From the NCBI RefSeq assembly GCF_030013205.1, contig NZ_CP122648.1: DNA of 64,000 nucleotides. One strand, written 5' to 3'. Each line of letters opens with the position of its first letter. The stretch's first letter is position 1. This document shows positions 1 through 64,000 of this stretch, one piece after another. This DNA comes from Escherichia coli. Its GTDB lineage: Bacteria > Pseudomonadota > Gammaproteobacteria > Enterobacterales > Enterobacteriaceae. Under the pieces are notes generated by a model. That model did no database searches. It was not told the origin of the DNA and was given only the letters and a program-made list of their open reading frames with translations. The position numbers and the translations under genes are program-made.

Positions 1-1269
1 TTAACGCTGGGATTCAGCGGCGTGCTTGCTGCGCTGATTGCCTGCTGGATTAAAATCAAACCTGCCGCCTCGCGCCTGCGCAGTGTTCTTTTCCGTGGAG
101 CCAATATTCTGGTTTCTGTACTGCTGATTTTGCTGGTCGCCGCACTGTTTTATAAAGACTACGCCTCATTGTTCCGCAACAACAAAGAGCTGGTGAAGTC
201 CTTAAGCCCCTCTAATAGCATTGTTGCCAGCTGGTCATGGTACTCCCATCAGCGACTGGCAAATCTGCCGCTGGTGCGAATTGGAGAAGACGCGCACCGC
301 AACCCATTAATGCAGAACGAGACACGTAAAAATTTGACCATCCTGATTGTCGGCGAAACCTCGCGGGCGGAGAACTTCTCCCTCAACGGCTACCCGCGTG
401 AAACTAACCCGCGGTTGGCGAAAGATAACGTGGTCTATTTCCCTAATACCGCATCTTGCGGCACGGCAACGGCAGTTTCAGTACCGTGCATGTTCTCGGA
501 TATGCCGCGTGAGCACTACAAAGAAGAGCTGGCACAGCACCAGGAAGGCGTGCTGGATATCATTCAGCGAGCGGGCATCAACGTGCTGTGGAATGACAAC
601 GATGGCGGCTGTAAAGGTGCCTGCGACCGCGTGCCTCACCAGAACGTCACCGCGCTGAATCTGCCTGGTCAGTGCATCAACGGCGAATGCTATGACGAAG
701 TGCTGTTTCACGGGCTGGAAGAGTACATCAATAACCTGCAGGGTGATGGCGTGATTGTCTTACACACCATCGGCAGCCACGGTCCGACCTATTACAACCG
801 CTATCCGCCGCAGTTCAGGAAATTTACCCCTACCTGCGACACTAACGAGATCCAGACCTGTACCAAAGAGCAACTGGTGAACACTTACGACAACACGTTG
901 GTTTACGTCGACTATATTGTTGATAAAGCGATTAATCTGCTGAAAGAACATCAGGATAAATTCACCACCAGCCTGGTTTATCTTTCTGACCACGGTGAGT
1001 CGTTAGGTGAAAATGGCATCTATCTGCACGGTCTGCCTTATGCCATCGCCCCGGATAGCCAAAAACAGGTACCAATGCTGCTGTGGCTGTCGGAGGATTA
1101 TCAAAAACGGTATCAGGTTGACCAGAACTGCCTGCAAAAACAGGCGCAAACGCAACACTATTCACAAGATAATTTATTCTCCACGCTATTGGGATTAACT
1201 GGCGTTGAGACGAAGTATTACCAGGCTGCGGATGATATTCTGCAAACTTGCAGGAGAGTGAGTGAATGA
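1..1269 (+). CDS. eptA: Phosphoethanolamine transferase EptA (PmrC), C-terminal ~422 codons; 5' end outside window
   Basis: In-frame ORF from window edge to TGA 1267-1269; translation has sulfatase-like motifs ([27 protein letters not shown]) matching EptA; stop overlaps basR ATG (ATGA), conserved eptA-basRS arrangement. Confidence 0.9.
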
Positions 1270-1934
1270 AAATTCTGATTGTTGAAGACGATACGCTGTT
1301 ATTGCAGGGATTGATTCTGGCGGCGCAAACCGAAGGCTACGCGTGCGATGGCGTGACAACCGCGCGGATGGCGGAACAAAGCCTTGAGGCCGGTCATTAC
1401 AGCCTGGTGGTACTGGATTTAGGGTTACCCGACGAAGATGGACTGCATTTTCTCGCCCGTATCCGGCAGAAAAAATACACCCTGCCGGTACTGATCCTCA
1501 CCGCTCGCGATACGCTGACCGACAAAATCGCCGGGCTGGATGTCGGTGCCGATGACTATCTGGTGAAGCCTTTTGCGCTGGAAGAGTTACACGCCCGTAT
1601 CCGCGCCCTGCTACGACGCCATAATAATCAGGGCGAAAGTGAGCTGATTGTTGGCAATCTGACGCTGAATATGGGTCGCCGTCAGGTATGGATGGGCGGT
1701 GAAGAGTTGATTCTGACGCCCAAAGAATATGCTCTGCTGTCACGGTTAATGCTCAAAGCAGGCAGTCCGGTGCATCGGGAAATTCTCTACAACGACATCT
1801 ATAACTGGGACAATGAACCCTCGACTAACACCCTGGAAGTGCATATCCACAATCTGCGCGACAAAGTGGGCAAAGCCCGTATCCGCACCGTGCGCGGATT
1901 TGGCTATATGCTGGTCGCGAATGAGGAAAACTAA
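1266..1934 (+). CDS. basR: Response regulator BasR/PmrA (OmpR family)
   Basis: 222-aa [19 protein letters not shown]..., receiver domain plus winged-helix; ATG 1266 overlaps eptA stop. Confidence 0.95.
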
Positions 1935-1943
1935 TTGAATCTG

Positions 1944-3035
1944 ATGCGTTTTCTGCGCCGACCAATATCGCTGCGCCAACGGCTGATATTGACCATTGGG
2001 GCCATTTTGTTGGTGTTTGAGCTGATCAGCGTCTTCTGGCTATGGCATGAAAGTACCGAGCAGATTCAGCTGTTTGAGCAGGCGCTACGCGACAATCGCA
2101 ACAACGATCGCCACATCATGCGTGAGATCCGCGAGGCGGTCGCCAGCCTGATCGTCCCCGGCGTCTTTATGGTCAGCCTGACGCTATTTATCTGCTATCA
2201 GGCGGTACGCCGCATCACCCGCCCGCTGGCGGAGCTGCAAAAAGAGCTGGAAGCGCGCACCGCCGACAACTTAACGCCCATTGCCATTCACAGCGCCACC
2301 CTCGAAATCGAAGCGGTGGTTTCGGCGTTAAACGATCTGGTCAGTCGCCTGACCAACACGCTGGATAACGAAAGGTTGTTTACCGCTGACGTCGCGCACG
2401 AACTGCGAACGCCACTGGCGGGGGTGCGTTTGCATCTGGAACTGCTGGCGAAAACGCATCACATTGATGTAGCACCGTTAGTGGCACGGCTTGATCAGAT
2501 GATGGAGAGCGTCTCCCAGCTGCTGCAACTGGCGCGTGCCGGACAGTCATTTTCTTCCGGTAATTATCAACATGTAAAACTGCTGGAAGATGTCATTCTC
2601 CCCTCGTATGACGAACTCAGTACCATGCTCGACCAGCGACAGCAAACCCTGCTATTGCCAGAGAGCGCCGCCGACATCACCGTTCAGGGTGATGCAACCC
2701 TGCTGCGGATGTTATTGCGAAACCTGGTAGAAAACGCCCATCGTTACAGCCCGCAAGGCAGCAACATTATGATTAAGCTGCAAGAAGATGGCGGAGCGGT
2801 CATGGCTGTTGAAGATGAAGGACCGGGTATTGATGAGAGTAAATGCGGGGAGTTGAGTAAAGCATTTGTACGTATGGACAGCCGTTATGGCGGGATTGGT
2901 CTGGGGTTAAGTATTGTCAGCCGCATTACACAGTTGCATCACGGGCAGTTTTTCCTGCAAAACCGGCAAGAGACTTCCGGCACGCGGGCCTGGGTACGGC
3001 TGAAGAAAGATCAGTACGTGGCAAACCAGATATAA
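1944..3035 (+). CDS. basS: Sensor histidine kinase BasS/PmrB
   Basis: ORF ending at TAA 3033-3035 with H-box (ADVAHELRTPLAG) and ATPase motifs; ATG at 1944 gives 363 aa; an upstream in-frame TTG at 1935 is an alternative start. Confidence 0.9.
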   Translation: MRFLRRPISLRQRLILTIGAILLVFELISVFWLWHESTEQIQLFEQALRDNRNNDRHIMREIREAVASLIVPGVFMVSLTLFICYQAVRRITRPLAELQKELEARTADNLTPIAIHSATLEIEAVVSALNDLVSRLTNTLDNERLFTADVAHELRTPLAGVRLHLELLAKTHHIDVAPLVARLDQMMESVSQLLQLARAGQSFSSGNYQHVKLLEDVILPSYDELSTMLDQRQQTLLLPESAADITVQGDATLLRMLLRNLVENAHRYSPQGSNIMIKLQEDGGAVMAVEDEGPGIDESKCGELSKAFVRMDSRYGGIGLGLSIVSRITQLHHGQFFLQNRQETSGTRAWVRLKKDQYVANQI

Positions 3036-3100
3036 AGAAAGCTGCTGACCACCAGCACGCTGAACACGGTAGTTAAACTTTCATAAACACGGTTTTTCAT
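3011..3100 (-). CDS. pmrR: Small membrane protein PmrR (29 aa), antisense-overlapping basS 3' end
   Basis: Reverse complement of 3011-3100 translates MKNRVYESLTTVFSVLVVSSFLYIWFATY*; GGAGG 8 nt upstream of ATG; not in the supplied ORF track (too short); overlaps last 25 nt of basS on opposite strand. Confidence 0.8.
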   Translation of the reverse strand: MKNRVYESLTTVFSVLVVSSFLYIWFATY

Positions 3101-3104
3101 TGCA

Positions 3105-3130
3105 CTCTCCTCCGTTAACCTGGAGGAGAG
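3105..3130 (-). other. Perfect 9-bp-stem hairpin (ctctcctcc-N8-ggaggagag) containing the pmrR Shine-Dalgarno
   Basis: Inverted repeat read directly from sequence; 3' arm on minus strand includes GGAGG located 8 nt before pmrR ATG; no U-tract follows on either strand. Confidence 0.6.
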
Positions 3131-3144
3131 TATGCGCGTCAGAG

Positions 3145-3161
3145 ATTAAGTGAACCTTAAG
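3145..3161 (-). promoter_or_regulatory. PmrA-box-like direct repeat (CTTAAG-N5-CTTAAT on minus strand) upstream of pmrR
   Basis: Hexamer direct repeat separated by 5 bp matches YTTAAK-N5-YTTAAK PmrA/BasR consensus; lies between proP stop and pmrR start. Confidence 0.55.
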
Positions 3162-3170
3162 ACTTCAATT

Positions 3171-3199
3171 GGCCTGATAAGACAGCGTCACATCAGGCC
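3171..3199. repeat. REP-like palindromic element downstream of proP
   Basis: ggcctgataagacagcgtcacatcaggcc, typical REP palindrome (GCCTGATAAGAC...CATCAGGC). Confidence 0.5.
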
Positions 3200-3211
3200 A
3201 TCCGTTTCAGC

Positions 3212-4714
3212 TTATTCATCAATTCGCGGATGTTGCTGCACCAGGCGAGTACGTTTCGCCTGCAAATCGGCAATCTCGTGGTCAATATCATCGATTTTCT
3301 GCTCGATATTATCGTAATGCTCGACGAGAATTTCCTTCGCTTCCTGTATATCTGACGCCGCCGGTGTCGCACCTTTCAACGGACGATTCGCCGTCTCTTT
3401 CATGGTTACGCCGGTGATTAAACCAACCACCGCCACTACCATCAGGTAATAGGCAGGCATCATCAAATTCTGCGAGCTTTCGACCAGCCAGGCCGCCAGC
3501 GTTGGCGTCAGACCGGCAACCAGCACCGAAATATTAAATGCCGCCGCCAGCGCGCTGTAACGGATATGCGTCGGGAACATCGCTGGCAAGGTAGAGGCCA
3601 TAACGCCCGTAAAGCAGTTAAGGATCACCGCCAGCATCAGTAACCCGGCAAAAATCAGGCCGATGACGTTACTGTTAATCAGAATAAACGCCGGGATCGC
3701 CAACACAAACAGTGCAACACTACCAAGTAGCACAAACGGACGACGGCCAAAACGGTCACTCAGCAAGCCCATCACCGGCTGGACAAACAGCATACCGATC
3801 ATAATGGCGATAATAATCAGCACCCCGTGGTCTTCGGAGTAATGCAGGTTATGCGACAAATAACTCGGCATATAGGTCAGCAACATGTAGTAAGTCACGT
3901 TGGTGGCAATTACCAGACCAATACATGTCAACAGGCTGCGCCAGTATTTAGTGGCAATCTCTTTAAACGAGACTTTCGGGCCATCCTGCAAACCTTCGCG
4001 GTCGCCCTGCTCCAGTTTATCAACATGCTGCTGGAACGCCGGAGTCTCTTCCAGCGCATGGCGCAGGTAAAGCCCGATAATCCCTAACGGCAGAGCAATA
4101 AAGAACGGAATACGCCAGCCCCAGTCGAGGAAGTTCGCTTCGCCGACAATGGTCGAAATTAACACCACCACGCCCGCACCCAGCACAAACCCGGCAATAG
4201 AACCGAAGTCCAGCCAGCTGCCCATAAAGCCACGTTTACGGTCAGGGGAGTATTCCGCAACAAATATCGACGCCCCGGTATATTCACCGCCGACCGAGAA
4301 ACCTTGTGCCATCTTACAGATCAACAGCAGAATCGGTGCCCAAATACCAATCGTGTCGTAGGACGGTATTAAGCCAATACAGAACGTACTGATCGACATA
4401 ATCACAATAGTGATAGCGAGGATCTTCTGGCGACCATATTTATCGCCCAACATACCAAAGAAGAGTCCACCAAGCGGTCGAATCAGAAAGGGAACGGAGA
4501 AAGTGGCAAGTGCAGCAACCATCTGCACGCTGGGGTCAGCCCCCGGGAAAAAAACTTTACCTAATGCGTAAGCAACAAAACCATAAACACCAAAATCGAA
4601 CCATTCCATTGCATTACCCAGTGATGCTGCGGTAATGGCTTTACGCAGTTTACCGTCATCAATAATAGTGACATCACGAAGGGTAATTGGTTTTACTTTT
4701 TTCCTTTTCAGCAT
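3212..4714 (-). CDS. proP: Proline/glycine betaine:H+ symporter ProP (MFS)
   Basis: ORF 3212-4747 minus; protein matches ProP including C-terminal coiled-coil (...DIDHEIADLQAKRTRLVQQHPRIDE); start placed at internal ATG 4714 (MLKRKKVKPITL...) giving 500 aa. Confidence 0.93.
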   Translation of the reverse strand: MLKRKKVKPITLRDVTIIDDGKLRKAITAASLGNAMEWFDFGVYGFVAYALGKVFFPGADPSVQMVAALATFSVPFLIRPLGGLFFGMLGDKYGRQKILAITIVIMSISTFCIGLIPSYDTIGIWAPILLLICKMAQGFSVGGEYTGASIFVAEYSPDRKRGFMGSWLDFGSIAGFVLGAGVVVLISTIVGEANFLDWGWRIPFFIALPLGIIGLYLRHALEETPAFQQHVDKLEQGDREGLQDGPKVSFKEIATKYWRSLLTCIGLVIATNVTYYMLLTYMPSYLSHNLHYSEDHGVLIIIAIMIGMLFVQPVMGLLSDRFGRRPFVLLGSVALFVLAIPAFILINSNVIGLIFAGLLMLAVILNCFTGVMASTLPAMFPTHIRYSALAAAFNISVLVAGLTPTLAAWLVESSQNLMMPAYYLMVVAVVGLITGVTMKETANRPLKGATPAASDIQEAKEILVEHYDNIEQKIDDIDHEIADLQAKRTRLVQQHPRIDE

Positions 4715-4977
4715 AGCTTTCCTCGCAGAGTTGGCCCATTTCCGCAAACGCCAGAAAAATCAGCGCGACGGCCGCAAAAGGGGAGCGGGAATTGCAGGAT
4801 GCAATCTCTGTAACAAGCGTAGCGGGTTTGCTTACACCCTCCGGTTAAGGAATGTACAATCAAACCAGTTGACGCCTGAATTGGGCAGTTAATGACCTTT
4901 TTACCCTACCAGTGTTTAAATTTGTGATCAACTTCACACATGGATTTCGTTTAGGACTCATTGATGTAACTGATTAT

Positions 4978-5856
4978 TTACACCAAATTTACAGAGAAGA
5001 TTTCCTCGACCATTGCCCCCGCCAGACGCTGCGCTGAACAGAGTCGTGGCATCCCCAGCGCGACAGTTTGCCAGCGTTGGGTCACTGACCAGCAAACGGG
5101 TTGTTTATCTGCCGTGGTCCACTTTCCCAGCCAACTTAAAAAATCAGCATGATCCCCGCCCGTCGGAATGGTCGAAGAGGCAAACCACTGATGGTAATAG
5201 TGACGCGTGGTCGGTGCCGCATTGATACTCTCTGCCAGATGTTGTGTCGCTTTCTCGCGCAAATCACCCAGCAACAACGCCACCGCTTGCGGGCTTCCCA
5301 GACGGCAGGCATCGCCAAATGCCCCCCAGCGCAACTCCTCCAGAACGATAAAACAGCGCCCAGGCAACGACCAGGCGTTATACGCCCCAGCACGCCAGCG
5401 GGTAAAAATTTGCTCGCTCTGATCACCTGCCTGCACCAGTAGGCCTCGTTGCGTTAACGCCTTTTCCTTCCAGCGACAACGGGCTGAAAACCACTCATAC
5501 AAGGCGGCAATTTGCTGGGGGAGCTCCGGGAAAGCAGAGTGCTGGCGGTGATCCATTTTTTGCAGCAGCGCCAGATGTTGCGCGATCTGCGTCAGCGCCA
5601 GATGACCGGGATCCAGCATCGACGCCAGTTTTTCCACCAATGTCAGACGCAGGCTAAGCGGCGCATTTAACATCCCGCCGTTCGTCCATGCCTGAAGCTG
5701 CACACGCGCAAGAAGTTCCTGCATCAGTCGTTCACGAAACTGCTGCTGATGGGCTTGTGGATGGCGGGCATCATCGCCCTGCGCCAGATCCACTAAAAAG
5801 CGCGGATGAACCGACTCCAGCACGCGACCGGGGCCGTCCAGTAACGTCTTGATCAA
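4978..5856 (-). CDS. yjcZ: Uncharacterized protein YjcZ (292 aa), co-transcribed downstream of crfC
   Basis: 292-aa ORF; start overlaps crfC stop (ATGA-type coupling at 5853-5856). Confidence 0.85.
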   Translation of the reverse strand: MIKTLLDGPGRVLESVHPRFLVDLAQGDDARHPQAHQQQFRERLMQELLARVQLQAWTNGGMLNAPLSLRLTLVEKLASMLDPGHLALTQIAQHLALLQKMDHRQHSAFPELPQQIAALYEWFSARCRWKEKALTQRGLLVQAGDQSEQIFTRWRAGAYNAWSLPGRCFIVLEELRWGAFGDACRLGSPQAVALLLGDLREKATQHLAESINAAPTTRHYYHQWFASSTIPTGGDHADFLSWLGKWTTADKQPVCWSVTQRWQTVALGMPRLCSAQRLAGAMVEEIFSVNLV

Positions 5857-8081
5857 TATCGTTCTGCCGTGAAAAGTGTTTGAATATCATCGCGTAACAG
5901 CTGAGCGTCGATGTAAATCCAGCTGTGAGTCATCACAGCCTGCTGCAATTGCTGCTGCATCAGCCTGACCACCGATTCATTTTGTTGACGCAGAGCCAGG
6001 CTTTCGCGTAAACGCGTCTGTAATTCCGTCAAACATGAAGCGAACTCAGCGAAAAAAGTATTCATGCCTGCCGTAACAGATTCATCGACCTGCTCTGCCA
6101 AAACTTTAGCCATTTGTTGGCAATAAAGATCGACTTCTGCGCTTAATGCTCGTTGCAACACACTGTAATCAACCGTCTCTGTCGGGGATTTCTCATTTCC
6201 CCGTCCCCAGTCGGGCTGATTCAACCAGCGCGAAAAAGTCTCACGCACAACGCCTAAACGCGTGCTCTGCTCGTCCGTTGCTTCCTGGCGCGAAATGACT
6301 TCACTGAACAGCTGGCGAGTGTTGAAGTGGGGAACTGCGCCGTGAAAAACAGGAAAATGAAACCCAGGACGAAACCCTGACTCGCTCAATTCCATTTTGA
6401 TTTGTTGCTCAATGGGGCGAATAACATCGGTTAACACCCGGCAAAGGGTGGATTCCAGCTCGGCAAAACGCAGCGTAAAGTCGCGACTGATGGTGTTCTG
6501 CGCCGTCTGTAACAGTGTCTCACAGCGGGTACGAATCTCGCTTAACGGCTCCGAATCATCCTGAAACAAGGCGGCAAACTGCGCATTCAGCGCATCTTGC
6601 TGTTGACGCAGAAAGTGGTTGGCGGAGGTCAGGGCCAGCTCGATTTCATGTTTAATCTCGCCGCTCACCTGCGCCTGATTGAGTTGCAATAGCTGCAAAC
6701 TTTCTTCGACCTGATGGATATTTTGCCGCAATTGTTCACAAGCGACGTTTAACCCGTGCGCACGAAAATCCAGGTATTCCCGCGCCTGCTGCGCGTAATT
6801 CAACAGTTTATGCACGGCAGATCGCAGAGCATACAACGAGGCGTTAGCGTAAGCGGCATGAAGCAACGCCTGAATTGGCTGGGCGAACAGCGAATCTTCC
6901 CACAACTGATCGGCAGCATGACGAATATGTTCGAGGTCAGCCAGATCGGCATGACGCCAGCGCCTGCCGAGCGCGGCATGGGCAAAATCTTCCACCCAGC
7001 GTTGTTGCTCTGGCGGTGGTAACTTACCGTTGTTGGCTAACTCATGGCGCGCCCGATTCGCCAGGTAGCCCCACATCGACGACACCGGAAATATCTGCTG
7101 TGGCGTAATACAGCCTTTCATCAGCGTCCCGGAAATCAGTGCCCGCACCTGGTCGGCGTCGTCACTGTTACGATCCTGTTGATCGAACTTATTGACCAGC
7201 ACATACAGCGGCACCGATTGCCCCACCGCCAAAATCGCCTCACGGACCTCTTCATCGGAGATCGATTTCAGTTGCGTATAATCCAGCACCGCCAGTACCG
7301 CCGAGGCGCGTGCCAGCTGCTGGTTAAGCATTTTTTGCAGATGCGGTTGCCCGGCTTCATTTGGCCCGGGGGTATCCAGTAACGTCAATTGACCGGGATA
7401 ACTCTCCAGCCCCGCCAGATGGACAAACTCCACTTCAATCACGGGAATATGCTCAATGGCGGCGTAAGCAGAAAAAGGAAAATCGACGTCCAGCGCCTTC
7501 GCCAGTCGCACCAAATCATTCAAACTTTTCAGACAATGAAAAATAGGCTGGGCACCCAGATAATATTTTTCGAAAGCGACGCCATTTTCGATCCGCTGCA
7601 TAAGCGCACGCATATCTTTATCTATTTCCAGCACATCGGTCAGATGCTTAATATCGCAATCACGCAGGCGCTGTTGTAATTTTTGAATTAAACAATCGAT
7701 TGGCGCGACATGTGAAAAATGCAGTACCGGTTCCTTTTGCCCGGGCGTATGGCGAATAAGCGTCGGCAGCGCAGTCATTGGGCGATTACGATTAGGCAAA
7801 ACCTCCGTACCAACAATGGCATTAATGGTGGTTGATTTCCCTGCTTTCATGGTACCGACAATCGCCAGCACCATTTCCAGTCGGGAAATTTTACGCAACT
7901 CATTATTCAGCATCGCGTGACGTTCGGCGATATTAGGCTGACTCCAGGGTAAAGCCAGTTGTGGCGCATCGTCTCCGGGGACAGAGAGAGGCATTTTTTC
8001 CAGTAACTGCAACTGTTGGCGAGAAAGCTGTAACAGGCGTTCAGCCTCCTGACTTAACTCATACAGGGTCTGTGTGTACAT
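5853..8081 (-). CDS. crfC: Dynamin-like GTPase CrfC (YjdA)
   Basis: ORF 5853-8123 minus; P-loop GTPase motif (GTMKAGKSTTINAIVG); true start taken as ATG at 8079-8081 (MYTQTLYELSQ...) giving 742 aa, preceded by AAGGAAG; the track's further 14 codons upstream run into IS1. Confidence 0.9.
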   Translation of the reverse strand: MYTQTLYELSQEAERLLQLSRQQLQLLEKMPLSVPGDDAPQLALPWSQPNIAERHAMLNNELRKISRLEMVLAIVGTMKAGKSTTINAIVGTEVLPNRNRPMTALPTLIRHTPGQKEPVLHFSHVAPIDCLIQKLQQRLRDCDIKHLTDVLEIDKDMRALMQRIENGVAFEKYYLGAQPIFHCLKSLNDLVRLAKALDVDFPFSAYAAIEHIPVIEVEFVHLAGLESYPGQLTLLDTPGPNEAGQPHLQKMLNQQLARASAVLAVLDYTQLKSISDEEVREAILAVGQSVPLYVLVNKFDQQDRNSDDADQVRALISGTLMKGCITPQQIFPVSSMWGYLANRARHELANNGKLPPPEQQRWVEDFAHAALGRRWRHADLADLEHIRHAADQLWEDSLFAQPIQALLHAAYANASLYALRSAVHKLLNYAQQAREYLDFRAHGLNVACEQLRQNIHQVEESLQLLQLNQAQVSGEIKHEIELALTSANHFLRQQQDALNAQFAALFQDDSEPLSEIRTRCETLLQTAQNTISRDFTLRFAELESTLCRVLTDVIRPIEQQIKMELSESGFRPGFHFPVFHGAVPHFNTRQLFSEVISRQEATDEQSTRLGVVRETFSRWLNQPDWGRGNEKSPTETVDYSVLQRALSAEVDLYCQQMAKVLAEQVDESVTAGMNTFFAEFASCLTELQTRLRESLALRQQNESVVRLMQQQLQQAVMTHSWIYIDAQLLRDDIQTLFTAERY

Positions 8082-8164
8082 AGAAAATTCTTCCTTAAAG
8101 CAAATTTTGGGTGATGCTGCCAACTTACTGATTTAGTGTATGATGGTGTTTTTGAGGTGCTCCA

Positions 8165-8440
8165 GTGGCTTCTGTTTCTATCAGCTGTCCCTCCTGTTCA
8201 GCTACTGACGGGGTGGTGCGTAACGGCAAAAGCACCGCCGGACATCAGCGCTATCTCTGCTCTCACTGCCGTAAAACATGGCAACTACAGTTCACTTACG
8301 CCGCCTCTCAGCCCGGTACGCACCAGAAAATCATTGATATGGCCATGAATGGCGTCGGATGTCGCGCCAGTGCACGCATTATTGGCGTTGGCCTCAACAC
8401 GATTTTCCGCCACTTAAAAAACTCAGGCCGCAGTCGGTAA
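8165..8440 (+). CDS. insA: IS1 InsA (transposition inhibitor / N-terminal part of transposase)
   Basis: 91-aa [46 protein letters not shown]... (zinc finger plus HTH), a few substitutions relative to the K-12 IS1 InsA I recall. Confidence 0.92.
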
Positions 8441-8862
8441 CCTCGCGCATACAACCGGGCAGTGATGTGATTGTCTGCGCTGAAATGGACGAACAGTGGG
8501 GCTACGTCGGTGCTAAATCACGTCAGCGCTGGCTGTTTTACGCGTATGACAGGATGCGGAGGACGGTTGTGGCGCACGTCTTCGGTGAACGCACTCTGGC
8601 CACACTGGAGCGTCTTCTGAGCCTGCTGTCGGCCTTTGAGGTCGTGGTATGGATGACGGATGGCTGGCCGCTGTATGAATCACGCCTGAAGGGAAAGCTG
8701 CACGTTATCAGCAAGCGTTATACTCAGCGCATTGAGCGGCATAACCTGAATCTGAGACAACATCTGGCAAGGCTGGGACGGAAGTCACTGTCGTTCTCAA
8801 AATCGGTGGAGCTGCATGACAAGGTCATCGGGCATTATCTGAACATAAAACACTATCAGTAA
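8359..8862 (+). CDS. insB: IS1 InsB reading frame (expressed as InsAB' transposase by -1 frameshift at A6C motif)
   Basis: 167-aa ORF in -1 frame relative to insA; ...WPQHDF...[44 protein letters not shown]...; slippery TTAAAAAACTC at ~8414-8424 inside overlap. Confidence 0.88.
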
Positions 8863-9259
8863 GTTGGAGTCATTACCCAAATTTTGTTACTTTTATTTAG
8901 CCAGATTGTTTTTGAGTTCTGTTTTCGGCTTTTATAATTACTGCAAGAAATAATTTTATATTTAGAGTGTTGTTTTTTATTAGAATAAATAACGTCTTCC
9001 GATACGTTTAAAACGTCAGAAAGATAAAAATATCATTTGAATTAAAAAAAGAACAAGTAGAGCATTAACCTTATCTTAAATAATAAATGGAGGCAAAAAG
9101 ATTATTTTCTTTTTGCGTTTCCTTTCAAATGAAAACGATCGTCGTCTAAAATCAGCAGTACCCCCGACAAACTCAGGGATTTTGTGTATAATTGCGGCCT
9201 TTTTCGGCAATCTGCCGTTTTTTGGCGCTTTTGCCCTGCTGACTTTTGAGGAAATCCAC

Positions 9260-9595
9260 ATGTCATTACCACACTGCCCAAAATGCAACTCCGAATACAC
9301 CTACGAAGATAACGGCATGTACATCTGCCCGGAATGTGCCTACGAATGGAACGACGCAGAACCTGCACAGGAAAGCGACGAGCTGATCGTTAAAGATGCT
9401 AACGGCAATCTGCTGGCTGACGGCGACAGCGTTACCATCATTAAAGATCTGAAGGTGAAAGGTAGCTCTTCGATGCTGAAAATTGGCACCAAAGTGAAAA
9501 ACATCCGCCTGGTTGAAGGCGACCATAACATCGATTGCAAAATCGACGGTTTTGGTCCGATGAAACTGAAATCTGAGTTTGTGAAAAAGAACTGA
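9260..9595 (+). CDS. yjdM: Zinc-ribbon protein YjdM (PhnA)
   Basis: 111-aa protein [30 protein letters not shown]... with GAGG 10 nt upstream of ATG 9260; track ORF 9113-9595 is a 5' extension. Confidence 0.9.
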
Positions 9596-9613
9596 TTGTA
9601 TTGTGATCGGTAA

Positions 9614-9689
9614 GCCGGATAAGGCGCTCGCGCCGCATCCGGCAACGATGCCGACTGCCTGATGCGACGCTGACCGCGTCTTATCAGGC
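9614..9689. repeat. Pair of REP elements (BIME-like) between yjdM and yjdN
   Basis: gccggataaggcgctcgcgccgcatccggc and gcctgatgcgacgctgaccgcgtcttatcaggc, canonical REP palindromes in opposite orientation. Confidence 0.65.
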
Positions 9690-9754
9690 TTCCCTCTCAT
9701 CTGTATAAATTTCGAACTACACTTAACTGGCTTCTCTTAACTGAGGTCACCATC

Positions 9755-10198
9755 ATGCCGTTAAGTCCCTACCTCTCTTTTGCCGGTAACTGTGCCGACG
9801 CAATTGCTTATTATCAACGTACGTTGGGCGCTGAACTGATCTATAAAATCAGCTTCGGCGAAATGCCAAAATCAGCGCAGGACAGCGCCGAGAACTGCCC
9901 TTCCGGAATGCAATTTCCCGATACCGCCATCGCCCACGCCAATGTGCGCATTGCCGGAAGCGATATCATGATGAGCGATGCTATACCGTCAGGAAAAGCC
10001 AGCTACTCCGGCTTTACGTTAGTGCTCGATTCGCAACAGGTCGAAGAAGGGAAACGCTGGTTTGACAATCTTGCCGCCAACGGAAAAATCGAAATGGCCT
10101 GGCAGGAAACTTTCTGGGCGCATGGCTTCGGCAAAGTCACCGATAAATTTGGCGTACCGTGGATGATTAATGTCGTCAAACAACAACCAACGCAATAA
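9755..10198 (+). CDS. yjdN: Glyoxalase/VOC-family protein YjdN (PhnB)
   Basis: 147-aa ORF MPLSPYLSFAGNCADAIAYYQRTLGAEL...; position between yjdM and phnC. Confidence 0.88.
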   Translation: MPLSPYLSFAGNCADAIAYYQRTLGAELIYKISFGEMPKSAQDSAENCPSGMQFPDTAIAHANVRIAGSDIMMSDAIPSGKASYSGFTLVLDSQQVEEGKRWFDNLAANGKIEMAWQETFWAHGFGKVTDKFGVPWMINVVKQQPTQ

Positions 10199-10254
10199 TC
10201 CGCCGGGAGGCCCGCCCTCCCGCACTGTCATCGAATTCCCGTTAACTCTTCATC

Positions 10255-10292
10255 TGTTAGTCACTTTTAATTAACCAAATCGTCACAATAAT
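10255..10292 (+). promoter_or_regulatory. Pho box region of the phnC promoter
   Basis: CTGTTAGTCACTTTTAATTAACCAAATCGTCACAATAA: tandem CTGTnA-like 7-bp direct repeats spaced ~11 bp, about 40-75 bp upstream of phnC ATG; matches the PhoB-dependent phn promoter architecture. Confidence 0.6.
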
Positions 10293-10330
10293 CCGCCACG
10301 ATGGAGCCACTTTTTTAGGGAGGCTGCATC

Positions 10331-11119
10331 ATGCAAACGATTATCCGTGTCGAGAAGCTCGCCAAAACCTTCAATCAGCATCAGGCGCTGCACGCGGTTG
10401 ATCTGAACATTCATCACGGTGAAATGGTGGCTCTGCTTGGGCCGTCGGGTTCCGGCAAATCCACCCTTTTACGTCACTTAAGCGGTTTGATTACCGGCGA
10501 TAAATCTGCCGGTAGCCATATCGAGCTGCTGGGTCGCACAGTCCAGCGCGAAGGCCGCCTGGCCCGCGATATCCGCAAAAGCCGCGCCAACACCGGCTAC
10601 ATCTTCCAACAATTCAACCTGGTGAATCGCCTGAGCGTACTGGAGAACGTGCTGATTGGCGCGCTCGGCAGCACGCCATTCTGGCGCACCTGTTTTAGCT
10701 ACTTCACCCGCGAGCAGAAACAACGCGCGTTACAGGCGCTGACCCGCGTTGGCATGGTGCATTTTGCCCATCAGCGCGTTTCCACCCTCTCCGGCGGGCA
10801 ACAGCAGCGTGTGGCGATTGCCCGCGCGCTGATGCAGCAGGCGAAGGTGATTCTGGCGGACGAACCCATCGCCTCGCTGGACCCGGAATCAGCGCGCATC
10901 GTGATGGACACCCTGCGCGACATCAACCAGAACGACGGCATTACCGTGGTCGTCACGCTGCATCAGGTGGATTACGCCCTGCGCTACTGCGAACGCATCG
11001 TCGCCCTGCGCCAGGGGCACGTCTTCTACGACGGCAGCAGCCAACAGTTTGATAACGAACGCTTTGATCATCTCTATCGCAGCATCAACCGCGTCGAAGA
11101 GAACGCGAAAGCTGCCTGA
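10331..11119 (+). CDS. phnC: Phosphonate ABC transporter ATP-binding protein PhnC
   Basis: 262 aa, Walker [10 protein letters not shown], signature LSGGQQQR, Walker B ILADEP. Confidence 0.95.
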
Positions 11120-11143
11120 CATCCCCATCATTGAGGAAAACGA

Positions 11144-12160
11144 ATGAACGCTAAGATAATTGCCTCGCTGGCCTTCACCAGCATGTTCAGCCTCAGCACC
11201 CTGTTAAGCCCGGCGCACGCCGAAGAGCAGGAAAAGGCGTTGAATTTCGGCATTATTTCAACGGAATCACAGCAAAACCTGAAACCGCAATGGACGCCGT
11301 TCTTGCAGGATATGGAGAAGAAGCTGGGCGTGAAGGTCAACGCCTTCTTTGCCCCGGACTACGCGGGCATTATCCAGGGGATGCGCTTCAATAAAGTGGA
11401 TATCGCCTGGTACGGCAATCTGTCGGCGATGGAAGCGGTGGATCGCGCCAACGGTCAGGTCTTCGCCCAGACGGTCGCGGCGGATGGATCGCCGGGTTAC
11501 TGGAGCGTGTTGATCGTCAACAAAGATAGTCCGATCAACAACCTGAACGATCTGCTGGCGAAGCGGAAAGATCTCACCTTCGGCAATGGCGATCCTAACT
11601 CCACCTCTGGCTTCCTCGTCCCCGGTTACTACGTCTTTGCCAAAAACAATATCTCCGCCAGCGACTTCAAACGCACCGTCAACGCCGGGCATGAAACCAA
11701 CGCGCTGGCCGTCGCCAACAAGCAGGTGGATGTGGCGACCAACAACACCGAAAACCTCGACAAGCTGAAAACCTCCGCGCCAGAGAAGCTGAAAGAACTG
11801 AAGGTGATCTGGAAGTCGCCGCTGATCCCAGGCGATCCGATCGTCTGGCGCAAAAATCTGTCCGAAACCACCAAAGACAAGATCTACGACTTCTTTATGA
11901 ACTACGGCAAAACGCCGGAAGAGAAAGCGGTGCTGGAGCGCCTGGGCTGGGCCCCGTTCCGCGCCTCCAGCGACCTGCAACTGGTGCCGATTCGCCAGCT
12001 CGCACTGTTTAAAGAGATGCAGGGCGTGAAAAGCAATAAAGGGCTGAATGAGCAGGACAAGCTGGCAAAAACTAGCGCCATTCAGGCGCAGCTGGATGAC
12101 CTGGACCGCCTGAACAACGCGTTAAGCGCGATGAGTTCGGTGAGTAAAGCGGTGCAGTAA
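11144..12160 (+). CDS. phnD: Phosphonate ABC transporter periplasmic binding protein PhnD
   Basis: 338 aa with signal peptide (MNAKIIASLAFTSMFSLSTLLSPAHA); follows phnC by 24 bp. Confidence 0.95.
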   Translation: MNAKIIASLAFTSMFSLSTLLSPAHAEEQEKALNFGIISTESQQNLKPQWTPFLQDMEKKLGVKVNAFFAPDYAGIIQGMRFNKVDIAWYGNLSAMEAVDRANGQVFAQTVAADGSPGYWSVLIVNKDSPINNLNDLLAKRKDLTFGNGDPNSTSGFLVPGYYVFAKNNISASDFKRTVNAGHETNALAVANKQVDVATNNTENLDKLKTSAPEKLKELKVIWKSPLIPGDPIVWRKNLSETTKDKIYDFFMNYGKTPEEKAVLERLGWAPFRASSDLQLVPIRQLALFKEMQGVKSNKGLNEQDKLAKTSAIQAQLDDLDRLNNALSAMSSVSKAVQ

Positions 12161-12175
12161 TGTGCTCGATCGGTC

Positions 12176-12196
12176 CCCTCTCCCACAGGGAGAGGG
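12176..12196 (+). other. GC-rich intercistronic hairpin between phnD and phnE
   Basis: ccctctccc-aca-gggagaggg (9-bp perfect stem, 3-nt loop) 16 nt after phnD stop, 25 nt before phnE ATG. Confidence 0.5.
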
Positions 12197-12220
12197 AGAA
12201 AACATTAAACGGAGCAATAT

Positions 12221-13000
12221 ATGCAAACCATCACCATCGCCCCACCCAAGCGCAGCTGGTTCTCGCTTCTGAGCTGGGCCATTGTTCTCGCCGTGCTGGT
12301 CGTCTCGTGGCAGGGCGCGGAAATGGCCCCGCTCACGCTGATTAAAGACGGCGGCAACATGGCAACCTTCGCCGCCGACTTCTTCCCGCCCGATTTCAGC
12401 CAGTGGCAGGATTACCTCACCGAAATGGCCGTCACGCTGCAAATCGCCGTCTGGGGCACCGCGCTGGCGGTGGTTCTCTCCATCCCCTTCGGTCTGATGA
12501 GCGCCGAAAACCTGGTGCCGTGGTGGGTTTACCAGCCCGTACGCCGCCTGATGGACGCCTGCCGCGCCATTAACGAAATGGTCTTCGCCATGCTGTTCGT
12601 GGTCGCCGTTGGCCTTGGCCCGTTCGCTGGCGTGCTGGCGCTGTTTATCCACACCACCGGCGTGCTCTCCAAACTGCTTTCCGAAGCGGTAGAAGCAATT
12701 GAACCCGGCCCGGTGGAAGGTATTCGCGCCACCGGTGCCAACAAGCTCGAAGAGATCCTCTACGGCGTGCTGCCGCAGGTGATGCCGCTGCTGATCTCCT
12801 ACTCCCTCTATCGCTTCGAATCCAACGTCCGTTCGGCCACCGTTGTTGGCATGGTCGGCGCTGGCGGGATCGGCGTCACCCTGTGGGAAGCGATTCGCGG
12901 TTTCCAGTTCCAGCAAACCTGCGCCCTGATGGTGCTGATTATCGTCACGGTCAGCCTGCTGGATTTCCTCTCTCAACGGTTGCGTAAGCACTTTATCTGA
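12221..13000 (+). CDS. phnE: Phosphonate ABC transporter permease PhnE (apparently intact)
   Basis: Uninterrupted 259-aa ORF with multiple hydrophobic segments and the permease EAA-like region; no frameshift visible. Confidence 0.9.
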
Positions 13001-13020
13001 TAAGCGAGGCATTGATATCT

Positions 13021-13746
13021 ATGCACTTGTCTACACATCCGACCAGCTACCCAACACGCTATCAGGAGATAGCCGCAAAACTTGAGCAGGAGCTTCGTCA
13101 ACACTACCGCTGCGGCGACTATCTTCCCGCCGAGCAGCAACTGGCGGCGCGCTTTGAGGTGAACCGCCACACCCTGCGCCGCGCCATCGACCAACTGGTG
13201 GAAAAAGGCTGGGTACAGCGCCGTCAGGGCGTCGGCGTGCTGGTGCTGATGCGCCCGTTCGATTACCCGCTCAACGCCCAGGCGCGTTTTAGCCAGAACC
13301 TGCTGGATCAGGGCAGCCATCCCACCAGCGAAAAACTGCTGTCTGTGCTGCGCCCGGCCTCCGGTCACGTCGCTGACGCGCTGGGGATAACCGAGGGCGA
13401 GAACGTTATCCACCTGCGCACCCTGCGCCGGGTCAACGGCGTCGCGCTCTGTTTAATCGACCACTACTTTGCGGACCTCACCCTCTGGCCGACGCTGCAA
13501 CGCTTCGACAGCGGCTCGCTGCACGATTTTCTGCGCGAGCAAACGGGGATTGCGCTGCGCCGCAGCCAGACGCGGATCAGCGCCCGCCGCGCCCAGGCCA
13601 AAGAGTGCCAGCGTCTTGAAATCCCGAATATGTCGCCGCTGCTGTGCGTGCGCACCCTTAACCACCGTGACGGTGAAAGCAGCCCGGCGGAGTACTCCGT
13701 CAGCCTGACGCGCGCCGACATGATTGAATTCACTATGGAGCACTGA
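13021..13746 (+). CDS. phnF: GntR-family transcriptional regulator PhnF
   Basis: 241 aa from ATG 13021 (MHLSTHPTSYPTRYQEIAAKLEQ...), N-terminal GntR HTH, C-terminal UTRA-like domain. Confidence 0.93.
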   Translation: MHLSTHPTSYPTRYQEIAAKLEQELRQHYRCGDYLPAEQQLAARFEVNRHTLRRAIDQLVEKGWVQRRQGVGVLVLMRPFDYPLNAQARFSQNLLDQGSHPTSEKLLSVLRPASGHVADALGITEGENVIHLRTLRRVNGVALCLIDHYFADLTLWPTLQRFDSGSLHDFLREQTGIALRRSQTRISARRAQAKECQRLEIPNMSPLLCVRTLNHRDGESSPAEYSVSLTRADMIEFTMEH

Positions 13747-14199
13747 ATGCACGCAGATACCGCGACCCGCCAGCACTGGATGTCCGTACTGGCACACAGC
13801 CAACCGGCTGAACTGGCAGCCCGCCTGAAGGCGCTGAACATCACTGCCGACTATGAAGTAATCCGCGCCGCTGAAACCGGCCTGGTGCAGATTCAGGCGC
13901 GGATGGGTGGCACCGGCGAACGCTTTTTTGCTGGCGACGCCACGCTCACCCGCGCCACCGTACGCCTGACTGACGGCACGCTCGGCTACAGCTGGGTGCT
14001 GGGGCGCGACAAACAGCACGCCGAACGCTGCGCGCTGATTGACGCGCTGATGCAGCAAACCCGCCATTTTCAAAACTTATCAGAAACCCTTATTGCCCCG
14101 CTGGACGCTGACCGTATGGCACGCATTGCCGCACGCCAGGCCGAAGTGAACGCCAGCCGGGTCGACTTCTTTACGATGGTTCGCGGAGATAACGCATGA
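13747..14199 (+). CDS. phnG: C-P lyase core complex subunit PhnG
   Basis: 150 aa ORF immediately after phnF stop; operon position. Confidence 0.93.
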
Positions 14200-14780
14200 C
14201 CCTGGAAACCGCTTTTATGCTTCCTGTGCAGGATGCCCAGCACAGTTTTCGTCGCCTGTTAAAAGCCATGAGCGAGCCGGGCGTGATTGTCGCCCTGCAT
14301 CAGCTCAAACGCGGCTGGCAGCCGCTGAATATCGCCACCACCAGCGTGCTGCTGACGCTGGCCGATAACGACACGCCGGTGTGGCTTTCTGCGCCATTAA
14401 GTAACGATATCGTCAGCCAGAGCCTGCGTTTTTATACCAACGCGCCGCTGGTCAATCAGCCGGAACTGGCGACCTTCGCGGTAACGGATGAGGCGATTTC
14501 CAGCGAACAGCTTAACGCCCTTTCCAGCGGCACCGCTGTTGCGCCAGAAGCGGGCGCGACGCTGATTTTACAGGTCGTCAGCCTGAGCGGCGGGCGCATG
14601 CTGCGCCTTACTGGCGCGGGTATTGCCGAAGAACGAATGATCGCTCCGCAGCTGCCGGAGTGCATTCTGCACGAACTTACCGAGCGCCCGCACCCGTTCC
14701 CGCTCGGCATCGACCTGATCCTGACCTGCGGCGAGCGCCTGCTGGCTATCCCGCGAACCACTCATGTGGAGGTGTGCTGA
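14196..14780 (+). CDS. phnH: C-P lyase core complex subunit PhnH
   Basis: 194 aa; ATGA overlap with phnG stop. Confidence 0.93.
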
Positions 14781-15844
14781 TGTACGTTGCCGTGAAAGGG
14801 GGCGAAAAGGCGATCGACGCCGCCCACGCCCTGCAAGAGAGCCGACGCCGGGGCAATACCGATTTGCCTGAACTGAGCGTCGCCCAGATTGAACAGCAGC
14901 TTAATCTTGCAGTAGATCGCGTGATGACCGAAGGCGGCATTGCCGACCGCGAACTGGCGGCGCTGGCGCTGAAACAGGCCAGCGGCGATAACGTCGAAGC
15001 GATTTTCCTGCTACGCGCCTACCGCACCACGCTGGCGAAGCTGGCGGTAAGCGAGCCGCTCGACACCACCGGGATGCGTCTCGAACGGCGTATTTCAGCG
15101 GTTTATAAAGATATTCCCGGCGGCCAGCTGCTTGGCCCAACCTACGACTACACCCATCGCCTGCTCGATTTCACCCTGCTGGCAAACGGCGAAGCGCCGA
15201 CGCTGACCACAGCCGACAGCGAACAACAGCCGTCGCCGCACGTTTTCAGCCTGCTGGCGCGTCAGGGGCTGGCGAAGTTTGAAGAAGATAGCGGCGCACA
15301 GCCGGACGACATCACCCGCACGCCGCCGGTTTACCCCTGCTCACGCTCCTCCCGCCTGCAACAATTAATGCGCGGCGACGAAGGCTATTTGCTGGCGCTG
15401 GCCTACTCCACCCAGCGTGGTTACGGGCGCAATCACCCGTTCGCGGGCGAGATCCGCAGTGGCTATATCGACGTGTCTATTGTGCCGGAAGAGCTGGGAT
15501 TTGCGGTGAACGTCGGCGAACTGCTGATGACCGAATGTGAAATGGTCAACGGTTTTATCGACCCGCCGGATGAGCCGCCGCACTTCACGCGCGGCTACGG
15601 GCTGGTGTTCGGCATGAGCGAGCGCAAAGCGATGGCGATGGCGCTGGTTGACCGCGCTCTACAAGCCCCGGAGTACGGCGAGCACGCGACAGGCCCGGCG
15701 CAGGATGAAGAGTTCGTGCTGGCGCATGCCGACAACGTCGAAGCCGCAGGCTTTGTCTCGCACCTTAAACTCCCGCACTACGTCGATTTCCAGGCCGAAC
15801 TGGAGCTACTCAAACGTCTGCAACAGGAGCAGAACCATGGCTAA
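14780..15844 (+). CDS. phnI: C-P lyase subunit PhnI (ribosyl transferase/nucleosidase)
   Basis: 354 aa from ATG 14780 ([13 protein letters not shown]...) overlapping phnH stop; track ORF 14660-15844 is an upstream extension in the same frame. Confidence 0.93.
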   Translation: MYVAVKGGEKAIDAAHALQESRRRGNTDLPELSVAQIEQQLNLAVDRVMTEGGIADRELAALALKQASGDNVEAIFLLRAYRTTLAKLAVSEPLDTTGMRLERRISAVYKDIPGGQLLGPTYDYTHRLLDFTLLANGEAPTLTTADSEQQPSPHVFSLLARQGLAKFEEDSGAQPDDITRTPPVYPCSRSSRLQQLMRGDEGYLLALAYSTQRGYGRNHPFAGEIRSGYIDVSIVPEELGFAVNVGELLMTECEMVNGFIDPPDEPPHFTRGYGLVFGMSERKAMAMALVDRALQAPEYGEHATGPAQDEEFVLAHADNVEAAGFVSHLKLPHYVDFQAELELLKRLQQEQNHG

Positions 15845-16682
15845 TCTGAGCGGCTACAACTTTGCCTACCTCGACGAGCAGACCAAGCGCATGATCCGCC
15901 GCGCCATCTTAAAAGCGGTGGCGATCCCCGGTTATCAGGTGCCGTTTGGCGGGCGCGAGATGCCGATGCCGTACGGCTGGGGAACTGGTGGTATCCAGCT
16001 TACCGCCAGCGTGATTGGCGAAAGCGACGTGTTGAAGGTGATTGACCAGGGTGCGGATGACACCACCAACGCCGTATCAATTCGCAACTTCTTTAAGCGC
16101 GTGACCGGGGTAAACACCACTGAACGTACGGACGATGCGACGCTTATCCAGACGCGCCACCGCATCCCCGAAACGCCGCTGACCGAAGATCAGATCATTA
16201 TTTTCCAGGTGCCGATCCCCGAACCGCTGCGCTTTATCGAGCCGCGCGAAACGGAGACCCGCACTATGCACGCGCTGGAGGAGTACGGCGTGATGCAGGT
16301 GAAGCTGTATGAAGATATCGCCCGCTTCGGTCATATCGCCACCACCTATGCCTATCCGGTGAAGGTGAACGGGCGCTACGTGATGGACCCGTCGCCGATC
16401 CCGAAATTCGATAACCCAAAAATGGACATGATGCCCGCCCTGCAGCTGTTCGGCGCAGGACGCGAGAAGCGCATCTATGCGGTGCCGCCGTTTACCCGCG
16501 TGGAAAGCCTCGATTTCGACGATCACCCGTTCACCGTTCAACAGTGGGATGAGCCGTGCGCCATCTGCGGATCGACCCACAGCTATCTCGACGAAGTGGT
16601 ACTGGATGACGCCGGAAACCGCATGTTTGTCTGCTCCGATACCGATTATTGCCGCCAACAGAGCGAGGCGAAAAGCCAATGA
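15837..16682 (+). CDS. phnJ: C-P lyase PhnJ (radical/Fe-S C-P bond cleaving subunit)
   Basis: 281 aa from ATG 15837 (MANLSGYNFAYLDEQTKRMIRR...); C-terminal Cys cluster CAICGS...FVCSDTDYC; 8-nt overlap with phnI. Confidence 0.93.
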   Translation: MANLSGYNFAYLDEQTKRMIRRAILKAVAIPGYQVPFGGREMPMPYGWGTGGIQLTASVIGESDVLKVIDQGADDTTNAVSIRNFFKRVTGVNTTERTDDATLIQTRHRIPETPLTEDQIIIFQVPIPEPLRFIEPRETETRTMHALEEYGVMQVKLYEDIARFGHIATTYAYPVKVNGRYVMDPSPIPKFDNPKMDMMPALQLFGAGREKRIYAVPPFTRVESLDFDDHPFTVQQWDEPCAICGSTHSYLDEVVLDDAGNRMFVCSDTDYCRQQSEAKSQ

Positions 16683-17437
16683 ATCAACCGTTACTTTCGG
16701 TCAATAACCTGACCCACCTTTACGCGCCGGGCAAAGGCTTTAGCGATGTCTCTTTTGATTTATGGCCGGGGGAAGTGCTGGGCATCGTCGGGGAATCCGG
16801 CTCCGGGAAGACCACGCTGCTGAAATCAATCTCCGCGCGCCTGACGCCGCAGCAGGGGGAGATTCGCTATGAAAACCGCTCCCTCTATGGCATGAGCGAG
16901 GCCGACCGCCGTCGCCTGCTGCGCACCGAATGGGGCGTGGTGCATCAGCATCCGCTCGACGGCCTGCGCCGCCAGGTGTCGGCAGGCGGCAATATCGGCG
17001 AGCGGCTGATGGCGACCGGGGCGCGTCATTACGGCGATATTCGCGCCACCGCGCAGAAGTGGCTGGAGGAGGTGGAGATTCCCTCCAACCGGATCGACGA
17101 CCTGCCGACCACCTTTTCCGGCGGTATGCAGCAACGTTTGCAGATTGCCCGCAACCTGGTGACGCATCCGAAGCTGGTGTTTATGGACGAGCCAACCGGC
17201 GGGCTGGATGTATCGGTACAGGCGCGCCTGCTCGATCTGCTGCGCGGTCTGGTGGTGGAGCTGAATCTGGCGGTGGTGATTGTCACCCACGATCTGGGCG
17301 TCGCCCGCCTGCTGGCGGACCGTTTGCTGGTGATGAAACAGGGGCAAGTGGTGGAGAGTGGGTTAACCGACCGCGTGCTCGACGACCCGCATCATCCGTA
17401 TACCCAGCTGCTGGTGTCATCGGTTTTGCAGAATTGA
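16679..17437 (+). CDS. phnK: C-P lyase system ATPase PhnK (ABC-type ATP-binding)
   Basis: 252 aa from ATG 16679 ([15 protein letters not shown]...), Walker [10 protein letters not shown]; ATGA overlap with phnJ stop. Confidence 0.93.
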
Positions 17438-17443
17438 GCCAGT

Positions 17444-17528
17444 GCCGGATACGGCGTAAACGCCTTATCCGGCCGACAAATGCGCTCCCCGTAGGTCGGA
17501 TAAGACGCGTCAGCGTCGCATCCGACAC
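17444..17528. repeat. Intra-operonic REP pair (BIME) between phnK and phnL
   Basis: gccggatacggcgtaaacgccttatccggc ... ggtcggataagacgcgtcagcgtcgcatccgacac; two REP palindromes in the 110-bp phnK-phnL gap. Confidence 0.65.
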
Positions 17529-17547
17529 CCGAACCACGAGGCGAAAA

Positions 17548-18228
17548 ATGATTAACGTACAAAACGTCAGTAAAACCTTCATCCTGCACCAGCAAAACGG
17601 CGTGCGCCTGCACGTCTTACAACGTGCCTCGCTCACCGTCAACGCAGGCGAATGCGTGGTACTCCACGGCCACTCCGGCAGTGGAAAATCAACCCTGCTA
17701 CGCTCGCTGTACGCCAACTATCTGCCCGATGAAGGTCAAATCCAGATCAAACACGGTGATGAGTGGGTAGACCTGATCACCGCGCCAGCCCGCAAAGTGG
17801 TGGAGATCCGCAAAACCACCATCGGCTGGGTGAGCCAGTTTCTGCGCGTCATCCCGCGTATTTCGGCACTGGAAGTGGTGATGCAGCCTCTGCTCGATAC
17901 CGGCGTACCGCGTGAAGCCTGCGCCGCTAAAGCCGCGCGTCTGCTCACCCGCCTGAACGTGCCTGAACGCCTGTGGCACCTGGCACCATCGACCTTCTCC
18001 GGCGGCGAACAGCAGCGCGTCAACATCGCCCGTGGCTTTATCGTCGACTATCCGATTCTGCTGCTCGACGAACCTACCGCCTCGCTGGACGCTAAAAACA
18101 GCGCCGCCGTAGTGGAACTGATCCGCGAAGCCAAAGCCCGCGGCGCGGCCATCGTCGGTATCTTCCATGACGAAGCCGTACGCAATGACGTCGCCGACCG
18201 CCTGCACCCGATGGGAGCCTCTTCATGA
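17548..18228 (+). CDS. phnL: C-P lyase system ATPase PhnL (ABC-type ATP-binding)
   Basis: 226 aa from ATG 17548 ([16 protein letters not shown]...), Walker [21 protein letters not shown]. Confidence 0.93.
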
Positions 18229-19361
18229 TTATCAATAACGTCAAACTGGTGCTGGAAAATGAAGTGGTGCACGGTTCACTGGAAGTACAGGATGGCGAAA
18301 TTCGCGCCTTTGCCGAAAGCCAGAGCCGCCAGCCGGAAGCGATGGACGGTGAAGGTGGCTGGCTACTGCCCGGACTGATTGAGCTGCATACCGACAACCT
18401 CGATAAATTCTTCACCCCGCGCCCGAAAGTCGACTGGCCCGCCCATTCGGCGATGAGCAGCCACGACGCGCTGATGGTGGCAAGCGGCATCACCACCGTA
18501 CTGGACGCCGTGGCGATTGGTGATGTGCGCGACGGCGGCGATCGGCTGGAGAATCTGGAGAAGATGATCAACGCCATCGAAGAGACGCAGAAACGCGGCG
18601 TCAACCGCGCCGAGCACCGCCTGCACCTGCGCTGCGAACTGCCGCACCACACCACGTTGCCGCTGTTTGAAAAACTGGTGCAGCGCGAACCGGTGACGCT
18701 GGTATCGCTGATGGACCACTCGCCAGGCCAGCGCCAGTTCGCCAATCGCGAGAAGTATCGCGAATATTATCAGGGCAAATACTCGCTCACCGATGTGCAG
18801 ATGCAGCAGTACGAAGAGGAACAGCTGGCGCTTGCCGCACGCTGGTCACAGCCGAATCGCGAATCCATCGCCGCCCTGTGCCGCGCGCGACAAATTGCGC
18901 TCGCCAGCCATGATGACGCCACGCACGCACACGTTGCCGAATCCCACCAGCTTGGCAGCGTGATCGCCGAATTTCCCACCACGTTCGAAGCGGCACAAGC
19001 CTCGCGCAAGCATGGCATGAACGTGCTGATGGGCGCGCCGAATATCGTGCGCGGCGGTTCGCACTCCGGCAACGTGGCGGCCAGTGAACTGGCGCAGCTT
19101 GGCCTGCTGGATATCCTCTCTTCCGACTACTACCCCGCCAGCCTGCTCGATGCGGCATTTCGCGTCGCCGATGACGAGAGCAACCGCTTTACGCTGCCGC
19201 AGGCGGTGAAGCTGGTGACTAAAAATCCGGCGCAGGCGCTTAATCTTCAGGATCGCGGAGTGATTGGCGAGGGCAAACGCGCCGACCTGGTGCTGGCGCA
19301 TCGCAAGGGCAACCACATTCATATCGACCACGTCTGGCGTCAGGGTAAAAGGGTGTTCTGA
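18225..19361 (+). CDS. phnM: PhnM, amidohydrolase-family RPnTP diphosphatase
   Basis: 378 aa; metal-dependent hydrolase fold motifs; ATGA overlap with phnL. Confidence 0.93.
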
Positions 19362-19918
19362 TGACGGGAAAACTGATTTGGTTAATGGGGGCCTCTGGCT
19401 CCGGAAAAGACAGTCTGTTGACGGAACTCCGCCAGCGGGAACAAACTCAGCTACTGGTAGCGCATCGCTACATCACGCGCGCCGCCAGCGCCGGAAGTGA
19501 AAATCATATCGCCCTGAGCGAGCAGGAGTTTTTTACCCGCGCGGGGCAGAACCTTCTGGCCTTAAGCTGGCACGCCAACGGCCTGTATTATGGCATCGGC
19601 GTCGAGATTGACCTCTGGCTGCACGCTGGATTTGACGTGGTGGTCAACGGCTCACGCGCCCATCTGCCGCAGGCGCGGGCGCGCTATCAATCGGCGCTGC
19701 TGCCCATTTGCTTACAGGTTTCGCTGGAGATCCTGCGCCAGCGCCTGGAAAACCGTGGCCGTGAAAACGCAAGTGAAATTAACGCCCGGCTGGCGCGCGC
19801 CGCCCGCTATACTCCTCAGGATTGTCTTACGCTCAATAATGACGGCAGCCTGCGCCAGTCGGTCGACACGCTGCTGACGCTGATTCATCAGAAGGAGAAA
19901 CACCATGCCTGCTTGTGA
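19361..19918 (+). CDS. phnN: Ribose 1,5-bisphosphate phosphokinase PhnN
   Basis: 185 aa, P-loop GASGSGKDS; start overlaps phnM stop. Confidence 0.93.
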
Positions 19919-20339
19919 GCTTCGCCCGGCCACGCAGTACGATACCGACGCAGTTTACGCGCTGATTTGTGAGCTAAAACAGGCGGAGTTTGACCACCAC
20001 GCGTTTCGCGTGGGCTTTAACGCCAACCTGCGCGACCCGAACATGCGCTACCATCTGGCGCTGCTGGATGGCGAAGTTGTCGGCATGATCGGCCTGCATT
20101 TGCAGTTTCATCTGCATCATGTCAACTGGATCGGCGAAATTCAGGAATTGGTGGTGATGCCGCAGGCGCGCGGTCTGAATGTCGGCAGTAAATTACTGGC
20201 ATGGGCAGAAGAAGAAGCCCGCCAGGCCGGGGCCGAAATGACCGAGCTTTCCACCAACGTCAAGCGCCACGACGCGCACCGTTTCTATCTGCGCGAAGGC
20301 TATGAGCAGAGCCACTTCCGCTTCACCAAGGCGCTGTAA
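19905..20339 (+). CDS. phnO: Aminoalkylphosphonate N-acetyltransferase PhnO (GNAT)
   Basis: 144 aa GNAT-like ORF overlapping phnN 3' end by 14 nt. Confidence 0.92.
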
Positions 20340-20340
20340 C

Positions 20341-21099
20341 ATGAGCCTGACCCTCACACTTACTGGCACTGGCGGCGCACAGGGCGTTCCCGCATGGGGC
20401 TGTGAGTGCGTGGCCTGCGTCAGAGCGCGGCGCTCACCGCAGTATCGCCGCCAGCCATGCAGCGGCGTCGTGAAGTTTAACGACGCGATCACCCTGATCG
20501 ACGCCGGGCTGCACGATCTCGCCGATCGCTGGTCGCCCGGATCGTTCCAGCAGTTTTTGCTGACGCACTACCATATGGATCACGTGCAGGGGCTGTTTCC
20601 GCTGCGCTGGGGCGTGGGCGATTCGATCCCGATCTACGGCCCGCCGGATGAACAGGGCTGCGACGATCTGTTTAAACATCCGGGCCTGCTTGATTTCAGC
20701 CACACGATGGAACCGTTTGTGGTGTTTGATTTACAGGGGTTACAGGTCACGCCCCTGCCGCTCAACCACTCAAAACTGACCTTCGGTTATCTGCTGGAAA
20801 CGGCACATAGCCGGGTGGCGTGGCTGTCTGACACCGCAGGCCTACCGGAAAAAACGCTGAAATTTTTACGCAATAATCAACCGCAGGTGATGGTGATTGA
20901 TTGCAGCCACCCACCGCGCGAGGATGCACCGCGTAATCACTGTGATTTAAATACCGTGCTTGCGCTGAATGAAGTTATCCGCTCGCCGCGCGTGGTTCTG
21001 ACCCATATCAGCCATCAGTTTGATGCGTGGCTGATGGAGAACTTACTGCCGTCAGGGTTTGAGGCGGGGTTTGATGGGATGGAGATTGGGGTGGCGTGA
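20341..21099 (+). CDS. phnP: Phosphoribosyl 1,2-cyclic phosphate phosphodiesterase PhnP (metallo-beta-lactamase fold)
   Basis: 252 aa from ATG 20341 ([15 protein letters not shown]...), HYHMDH metal-binding motif; 1 nt after phnO stop. Confidence 0.93.
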
Positions 21100-21126
21100 G
21101 GGAAAATACCCGCGCCGGCCCCTATA

Positions 21127-21456
21127 TCAACGCCCATACTCATCTTCCATTCTCCGCTCTTCATCTTCTAGCTGCCGACGCTCCTGATCAAGCTGGCGCT
21201 GGCGATCGTCCAGCTGCCTGCGGCGATCTTCAAACTGGCGGCGGCGATCGTCATATTGTCTGCGCCGATCGTCGTTCACTTCACGCTGCCAGCCGTCGTC
21301 GCGCGAATCTTCATAGTCTCGCCCACGGTCAGGGTTATAAGCATCGTTAATCGCCTGCTGAATATTGCCAATGGTGTCGTCGATAATATCGGCCTGGGCC
21401 GGAACGGTGGACAGCGTGAGCAGGGTGAATAAAAGAAATAGCGGAAAGCGTTTCAT
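21127..21456 (-). CDS. yjdP: Secreted low-complexity Arg/Asp/Gln-rich protein YjdP
   Basis: 109 aa with signal peptide (MKRFPLFLLFTLLTLSTVPAQA) followed by heptad-like repeats DDRRRQY/DDRRRQF/EDRRRQL...; convergent with phnP. Confidence 0.85.
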   Translation of the reverse strand: MKRFPLFLLFTLLTLSTVPAQADIIDDTIGNIQQAINDAYNPDRGRDYEDSRDDGWQREVNDDRRRQYDDRRRQFEDRRRQLDDRQRQLDQERRQLEDEERRMEDEYGR

Positions 21457-21524
21457 TAGCCAACCTCAAAAAGAAACTCTATCCACATTAGTCATTACTC
21501 ATCCATGCAAGTAGTGGATGAATC

Positions 21525-21974
21525 TCAATTTCTCCGCTGCTCTATTGCCGTAATCGCCTCCACGCGTTGTTGATGACGACCGCCTTCGTACTGCGCGCCC
21601 AGCCACGCATCCACAATCATTTTTGCCAGTTCGAGGCCAACCACTCGTGAACCAAAAGCCAGCACGTTGGTGTCGTTATGCTGCCGCGAAAGTTGCGCGG
21701 AATAAGGTTCGCTACAAACGACCGCGCGAATTCCGGCAAACTTGTTCGCCGCTATCGAAATACCGACGCCAGTGCCACAAATCAAAATCCCGCCATCAGC
21801 CTCTCCGCCAGCAACGGCCAGTGCGACTTGACTGGCGTAATGCGGATAATCAGTACGCTCTGACGACCAGGTTCCTTTATCAATCACTTCAACGCCACGC
21901 TCAACTAAATGTGCCACTATTTCATGTTTTAAAATGAAACCGACATGATCACAGCCAAATGCAATCTTTTTCAT
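21525..21974 (-). CDS. rpiB: Ribose-5-phosphate isomerase B / allose-6-phosphate isomerase
   Basis: 149 aa MKKIAFGCDHVGFILKHEIVAHLVERGVEVIDKG... RpiB/LacAB fold. Confidence 0.95.
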   Translation of the reverse strand: MKKIAFGCDHVGFILKHEIVAHLVERGVEVIDKGTWSSERTDYPHYASQVALAVAGGEADGGILICGTGVGISIAANKFAGIRAVVCSEPYSAQLSRQHNDTNVLAFGSRVVGLELAKMIVDAWLGAQYEGGRHQQRVEAITAIEQRRN

Positions 21975-22332
21975 TCATCTTCCCCGCCCGCGCAAAAATT
22001 CACAATCAAAAAACATTTGTGATGTAAATGAATTAAAAACACCCAAAATCTATGAAATCCGCCTTCCAGATCTGTTTTACAGAGTTACATCTGACAGCGC
22101 AATAGCGTTAAAGACACTCACTATCCAGCAACATCTATCATCTAATAAACCAGGAAAACAAATAACATAATGTTTTTAAAGTGATTAAATGAAATGAAAT
22201 TTTAAGCCACTCTCCGTTATTCACAACAAAACAAACTTTATAAATTTTATTTTTTTGTGAAGTTGACAGCATCTTTTCTGTTCTTGCTGTGGTGATATAG
22301 TGGCGTCTTCAATTCAAGGACAAGAGAACGTG

Positions 22333-23223
22333 ATGAGCCAGTCAGAGTTTGATTCAGCGCTTCCGAACGGTATCGGGTTAGCGCCTTACCTGCGAATGAA
22401 GCAGGAAGGAATGACAGAAAACGAAAGCCGCATCGTGGAGTGGTTACTCAAACCCGGTAACCTGAGTTGTGCACCCGCAATTAAAGATGTCGCAGAAGCT
22501 CTGGCGGTATCTGAAGCGATGATAGTTAAGGTATCAAAGCTGCTGGGGTTTAGCGGCTTTCGTAACTTACGCAGTGCGCTGGAAGATTATTTTTCTCAGT
22601 CAGAACAGGTATTGCCTTCCGAGTTGGCTTTTGATGAAGCGCCGCAGGATGTGGTGAATAAGGTATTTAACATCACTTTACGCACCATTATGGAAGGTCA
22701 GTCGATCGTCAACGTTGATGAGATCCACCGTGCCGCCCGCTTTTTCTATCAGGCCAGACAGCGGGATTTGTACGGTGCCGGAGGATCAAATGCTATCTGT
22801 GCTGATGTACAGCACAAGTTTTTACGCATTGGCGTACGCTGCCAGGCCTATCCGGACGCTCACATCATGATGATGTCTGCTTCGTTGTTACAGGAAGGAG
22901 ATGTGGTGCTGGTGGTGACCCATTCCGGGCGAACCAGTGATGTAAAAGCGGCTGTAGAACTGGCAAAAAAGAACGGGGCAAAGATTATTTGTATAACGCA
23001 TAGCTACCATTCACCGATAGCGAAGCTGGCCGATTATATTATTTGCTCACCGGCCCCGGAAACACCGTTATTAGGTCGTAATGCCTCGGCAAGAATATTA
23101 CAACTAACTTTGCTGGACGCGTTTTTTGTCTCTGTCGCCCAGCTCAACATTGAACAAGCTAATATTAATATGCAAAAAACCGGCGCAATTGTTGATTTCT
23201 TCTCACCAGGCGCGCTGAAATAA
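22333..23223 (+). CDS. rpiR: RpiR/AlsR transcriptional repressor (HTH + SIS domain)
   Basis: 296 aa from ATG 22333 (MSQSEFDSALPNGIG...); divergent from rpiB across a ~360-bp AT-rich region. Confidence 0.92.
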   Translation: MSQSEFDSALPNGIGLAPYLRMKQEGMTENESRIVEWLLKPGNLSCAPAIKDVAEALAVSEAMIVKVSKLLGFSGFRNLRSALEDYFSQSEQVLPSELAFDEAPQDVVNKVFNITLRTIMEGQSIVNVDEIHRAARFFYQARQRDLYGAGGSNAICADVQHKFLRIGVRCQAYPDAHIMMMSASLLQEGDVVLVVTHSGRTSDVKAAVELAKKNGAKIICITHSYHSPIAKLADYIICSPAPETPLLGRNASARILQLTLLDAFFVSVAQLNIEQANINMQKTGAIVDFFSPGALK

Positions 23224-23281
23224 GAAAAAGGTAATTCCGCCATCGCGGAGTTACCTATACCCTTACCGTGAGAACATGATT

Positions 23282-24217
23282 ATGAATAAATATCTGAAAT
23301 ATTTCAGCGGCACACTCGTGGGCTTAATGTTGTCAACCAGCGCTTTTGCTGCCGCCGAATATGCTGTCGTATTGAAAACACTCTCCAACCCATTTTGGGT
23401 AGATATGAAAAAAGGCATTGAAGATGAAGCAAAAACGCTGGGCGTCAGCGTTGATATTTTTGCCTCTCCTTCAGAAGGCGATTTTCAATCTCAATTGCAG
23501 TTATTTGAAGATCTCAGTAATAAAAATTACAAAGGTATCGCCTTCGCGCCATTATCCTCAGTGAATCTGGTCATGCCTGTCGCCCGCGCATGGAAAAAAG
23601 GCATTTATCTGGTTAATCTCGATGAAAAAATCGACATGGATAATCTGAAAAAAGCTGGCGGCAATGTGGAAGGTTTTGTCACCACCGATAACGTTGCTGT
23701 CGGGGCGAAAGGCGCGTCGTTCATTATTGACAAATTGGGCGCTGAAGGTGGTGAAGTCGCAATCATTGAGGGTAAAGCCGGTAACGCCTCCGGTGAAGCG
23801 CGTCGTAATGGTGCCACCGAAGCCTTCAAAAAAGCAAGCCAGATCAAGCTTGTCGCCAGCCAGCCTGCCGACTGGGACCGTATTAAAGCACTGGATGTCG
23901 CCACTAACGTGTTGCAACGTAATCCGAATATTAAAGCGATCTATTGCGCGAATGACACGATGGCAATGGGTGTTGCTCAGGCAGTCGCAAACGCCGGAAA
24001 AACGGGCAAAGTGTTGGTCGTCGGTACAGATGGAATTCCGGAAGCCCGCAAAATGGTGGAAGCCGGACAAATGACCGCGACGGTTGCCCAGAACCCGGCG
24101 GATATCGGCGCAACGGGTCTGAAGCTGATGGTTGACGCTGAGAAATCCGGCAAGGTTATCCCGCTGGATAAAGCACCGGAATTTAAACTGGTCGATTCAA
24201 TCCTGGTCACTCAATAA
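23282..24217 (+). CDS. alsB: D-allose ABC transporter periplasmic binding protein AlsB
   Basis: 311 aa from ATG 23282 with signal peptide (MNKYLKYFSGTLVGLMLSTSAFA). Confidence 0.93.
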   Translation: MNKYLKYFSGTLVGLMLSTSAFAAAEYAVVLKTLSNPFWVDMKKGIEDEAKTLGVSVDIFASPSEGDFQSQLQLFEDLSNKNYKGIAFAPLSSVNLVMPVARAWKKGIYLVNLDEKIDMDNLKKAGGNVEGFVTTDNVAVGAKGASFIIDKLGAEGGEVAIIEGKAGNASGEARRNGATEAFKKASQIKLVASQPADWDRIKALDVATNVLQRNPNIKAIYCANDTMAMGVAQAVANAGKTGKVLVVGTDGIPEARKMVEAGQMTATVAQNPADIGATGLKLMVDAEKSGKVIPLDKAPEFKLVDSILVTQ

Positions 24218-24228
24218 AACTGAATGAT

Positions 24229-24311
24229 GCCGGATGATGATGCTAATGAAGAGTCTTATCCGGCCAACAAAATAACCTGAACGTAGACCTGATAAGTGTA
24301 GCCCATCAGGC
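24229..24311. repeat. REP-like palindromes between alsB and alsA
   Basis: gccggatgatgatgctaatgaagagtcttatccggcc and gacctgataagtgtagcccatcaggc. Confidence 0.5.
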
Positions 24312-24344
24312 AATAATACGATATTTCGTGCAGAGAGGTTATTT

Positions 24345-25877
24345 ATGGCCACGCCATATATATCGATGGCGGGGATCGGCAAGACCTTTGGTCCGGTTCA
24401 CGCATTAAAGTCGGTTAATTTAACGGTTTATCCTGGTGAAATACATGCATTACTAGGAGAAAATGGCGCGGGTAAATCCACGCTAATGAAAGTTTTATCC
24501 GGAATACATGAGCCGACCAAAGGCACCATTACCATTAATAACATTAACTATAACAAGCTGGATCATAAATTAGCGGCACAACTCGGCATCGGGATTATTT
24601 ATCAAGAACTCAGCGTTATTGATGAATTAACCGTACTGGAAAATTTATATATTGGTCGTCATCTGACGAAAAAAATCTGCGGTGTCAATATTATCGACTG
24701 GCGAGAAATGCGTGTCCGCGCCGCAATGATGTTATTACGCGTGGGCTTGAAAGTTGATTTAGATGAGAAAGTGGCGAATTTATCTATCAGCCACAAGCAG
24801 ATGCTGGAAATTGCCAAAACGCTGATGCTCGATGCCAAAGTCATCATCATGGATGAACCCACCTCCTCACTCACCAATAAAGAGGTGGACTATTTGTTTC
24901 TGATCATGAATCAGTTGCGTAAGGAGGGTACGGCTATCGTCTATATCTCGCATAAATTGGCGGAAATTCGCCGTATTTGCGACCGCTATACGGTGATGAA
25001 AGACGGCAGCAGCGTTTGCAGCGGCATGGTGAGCGATGTGTCAAATGACGATATCGTCCGTCTGATGGTAGGCCGCGAACTGCAAAACCGTTTTAACGCG
25101 ATGAAGGAGAATGTCAGCAACCTTGCGCACGAAACGGTTTTTGAGGTGCGGAACGTCACCAGTCGTGACAGAAAAAAGGTCCGGGATATCTCATTTAGCG
25201 TCTGCCGGGGAGAAATATTAGGCTTTGCCGGACTGGTCGGTTCCGGACGTACTGAACTGATGAACTGCCTGTTTGGCGTTGATAAACGCGCTGGCGGAGA
25301 AATCCGTCTTAATGGCAAAGATATCTCTCCACGTTCTCCCCTGGATGCCGTGAAAAAAGGGATGGCTTACATCACTGAAAGCCGCCGGGATAACGGCTTT
25401 TTCCCCAACTTTTCTATCGCTCAGAACATAGCTATCAGCCGCAGTCTGAAAGACGGCGGCTATAAAGGCGCGATGGGGTTGTTTCATGAAGTTGACGAGC
25501 AACGTACCGCTGAAGCCCAGCGCGAACTGCTGGCGCTGAAATGTCATTCGGTAAACCAGAACATCACTGAACTCTCCGGCGGTAACCAGCAGAAAGTCCT
25601 GATCTCCAAATGGCTGTGCTGTCACCCGGAAGTGATCATTTTCGATGAACCTACCCGTGGCATCGACGTTGGCGCGAAAGCCGAAATTTACAAAGTGATG
25701 CGCCAACTGGCGGACGACGGAAAAGTCATCCTGATGGTGTCATCTGAACTACCTGAAATTATCACCGTCTGCGACCGCATCGCCGTGTTCTGCGAAGGAC
25801 GACTGACGCAAATCCTGACCAATCGCGATGACATGAGCGAAGAGGAGATTATGGCATGGGCTTTACCACACGAGTAA
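24345..25877 (+). CDS. alsA: D-allose ABC transporter ATP-binding protein AlsA (two fused ABC domains)
   Basis: 510 aa with two Walker A / signature motif sets (GENGAGKST; LSGGNQQK). Confidence 0.93.
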   Translation: MATPYISMAGIGKTFGPVHALKSVNLTVYPGEIHALLGENGAGKSTLMKVLSGIHEPTKGTITINNINYNKLDHKLAAQLGIGIIYQELSVIDELTVLENLYIGRHLTKKICGVNIIDWREMRVRAAMMLLRVGLKVDLDEKVANLSISHKQMLEIAKTLMLDAKVIIMDEPTSSLTNKEVDYLFLIMNQLRKEGTAIVYISHKLAEIRRICDRYTVMKDGSSVCSGMVSDVSNDDIVRLMVGRELQNRFNAMKENVSNLAHETVFEVRNVTSRDRKKVRDISFSVCRGEILGFAGLVGSGRTELMNCLFGVDKRAGGEIRLNGKDISPRSPLDAVKKGMAYITESRRDNGFFPNFSIAQNIAISRSLKDGGYKGAMGLFHEVDEQRTAEAQRELLALKCHSVNQNITELSGGNQQKVLISKWLCCHPEVIIFDEPTRGIDVGAKAEIYKVMRQLADDGKVILMVSSELPEIITVCDRIAVFCEGRLTQILTNRDDMSEEEIMAWALPHE

Positions 25878-26836
25878 AAAGCGAAGCGAGCGAGAAGAAA
25901 CCGTTCAACTTTGCGCTGTTCTGGGATAAATACGGCACCTTTTTTATCCTGGCGATCATCGTCGCCATTTTTGGTTCGCTGTCGCCAGAATATTTTCTGA
26001 CCACCAATAATATTACCCAGATTTTTGTGCAAAGCTCCGTGACGGTACTGATCGGCATGGGGGAATTCTTCGCTATCCTGGTCGCCGGTATCGACCTTTC
26101 GGTTGGCGCGATTCTGGCGCTTTCCGGTATGGTGACCGCTAAACTGATGTTGGCAGGTATTGATCCGTTTCTCGCGGCGCTAATTGGCGGTGTACTGGTT
26201 GGCGGCGCACTGGGGGCGATCAACGGCTGCCTGGTCAACTGGACGGGGCTACACCCGTTCATTATCACCCTTGGCACCAACGCTATTTTCCGTGGGATCA
26301 CGCTGGTGATCTCCGATGCCAACTCGGTATACGGCTTCTCATTTGACTTCGTGAACTTCTTTGCCGCCAGCGTAATTGGGATACCTGTCCCCGTTATCTT
26401 CTCGCTAATTGTCGCGCTCATCCTTTGGTTTCTGACAACGCGTATGCGGCTCGGCCGCAACATCTACGCACTGGGCGGCAACAAAAACTCGGCGTTCTAT
26501 TCCGGGATTGACGTGAAATTCCACATCCTGGTGGTGTTTATCATCTCCGGTGTTTGTGCAGGTCTGGCAGGCGTCGTCTCAACTGCACGACTCGGTGCCG
26601 CAGAACCGCTTGCCGGTATGGGGTTTGAAACCTATGCCATTGCCAGCGCCATCATTGGCGGCACCAGTTTCTTCGGCGGCAAGGGGCGCATTTTCTCTGT
26701 GGTGATTGGCGGGTTGATCATCGGCACCATCAACAACGGTCTGAATATTTTGCAGGTACAAACCTATTACCAACTGGTGGTGATGGGCGGATTAATTATC
26801 GCGGCTGTCGCCCTTGACCGTCTTATCAGTAAGTAA
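25856..26836 (+). CDS. alsC: D-allose ABC transporter permease AlsC
   Basis: 326 aa polytopic membrane ORF overlapping alsA 3' end. Confidence 0.93.
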   Translation: MGFTTRVKSEASEKKPFNFALFWDKYGTFFILAIIVAIFGSLSPEYFLTTNNITQIFVQSSVTVLIGMGEFFAILVAGIDLSVGAILALSGMVTAKLMLAGIDPFLAALIGGVLVGGALGAINGCLVNWTGLHPFIITLGTNAIFRGITLVISDANSVYGFSFDFVNFFAASVIGIPVPVIFSLIVALILWFLTTRMRLGRNIYALGGNKNSAFYSGIDVKFHILVVFIISGVCAGLAGVVSTARLGAAEPLAGMGFETYAIASAIIGGTSFFGGKGRIFSVVIGGLIIGTINNGLNILQVQTYYQLVVMGGLIIAAVALDRLISK

Positions 26837-26846
26837 GGAATTAAAC

Positions 26847-28455
<1,609 letters not shown>

Positions 28456-28727
28456 GTAAAGCGTTGGCACAGTAGCGCAATGTCCCGCTGTGCCAACGAC
28501 AGGTACAATATATATAATAATTACATAAAACAGCCCATATTATTCCCAGCAATGATAATTCTACTGTAATTTTCCCTCTTCAGCACAAATGCCTAATAAA
28601 ATGGCTCGTTCCGCTCACACTTCCACTTATTAAAGTCGAAATTTCCCAATTATGATAACGCCAGCTTTAAATGACGTATTTTGCATGGATTACATATTTA
28701 CAATACAAATGATAAATGGAGATTTAT

Positions 28728-30713
28728 ATGAATAACTCTCGGTTATTCCGTTTGAGCAGGATTGTTATTGCGTTAACTGCTGCCAGCAGCATGATGGTAA
28801 ATACCGCTAATGCGAAAGAGGAAGCGAAAGCCGCCACTCAATATACCCAACAGGTTAATCAGAATTACGCCAAATCATTACCGTTTAGCGATCGTCAAGA
28901 TTTTGACGATGCCCAGCGTGGATTTATCGCCCCGCTGCTGGATGAAGGTATTCTGCGTGATGCGAACGGTAAAGTTTACTACCGCGCAGACGATTACAAA
29001 TTTGATATTAATGCCGCTGCGCCGGAAACCGTAAACCCCAGCCTGTGGCGTCAGTCGCAAATCAACGGTATTTCTGGCCTGTTCAAAGTCACCGATAAAA
29101 TGTATCAGGTGCGCGGCCAGGATATCTCTAACATTACGTTCGTTGAGGGCGAGAAAGGCATTATTGTTATCGACCCGCTGGTGACGCCGCCTGCCGCAAA
29201 AGCCGCACTTGATCTTTACTTCCAGCATCGTCCGCAAAAACCGATTGTTGCTGTGATTTACACCCACAGCCACGCCGACCATTATGGCGGTGTGAAAGGC
29301 ATTATCTCTGAAGCGGATGTTAAATCCGGCAAAGTGCAGGTGATCGCTCCGGCAGGCTTTATGGACGAAGCCATCAGCGAAAACGTGCTGGCGGGTAACA
29401 TCATGAGCCGCCGTGCACTCTACTCTTACGGTCTGTTACTGCCGCACAACGCGCAAGGCAATGTGGGCAACGGCCTGGGCGTGACGCTGGCAACGGGCGA
29501 CCCGAGCATTATTGCACCGACTAAAACTATCGTCAGAACTGGCGAGAAGATGATTATCGACGGCCTGGAATTTGACTTCCTTATGACCCCTGGTAGCGAA
29601 GCGCCAGCCGAAATGCACTTCTATATTCCGGCCCTGAAAGCCCTGTGTACCGCCGAGAACGCCACGCATACCCTGCACAACTTCTACACTCTGCGCGGCG
29701 CGAAAACCCGCGATACCAGCAAGTGGACCGAGTACCTGAACGAAACGCTGGATATGTGGGGTAACGACGCGGAAGTACTGTTTATGCCGCACACCTGGCC
29801 GGTCTGGGGCAATAAGCATATCAATGATTATATTGGTAAATATCGCGATACCATCAAGTACATTCACGACCAGACCCTGCACCTGGCGAACCAGGGCTAC
29901 ACCATGAATGAAATCGGCGACATGATTAAGCTGCCGCCTGCGCTTGCCAATAACTGGGCCAGCCGCGGCTATTACGGTTCTGTCAGCCACAACGCCCGCG
30001 CGGTGTATAACTTCTATCTTGGCTATTACGACGGTAACCCGGCTAACCTGCATCCGTATGGTCAGGTGGAGATGGGTAAACGTTACGTGCAGGCGCTGGG
30101 CGGTTCTGCCCGTGTCATCAACCTGGCGCAAGAAGCGAACAAGCAAGGTGATTACCGCTGGTCGGCAGAACTGCTGAAACAGGTGATTGCCGCCAACCCT
30201 GGTGACCAGGTCGCGAAGAATCTGCAAGCGAATAACTTTGAACAGCTGGGCTATCAGGCCGAGTCCGCCACCTGGCGCGGTTTCTACCTGACCGGCGCGA
30301 AAGAGCTGCGCGAAGGGGTGCATAAATTCAGCCACGGCACCACCGGTTCCCCGGACACCATTCGCGGAATGTCGGTCGAAATGCTGTTCGACTTTATGTC
30401 CGTTCGCCTCGATAGTGCGAAAGCCGCGGGTAAAAATATCAGCCTGAACTTCAATATGAGCAACGGCGATAACCTCAACCTGACGCTGAACGATAGCGTG
30501 CTTAACTACCGTAAAACGCTGCAACCGCAAGCCGACGCCTCTTTCTACATCAGCCGTGAAGATCTGCATGCCGTGCTGACCGGACAAGTCAAAATAGTGG
30601 ATCTGGTAAAAGCGAAGAAAGCCAAAATTATTGGCAATGGCGCGGAACTGGAAGAAATTATTGCCTGTCTGGATAATTTCGATTTGTGGGTGAATATCGT
30701 AACCCCAAATTAA
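28728..30713 (+). CDS. yjcS: Alkyl/aryl-sulfatase YjcS (metallo-beta-lactamase fold, type III sulfatase)
   Basis: 661 aa from ATG 28728 ([13 protein letters not shown]..., signal peptide) with HSHADH metal motif; GGAG 7 nt upstream. Confidence 0.9.
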
Positions 30714-30733
30714 TGCCACTCACTTTTGGGGGC

Positions 30734-30770
30734 CCTTAAGCCCCCAAAAGCATTTATTTAAAAAATATAT
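30734..30770 (+). terminator. Rho-independent terminator downstream of yjcS
   Basis: cttttgggggc-cctta-agcccccaaaag hairpin followed by catttattt. Confidence 0.7.
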
Positions 30771-30921
30771 ACAGCAAATTAATACATAAAATATATAAGT
30801 TATGAATGCGGTGGCTGAATAAAGCTATTTTTATTCATCGAGAAAATAGCCATACTGACGCCTTCAATGGATATTGATATTCACTACAGATATTGTTCGC
30901 AGCAGACAGGATGTATTTAAT

Positions 30922-31197
30922 ATGCCAACAGTTCTCTCTCGCATGGCGATGCAACTCAAAAAAACAGCCTGGATAATTCCCGTCTTCATGGTTTCGGGAT
31001 GCTCATTATCTCCGGCAATCCCGGTGATCGGCGCTTATTATCCCAGCTGGTTTTTCTGCGCCATTGCCAGCCTTATTTTGACTCTCATCACGAGGCGAAT
31101 TATTCAGCGGACAAATATCAATCTGGCATTTGTCGGAATTATTTATACCGCCCTTTTTGCTCTCTACGCCATGCTGTTCTGGCTGGCATTTTTCTAA
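30922..31197 (+). CDS. ytcA: Small lipoprotein YtcA upstream of mdtNOP
   Basis: 91 aa from ATG 30922 (MPTVLSRMAMQLKKTAWIIPVFMVSGCSL...), lipobox-like VSGC, two hydrophobic segments. Confidence 0.8.
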   Translation: MPTVLSRMAMQLKKTAWIIPVFMVSGCSLSPAIPVIGAYYPSWFFCAIASLILTLITRRIIQRTNINLAFVGIIYTALFALYAMLFWLAFF

Positions 31198-31215
31198 TCT
31201 ATTTGAGACGCGCTC

Positions 31216-32247
31216 ATGGAAAGTACGCCGAAAAAAGCTCCTCGCAGTAAATTCCCTGCTCTGTTAGTGGTTGCGTTGGCGCTGGTTGCCCTTGTTTTCG
31301 TTATCTGGCGCGTAGACAGTGCGCCATCAACTAATGACGCTTACGCGTCAGCAGATACCATTGATGTGGTGCCGGAAGTCAGCGGTCGCATTGTAGAACT
31401 GGCGGTCACCGACAACCAGGCGGTGAAACAGGGCGATTTGCTGTTCCGCATCGACCCGCGCCCGTACGAAGCCAATCTGGCGAAAGCCGAAGCCTCCCTC
31501 GCGGCGCTGGATAAGCAAATTATGCTCACCCAGCGTAGCGTTGACGCACAACAGTTTGGTGCCGACTCGGTTAATGCCACGGTAGAAAAAGCCCGTGCCG
31601 CTGCAAAACAGGCCAGCGATACATTACGCCGCACCGAGCCATTACTGAAAGAAGGTTTTGTCTCAGCGGAAGACGTTGACCGTGCAAAAACGGCGCAGCG
31701 CGCCGCAGAAGCCGATCTTAACGCCGTTTTATTACAGGCGCAGTCAGCCGCCAGCGCCGTCAGCGGCGTGGATGCATTAGTTGCCCAGCGTGCGGCAGTG
31801 GAAGCGGATATTGCGTTGACCAAACTGCATCTGGAAATGGCGACCGTTCGCGCACCGTTTGATGGCCGGGTCATTTCCCTCAAAACCTCCGTCGGGCAAT
31901 TTGCTTCTGCCATGCGCCCTATTTTCACCCTAATCGACACTCGTCACTGGTACGTGATCGCCAATTTCCGCGAAACTGATCTGAAAAATATTCGCTCAGG
32001 TACACCCGCAACGATTCGCCTGATGAGCGACAGCGGCAAAACCTTCGAGGGTAAAGTGGATTCGATTGGCTACGGCGTGCTACCGGATGACGGCGGCCTG
32101 GTGCTGGGCGGCCTGCCGAAAGTGTCTCGTTCTATTAACTGGGTCCGCGTTGCCCAGCGTTTTCCGGTCAAAATCATGGTCGATAAACCTGACCCGGAAA
32201 TGTTCCGCATCGGCGCTTCGGCAGTCGCTAATCTTGAGCCGCAATAA
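31216..32247 (+). CDS. mdtN: Multidrug efflux membrane-fusion (HlyD-family) protein MdtN
   Basis: 343 aa, N-terminal TM anchor then coiled-coil/biotinyl-like domains. Confidence 0.92.
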   Translation: MESTPKKAPRSKFPALLVVALALVALVFVIWRVDSAPSTNDAYASADTIDVVPEVSGRIVELAVTDNQAVKQGDLLFRIDPRPYEANLAKAEASLAALDKQIMLTQRSVDAQQFGADSVNATVEKARAAAKQASDTLRRTEPLLKEGFVSAEDVDRAKTAQRAAEADLNAVLLQAQSAASAVSGVDALVAQRAAVEADIALTKLHLEMATVRAPFDGRVISLKTSVGQFASAMRPIFTLIDTRHWYVIANFRETDLKNIRSGTPATIRLMSDSGKTFEGKVDSIGYGVLPDDGGLVLGGLPKVSRSINWVRVAQRFPVKIMVDKPDPEMFRIGASAVANLEPQ

Positions 32248-34298
32248 TGAGCGCGCTCAACTCCCTGCCATTACCGGTGGTCAGGCTGCTGGCGTTCTTT
32301 CATGAAGAGTTAAGCGAGCGGCGACCAGGCCGCGTGCCGCAGACTATGCAACTCTGGGTAGGCTGCCTGCTGGTGATTCTGATCTCGATGACTTTTGAGA
32401 TCCCTTTTGTGGCGTTATCGCTGGCAGTGCTGTTTTACGGTATTCAGTCGAACGCGTTTTACACCAAATTTGTCGCGATCTTGTTTGTGGTCGCCACGGT
32501 GCTGGAGATCGGCAGCCTGTTTTTGATCTACAAATGGTCATATGGCGAACCGTTGATCCGATTGATCATCGCCGGACCGATCCTGATGGGCTGCATGTTT
32601 TTGATGCGCACCCATCGGCTGGGGCTGGTCTTTTTCGCCGTCGCCATTGTCGCCATTTACGGGCAAACCTTCCCCGCCATGCTCGACTATCCGGAAGTGG
32701 TCGTGCGCTTAACGCTGTGGTGTATCGTTGTTGGCCTCTATCCGACCTTGCTGATGACGTTAATCGGTGTGCTATGGTTTCCCAGTCGTGCCATTACGCA
32801 AATGCATCAGGCGCTTAATGATCGGCTTGATGATGCCATTAGCCACCTGACAGACAGCCTCGCACCGCTATCCGAAACGCGGATTGAAAGAGAGGCGCTG
32901 GCGCTGCAAAAACTGAATGTATTTTGTCTCGCGGACGATGCCAACTGGCGAACTCAAAGCGCATGGTGGCAAAGCTGCGTGGCAACGGTAACCTACATTT
33001 ACTCGACGCTGAATCGCTACGATCCCACCTCTTTTGCTGATTCTCAGGCAATTATTGAATTCCGGCAAAAATTAGCCTCAGAAATCAACAAACTGCAGCA
33101 TGCCATTGCCGAAGGTCAGTGCTGGCAAAGCGACTGGCGGATCAGTGAAAGTGAAGCGATGGCGGCACGGGAATGTAACCTGGAGAATATCTGCCAGACG
33201 TTATTGCAACTGGGTCAGATGGACCCGAATACGCCGCCAACGCCCGCCACCAAACCGCCATCAATGGTCGCCGACGCTTTTACCAATCCAGACTATATGC
33301 GCTACGCGGTAAAAACGCTGCTCGCCTGTTTGATCTGTTACACCTTCTACAGCGGCGTGGACTGGGAAGGCATTCACACCTGTATGCTGACCTGCGTGAT
33401 CGTCGCTAACCCAAATGTTGGTTCGTCGTATCAGAAAACGGCGCTGCGTTTTGGCGGTGCCTTCTGCGGTGCAATTCTGGCGCTGTTATTCACGTTACTG
33501 GTCATGCCCTGGCTGGACAATATTGTCGAATTGCTATTTGTGCTGGCACCGATTTTCCTGTTGGGCGCATGGATTGCCACCAGCTCTGAACGCTCTTCTT
33601 ATATCGGCACACAGATGGTGGTCACCTTCGCGCTCGCCACGCTCGAAAACGTTTTTGGCCCAGTGTACGACCTGGTGGAAATTCGCGATCGCGCCCTGGG
33701 TATCATCATTGGTACCGTGGTGTCCGCGGTGATTTACACCTTTGTCTGGCCTGAAAGTGAAGCGCGCACGCTGCCGCAAAAACTGGCTGGCGCGCTGGGT
33801 ATGTTAAGTAAAGTAATGCGGATCCCACGCCAGCAGGAAGTCATGGCTCTGCGCACTTATCTGCAAATTCGTATAGGTCTGCATGCGGCGTTTAATGCCT
33901 GTGAAGAGATGTGCCAACGCGTGGCGCTGGAGCGTCAACTGGACAGCGAAGAACGCGCTTTACTGATTGAACGTTCGCAAACGGTTATTCGTCAGGGCCG
34001 CGATATTCTTCACGCCTGGGATGCAACCTGGAACTCGGCGCAGGCGCTGGATAACGCACTACAGCCGGACAGAGCTGGTCAGTTTGCCGACGCACTGGAG
34101 AAATACGCCGCCGGTCTGGCAACCGCACTCAGCCGTTCTCCTCAAATAACGCTTGAAGAAACACCCGCCTCGCAGGCCATCCTGCCGACCTTATTAAAAC
34201 AGGAGCAACACGTCTGCCAGCTTTTCGCCCGCTTGCCAGACTGGACAGCCCCGGCATTAACGCCCGCCACGGAACAGGTACAAGGAGCCACGCAATGA
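32247..34298 (+). CDS. mdtO: Multidrug efflux inner-membrane protein MdtO (fusaric-acid-resistance/AaeB family)
   Basis: 683 aa; start overlaps mdtN stop. Confidence 0.92.
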   Translation: MSALNSLPLPVVRLLAFFHEELSERRPGRVPQTMQLWVGCLLVILISMTFEIPFVALSLAVLFYGIQSNAFYTKFVAILFVVATVLEIGSLFLIYKWSYGEPLIRLIIAGPILMGCMFLMRTHRLGLVFFAVAIVAIYGQTFPAMLDYPEVVVRLTLWCIVVGLYPTLLMTLIGVLWFPSRAITQMHQALNDRLDDAISHLTDSLAPLSETRIEREALALQKLNVFCLADDANWRTQSAWWQSCVATVTYIYSTLNRYDPTSFADSQAIIEFRQKLASEINKLQHAIAEGQCWQSDWRISESEAMAARECNLENICQTLLQLGQMDPNTPPTPATKPPSMVADAFTNPDYMRYAVKTLLACLICYTFYSGVDWEGIHTCMLTCVIVANPNVGSSYQKTALRFGGAFCGAILALLFTLLVMPWLDNIVELLFVLAPIFLLGAWIATSSERSSYIGTQMVVTFALATLENVFGPVYDLVEIRDRALGIIIGTVVSAVIYTFVWPESEARTLPQKLAGALGMLSKVMRIPRQQEVMALRTYLQIRIGLHAAFNACEEMCQRVALERQLDSEERALLIERSQTVIRQGRDILHAWDATWNSAQALDNALQPDRAGQFADALEKYAAGLATALSRSPQITLEETPASQAILPTLLKQEQHVCQLFARLPDWTAPALTPATEQVQGATQ

Positions 34299-35761
34299 TC
34301 AATCGTCAACTTTCACGCCTGCTGTTGTGCAGCATTCTCGGCAGCACGACGCTGATTTCCGGCTGTGCCCTGGTACGTAAGGATTCTGCGCCTCATCAAC
34401 AGCTCAAACCGGAACAAATCAAACTGGCCGATGATATTCATCTTGCCAGCTCCGGTTGGCCGCAGGCGCAGTGGTGGAAACAACTCAATGACCCGCAGTT
34501 GGATGCCCTGATCCAACGGACGCTAAGTGGTTCACACACCCTCGCCGAAGCGAAACTGCGGGAAGAAAAAGCGCAGTCCCAGGCCGATTTGTTAGATGCT
34601 GGTTCACAGTTGCAGGTGGCAGCGTTAGGGATGCTCAACCGCCAACGTGTCTCGGCGAACGGCTTTTTAAGCCCTTATGCGATGGATGCGCCCGCACTGG
34701 GGATGGACGGGCCGTACTATACGGAAGCCACAGTCGGTTTGTTTGCCGGACTGGATCTCGATTTGTGGGGTGTGCATCGCTCAGCGGTTGCCGCTGCCAT
34801 TGGCGCGCATAATGCCGCGCTGGCAGAAACCGCAGCAGTAGAGCTATCGCTGACCACGGGCGTAGCGCAGCTTTATTACAGTATGCAGGCCAGCTATCAG
34901 ATGCTCGATCTGTTAGAACAAACTCGCGATGTGATTGATTACGCGGTAAAAGCGCACCAGAGTAAAGTGGCGCACGGTCTGGAAGCGCAAGTGCCTTTCC
35001 ACGGCGCGCGGGCACAGATTCTGGCGGTCGATAAACAAATTGCTGCCGTTAAAGGGCAAATCTCCGAAACGCGAGAATCTCTGCGCGCATTGATTGGCGC
35101 GGGAGCCAGCGATATGCCGGAGATCAGACCGGTGGCATTACCGCAAGTCCAGACCGGCATTCCGGCGACACTCTCTTATGAGTTGCTCGCCAGACGCCCG
35201 GATCTGCAAGCCATGCGCTGGTATGTTCAGGCGTCATTAGATCAGGTGGATTCCGCGCGGGCGCTGTTCTATCCGAGCTTTGATATCAAAGCGTTTTTCG
35301 GCCTGGACTCTATCCACCTGGATACCTTATTCAAAAAAACCAGTCGCCAGTTCAACTTTATCCCGGGTCTGAAATTGCCGCTGTTTGACGGTGGACGGTT
35401 GAATGCCAATCTCGAAGGCACTCGCGCCGCCAGCAACATGATGATTGAACGTTACAACCAGTCAGTGCTGAATGCGGTGCGCGACGTTGCCGTCAACGGC
35501 ACGCGTCTGCAAACGCTTAACGACGAGCGAGAGATGCAGGCTGAACGCGTGGAAGCAACGCGCTTCACCCAGCGCGCTGCCGAGGCCGCCTATCAACGCG
35601 GCTTAACCAGCCGCTTACAGGCCACCGAAGCCCGGTTGCCAGTGCTTGCCGAGGAGATGTCATTACTGATGCTGGACAGCCGCCGGGTGATCCAAAGCAT
35701 TCAGTTGATGAAATCGCTGGGCGGCGGGTATCAGGCAAGTCCCGTCGTCGAGAAAAAATAA
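34295..35761 (+). CDS. mdtP: Outer-membrane efflux channel MdtP (TolC/OprM family)
   Basis: 488 aa with lipoprotein signal (…TTLISGCAL); ATGA overlap with mdtO. Confidence 0.92.
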   Translation: MINRQLSRLLLCSILGSTTLISGCALVRKDSAPHQQLKPEQIKLADDIHLASSGWPQAQWWKQLNDPQLDALIQRTLSGSHTLAEAKLREEKAQSQADLLDAGSQLQVAALGMLNRQRVSANGFLSPYAMDAPALGMDGPYYTEATVGLFAGLDLDLWGVHRSAVAAAIGAHNAALAETAAVELSLTTGVAQLYYSMQASYQMLDLLEQTRDVIDYAVKAHQSKVAHGLEAQVPFHGARAQILAVDKQIAAVKGQISETRESLRALIGAGASDMPEIRPVALPQVQTGIPATLSYELLARRPDLQAMRWYVQASLDQVDSARALFYPSFDIKAFFGLDSIHLDTLFKKTSRQFNFIPGLKLPLFDGGRLNANLEGTRAASNMMIERYNQSVLNAVRDVAVNGTRLQTLNDEREMQAERVEATRFTQRAAEAAYQRGLTSRLQATEARLPVLAEEMSLLMLDSRRVIQSIQLMKSLGGGYQASPVVEKK

Positions 35762-35769
35762 AATGTCTG

Positions 35770-35800
35770 CCGCGTGATGGCTGTCACGCGGTATTTCGTT
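35770..35800 (+). terminator. Rho-independent terminator after mdtP
   Basis: ccgcgtga-tggctg-tcacgcgg hairpin followed by tatttcgttt. Confidence 0.65.
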
Positions 35801-35845
35801 TCGTCACGTCAAAACTGACGACAGCCTGTTTTTCGTCAGAGTTTT
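35798..35845 (+). promoter_or_regulatory. FhlA upstream activating sequence of fdhF (inverted TCGTCA/TGACGA repeats)
   Basis: tttcgtcacgtcaaaactgacga ... ttttcgtcaga: repeated TCGTCA/TGACGA half-sites ~60-110 bp upstream of the sigma54 promoter element. Confidence 0.55.
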
Positions 35846-35891
35846 GAATAAATAGTGCCCGTAATATCAGGGAATGACCCCAAATAAAATG

Positions 35892-35907
35892 TGGCATAAA
35901 AGATGCA
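35892..35907 (+). promoter_or_regulatory. Sigma-54 (RpoN) promoter of fdhF (-24 GG / -12 GC)
   Basis: TGGCATaaaagATGCA matches TGGCAC-N5-TTGCA consensus, ~50 bp upstream of fdhF ATG. Confidence 0.75.
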
Positions 35908-35958
35908 TACTGTAGTCGAGAGCGCGTATGCGTGATTTGATTAACTGGAGCGAGACCG

Positions 35959-38106
35959 ATGAAAAAAGTCGTCACGGTTTGCCCCTATTGCGCATCAGGT
36001 TGCAAAATCAACCTGGTCGTCGATAACGGCAAAATCGTCCGGGCGGAGGCAGCGCAGGGGAAAACCAACCAGGGTACCCTGTGTCTGAAGGGTTATTATG
36101 GCTGGGACTTCATTAACGATACCCAGATCCTGACCCCGCGCCTGAAAACCCCCATGATCCGTCGCCAGCGTGGCGGCAAACTCGAACCTGTTTCCTGGGA
36201 TGAGGCACTGAATTACGTTGCCGAGCGCCTGAGCGCCATCAAAGAGAAGTACGGTCCGGATGCCATCCAGACGACCGGCTCCTCGCGTGGTACGGGTAAC
36301 GAAACCAACTATGTAATGCAAAAATTTGCGCGCGCCGTTATTGGTACCAATAACGTTGACTGCTGCGCTCGTGTCTGACACGGCCCATCGGTTGCAGGTC
36401 TGCACCAATCGGTCGGTAATGGCGCAATGAGCAATGCTATTAACGAAATTGATAATACCGATTTAGTGTTCGTTTTCGGGTACAACCCGGCGGATTCCCA
36501 CCCAATCGTGGCGAATCACGTAATTAACGCTAAACGTAACGGGGCGAAAATTATCGTCTGCGATCCGCGCAAAATTGAAACCGCGCGCATTGCTGACATG
36601 CACATTGCACTGAAAAACGGCTCGAACATCGCGCTGTTGAATGCGATGGGCCATGTCATTATTGAAGAAAATTTGTACGACAAAGCGTTCGTCGCTTCCC
36701 GTACAGAAGGCTTTGAAGAGTATCGTAAAATCGTTGAAGGCTACACGCCGGAGTCGGTTGAAGATATCACCGGCGTCAGCGCCAGTGAGATTCGTCAGGC
36801 GGCACGGATGTATGCCCAGGCGAAAAGCGCCGCCATCCTGTGGGGCATGGGTGTAACCCAGTTCTACCAGGGCGTGGAAACCGTGCGTTCTCTGACCAGC
36901 CTCGCGATGCTGACCGGTAACCTCGGTAAGCCGCATGCGGGTGTAAACCCGGTTCGTGGTCAGAACAACGTGCAGGGTGCCTGCGATATGGGCGCGCTGC
37001 CGGATACGTATCCGGGATACCAGTACGTGAAAGATCCGGCTAACCGCGAGAAATTCGCCAAAGCCTGGGGCGTGGAAAGCCTGCCTGCTCATACCGGTTA
37101 TCGCATCAGCGAGCTGCCGCACCGCGCAGCGCATGGTGAAGTGCGTGCCGCGTACATTATGGGCGAAGATCCGCTGCAAACTGACGCGGAACTGTCGGCA
37201 GTACGTAAAGCCTTTGAAGATCTGGAACTGGTTATCGTTCAGGACATCTTTATGACCAAAACCGCGTCGGCGGCGGATGTCATTTTACCGTCAACGTCAT
37301 GGGGCGAGCATGAAGGCGTGTTTACTGCGGCTGACCGTGGCTTCCAGCGTTTCTTCAAAGCGGTTGAACCGAAGTGGGATCTGAAAACGGACTGGCAGAT
37401 TATCAGTGAAATCGCCACCCGTATGGGTTATCCGATGCACTACAACAACACCCAGGAGATCTGGGATGAGTTGCGTCATCTGTGCCCGGATTTCTACGGT
37501 GCGACTTACGAAAAAATGGGCGAACTGGGCTTCATTCAGTGGCCTTGCCGCGATACTTCAGATGCCGATCAGGGGACTTCTTATCTGTTTAAAGAGAAGT
37601 TTGATACCCCGAACGGTCTGGCGCAGTTCTTCACCTGCGACTGGGTAGCGCCAATCGACAAACTCACCGACGAGTACCCGATGGTACTGTCAACGGTGCG
37701 TGAAGTTGGTCACTACTCTTGCCGTTCGATGACCGGTAACTGTGCAGCACTGGCGGCGCTGGCTGATGAACCTGGCTACGCACAAATCAATACCGAAGAC
37801 GCCAAACGTCTGGGTATTGAAGATGAGGCATTGGTTTGGGTGCACTCGCGTAAAGGCAAAATTATCACCCGTGCGCAGGTCAGCGATCGTCCGAACAAAG
37901 GGGCGATTTATATGACCTACCAGTGGTGGATTGGTGCCTGTAACGAGCTGGTTACCGAAAACTTAAGCCCGATTACGAAAACGCCGGAATACAAATACTG
38001 CGCCGTGCGCGTCGAGCCGATCGCCGATCAGCGCGCCGCCGAGCAGTACGTGATTGACGAGTACAACAAGTTGAAAACTCGCCTGCGCGAAGCGGCACTG
38101 GCGTAA
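35959..38106 (+). CDS. fdhF: Formate dehydrogenase H (FDH-H), selenocysteine-containing molybdoenzyme; in-frame TGA at 36376-36378 decoded as Sec140
   Basis: Track ORFs 35959-36378 and 36427-38106 are in the same frame, separated only by one TGA; combined 715-aa protein has N-terminal 4Fe-4S Cys motif (CPYCASGC) and ...VDCCARV-U-HGPSVAGLHQSVGNGAMSN...; SECIS hairpin immediately 3' of the TGA. Confidence 0.93.
36379..36425 (+). other. SECIS (selenocysteine insertion sequence) stem-loop within fdhF mRNA
   Basis: cacggcccatcggttgcaggtctgcaccaatcggtcggtaatggcg directly after the UGA; contains the GGUUGCAGGUCUGCACC apical stem-loop recognised by SelB. Confidence 0.85.
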
Positions 38107-38120
38107 TACAGTCCTTTCTA

Positions 38121-38147
38121 CAGCCTCCTTTCGGAGGCTGTTTTTTT
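38121..38147 (+). terminator. Rho-independent terminator of fdhF
   Basis: cagcctcc-tttc-ggaggctg followed by ttttttt. Confidence 0.85.
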
Positions 38148-38199
38148 ATCCATTCGAACTCTTTATACTGGTTACTCCCTACCCAATCGTATTATCAAA

Positions 38200-38889
38200 A
38201 TGAAAAAAATTATCGCATTGATGTTGTTTTTAACATTCTTTGCCCACGCGAACGACTCCGAGCCTGGCAGCCAGTATTTAAAGGCAGCAGAGGCCGGGGA
38301 CCGACGCGCACAATATTTTCTTGCCGACAGCTGGTTTAGCTCCGGCGATTTGAGCAAAGCCGAATATTGGGCACAGAAAGCCGCCGACAGCGGTGATGCT
38401 GATGCCTGCGCGCTGCTGGCGCAGATCAAAATCACCAATCCGGTCAGTCTGGACTATCCACAAGCAAAAGTTCTTGCAGAGAAAGCGGCGCAAGCGGGGA
38501 GTAAAGAAGGTGAAGTAACGCTGGCGCATATTCTGGTAAATACGCAAGCGGGTAAACCGGATTATCCAAAGGCGATTTCGCTGTTAGAAAACGCTTCGGA
38601 AGATCTGGAGAACGACTCTGCCGTCGATGCCCAAATGCTGCTTGGTTTGATTTACGCCAACGGCGTGGGCATTAAGGCCGACGATGACAAGGCAACCTGG
38701 TATTTCAAACGCAGCTCTGCGATTTCCCGAACCGGTTATTCCGAGTACTGGGCGGGAATGATGTTCTTAAACGGTGAAGAAGGTTTTATCGAGAAGAACA
38801 AGCAAAAGGCGCTGCACTGGTTGAATCTGAGCTGTATGGAAGGGTTTGATACCGGGTGTGAAGAGTTTGAAAAATTAACTAACGGTTAA
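38200..38889 (+). CDS. yjcO: Sel1/TPR-like repeat lipoprotein/periplasmic protein YjcO
   Basis: 229 aa, signal peptide, repeated ...A..G...A...L..A...G motif (Sel1-like). Confidence 0.85.
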   Translation: MKKIIALMLFLTFFAHANDSEPGSQYLKAAEAGDRRAQYFLADSWFSSGDLSKAEYWAQKAADSGDADACALLAQIKITNPVSLDYPQAKVLAEKAAQAGSKEGEVTLAHILVNTQAGKPDYPKAISLLENASEDLENDSAVDAQMLLGLIYANGVGIKADDDKATWYFKRSSAISRTGYSEYWAGMMFLNGEEGFIEKNKQKALHWLNLSCMEGFDTGCEEFEKLTNG

Positions 38890-38893
38890 GGTA

Positions 38894-38961
38894 GGCCTGA
38901 TAAGACGCGTTAAGCGTCGCATCAGGCATCCACACATTGCCGGGTGGATATCCCCGGCAAT
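38894..38961. repeat. REP element plus adjacent small hairpin between yjcO and gltP (convergent gene ends)
   Basis: ggcctgataagacgcgttaagcgtcgcatcaggc then ttgccgggtggatatccccggcaa. Confidence 0.55.
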
Positions 38962-38967
38962 CTTCAA

Positions 38968-40281
38968 TTATTGATCCGCAGTTTTATCAAATTTGCCCAG
39001 CACTTCGCGCTCATAAGCCAGCGCTTTCTTACGGTCAAATTTGTGTTCCCACTTGGCAATCACCAGCACCGCCAGCGCATTACCCACCACGTTCAGCGCA
39101 GTACGCGCCATGTCGAGGATACGGTCAACACCGGCAATAAACGCCAGACCTTCCAGCGGGATCCCTACGCTGCCCAGCGTTGCCAGCAACACCACAAACG
39201 ACACGCCCGGCACGCCAGCAATCCCTTTCGAAGTCACCATCAGCGTCAGCACCAGAATGATTTCCTGCCAGATGGACAGGTCAATGCCATACAACTGCGC
39301 GATGAAGATAGCGGCAATACTTTGATACAGCGTCGAACCATCAAGGTTAAAAGAGTAACCGGTCGGCACCACGAAACTGGTGATCGACGCCGGTGCTCCG
39401 TAGGCTTCCATCTTCTCAATAATTCGCGGCAGCACGCTTTCAGAACTGGCAGTGGAGTACGCCAGAATCAGCTCATCTTTCAGAATACGAATCAGGATCC
39501 AGACGCTTAACCCGCACAGGCGCGCCACAATTCCCAGCACGACCAGCGCGAAGAACAGAATGGCGAAATGCACCAGCAGCACCAGTTTCGCCAGTGGCCA
39601 CAGAGACGAGAAACCAAAGTTAGCCACCGTCACCGCAATCAGCGCAAACACACCCACCGGCGCATAACGCATCACCATGTGAGTCACTTTAAACATGGTT
39701 TCAGAGATGGAGCGGAACACGGTCACCAGCGGTTCACGATGCGTCGCGGGCAGGGAGGAAAGCCCCAGACCAAACAGCACCGAGAAGAAGATGATCGGCA
39801 GCATTTCGCCTTTCGCCATCGACGCCACAATGTTCGTCGGCACCAGCGACAAAATCGTGCCCATAATGCCGTGGGAACTGCTTTGTACCGCTTCCGTCGT
39901 GCTCTGATATTTCGAGATATCGACGGTCGCCAGCTGCGACATATCCACCCCGGCACCGGGCTGGAAGACGTTCGCCAGAGTGATCCCCAAAATGATGGCG
40001 ACGGTGGTGATCACCTCGAAGTAAATAATGGTTTTCGCGCCAATACGCCCGAGCTGTTTGGCATCACCAACACCCGCGATACCCACCACCAGCGTGGAGA
40101 TCACAATCGGCACAACAATCATTTTGATCAGATGGATGAAGATATCACCCGCCGGAGAGAGCAAATTGACGACCAGCCAGTCGCGGCTGTCGCTATGGTA
40201 GTGCAGGTAGCTTCCCAGGAGAATGCCCAGCACCATAGCAAACAGAATCTGCCAGGCCAGGCTGAATTTTATATTTTTCAT
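38968..40281 (-). CDS. gltP: Glutamate/aspartate:proton symporter GltP (DAACS family)
   Basis: 437 aa MKNIKFSLAWQILFAMVLGILLG...; dicarboxylate/amino acid:cation symporter motifs. Confidence 0.95.
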   Translation of the reverse strand: MKNIKFSLAWQILFAMVLGILLGSYLHYHSDSRDWLVVNLLSPAGDIFIHLIKMIVVPIVISTLVVGIAGVGDAKQLGRIGAKTIIYFEVITTVAIILGITLANVFQPGAGVDMSQLATVDISKYQSTTEAVQSSSHGIMGTILSLVPTNIVASMAKGEMLPIIFFSVLFGLGLSSLPATHREPLVTVFRSISETMFKVTHMVMRYAPVGVFALIAVTVANFGFSSLWPLAKLVLLVHFAILFFALVVLGIVARLCGLSVWILIRILKDELILAYSTASSESVLPRIIEKMEAYGAPASITSFVVPTGYSFNLDGSTLYQSIAAIFIAQLYGIDLSIWQEIILVLTLMVTSKGIAGVPGVSFVVLLATLGSVGIPLEGLAFIAGVDRILDMARTALNVVGNALAVLVIAKWEHKFDRKKALAYEREVLGKFDKTADQ

Positions 40282-40622
40282 CAGAATAACTTCCTCAATG
40301 GAGCGCCGTTCCCCGTTCAGAAACGTGAGAACGTGACATACTGCCAGGGCATGAATTGTGTTGCGTTGGTTTGTAGATTTTTTTAACGCTTATGATCAGT
40401 ATCATTTGCGCGGTATGTTGCGCAACCCTTTAACAACAGAGCTTTTCGCTGCATTAATGCATAATAACGCGAGTTTATGGCAGGATTAATGAATAACCAT
40501 TTGTTATGGAAAGATTTTTATTTGTTTAATCTGCAATAATACTGATTGGTGATTATTTTTGGTATATGTTCATTCGATTATTTTTTATGCAGCTCAATAA
40601 CATAATCTTCATCACCAGATGA

Positions 40623-41219
40623 TTAATATGATCTCCGCTGCAACAATTTCGCCATATTAATCGACTCGACCAGCTGTGTCCGGTTGATCCGGGGTGAGTT
40701 GAGATCCATCACTTTTTGCCATAGTTCGATGGCTTGCGCGTAATTCGCCTGCATAAACGCATCGGAAGCCAGCAGCATCAGAGCGGTGATTTCGTTAGAG
40801 TCCAGCGCGAGGGCTTTGTCGATCATTGCGCGAGTCTGGGCGGTCATATGCTGGCTGGCCTGGTAATAAAGCACCGTCGCCAGCGCCGCATACAGTTCAG
40901 CGTTCTCACCACGTAGTTGCAACGCCTGACGGTACGCCAGCAGCGAATTGCTGTAATCGTTTTGCCACAGATAATACTCGCCCAGTAACGCCCATTGTTC
41001 GCTGTTTTGTGGATTAGCGCGGATTTTATCCTGCAATGCCTGAAGCTGCGCTTCCGGGGTTTGCTGGCTGGCAAACTGATGTAGCGGATCGCGCTGACGC
41101 TGATACTCCGCACGTACCGCCTGCCATTTTGGACTTAACAGATAACTGCCGACACAGAGAAATACCATCAAAATCGTGAGTGTTGTCAGCATTTTCACCG
41201 GTATTTGAGGCTGTTTCAT
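40623..41219 (-). CDS. nrfG: NrfG, TPR-repeat heme-lyase accessory protein for NrfA
   Basis: 198 aa from ATG 41219 ([15 protein letters not shown]...); track ORF is extended 22 codons upstream; start overlaps nrfF stop. Confidence 0.88.
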
Positions 41220-41599
41220 CGCTTCGCCCTCACTCGCCAGAGGATCAGTATCATCAGCAGTAACAACACCACTGGCAGCGCCCACAACACCAGAGTCTGA
41301 CCGGTTAACGGTGGGTTATAGCGAACAAAATCTCCGTAGCGTTCGGTCATCCAGCCAATTATTTCGACTTCACTTTTCCCCTCTTCCACCATGCTGTAAA
41401 CCTGATGGCGCATACTGACTGCCACCGGCGCATTGGATTCCAGTAAGTTCTGATTCTGGCACTGCGGGCAGCGTAACTGGCTGGCAATATTTAACGCCTG
41501 TTCCTGTTGTTGCGGATTAGCGAATTGCCAGGTGTCTACAACCTGAGCGCGCGCAAAACAGGTAAATAACAGCAGTAGCGTGAGAAGCCCTTTATTCAT
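41216..41599 (-). CDS. nrfF: NrfF (CcmH-like heme lyase subunit)
   Basis: 127 aa with signal peptide and CPQC thiol motif ([11 protein letters not shown]). Confidence 0.9.

Positions 41600-64000: not shown

What the first reader, a model, noticed from the sequence alone, without database searches (positions are those of the whole stretch)
35798..35907. fdhF control region: sigma-54 promoter with upstream FhlA-type inverted repeats
TGGCAT-N5-ATGCA (35892-35907) fits the -24/-12 RpoN promoter, and repeated TCGTCA/TGACGA half-sites lie 50-110 bp further upstream, the expected arrangement for formate- and FhlA-dependent activation. This is useful for annotation because no sigma-70 promoter is evident.
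Basis: partly seen in the sequence, partly recalled or inferred. Interest (0 to 1): 0.3.

Follow-up and report, generated by a model that had tools for sequence, protein, structure and literature searches.

The report
Known fdhF sigma-54 promoter and enhancer

Summary
The window is E. coli chromosome (mdtNOP, then fdhF). Positions 35740-35975 match K-12 MG1655 at all but one base, and 5419 of 5426 complete E. coli genomes carry the region.

**Promoter.** TGGCAT-N5-ATGCA sits exactly at 35892-35907, with GG-N10-GC spacing, 67 bp before the fdhF ATG at 35959. A published sigma-54 ChIP-seq study lists this same 17-mer for fdhF and flags the promoter as experimentally confirmed in EcoCyc. The predicted start is 35918. 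A simple scan finds no sigma-70-like promoter.

**Upstream repeats.** The hexamers are real: TCGTCA 35801-06, TGACGA 35816-21 and TCGTCA 35833-38. This is the only place in the 64 kb with three of them together. They lie in a 41-bp block (35799-35839) that, with the -24/-12 element, stands out as conserved in 78 Enterobacteriaceae fdhF upstream regions. The same hexamer class clusters in the K-12 hyc/hyp and hydN control regions.

**Refinements.**
- FhlA binding itself rests on the literature and was not tested here.

Verdict: observation confirmed, interpretation supported, already known, low interest.

The parts
35768..35793 (+). mdtP intrinsic terminator hairpin (TGCCGCGTGA-TGGC-TGTCACGCGGTA, followed by TTTCGTTTCG). 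It is context for the finding, and its 3' arm carries the conserved GTCAC.
   Evidence: Terminator scan found a stem of 11 pairs followed by a T-rich tail. Inverted repeat I2 spans 35770-77 / 35784-91. The mdtP ORF ends at 35761.
35783..35787 (+). Distal conserved GTCAC, about -135 to -131 from the predicted start.
   Evidence: A GTCA lies 15-19 bp upstream of the enhancer core in 67 of 77 Enterobacteriaceae fdhF upstream regions, at exactly 18 bp in 37. Majority identity is 0.75 here against 0.46-0.49 in the flanks. It is present even where there is no mdtP hairpin.
35799..35839 (+). Enhancer (UAS) core TTTCGTCACGTCAAAACTGACGACAGCCTGTTTTTCGTCAG, about -119 to -79. This is the inferred FhlA binding region.
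   Evidence: Phylogenetic footprint: mean majority identity is 0.85 over 78 distinct upstream regions from many genera. The distance from the core to the second TCGTCA is 32 bp in 72 of 77. The core lies 91 or 92 bp from TGGCA in 69 of 77, and 82 or 83 bp in the other 8.
35801..35806 (+). It reads TCGACA in most other genera.
   Evidence: At the aligned position 51 sequences have TCGACA and 22 have TCGTCA, of 78.
35807..35821 (+). Central dyad CGTCA-AAAC-TGACG(A).
   Evidence: CGTCA is kept in 74 of 78 sequences and TGACGA in 67 of 78, with TGTCGA in 10. The 4-nt spacer varies but stays A/T-rich. It is the best match in the spacer to the published 14-bp FhlA matrix, at 8.4 bits. The same GTCA-N3/4-YGACR layout is seen in both hyc UAS clusters.
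35833..35839 (+). It forms a 7-nt inverted repeat with CTGACGA at 35815-21.
   Evidence: I5. TCGTCA is kept in 70 of 78 sequences.
35862..35880 (+). Moderately conserved linker TAATATCAGGGAATGACCC between enhancer and promoter. It holds a weak IHF-like match at 35865-77 and is a possible DNA-bending site (speculative).
   Evidence: Conservation marks. WATCARNNNNTTR matches with 1 mismatch at 35865-77, but there are 120 such matches in the window, so the pattern is not specific.
35892..35907 (+). Sigma-54 (RpoN) promoter TGGCAT-AAAAG-ATGCA, with GG at -25/-24 and GC at -13/-12.
   Evidence: The 17-mer is identical to sigma-54 ChIP-seq peak OS41 for fdhF (PMC4591121). TGGCA and TGCA are invariant or nearly so in 78 orthologous regions, with mean identity 0.92.
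35918..35958 (+). Predicted transcription start (35918) and 41-nt 5' leader, with Shine-Dalgarno GGAG at 35947-50.
   Evidence: Bonocora et al. place the predicted start 19 bp downstream of the motif centre (35899) and 41 bp from the gene start. The start was not mapped here. The SD-to-ATG stretch is conserved at 0.90.
35959..38106 (+). fdhF coding sequence (formate dehydrogenase H), with the selenocysteine UGA at 36376-78 and the SECIS at 36371-36425.
   Evidence: The ORFs 35959-36378 and 36427-38106 are in one frame, joined across the TGA. RefSeq annotates fdhF here. Rfam SECIS_2 matches at 87.1 bits.

Best explanation
This is the native control region of E. coli fdhF, a member of the formate regulon. 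RNA polymerase carrying sigma-54 binds the -24/-12 element TGGCAT-N5-ATGCA (35892-35907) as a closed complex that cannot open on its own. The enhancer-binding protein FhlA binds the conserved repeat block about 80-120 bp upstream of the start (35799-39, possibly also GTCAC at 35783-87). FhlA is a GAF-AAA+-HTH protein activated by intracellular formate. The intervening DNA loops, perhaps helped by a bend in the conserved linker. FhlA then contacts sigma-54 and uses ATP hydrolysis to open the promoter, with transcription starting near 35918. fdhF is therefore made only when formate accumulates, that is, during fermentation without oxygen or nitrate.

**Shown here:** the sequence elements, their identity to K-12, their conservation and fixed spacing, the absence of a sigma-70-like promoter, and motif sharing with other FhlA-dependent regions.

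**From the literature:** sigma-54 occupancy, FhlA and formate dependence, and FhlA binding upstream of fdhF.

**Inferred:** which bases FhlA contacts, the same-face arrangement, and any IHF or bending role.
For: - **Identity.** Positions 35740-35975 differ from K-12 MG1655 by one SNP. The region is present in 5419 of 5426 complete E. coli genomes between mdtP and fdhF.
- **Sigma-54 occupancy.** The ChIP-seq motif GTGGCATAAAAGATGCA is assigned to fdhF and flagged as an EcoCyc-confirmed promoter (PMC4591121). The spacer is an RpoN holoenzyme gSELEX target (PMC8743547). Salmonella fdhF is sigma-54-bound, has a listed expression ratio of 29, and is assigned to FhlA (PMC3844500).
- **FhlA and formate.** fdhF belongs to the formate-FhlA regulon, and FhlA is stated to bind upstream of fdhF and hyc, on one side of the DNA (PMC11841067; PMC11291172).
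- **No sigma-70-like promoter** was found.
- **Phylogenetic footprint.** In 78 Enterobacteriaceae upstream regions the enhancer core scores 0.85 and the -24/-12 element 0.92, against 0.46-0.49 for non-functional flanks. Spacings are fixed.
- **Hexamer clustering.** Three hexamers cluster only here in the 64 kb; 0 of 300 simulations reproduce this.
- **Motif sharing.** An unbiased scan of 2.5-3 kb around K-12 hyc-hyp and hydN puts the densest TCGWCA/TGWCGA clusters in non-coding DNA: the hycA-hycB spacer, the hycA-hypA spacer and the region upstream of hydN. GTCA-N4-TGACGA recurs in the hycA-hycB cluster.
Against: - Nothing here contradicts the explanation.
- The published 16-mer FhlA consensus CATTTCGTACGAAATG (quoted in PMC4987338) does not match as an ungapped 16-mer. 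The best match in the spacer is 9 of 16, no better than hundreds of other positions. Only its half-site TTTCGT is present, three times.
- The 14-bp FhlA matrix from PMC7658346 discriminates poorly. The best site in the spacer ranks 85th in the window.
- The sigma-54 pattern alone is not statistically unusual in 64 kb.
- The primary footprint and start-site papers could not be read.
- The 78 orthologous sequences are related to each other, so the conservation counts are not independent events.
Confidence: 0.95

Rival explanations
1. The repeats are bound mainly by a regulator other than FhlA. Candidates are the FhlA paralogue HyfR, or nitrate or molybdate regulators such as NarL/NarP or ModE, with FhlA acting elsewhere.
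For: The published FhlA consensus and matrix fit the site only weakly. NarL is described as repressing fdhF (PMC2636881).
Against: The same hexamer class and the GTCA-N4-YGAC layout recur in the hyc and hydN FhlA-dependent regions. The literature assigns fdhF to FhlA and states that FhlA binds its upstream region. Control by oxygen and nitrate is explained through formate availability (PMC11841067).
Confidence: 0.03
2. The sigma-54 site is a transcriptionally silent binding site, and fdhF is really transcribed from an unrecognised sigma-70-family promoter or by read-through from mdtP.
For: Many sigma-54 sites in E. coli are inactive or lie inside genes (PMC4591121). The pattern alone is expected about 0.6 times per 64 kb.
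Against: No sigma-70-like site was found. A terminator hairpin closes mdtP. The promoter is flagged as experimentally confirmed. The Salmonella orthologue has a listed sigma-54-dependent expression ratio of 29. The -24/-12 bases are nearly invariant across genera.
Confidence: 0.01
3. The hexamer repeats are chance, or are by-products of the neighbouring mdtP terminator, with no regulatory role.
For: Short hexamers are common, with 49 in the window. One GTCAC copy lies in the terminator stem.
Against: The cluster was reproduced in 0 of 300 simulations. The block is conserved, with fixed internal spacing, in genera whose upstream neighbour and hairpin differ.
Confidence: 0.01

Closest known systems
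E. coli K-12 fdhF promoter (fdhFp) with its FhlA upstream activating sequence
   Same: It is the same locus. The sequence is identical except for one SNP at 35883, which lies between enhancer and promoter. The sigma-54 17-mer is the one found by ChIP-seq.
   Different: Only the strain background differs (A instead of C at 35883). Nothing functional is expected to change.
hyc / hyp divergent sigma-54 promoters and their two FhlA enhancers (E. coli K-12)
   Same: These are sigma-54 -24/-12 promoters. Clusters of three TCGWCA/TGWCGA hexamers lie in the hycA-hypA and hycA-hycB spacers, and they contain GTCA-N3/4-YGACR units like fdhF 35808-35820.
   Different: The half-site variants, order and spacing differ (mostly TCGACA/TGTCGA). 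The promoters are divergent and share the enhancers. From my own recollection, not checked here, IHF involvement is reported for hyc/hyp.
Salmonella enterica fdhF sigma-54 promoter (STM4285)
   Same: It is orthologous. The site TGGCATAAAACATGCA is bound by sigma-54, the listed expression ratio is 29, and it is assigned to FhlA. The same enhancer block is seen in S. enterica arizonae locus L016.
   Different: One base differs in the -24/-12 spacer, and the first hexamer reads TCGACA.
Generic bEBP-dependent sigma-54 promoters (for example glnAp2/NtrC, norV/NorR)
   Same: The enhancer lies 70-150 bp upstream, the closed complex needs an AAA+ activator, and DNA looping is involved (PMC3844500).
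   Different: The enhancer sequence and the signal (formate) are specific to FhlA.

Membership tests
Sigma-54 (RpoN)-dependent promoter | GG at -24 and GC at -12 separated by exactly 10 nt, within a TGGCAC-N5-TTGCW-like context | tested here: met
   TGGCAT-AAAAG-ATGCA lies at 35892-35907. It scores 13.6 bits with the 186-promoter matrix, rank 4 of about 128,000 positions.
Sigma-54 (RpoN)-dependent promoter | Correct placement and orientation upstream of a gene, with no sigma-70 promoter serving it | tested here: met
   The element is on the + strand, 67 bp before the fdhF ATG, in a 197-bp spacer. The sigma-70 scan found 0 sites in 35500-36100.
Sigma-54 (RpoN)-dependent promoter | Occupancy by sigma-54 holoenzyme and rpoN-dependent transcription | not testable with these tools
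   Literature on the identical sequence: ChIP-seq peak OS41 (PMC4591121) and gSELEX (PMC8743547). For the Salmonella orthologue: ChIP-chip binding and a listed expression ratio of 29 (PMC3844500).
Sigma-54 (RpoN)-dependent promoter | Transcription start about 12 nt downstream of the GC element | not testable with these tools
   The predicted start is 35918 (motif centre + 19). The promoter is flagged as experimentally confirmed in EcoCyc. The primary mapping papers are not held.
Sigma-54 (RpoN)-dependent promoter | Evolutionary conservation of the -24/-12 bases | tested here: met
   77 of 80 Enterobacteriaceae fdhF loci carry a TGG[CT]A[ACT]-N6-TGCA match within 110 bp of the ATG. Mean column identity is 0.92.
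FhlA-dependent enhancer (formate regulon UAS) | Being the upstream region of a formate-regulon gene on which FhlA dependence was established | tested here: met
   The region is identical to the K-12 fdhF upstream region but for one SNP. fdhF is listed as FhlA- and formate-controlled.
FhlA-dependent enhancer (formate regulon UAS) | Repeat motif shared with other FhlA-dependent control regions of the same genome | tested here: met
   TCGWCA/TGWCGA occurs 3 times here against a background of 0.085 per 71 bp. There are clusters of 3 in each of two hyc spacers and of 2 upstream of hydN, but only 1 at hyfA. GTCA-N3/4-YGACR is shared with hyc but not with hydN or hyf.
FhlA-dependent enhancer (formate regulon UAS) | Match to the published 16-bp consensus CATTTCGTACGAAATG (Leonhartsberger 2000, as quoted in PMC4987338) | tested here: not met
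   The best ungapped match in the spacer is 9 of 16, and 388 window positions do as well or better. Only the half-site TTTCGT is present, at 35794, 35799 and 35831. This consensus is a summary quoted in a review table, not a criterion that overrides identity with the experimentally studied locus.
FhlA-dependent enhancer (formate regulon UAS) | Match to the published 14-bp FhlA weight matrix (PMC7658346, Table 2) | tested here: inconclusive
   The best match in the spacer is CGTCAAAACTGACG at 35807-20, scoring 8.4 of a possible 16.8 bits. It ranks 85th in the window, so the matrix discriminates poorly.
FhlA-dependent enhancer (formate regulon UAS) | Position 70-150 bp upstream of the sigma-54 promoter, with conserved phasing | tested here: met
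   The core lies at -119 to -79. The core-to-TGGCA distance is 91 or 92 bp in 69 of 77 regions and 82 or 83 bp in 8, a 9-bp step.
FhlA-dependent enhancer (formate regulon UAS) | Direct FhlA binding and formate-dependent activation through these bases | not testable with these tools
   Stated in the literature (PMC11291172). The primary footprint papers are not held.

The most novel reading that the evidence does not exclude
The fdhF enhancer may be larger than the hexamer block. A conserved GTCAC (35783-87) is embedded in the 3' arm of the mdtP terminator hairpin in Escherichia. It sits 20 and 52 bp from the GTCA cores at 35803 and 35835, roughly whole helical turns and so on the same face of the DNA. 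It could be an additional FhlA contact. The conserved linker at 35862-80 could be a site for an architectural protein such as IHF. If so, the terminator of one gene and the enhancer of the next physically overlap.
Probability: 0.25. Interest if true: 0.2.

Novelty: already known. Interest (0 to 1): 0.07.

Why it matters
This matters only for annotation. The region lets fdhF be labelled as a sigma-54/FhlA-dependent, formate-inducible gene, with a predicted start near 35918 and an enhancer at about 35783-35839. It is a textbook example of enhancer-dependent bacterial transcription and of the formate regulon, and no open question is touched. The cross-genus footprint gives a tidy map of which bases are constrained. 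That map could guide mutagenesis, or the design of formate-responsive promoters for hydrogen-production engineering.

Tried and rejected
- **Primary papers.** I tried to read the papers on the fdhF UAS, the FhlA footprints and the start site: Skibinski 2002 (PMC135417), Leonhartsberger 2000 (by DOI), Wang & Gunsalus 2003 (PMC180993), Barrios 1999 (PMC148710) and Hopper & Böck 1995 (PMC176951). None is held. The published footprint coordinates therefore could not be compared base by base. My recollection that the UAS lies about 110 bp upstream of the start (Birkmann & Böck 1989) is memory only.
- **Literature search.** A full-text search for 'fdhF' + 'FhlA' + 'upstream activating sequence' found nothing.
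- **16-mer consensus.** Scanning with CATTTCGTACGAAATG gave no meaningful ungapped match. I rejected it as a site locator.
- **14-bp FhlA matrix.** It has low specificity; the best site in the spacer ranks 85th. I used it only as weak support for the central dyad.
- **IHF consensus.** There is one 1-mismatch hit in the linker, but 120 such hits in the window. I did not accept this as evidence.
- **Inverted repeat I1.** The arms at 35898-35910 and 35926-35938 span the -12 element and the leader. They are 77% complementary and not conserved, so I judged the repeat not meaningful.
- **Rfam scan.** The scan of 35600-36600 found only the SECIS. No RNA family matched the leader.

Full report
**1. 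What the locus is.**

The ORF map shows three co-directional genes of 343, 683 and 488 aa ending at 35761. A 197-bp spacer follows. An ORF then starts at ATG 35959, stops at a TGA at 36376-78, and continues in the same frame to 38106.

Megablast of 35600-36100 hits 5419 of 5426 complete E. coli genomes. In each case the hit spans the end of mdtP and the start of fdhF. The TGA is covered by an Rfam SECIS_2 match (87.1 bits, 36371-36425), so this is the selenocysteine codon of formate dehydrogenase H.

Alignment of 35740-35975 with the K-12 MG1655 fdhF upstream region shows one difference, A versus C at 35883. The finding therefore concerns the native, much-studied fdhF control region.

**2. Check of the observation.**

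TGGCATAAAAGATGCA is at 35892-35907 on the + strand, with GG at 35893-94, GC at 35905-06 and 10 nt between them.

The degenerate pattern is expected about 0.57 times per 64 kb by chance, so the match alone is not significant. Its location and orientation, 67 bp before the fdhF ATG within a 197-bp spacer, are what count. With the 186-promoter RpoN matrix (Table 2 of PMC7658346) it scores 13.6 bits, rank 4 of about 128,000 positions.

The hexamers are TCGTCA 35801-06, TGACGA 35816-21 and TCGTCA(G) 35833-39. They lie 91, 76 and 59 bp upstream of TGGCAT.

- There are 49 such hexamers in the window, and only here do three fall within 45 bp.
- None of 300 second-order Markov simulations produced such a cluster.
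- No sigma-70-like promoter was found on either strand of 35500-36100.

The one terminator-like hairpin (35768-35793) closes mdtP.

**3. Evidence on function from elsewhere.**

*Sigma-54.*
- Bonocora et al. 2015 list ChIP-seq peak OS41 with motif GTGGCATAAAAGATGCA for fdhF. The predicted start is 19 bp downstream of the motif centre and 41 bp from the gene start, and the promoter is flagged 'experimentally confirmed in EcoCyc' (PMC4591121). In window coordinates the motif is 35891-35907 with centre 35899, so the predicted start is 35918. That places GC at -13/-12 and GG at -25/-24.
- Shimada et al. 2021 list the fdhF-mdtP spacer as an RpoN-holoenzyme gSELEX target (PMC8743547).
- In Salmonella the orthologous site TGGCATAAAACATGCA is bound by sigma-54, fdhF has a listed expression ratio of 29, and it is assigned to FhlA (PMC3844500).

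*FhlA.*
- Reviews and recent work place fdhF in the formate-FhlA regulon.
- They state that FhlA binds upstream of fdhF and hyc, on one side of the DNA, and is activated by millimolar formate (PMC11841067; PMC11291172; PMC4987338).

**4. Phylogenetic footprint.**

A scan of species-representative genomes with the first 139 residues of FdhF returned 80 Enterobacteriaceae loci.

77 of them carry a TGG[CT]A[ACT]-N6-TGCA match within 110 bp of the ATG. Nearly all carry the block TTCG(A/T)CACGTCA-N4-TGACGA...TTTCGTCAG at a fixed distance upstream.

In a MAFFT alignment of 78 distinct upstream regions, mean majority identity by segment is:

| Segment | Mean majority identity |
|---|---|
| Far upstream flank | 0.46 |
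| GTCAC (35783-87) | 0.75 |
| Next 11 nt | 0.49 |
| Enhancer core (35799-35839) | 0.85 |
| Linker | 0.70 |
| -24/-12 element | 0.92 |
| Leader | 0.65 |
| SD-ATG | 0.90 |

Hexamer 1 is TCGACA in 51 sequences and TCGTCA in 22. CGTCA is kept in 74, TGACGA in 67 (TGTCGA in 10), and hexamer 3 in 70 of 78.

- The core-to-hexamer-3 distance is 32 bp in 72 of 77.
- The core-to-TGGCA distance is 91 or 92 bp in 69 and 82 or 83 bp in 8. That is a 9-bp step, close to one helical turn.
- A GTCA lies 15-19 bp upstream of the core in 67 of 77 regions, including genera without the mdtP hairpin.

These sequences are related, so the counts are not independent. The contrast with unconserved flanks is still the classic signature of protein-binding sites.

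**5. Is the repeat 'FhlA-type'?**

I fetched the other K-12 FhlA-dependent regions: hyc-hyp, hydN and hyfA. An unbiased sliding count of TCGWCA/TGWCGA gave the following:

- Across 2.5 kb around hycA, the two densest clusters (three sites each) lie in the hycA-hypA spacer and the hycA-hycB spacer.
- Upstream of hydN there is a cluster of two.
- hyfA has a single site.
- 5 kb of fdhF/yjcO/gltP coding DNA has no cluster.

The hycA-hycB cluster contains TGTCATTTTTGACGA, the same layout as fdhF CGTCAAAACTGACGA. GTCA-N3/4-CGACA units occur in both hyc clusters.

It also suggests that the functional dyad in fdhF is the inner CGTCA-N4-TGACG (35807-35820), not the outer TCGTCA-N9-TGACGA pair.

The published descriptions fit less well.
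- The 16-mer consensus quoted in PMC4987338 does not match ungapped (best 9 of 16). Only its half-site TTTCGT recurs, at 35794, 35799 and 35831.
- The 14-bp matrix of PMC7658346 picks 35807-20 as the best site in the spacer, but at a score that ranks only 85th in the window.

I could not read the primary footprint papers.

**6. Mechanism.**

*Shown here.* A sigma-54 -24/-12 element and a conserved repeat block lie at -119 to -79, with fixed spacing. There is no sigma-70-like promoter.

*From the literature.* Sigma-54 holoenzyme occupies the site. FhlA, activated by formate, binds upstream and is required.

*Inferred.*
- FhlA oligomers contact the GTCA/TGAC cores. The GTCA cores at 35783, 35803 and 35835 are 20 and 32 bp apart, close to whole helical turns. 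This is consistent with the reported one-sided binding.
- The 50-bp linker loops or bends, and an IHF-like site at 35865-77 is only a weak hint.
- ATP hydrolysis by FhlA then opens the promoter, with a start near 35918.
- Control by oxygen and nitrate acts through formate availability (PMC11841067).

**7. Comparison with the known, and verdict.**

This is not merely similar to the fdhF sigma-54/FhlA control region; it is that region.

There are three small refinements: the partner of the dyad, the extension of the enhancer to GTCAC at 35783-87 inside the mdtP terminator stem, and the poor fit to the quoted 16-mer consensus.

Novelty: already known. Interest: low.

Noticed in passing
window 36371-36425 (+): A bacterial SECIS element (Rfam SECIS_2, 87.1 bits) starts just before the in-frame fdhF UGA at 36376-78. 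This is the expected selenocysteine insertion signal.
   Followed up: partly
window 35768-35793: The mdtP intrinsic terminator hairpin overlaps a GTCAC (35783-87). That GTCAC is conserved upstream of the fdhF enhancer core even in genera lacking the hairpin, so terminator and enhancer may overlap.
   Followed up: partly
window 35862-35880: A moderately conserved linker (TAATATCAGGGAAT) lies between enhancer and promoter. It carries a 1-mismatch IHF-like match at 35865-77, but the pattern is not specific (120 such hits in the window).
   Followed up: partly
window 10574-10589 (-), 34204-34219 (-), 44371-44386 (+): Three positions score higher than the fdhF promoter with the RpoN matrix (15.5, 15.2 and 13.8 bits). 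The one at 34204 is antisense inside mdtO; the gene context of the other two was not checked. Some could be intragenic sigma-54 sites of the kind reported by ChIP-seq, or chance.
   Followed up: no
window 35883: This is the single difference from K-12 MG1655 in the whole control region (A here, C in K-12). It lies in the linker just upstream of the -24 element.
   Followed up: no
L078, L082, L085 (upstream of position 1501): Three fdhF homologues (Entomohabitans, Leclercia, Enterobacter sp. BIGb0383) have neither the sigma-54 element nor the enhancer upstream. They are presumably paralogues or are regulated differently.
   Followed up: no
L033: A record titled Chryseobacterium sp. 18061 carries an Enterobacteriaceae-type fdhF (96% identical N-terminus) with the full enterobacterial control region. 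The assembly is probably mislabelled or contaminated.
   Followed up: no
L079, L080, L083, L084 (Atlantibacter, Arsenophonus): These loci have a variant enhancer, ATGACA-TGACA-CTTT-TGTCGA. It keeps the architecture of the E. coli block while swapping the W position of the half-sites, and the downstream TCGTCA is missing.
   Followed up: no
L003 870-925 (K-12 hycA-hycB spacer): A second cluster of FhlA-type hexamers (TGTCATTTTTGACGA ... TGTCATTTTCGACACTCATCGACA) lies between hycA and hycB. This is consistent with my recollection that hyc-hyp has two enhancers.
   Followed up: partly

Follow-up and report, generated by a model that had tools for sequence, protein, structure and literature searches.

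The in-frame UGA140 of Escherichia coli fdhF and the SECIS hairpin that follows it

The fdhF locus and its reading frame

The window, the whole 64-kb stretch of Escherichia coli DNA that was analysed, contains fdhF, which the ORF list of the window divides into two ORFs, 35959–36378 (139 aa) and 36427–38106 (559 aa). The start positions of the two ORFs are 468 nt apart (36427 − 35959), which corresponds to 156 codons, and the two ORFs are therefore in the same reading frame. Translation of 35959–38106 in this single frame gives 716 codons, in which the sole internal stop is codon 140, a TGA at 36376–36378, while the terminal stop, at 38104–38106, is the true stop of fdhF. The frame is already open from 36379 onward, and the downstream ORF starts at 36427 for no other reason than that the first ATG past the TGA is located there. 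The offset of 156 codons and the one-frame translation bear out the claim of an earlier, sequence-only reading of this DNA that two same-frame ORFs are separated by a single TGA, and leave no frame shift between the two segments.

The 715-residue product, written with X at position 140, is 100% identical to E. coli formate dehydrogenase H (PDB 1AA6 chain A, residues 1–715, 1669.8 bits), and the same solved enzyme was also matched as PDB 1FDI, 1FDO, 2IV2, and 7Z0T. The deposited structure sequence likewise carries X at residue 140, with which the TGA of the window is aligned, confirming the proposal that this codon is Sec140 of formate dehydrogenase H. The match is full-length and includes both the N-terminal 4Fe-4S cysteine motif and Sec140, as is proper to a formate dehydrogenase H (FdhF) of the Mo-bisPGD DMSO-reductase superfamily. 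Formate dehydrogenase H is part of the formate-hydrogenlyase complex, and Sec140 is a ligand of the molybdenum in the enzyme. We assign the fdhF CDS, encoding 715 residues plus the stop with UGA140 read through, to 35959–38106 (+), on the basis of the one frame with a single internal TGA, the identity to 1AA6, and the 2148-nt length of fdhF in RefSeq. The UGA codon 140 itself (36376–36378, +) is assigned as an active-site codon recoded to selenocysteine, on the basis of the translation, the alignment with X140, and published work in which UGA140 of E. coli fdhF serves experimentally as a Sec codon (PMC4513850).

The DNA from 35800 to 38200 (a 2401-nt query) matches several complete chromosomes of E. 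coli with 100% identity, and the same DNA in the matching records is annotated as fdhF, located between mdtNOP and yjcO-gltP-nrf, which identifies the window as chromosomal DNA of E. coli. RefSeq (PGAP) carries a single intact CDS that is not flagged as a pseudogene and that some records name 'selenocysteine-containing'. The 139-aa and 559-aa fragments nevertheless occur, in exactly this form, in public protein collections, on at least 1000 contigs each, indicating that many non-PGAP pipelines split fdhF. The expectation that automated annotation would truncate the gene or call it a pseudogene thus holds for many other pipelines but fails for RefSeq PGAP.

The split of fdhF in a mechanical ORF list, and the storage of both fragments as separate proteins in public sets, would also be expected if the TGA were a true nonsense mutation and fdhF a pseudogene, from which only the 139-residue fragment, or two polypeptides, would be made. 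Several observations argue against a defective gene. The TGA and its flanks recur, with an identity of ≥99%, in 5419 of the 5426 complete genomes of E. coli, and are also found in other genera; the solved, active enzyme has a non-standard residue exactly at position 140; and the TGA is followed by a dedicated SECIS and by 575 codons that stay open and are identical to the crystallised protein. The pseudogene, or nonsense allele, was rejected on the grounds of species-wide conservation and identity to the crystallised enzyme, and we regard its probability as negligible.

The flanks of fdhF contain candidate transcription signals. A terminator-like hairpin is located downstream of mdtP (35768–35793), and two inverted repeats are positioned upstream of the fdhF promoter on the + strand, one, TCGTCA...TGACGA, at 35801–35821 (found by eye) and the other, TCAAAACT/AGTTTTGA, at 35809–35816 and 35840–35847. 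We take the inverted repeats of 35801–35847 to be, probably, the FhlA upstream activating sequence. A σ54-type −24/−12 promoter-like site, TGGCATAAAAGATGCA, is positioned at 35892–35907 (+), 52 nt 5′ of the fdhF ATG. Nothing else in the 64-kb window matches TGGCAY-N5-WTGCW, and, as 0.57 matches are expected by chance, such a match is weak when taken alone. Transcription of fdhF is σ54/FhlA dependent, and the putative site fits this mode of control; a search for a σ70-like site in 35700–38300 returned none. On the other side of the gene, an intrinsic-terminator-like element (38120–38151, +), composed of a hairpin (38120–38141) with a 9-bp stem (6 GC pairs) and of the run TTTTTTT that follows it, is located 14 nt past the fdhF stop.

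Other RNA elements lie elsewhere in the window. Rfam naRNA4 (REP-derived, CssrE) matches at 9613–9690 (+) with 87.5 bits, above gathering, and at 38894–38959 (both strands), between yjcO and gltP, with 44.8 bits, below gathering; the two matches are ordinary REP elements. Two known enterobacterial small RNA genes are located at 3004–3169 (−) and 56721–56861 (+), with scores well above gathering (STnc630, 181 bits; SraL, also RyjA, 153 bits).

The SECIS hairpin 3′ of UGA140

The segment 36371–36425 (+) comprises a full SECIS of 55 nt, in which an outer 5-bp helix encloses the UGA. It matches Rfam SECIS_2 (RF01988) over model positions 1–55 of 55, with an E-value of 1.1e-18 in a 4-kb search and 1.8e-17 in the whole window. 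The score of 87.1 bits (gathering 70) establishes family membership and is no independent proof of function, the model having probably been built from these enterobacterial fdhF sequences. At minimum energy (−19.7 kcal/mol), these 55 nt are predicted to fold into the SECIS_2 consensus structure. Match and fold agree with the sequence-only reading, which had placed a bacterial SECIS stem-loop 3′ of the TGA and quoted for it a string, cggcccatcggttgcaggtctgcaccaatcggtcgg, that we locate at 36381–36416.

The minimal E. coli SECIS is a minihelix of 17 nt, spaced 11 nt away from the UGA, in which U17, G23, and U24 are critical; a 40-nt SECIS and the roles of U17, G23, and U24 in SelB contact have been described as well (PMC8659212). 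The minihelix, its spacing, and the three critical residues are all present in the window. The UGA is in frame directly 5′ of the hairpin, and the frame runs through it. An 11-nt spacer, CACGGCCCAUC (36379–36389, +), read from the sequence, connects the UGA to the SelB-binding minihelix and makes up the 5′ strand of the lower stem, in line with the published spacing (PMC8659212). The 17-nt minihelix, GGUUGCAGGUCUGCACC (36390–36406, +), is defined by the sequence, the Rfam match, and the fold. Specifically, the bulged U17 is 36392, which is unpaired in the literature register, and the apical loop GGUC (36397–36400) supplies G23 (36398) and U24 (36399). The minihelix begins 11 nt after the UGA, and a foldable stem-loop is present, as the earlier reading had required. 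The window element differs from the SECIS_2 consensus at one variable outer-helix position and at no other: 36372 is a U, against a C in the majority of other genera, making the outer pair U-G instead of C-G.

Folding energy does not set the hairpin apart from shuffled sequences. For 36376–36425 the z-score is −0.08, and 90 of 200 shuffles fold as well; for 36371–36425 it is −1.23, and 25 of 200 shuffles are as good. Folding energy was dropped as evidence for the SECIS because these z-scores are non-discriminating, and the case that the structure exceeds chance therefore rests on the covariance-model score, on synonymous recoding, and on the comparison of Sec-type with Cys-type loci.

For the synonymous-recoding null, the peptide RV-U-HGPSVAGLHQSVGNGA was kept fixed, codons were drawn randomly in 20,000 recodings, and the pairs of the model were counted. 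Under uniform codon choice, none of the 20,000 recodings attains the observed 20 of 20 pairs (mean 12.8), and under fdhF codon usage 0.28% of them do (mean 15.5); 5–18% of the synonymous recodings fold at least as stably, in whatever structure. The high means are what would be anticipated if the hairpin simply arose from encoding the conserved peptide HGPSVAGLHQSVGNGA, with no RNA-level function, but the rarity of the complete set of pairs, under either codon choice, argues against such a by-product, as do the Cys-type homologues considered below.

Conservation of the element and its restriction to Sec-type loci

Of the 5426 complete genomes of E. coli that were searched, 5419 contain a match to the fdhF region, and in 5418 the match extends over no less than 80% of the 2401 nt queried. 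The 121 nt around the UGA are ≥99% identical in 5419 of the 5420 matching records, and over the whole 2401-nt region 1367 records are 95–99% identical. The sole outlier record has four changes, all at third codon positions and all synonymous in the translated alignment; one of them converts the outer-helix U-G pair to C-G, and the minihelix is untouched. Four fdhF matches are on plasmid-labelled records of complete E. coli assemblies, one genome has two copies, and 7 of the 5426 genomes have no match.

A search of the 64-kb window for tRNA genes, tRNA-Sec, and sel genes returned none. Among the complete E. coli genomes, selC (tRNA-Sec) is present in 5424 of 5426, selA-selB in 5425 of 5426, and selD in 5425 of 5426. 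From this E. coli-wide presence, at roughly 99.9%, we infer that the source genome carries the sel genes.

To compare loci across species, we scanned the motif A-R-V-[TGA/TGC/TGT]-H-G-P-[S/T]-V-A over 100,044 species genomes, which gave at least 120 stretches of DNA. Among the matches listed, those of FdhF type (MQKF...CCARV) comprise 13 with TGA and 13 with TGC or TGT, counts that are not population frequencies; the 13 TGA loci include two E. coli records obtained separately. The 13 TGA-type loci among the matches listed keep 16–20 of the 20 SECIS pairs, whereas the 13 Cys-type (TGY) loci, which encode a near-identical peptide, have 8–15 of 20, most with positive energy in the model structure. 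The separation of the pair counts is complete (Mann-Whitney p = 6.6e-6, a statistic that ignores phylogeny). SECIS_2 exceeds its gathering score in 9 of the 11 TGA loci to which it was applied and in 0 of 13 Cys loci, in which the site has no Rfam match. The two TGA loci missed by SECIS_2, L123 and L024 (Haemophilus), keep 16–17 of 20 pairs and the GGUC loop, and the misses reflect the high gathering score and not the absence of a SECIS.

Because Cys-type homologues with the same HGPSVAGL have fewer pairs, the hairpin follows the TGA codon and not the peptide. Together with the recoding null, this leaves only a vanishingly small chance that the hairpin is a by-product of the peptide that it encodes. 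Sec-type (TGA plus SECIS) and Cys-type (TGY, no SECIS) fdhF are found together in several Citrobacter, Enterobacter, and Superficieibacter genomes (paired loci L021/L022, L031/L032, L043/L046, L053/L054, L068/L067, and L081/L079). Since several genomes hold both types of copy, the difference in the hairpin tracks the codon and not the lineage.

Formal covariation among the Sec-type orthologues detects 1–2 compensatory pairs, with an observed score that 9 to 53 of 500 shuffles also attain; these statistics are weak because the element is near-invariant among the sampled Sec-type orthologues. The minihelix is identical in 12 of the 13 TGA-type loci. In Haemophilus haemolyticus, four positions of the minihelix differ and the loop is unchanged; with U17 as the bulge, the four positions make two compensatory double changes, G-C to U-A and U-A to A-U. 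The recoding null, the orthologue comparison, and the two compensatory pairs of Haemophilus indicate that the SECIS structure has been kept in evolution beyond the constraint of coding.

The same comparison bears on the possibility that the UGA is read through without selenocysteine, by a near-cognate Trp-tRNA or Cys-tRNA, and that the only role of the hairpin is to slow the ribosome or to block RF2. Liu et al. reportedly described, in 1999, low-level Sec-independent read-through at the fdhF SECIS, which counts in favour of Sec-less read-through, and the unremarkable stability of the hairpin means that the structure by itself is no proof of a specific protein-binding role. However, the SelB determinants (minihelix and GGUC loop) are exact in 12 of 13 Sec-type orthologues, while in Haemophilus the change is compensatory and the loop is kept, and both determinants are missing from Cys-type homologues. 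Furthermore, virtually every E. coli genome carries the sel genes, and SelB- and Sec-dependent insertion has been obtained with the fdhF fragment both in vitro and in vivo (PMC4513850). We consider Sec-less read-through extremely unlikely.

The scan also returned features that concern other loci. Among the matches listed (loci L005–L124), the FdnG/FdoG-type matches (NQARV-U-HGPTVA) have TGA as the active-site codon in each case. The Cys-type fdhF locus of Clostridium thailandense (L036) contains two riboswitches that score above gathering, one of the Moco (molybdenum/tungsten cofactor) type at 9388–9504 (−) and one of the purine type at 2781–2878 (+). At the Enterobacter cloacae fdhF locus (L061), an Rfam match to sok antitoxin RNA (7960–8108, +, 87.1 bits) is located ~1.9 kb downstream of the SECIS and points to a putative hok/sok-type module beside fdhF.

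Decoding of UGA140 and its relation to known systems

The explanation that best accounts for the locus, and that we hold to be nearly certain, is that the window carries E. coli fdhF, in which UGA140 is decoded as selenocysteine by means of the SelB-bound SECIS hairpin 3′ of it. The frame, the protein identity, the hairpin with its spacing, the specificity for TGA orthologues, and the prevalence of the sel genes were computed here, while SelB binding and Sec insertion are taken from the literature.

In the known mechanism, applied to this locus, the SECIS would form on the mRNA just 3′ of UGA140, and SelB, with GTP and Sec-tRNASec (from selC, selA, and selD), would bind the apical minihelix through its C-terminal domain, which would contact the bulged U and the loop residues G23 and U24 (PMC8659212). 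The observed 11-nt spacing would put the ternary complex at the ribosomal A site upon the arrival of UGA140, a function known from the literature. Sec would then be inserted in competition with RF2-mediated termination, with an efficiency of ~30–40% in vivo for the exact fdhF fragment, and the ribosome would melt the hairpin and go on to the stop at 38104–38106, after which Sec140 would ligate molybdenum. The published fragment comprises UGA140 and a SECIS spanning codons 141–153, and the SelB and Sec dependence of insertion, like the in vivo recoding of 30–40%, was reported for the identical K-12 sequence (PMC4513850).

The allele in the window might differ from that of K-12 in recoding efficiency or regulation, either through the U-G outer pair at 36372 or through a hairpin that would act as a selenium-dependent brake coupling fdhF translation to transcription. 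Against such allele-specific behaviour, neither the element nor the protein departs from the characterised sequence of K-12 and of PDB, and we consider it very unlikely.

The closest known system is UGA140/SECIS of E. coli K-12 fdhF (RF01988; PDB 1AA6/1FDO/2IV2), with which the window shares a 100% identical protein, the 11-nt spacing, the bulged U, the GGUC loop, and the neighbourhood mdtNOP-fdhF-yjcO-gltP-nrf, with no substantive difference. The FdnG/FdoG SECIS (SECIS_3 type) likewise has an in-frame UGA in ARV-U-HGP followed by an intragenic SelB-binding hairpin, but its hairpin differs in sequence and register, and its downstream peptide is HGPTVASLAPTFGRG. Membership of the window element in SECIS_3 was rejected, as its score of 35.8 bits falls short of the SECIS_3 gathering score, 63. 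Cys-type FdhF homologues (Citrobacter, Enterobacter, Klebsiella, Yersinia, and Clostridium) are of the same family and have a near-identical active-site peptide, CCARV-C-HGPSVAGL, but carry a cysteine codon in place of the UGA and no SECIS. Eukaryotic and archaeal SECIS elements are likewise RNA structures that redefine UGA as Sec, yet they are located in untranslated regions, contain a kink-turn, and act through SBP2/eEFSec, whereas the element in the window is positioned within the CDS right after the UGA and is of the type bound directly by SelB (established knowledge; PMC8659212).

The UGA140/SECIS of fdhF is already known and fully characterised, as the founding case of selenocysteine recoding in bacteria. 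Selenocysteine recoding in fdhF has been studied since the 1980s, and structures of the enzyme have been solved. The locus thus has no discovery value, and its minor value is for annotation, in that naive ORF callers cut fdhF at UGA140. A scan for an in-frame TGA plus a SECIS is a useful quality-control rule, and the genomes that carry both a Sec-type and a Cys-type fdhF provide a ready natural control for SECIS detection. The comparison of Sec-type with Cys-type loci is a clean positive control, in which the rule separates real recoding sites from homologues with nearly the same peptide.
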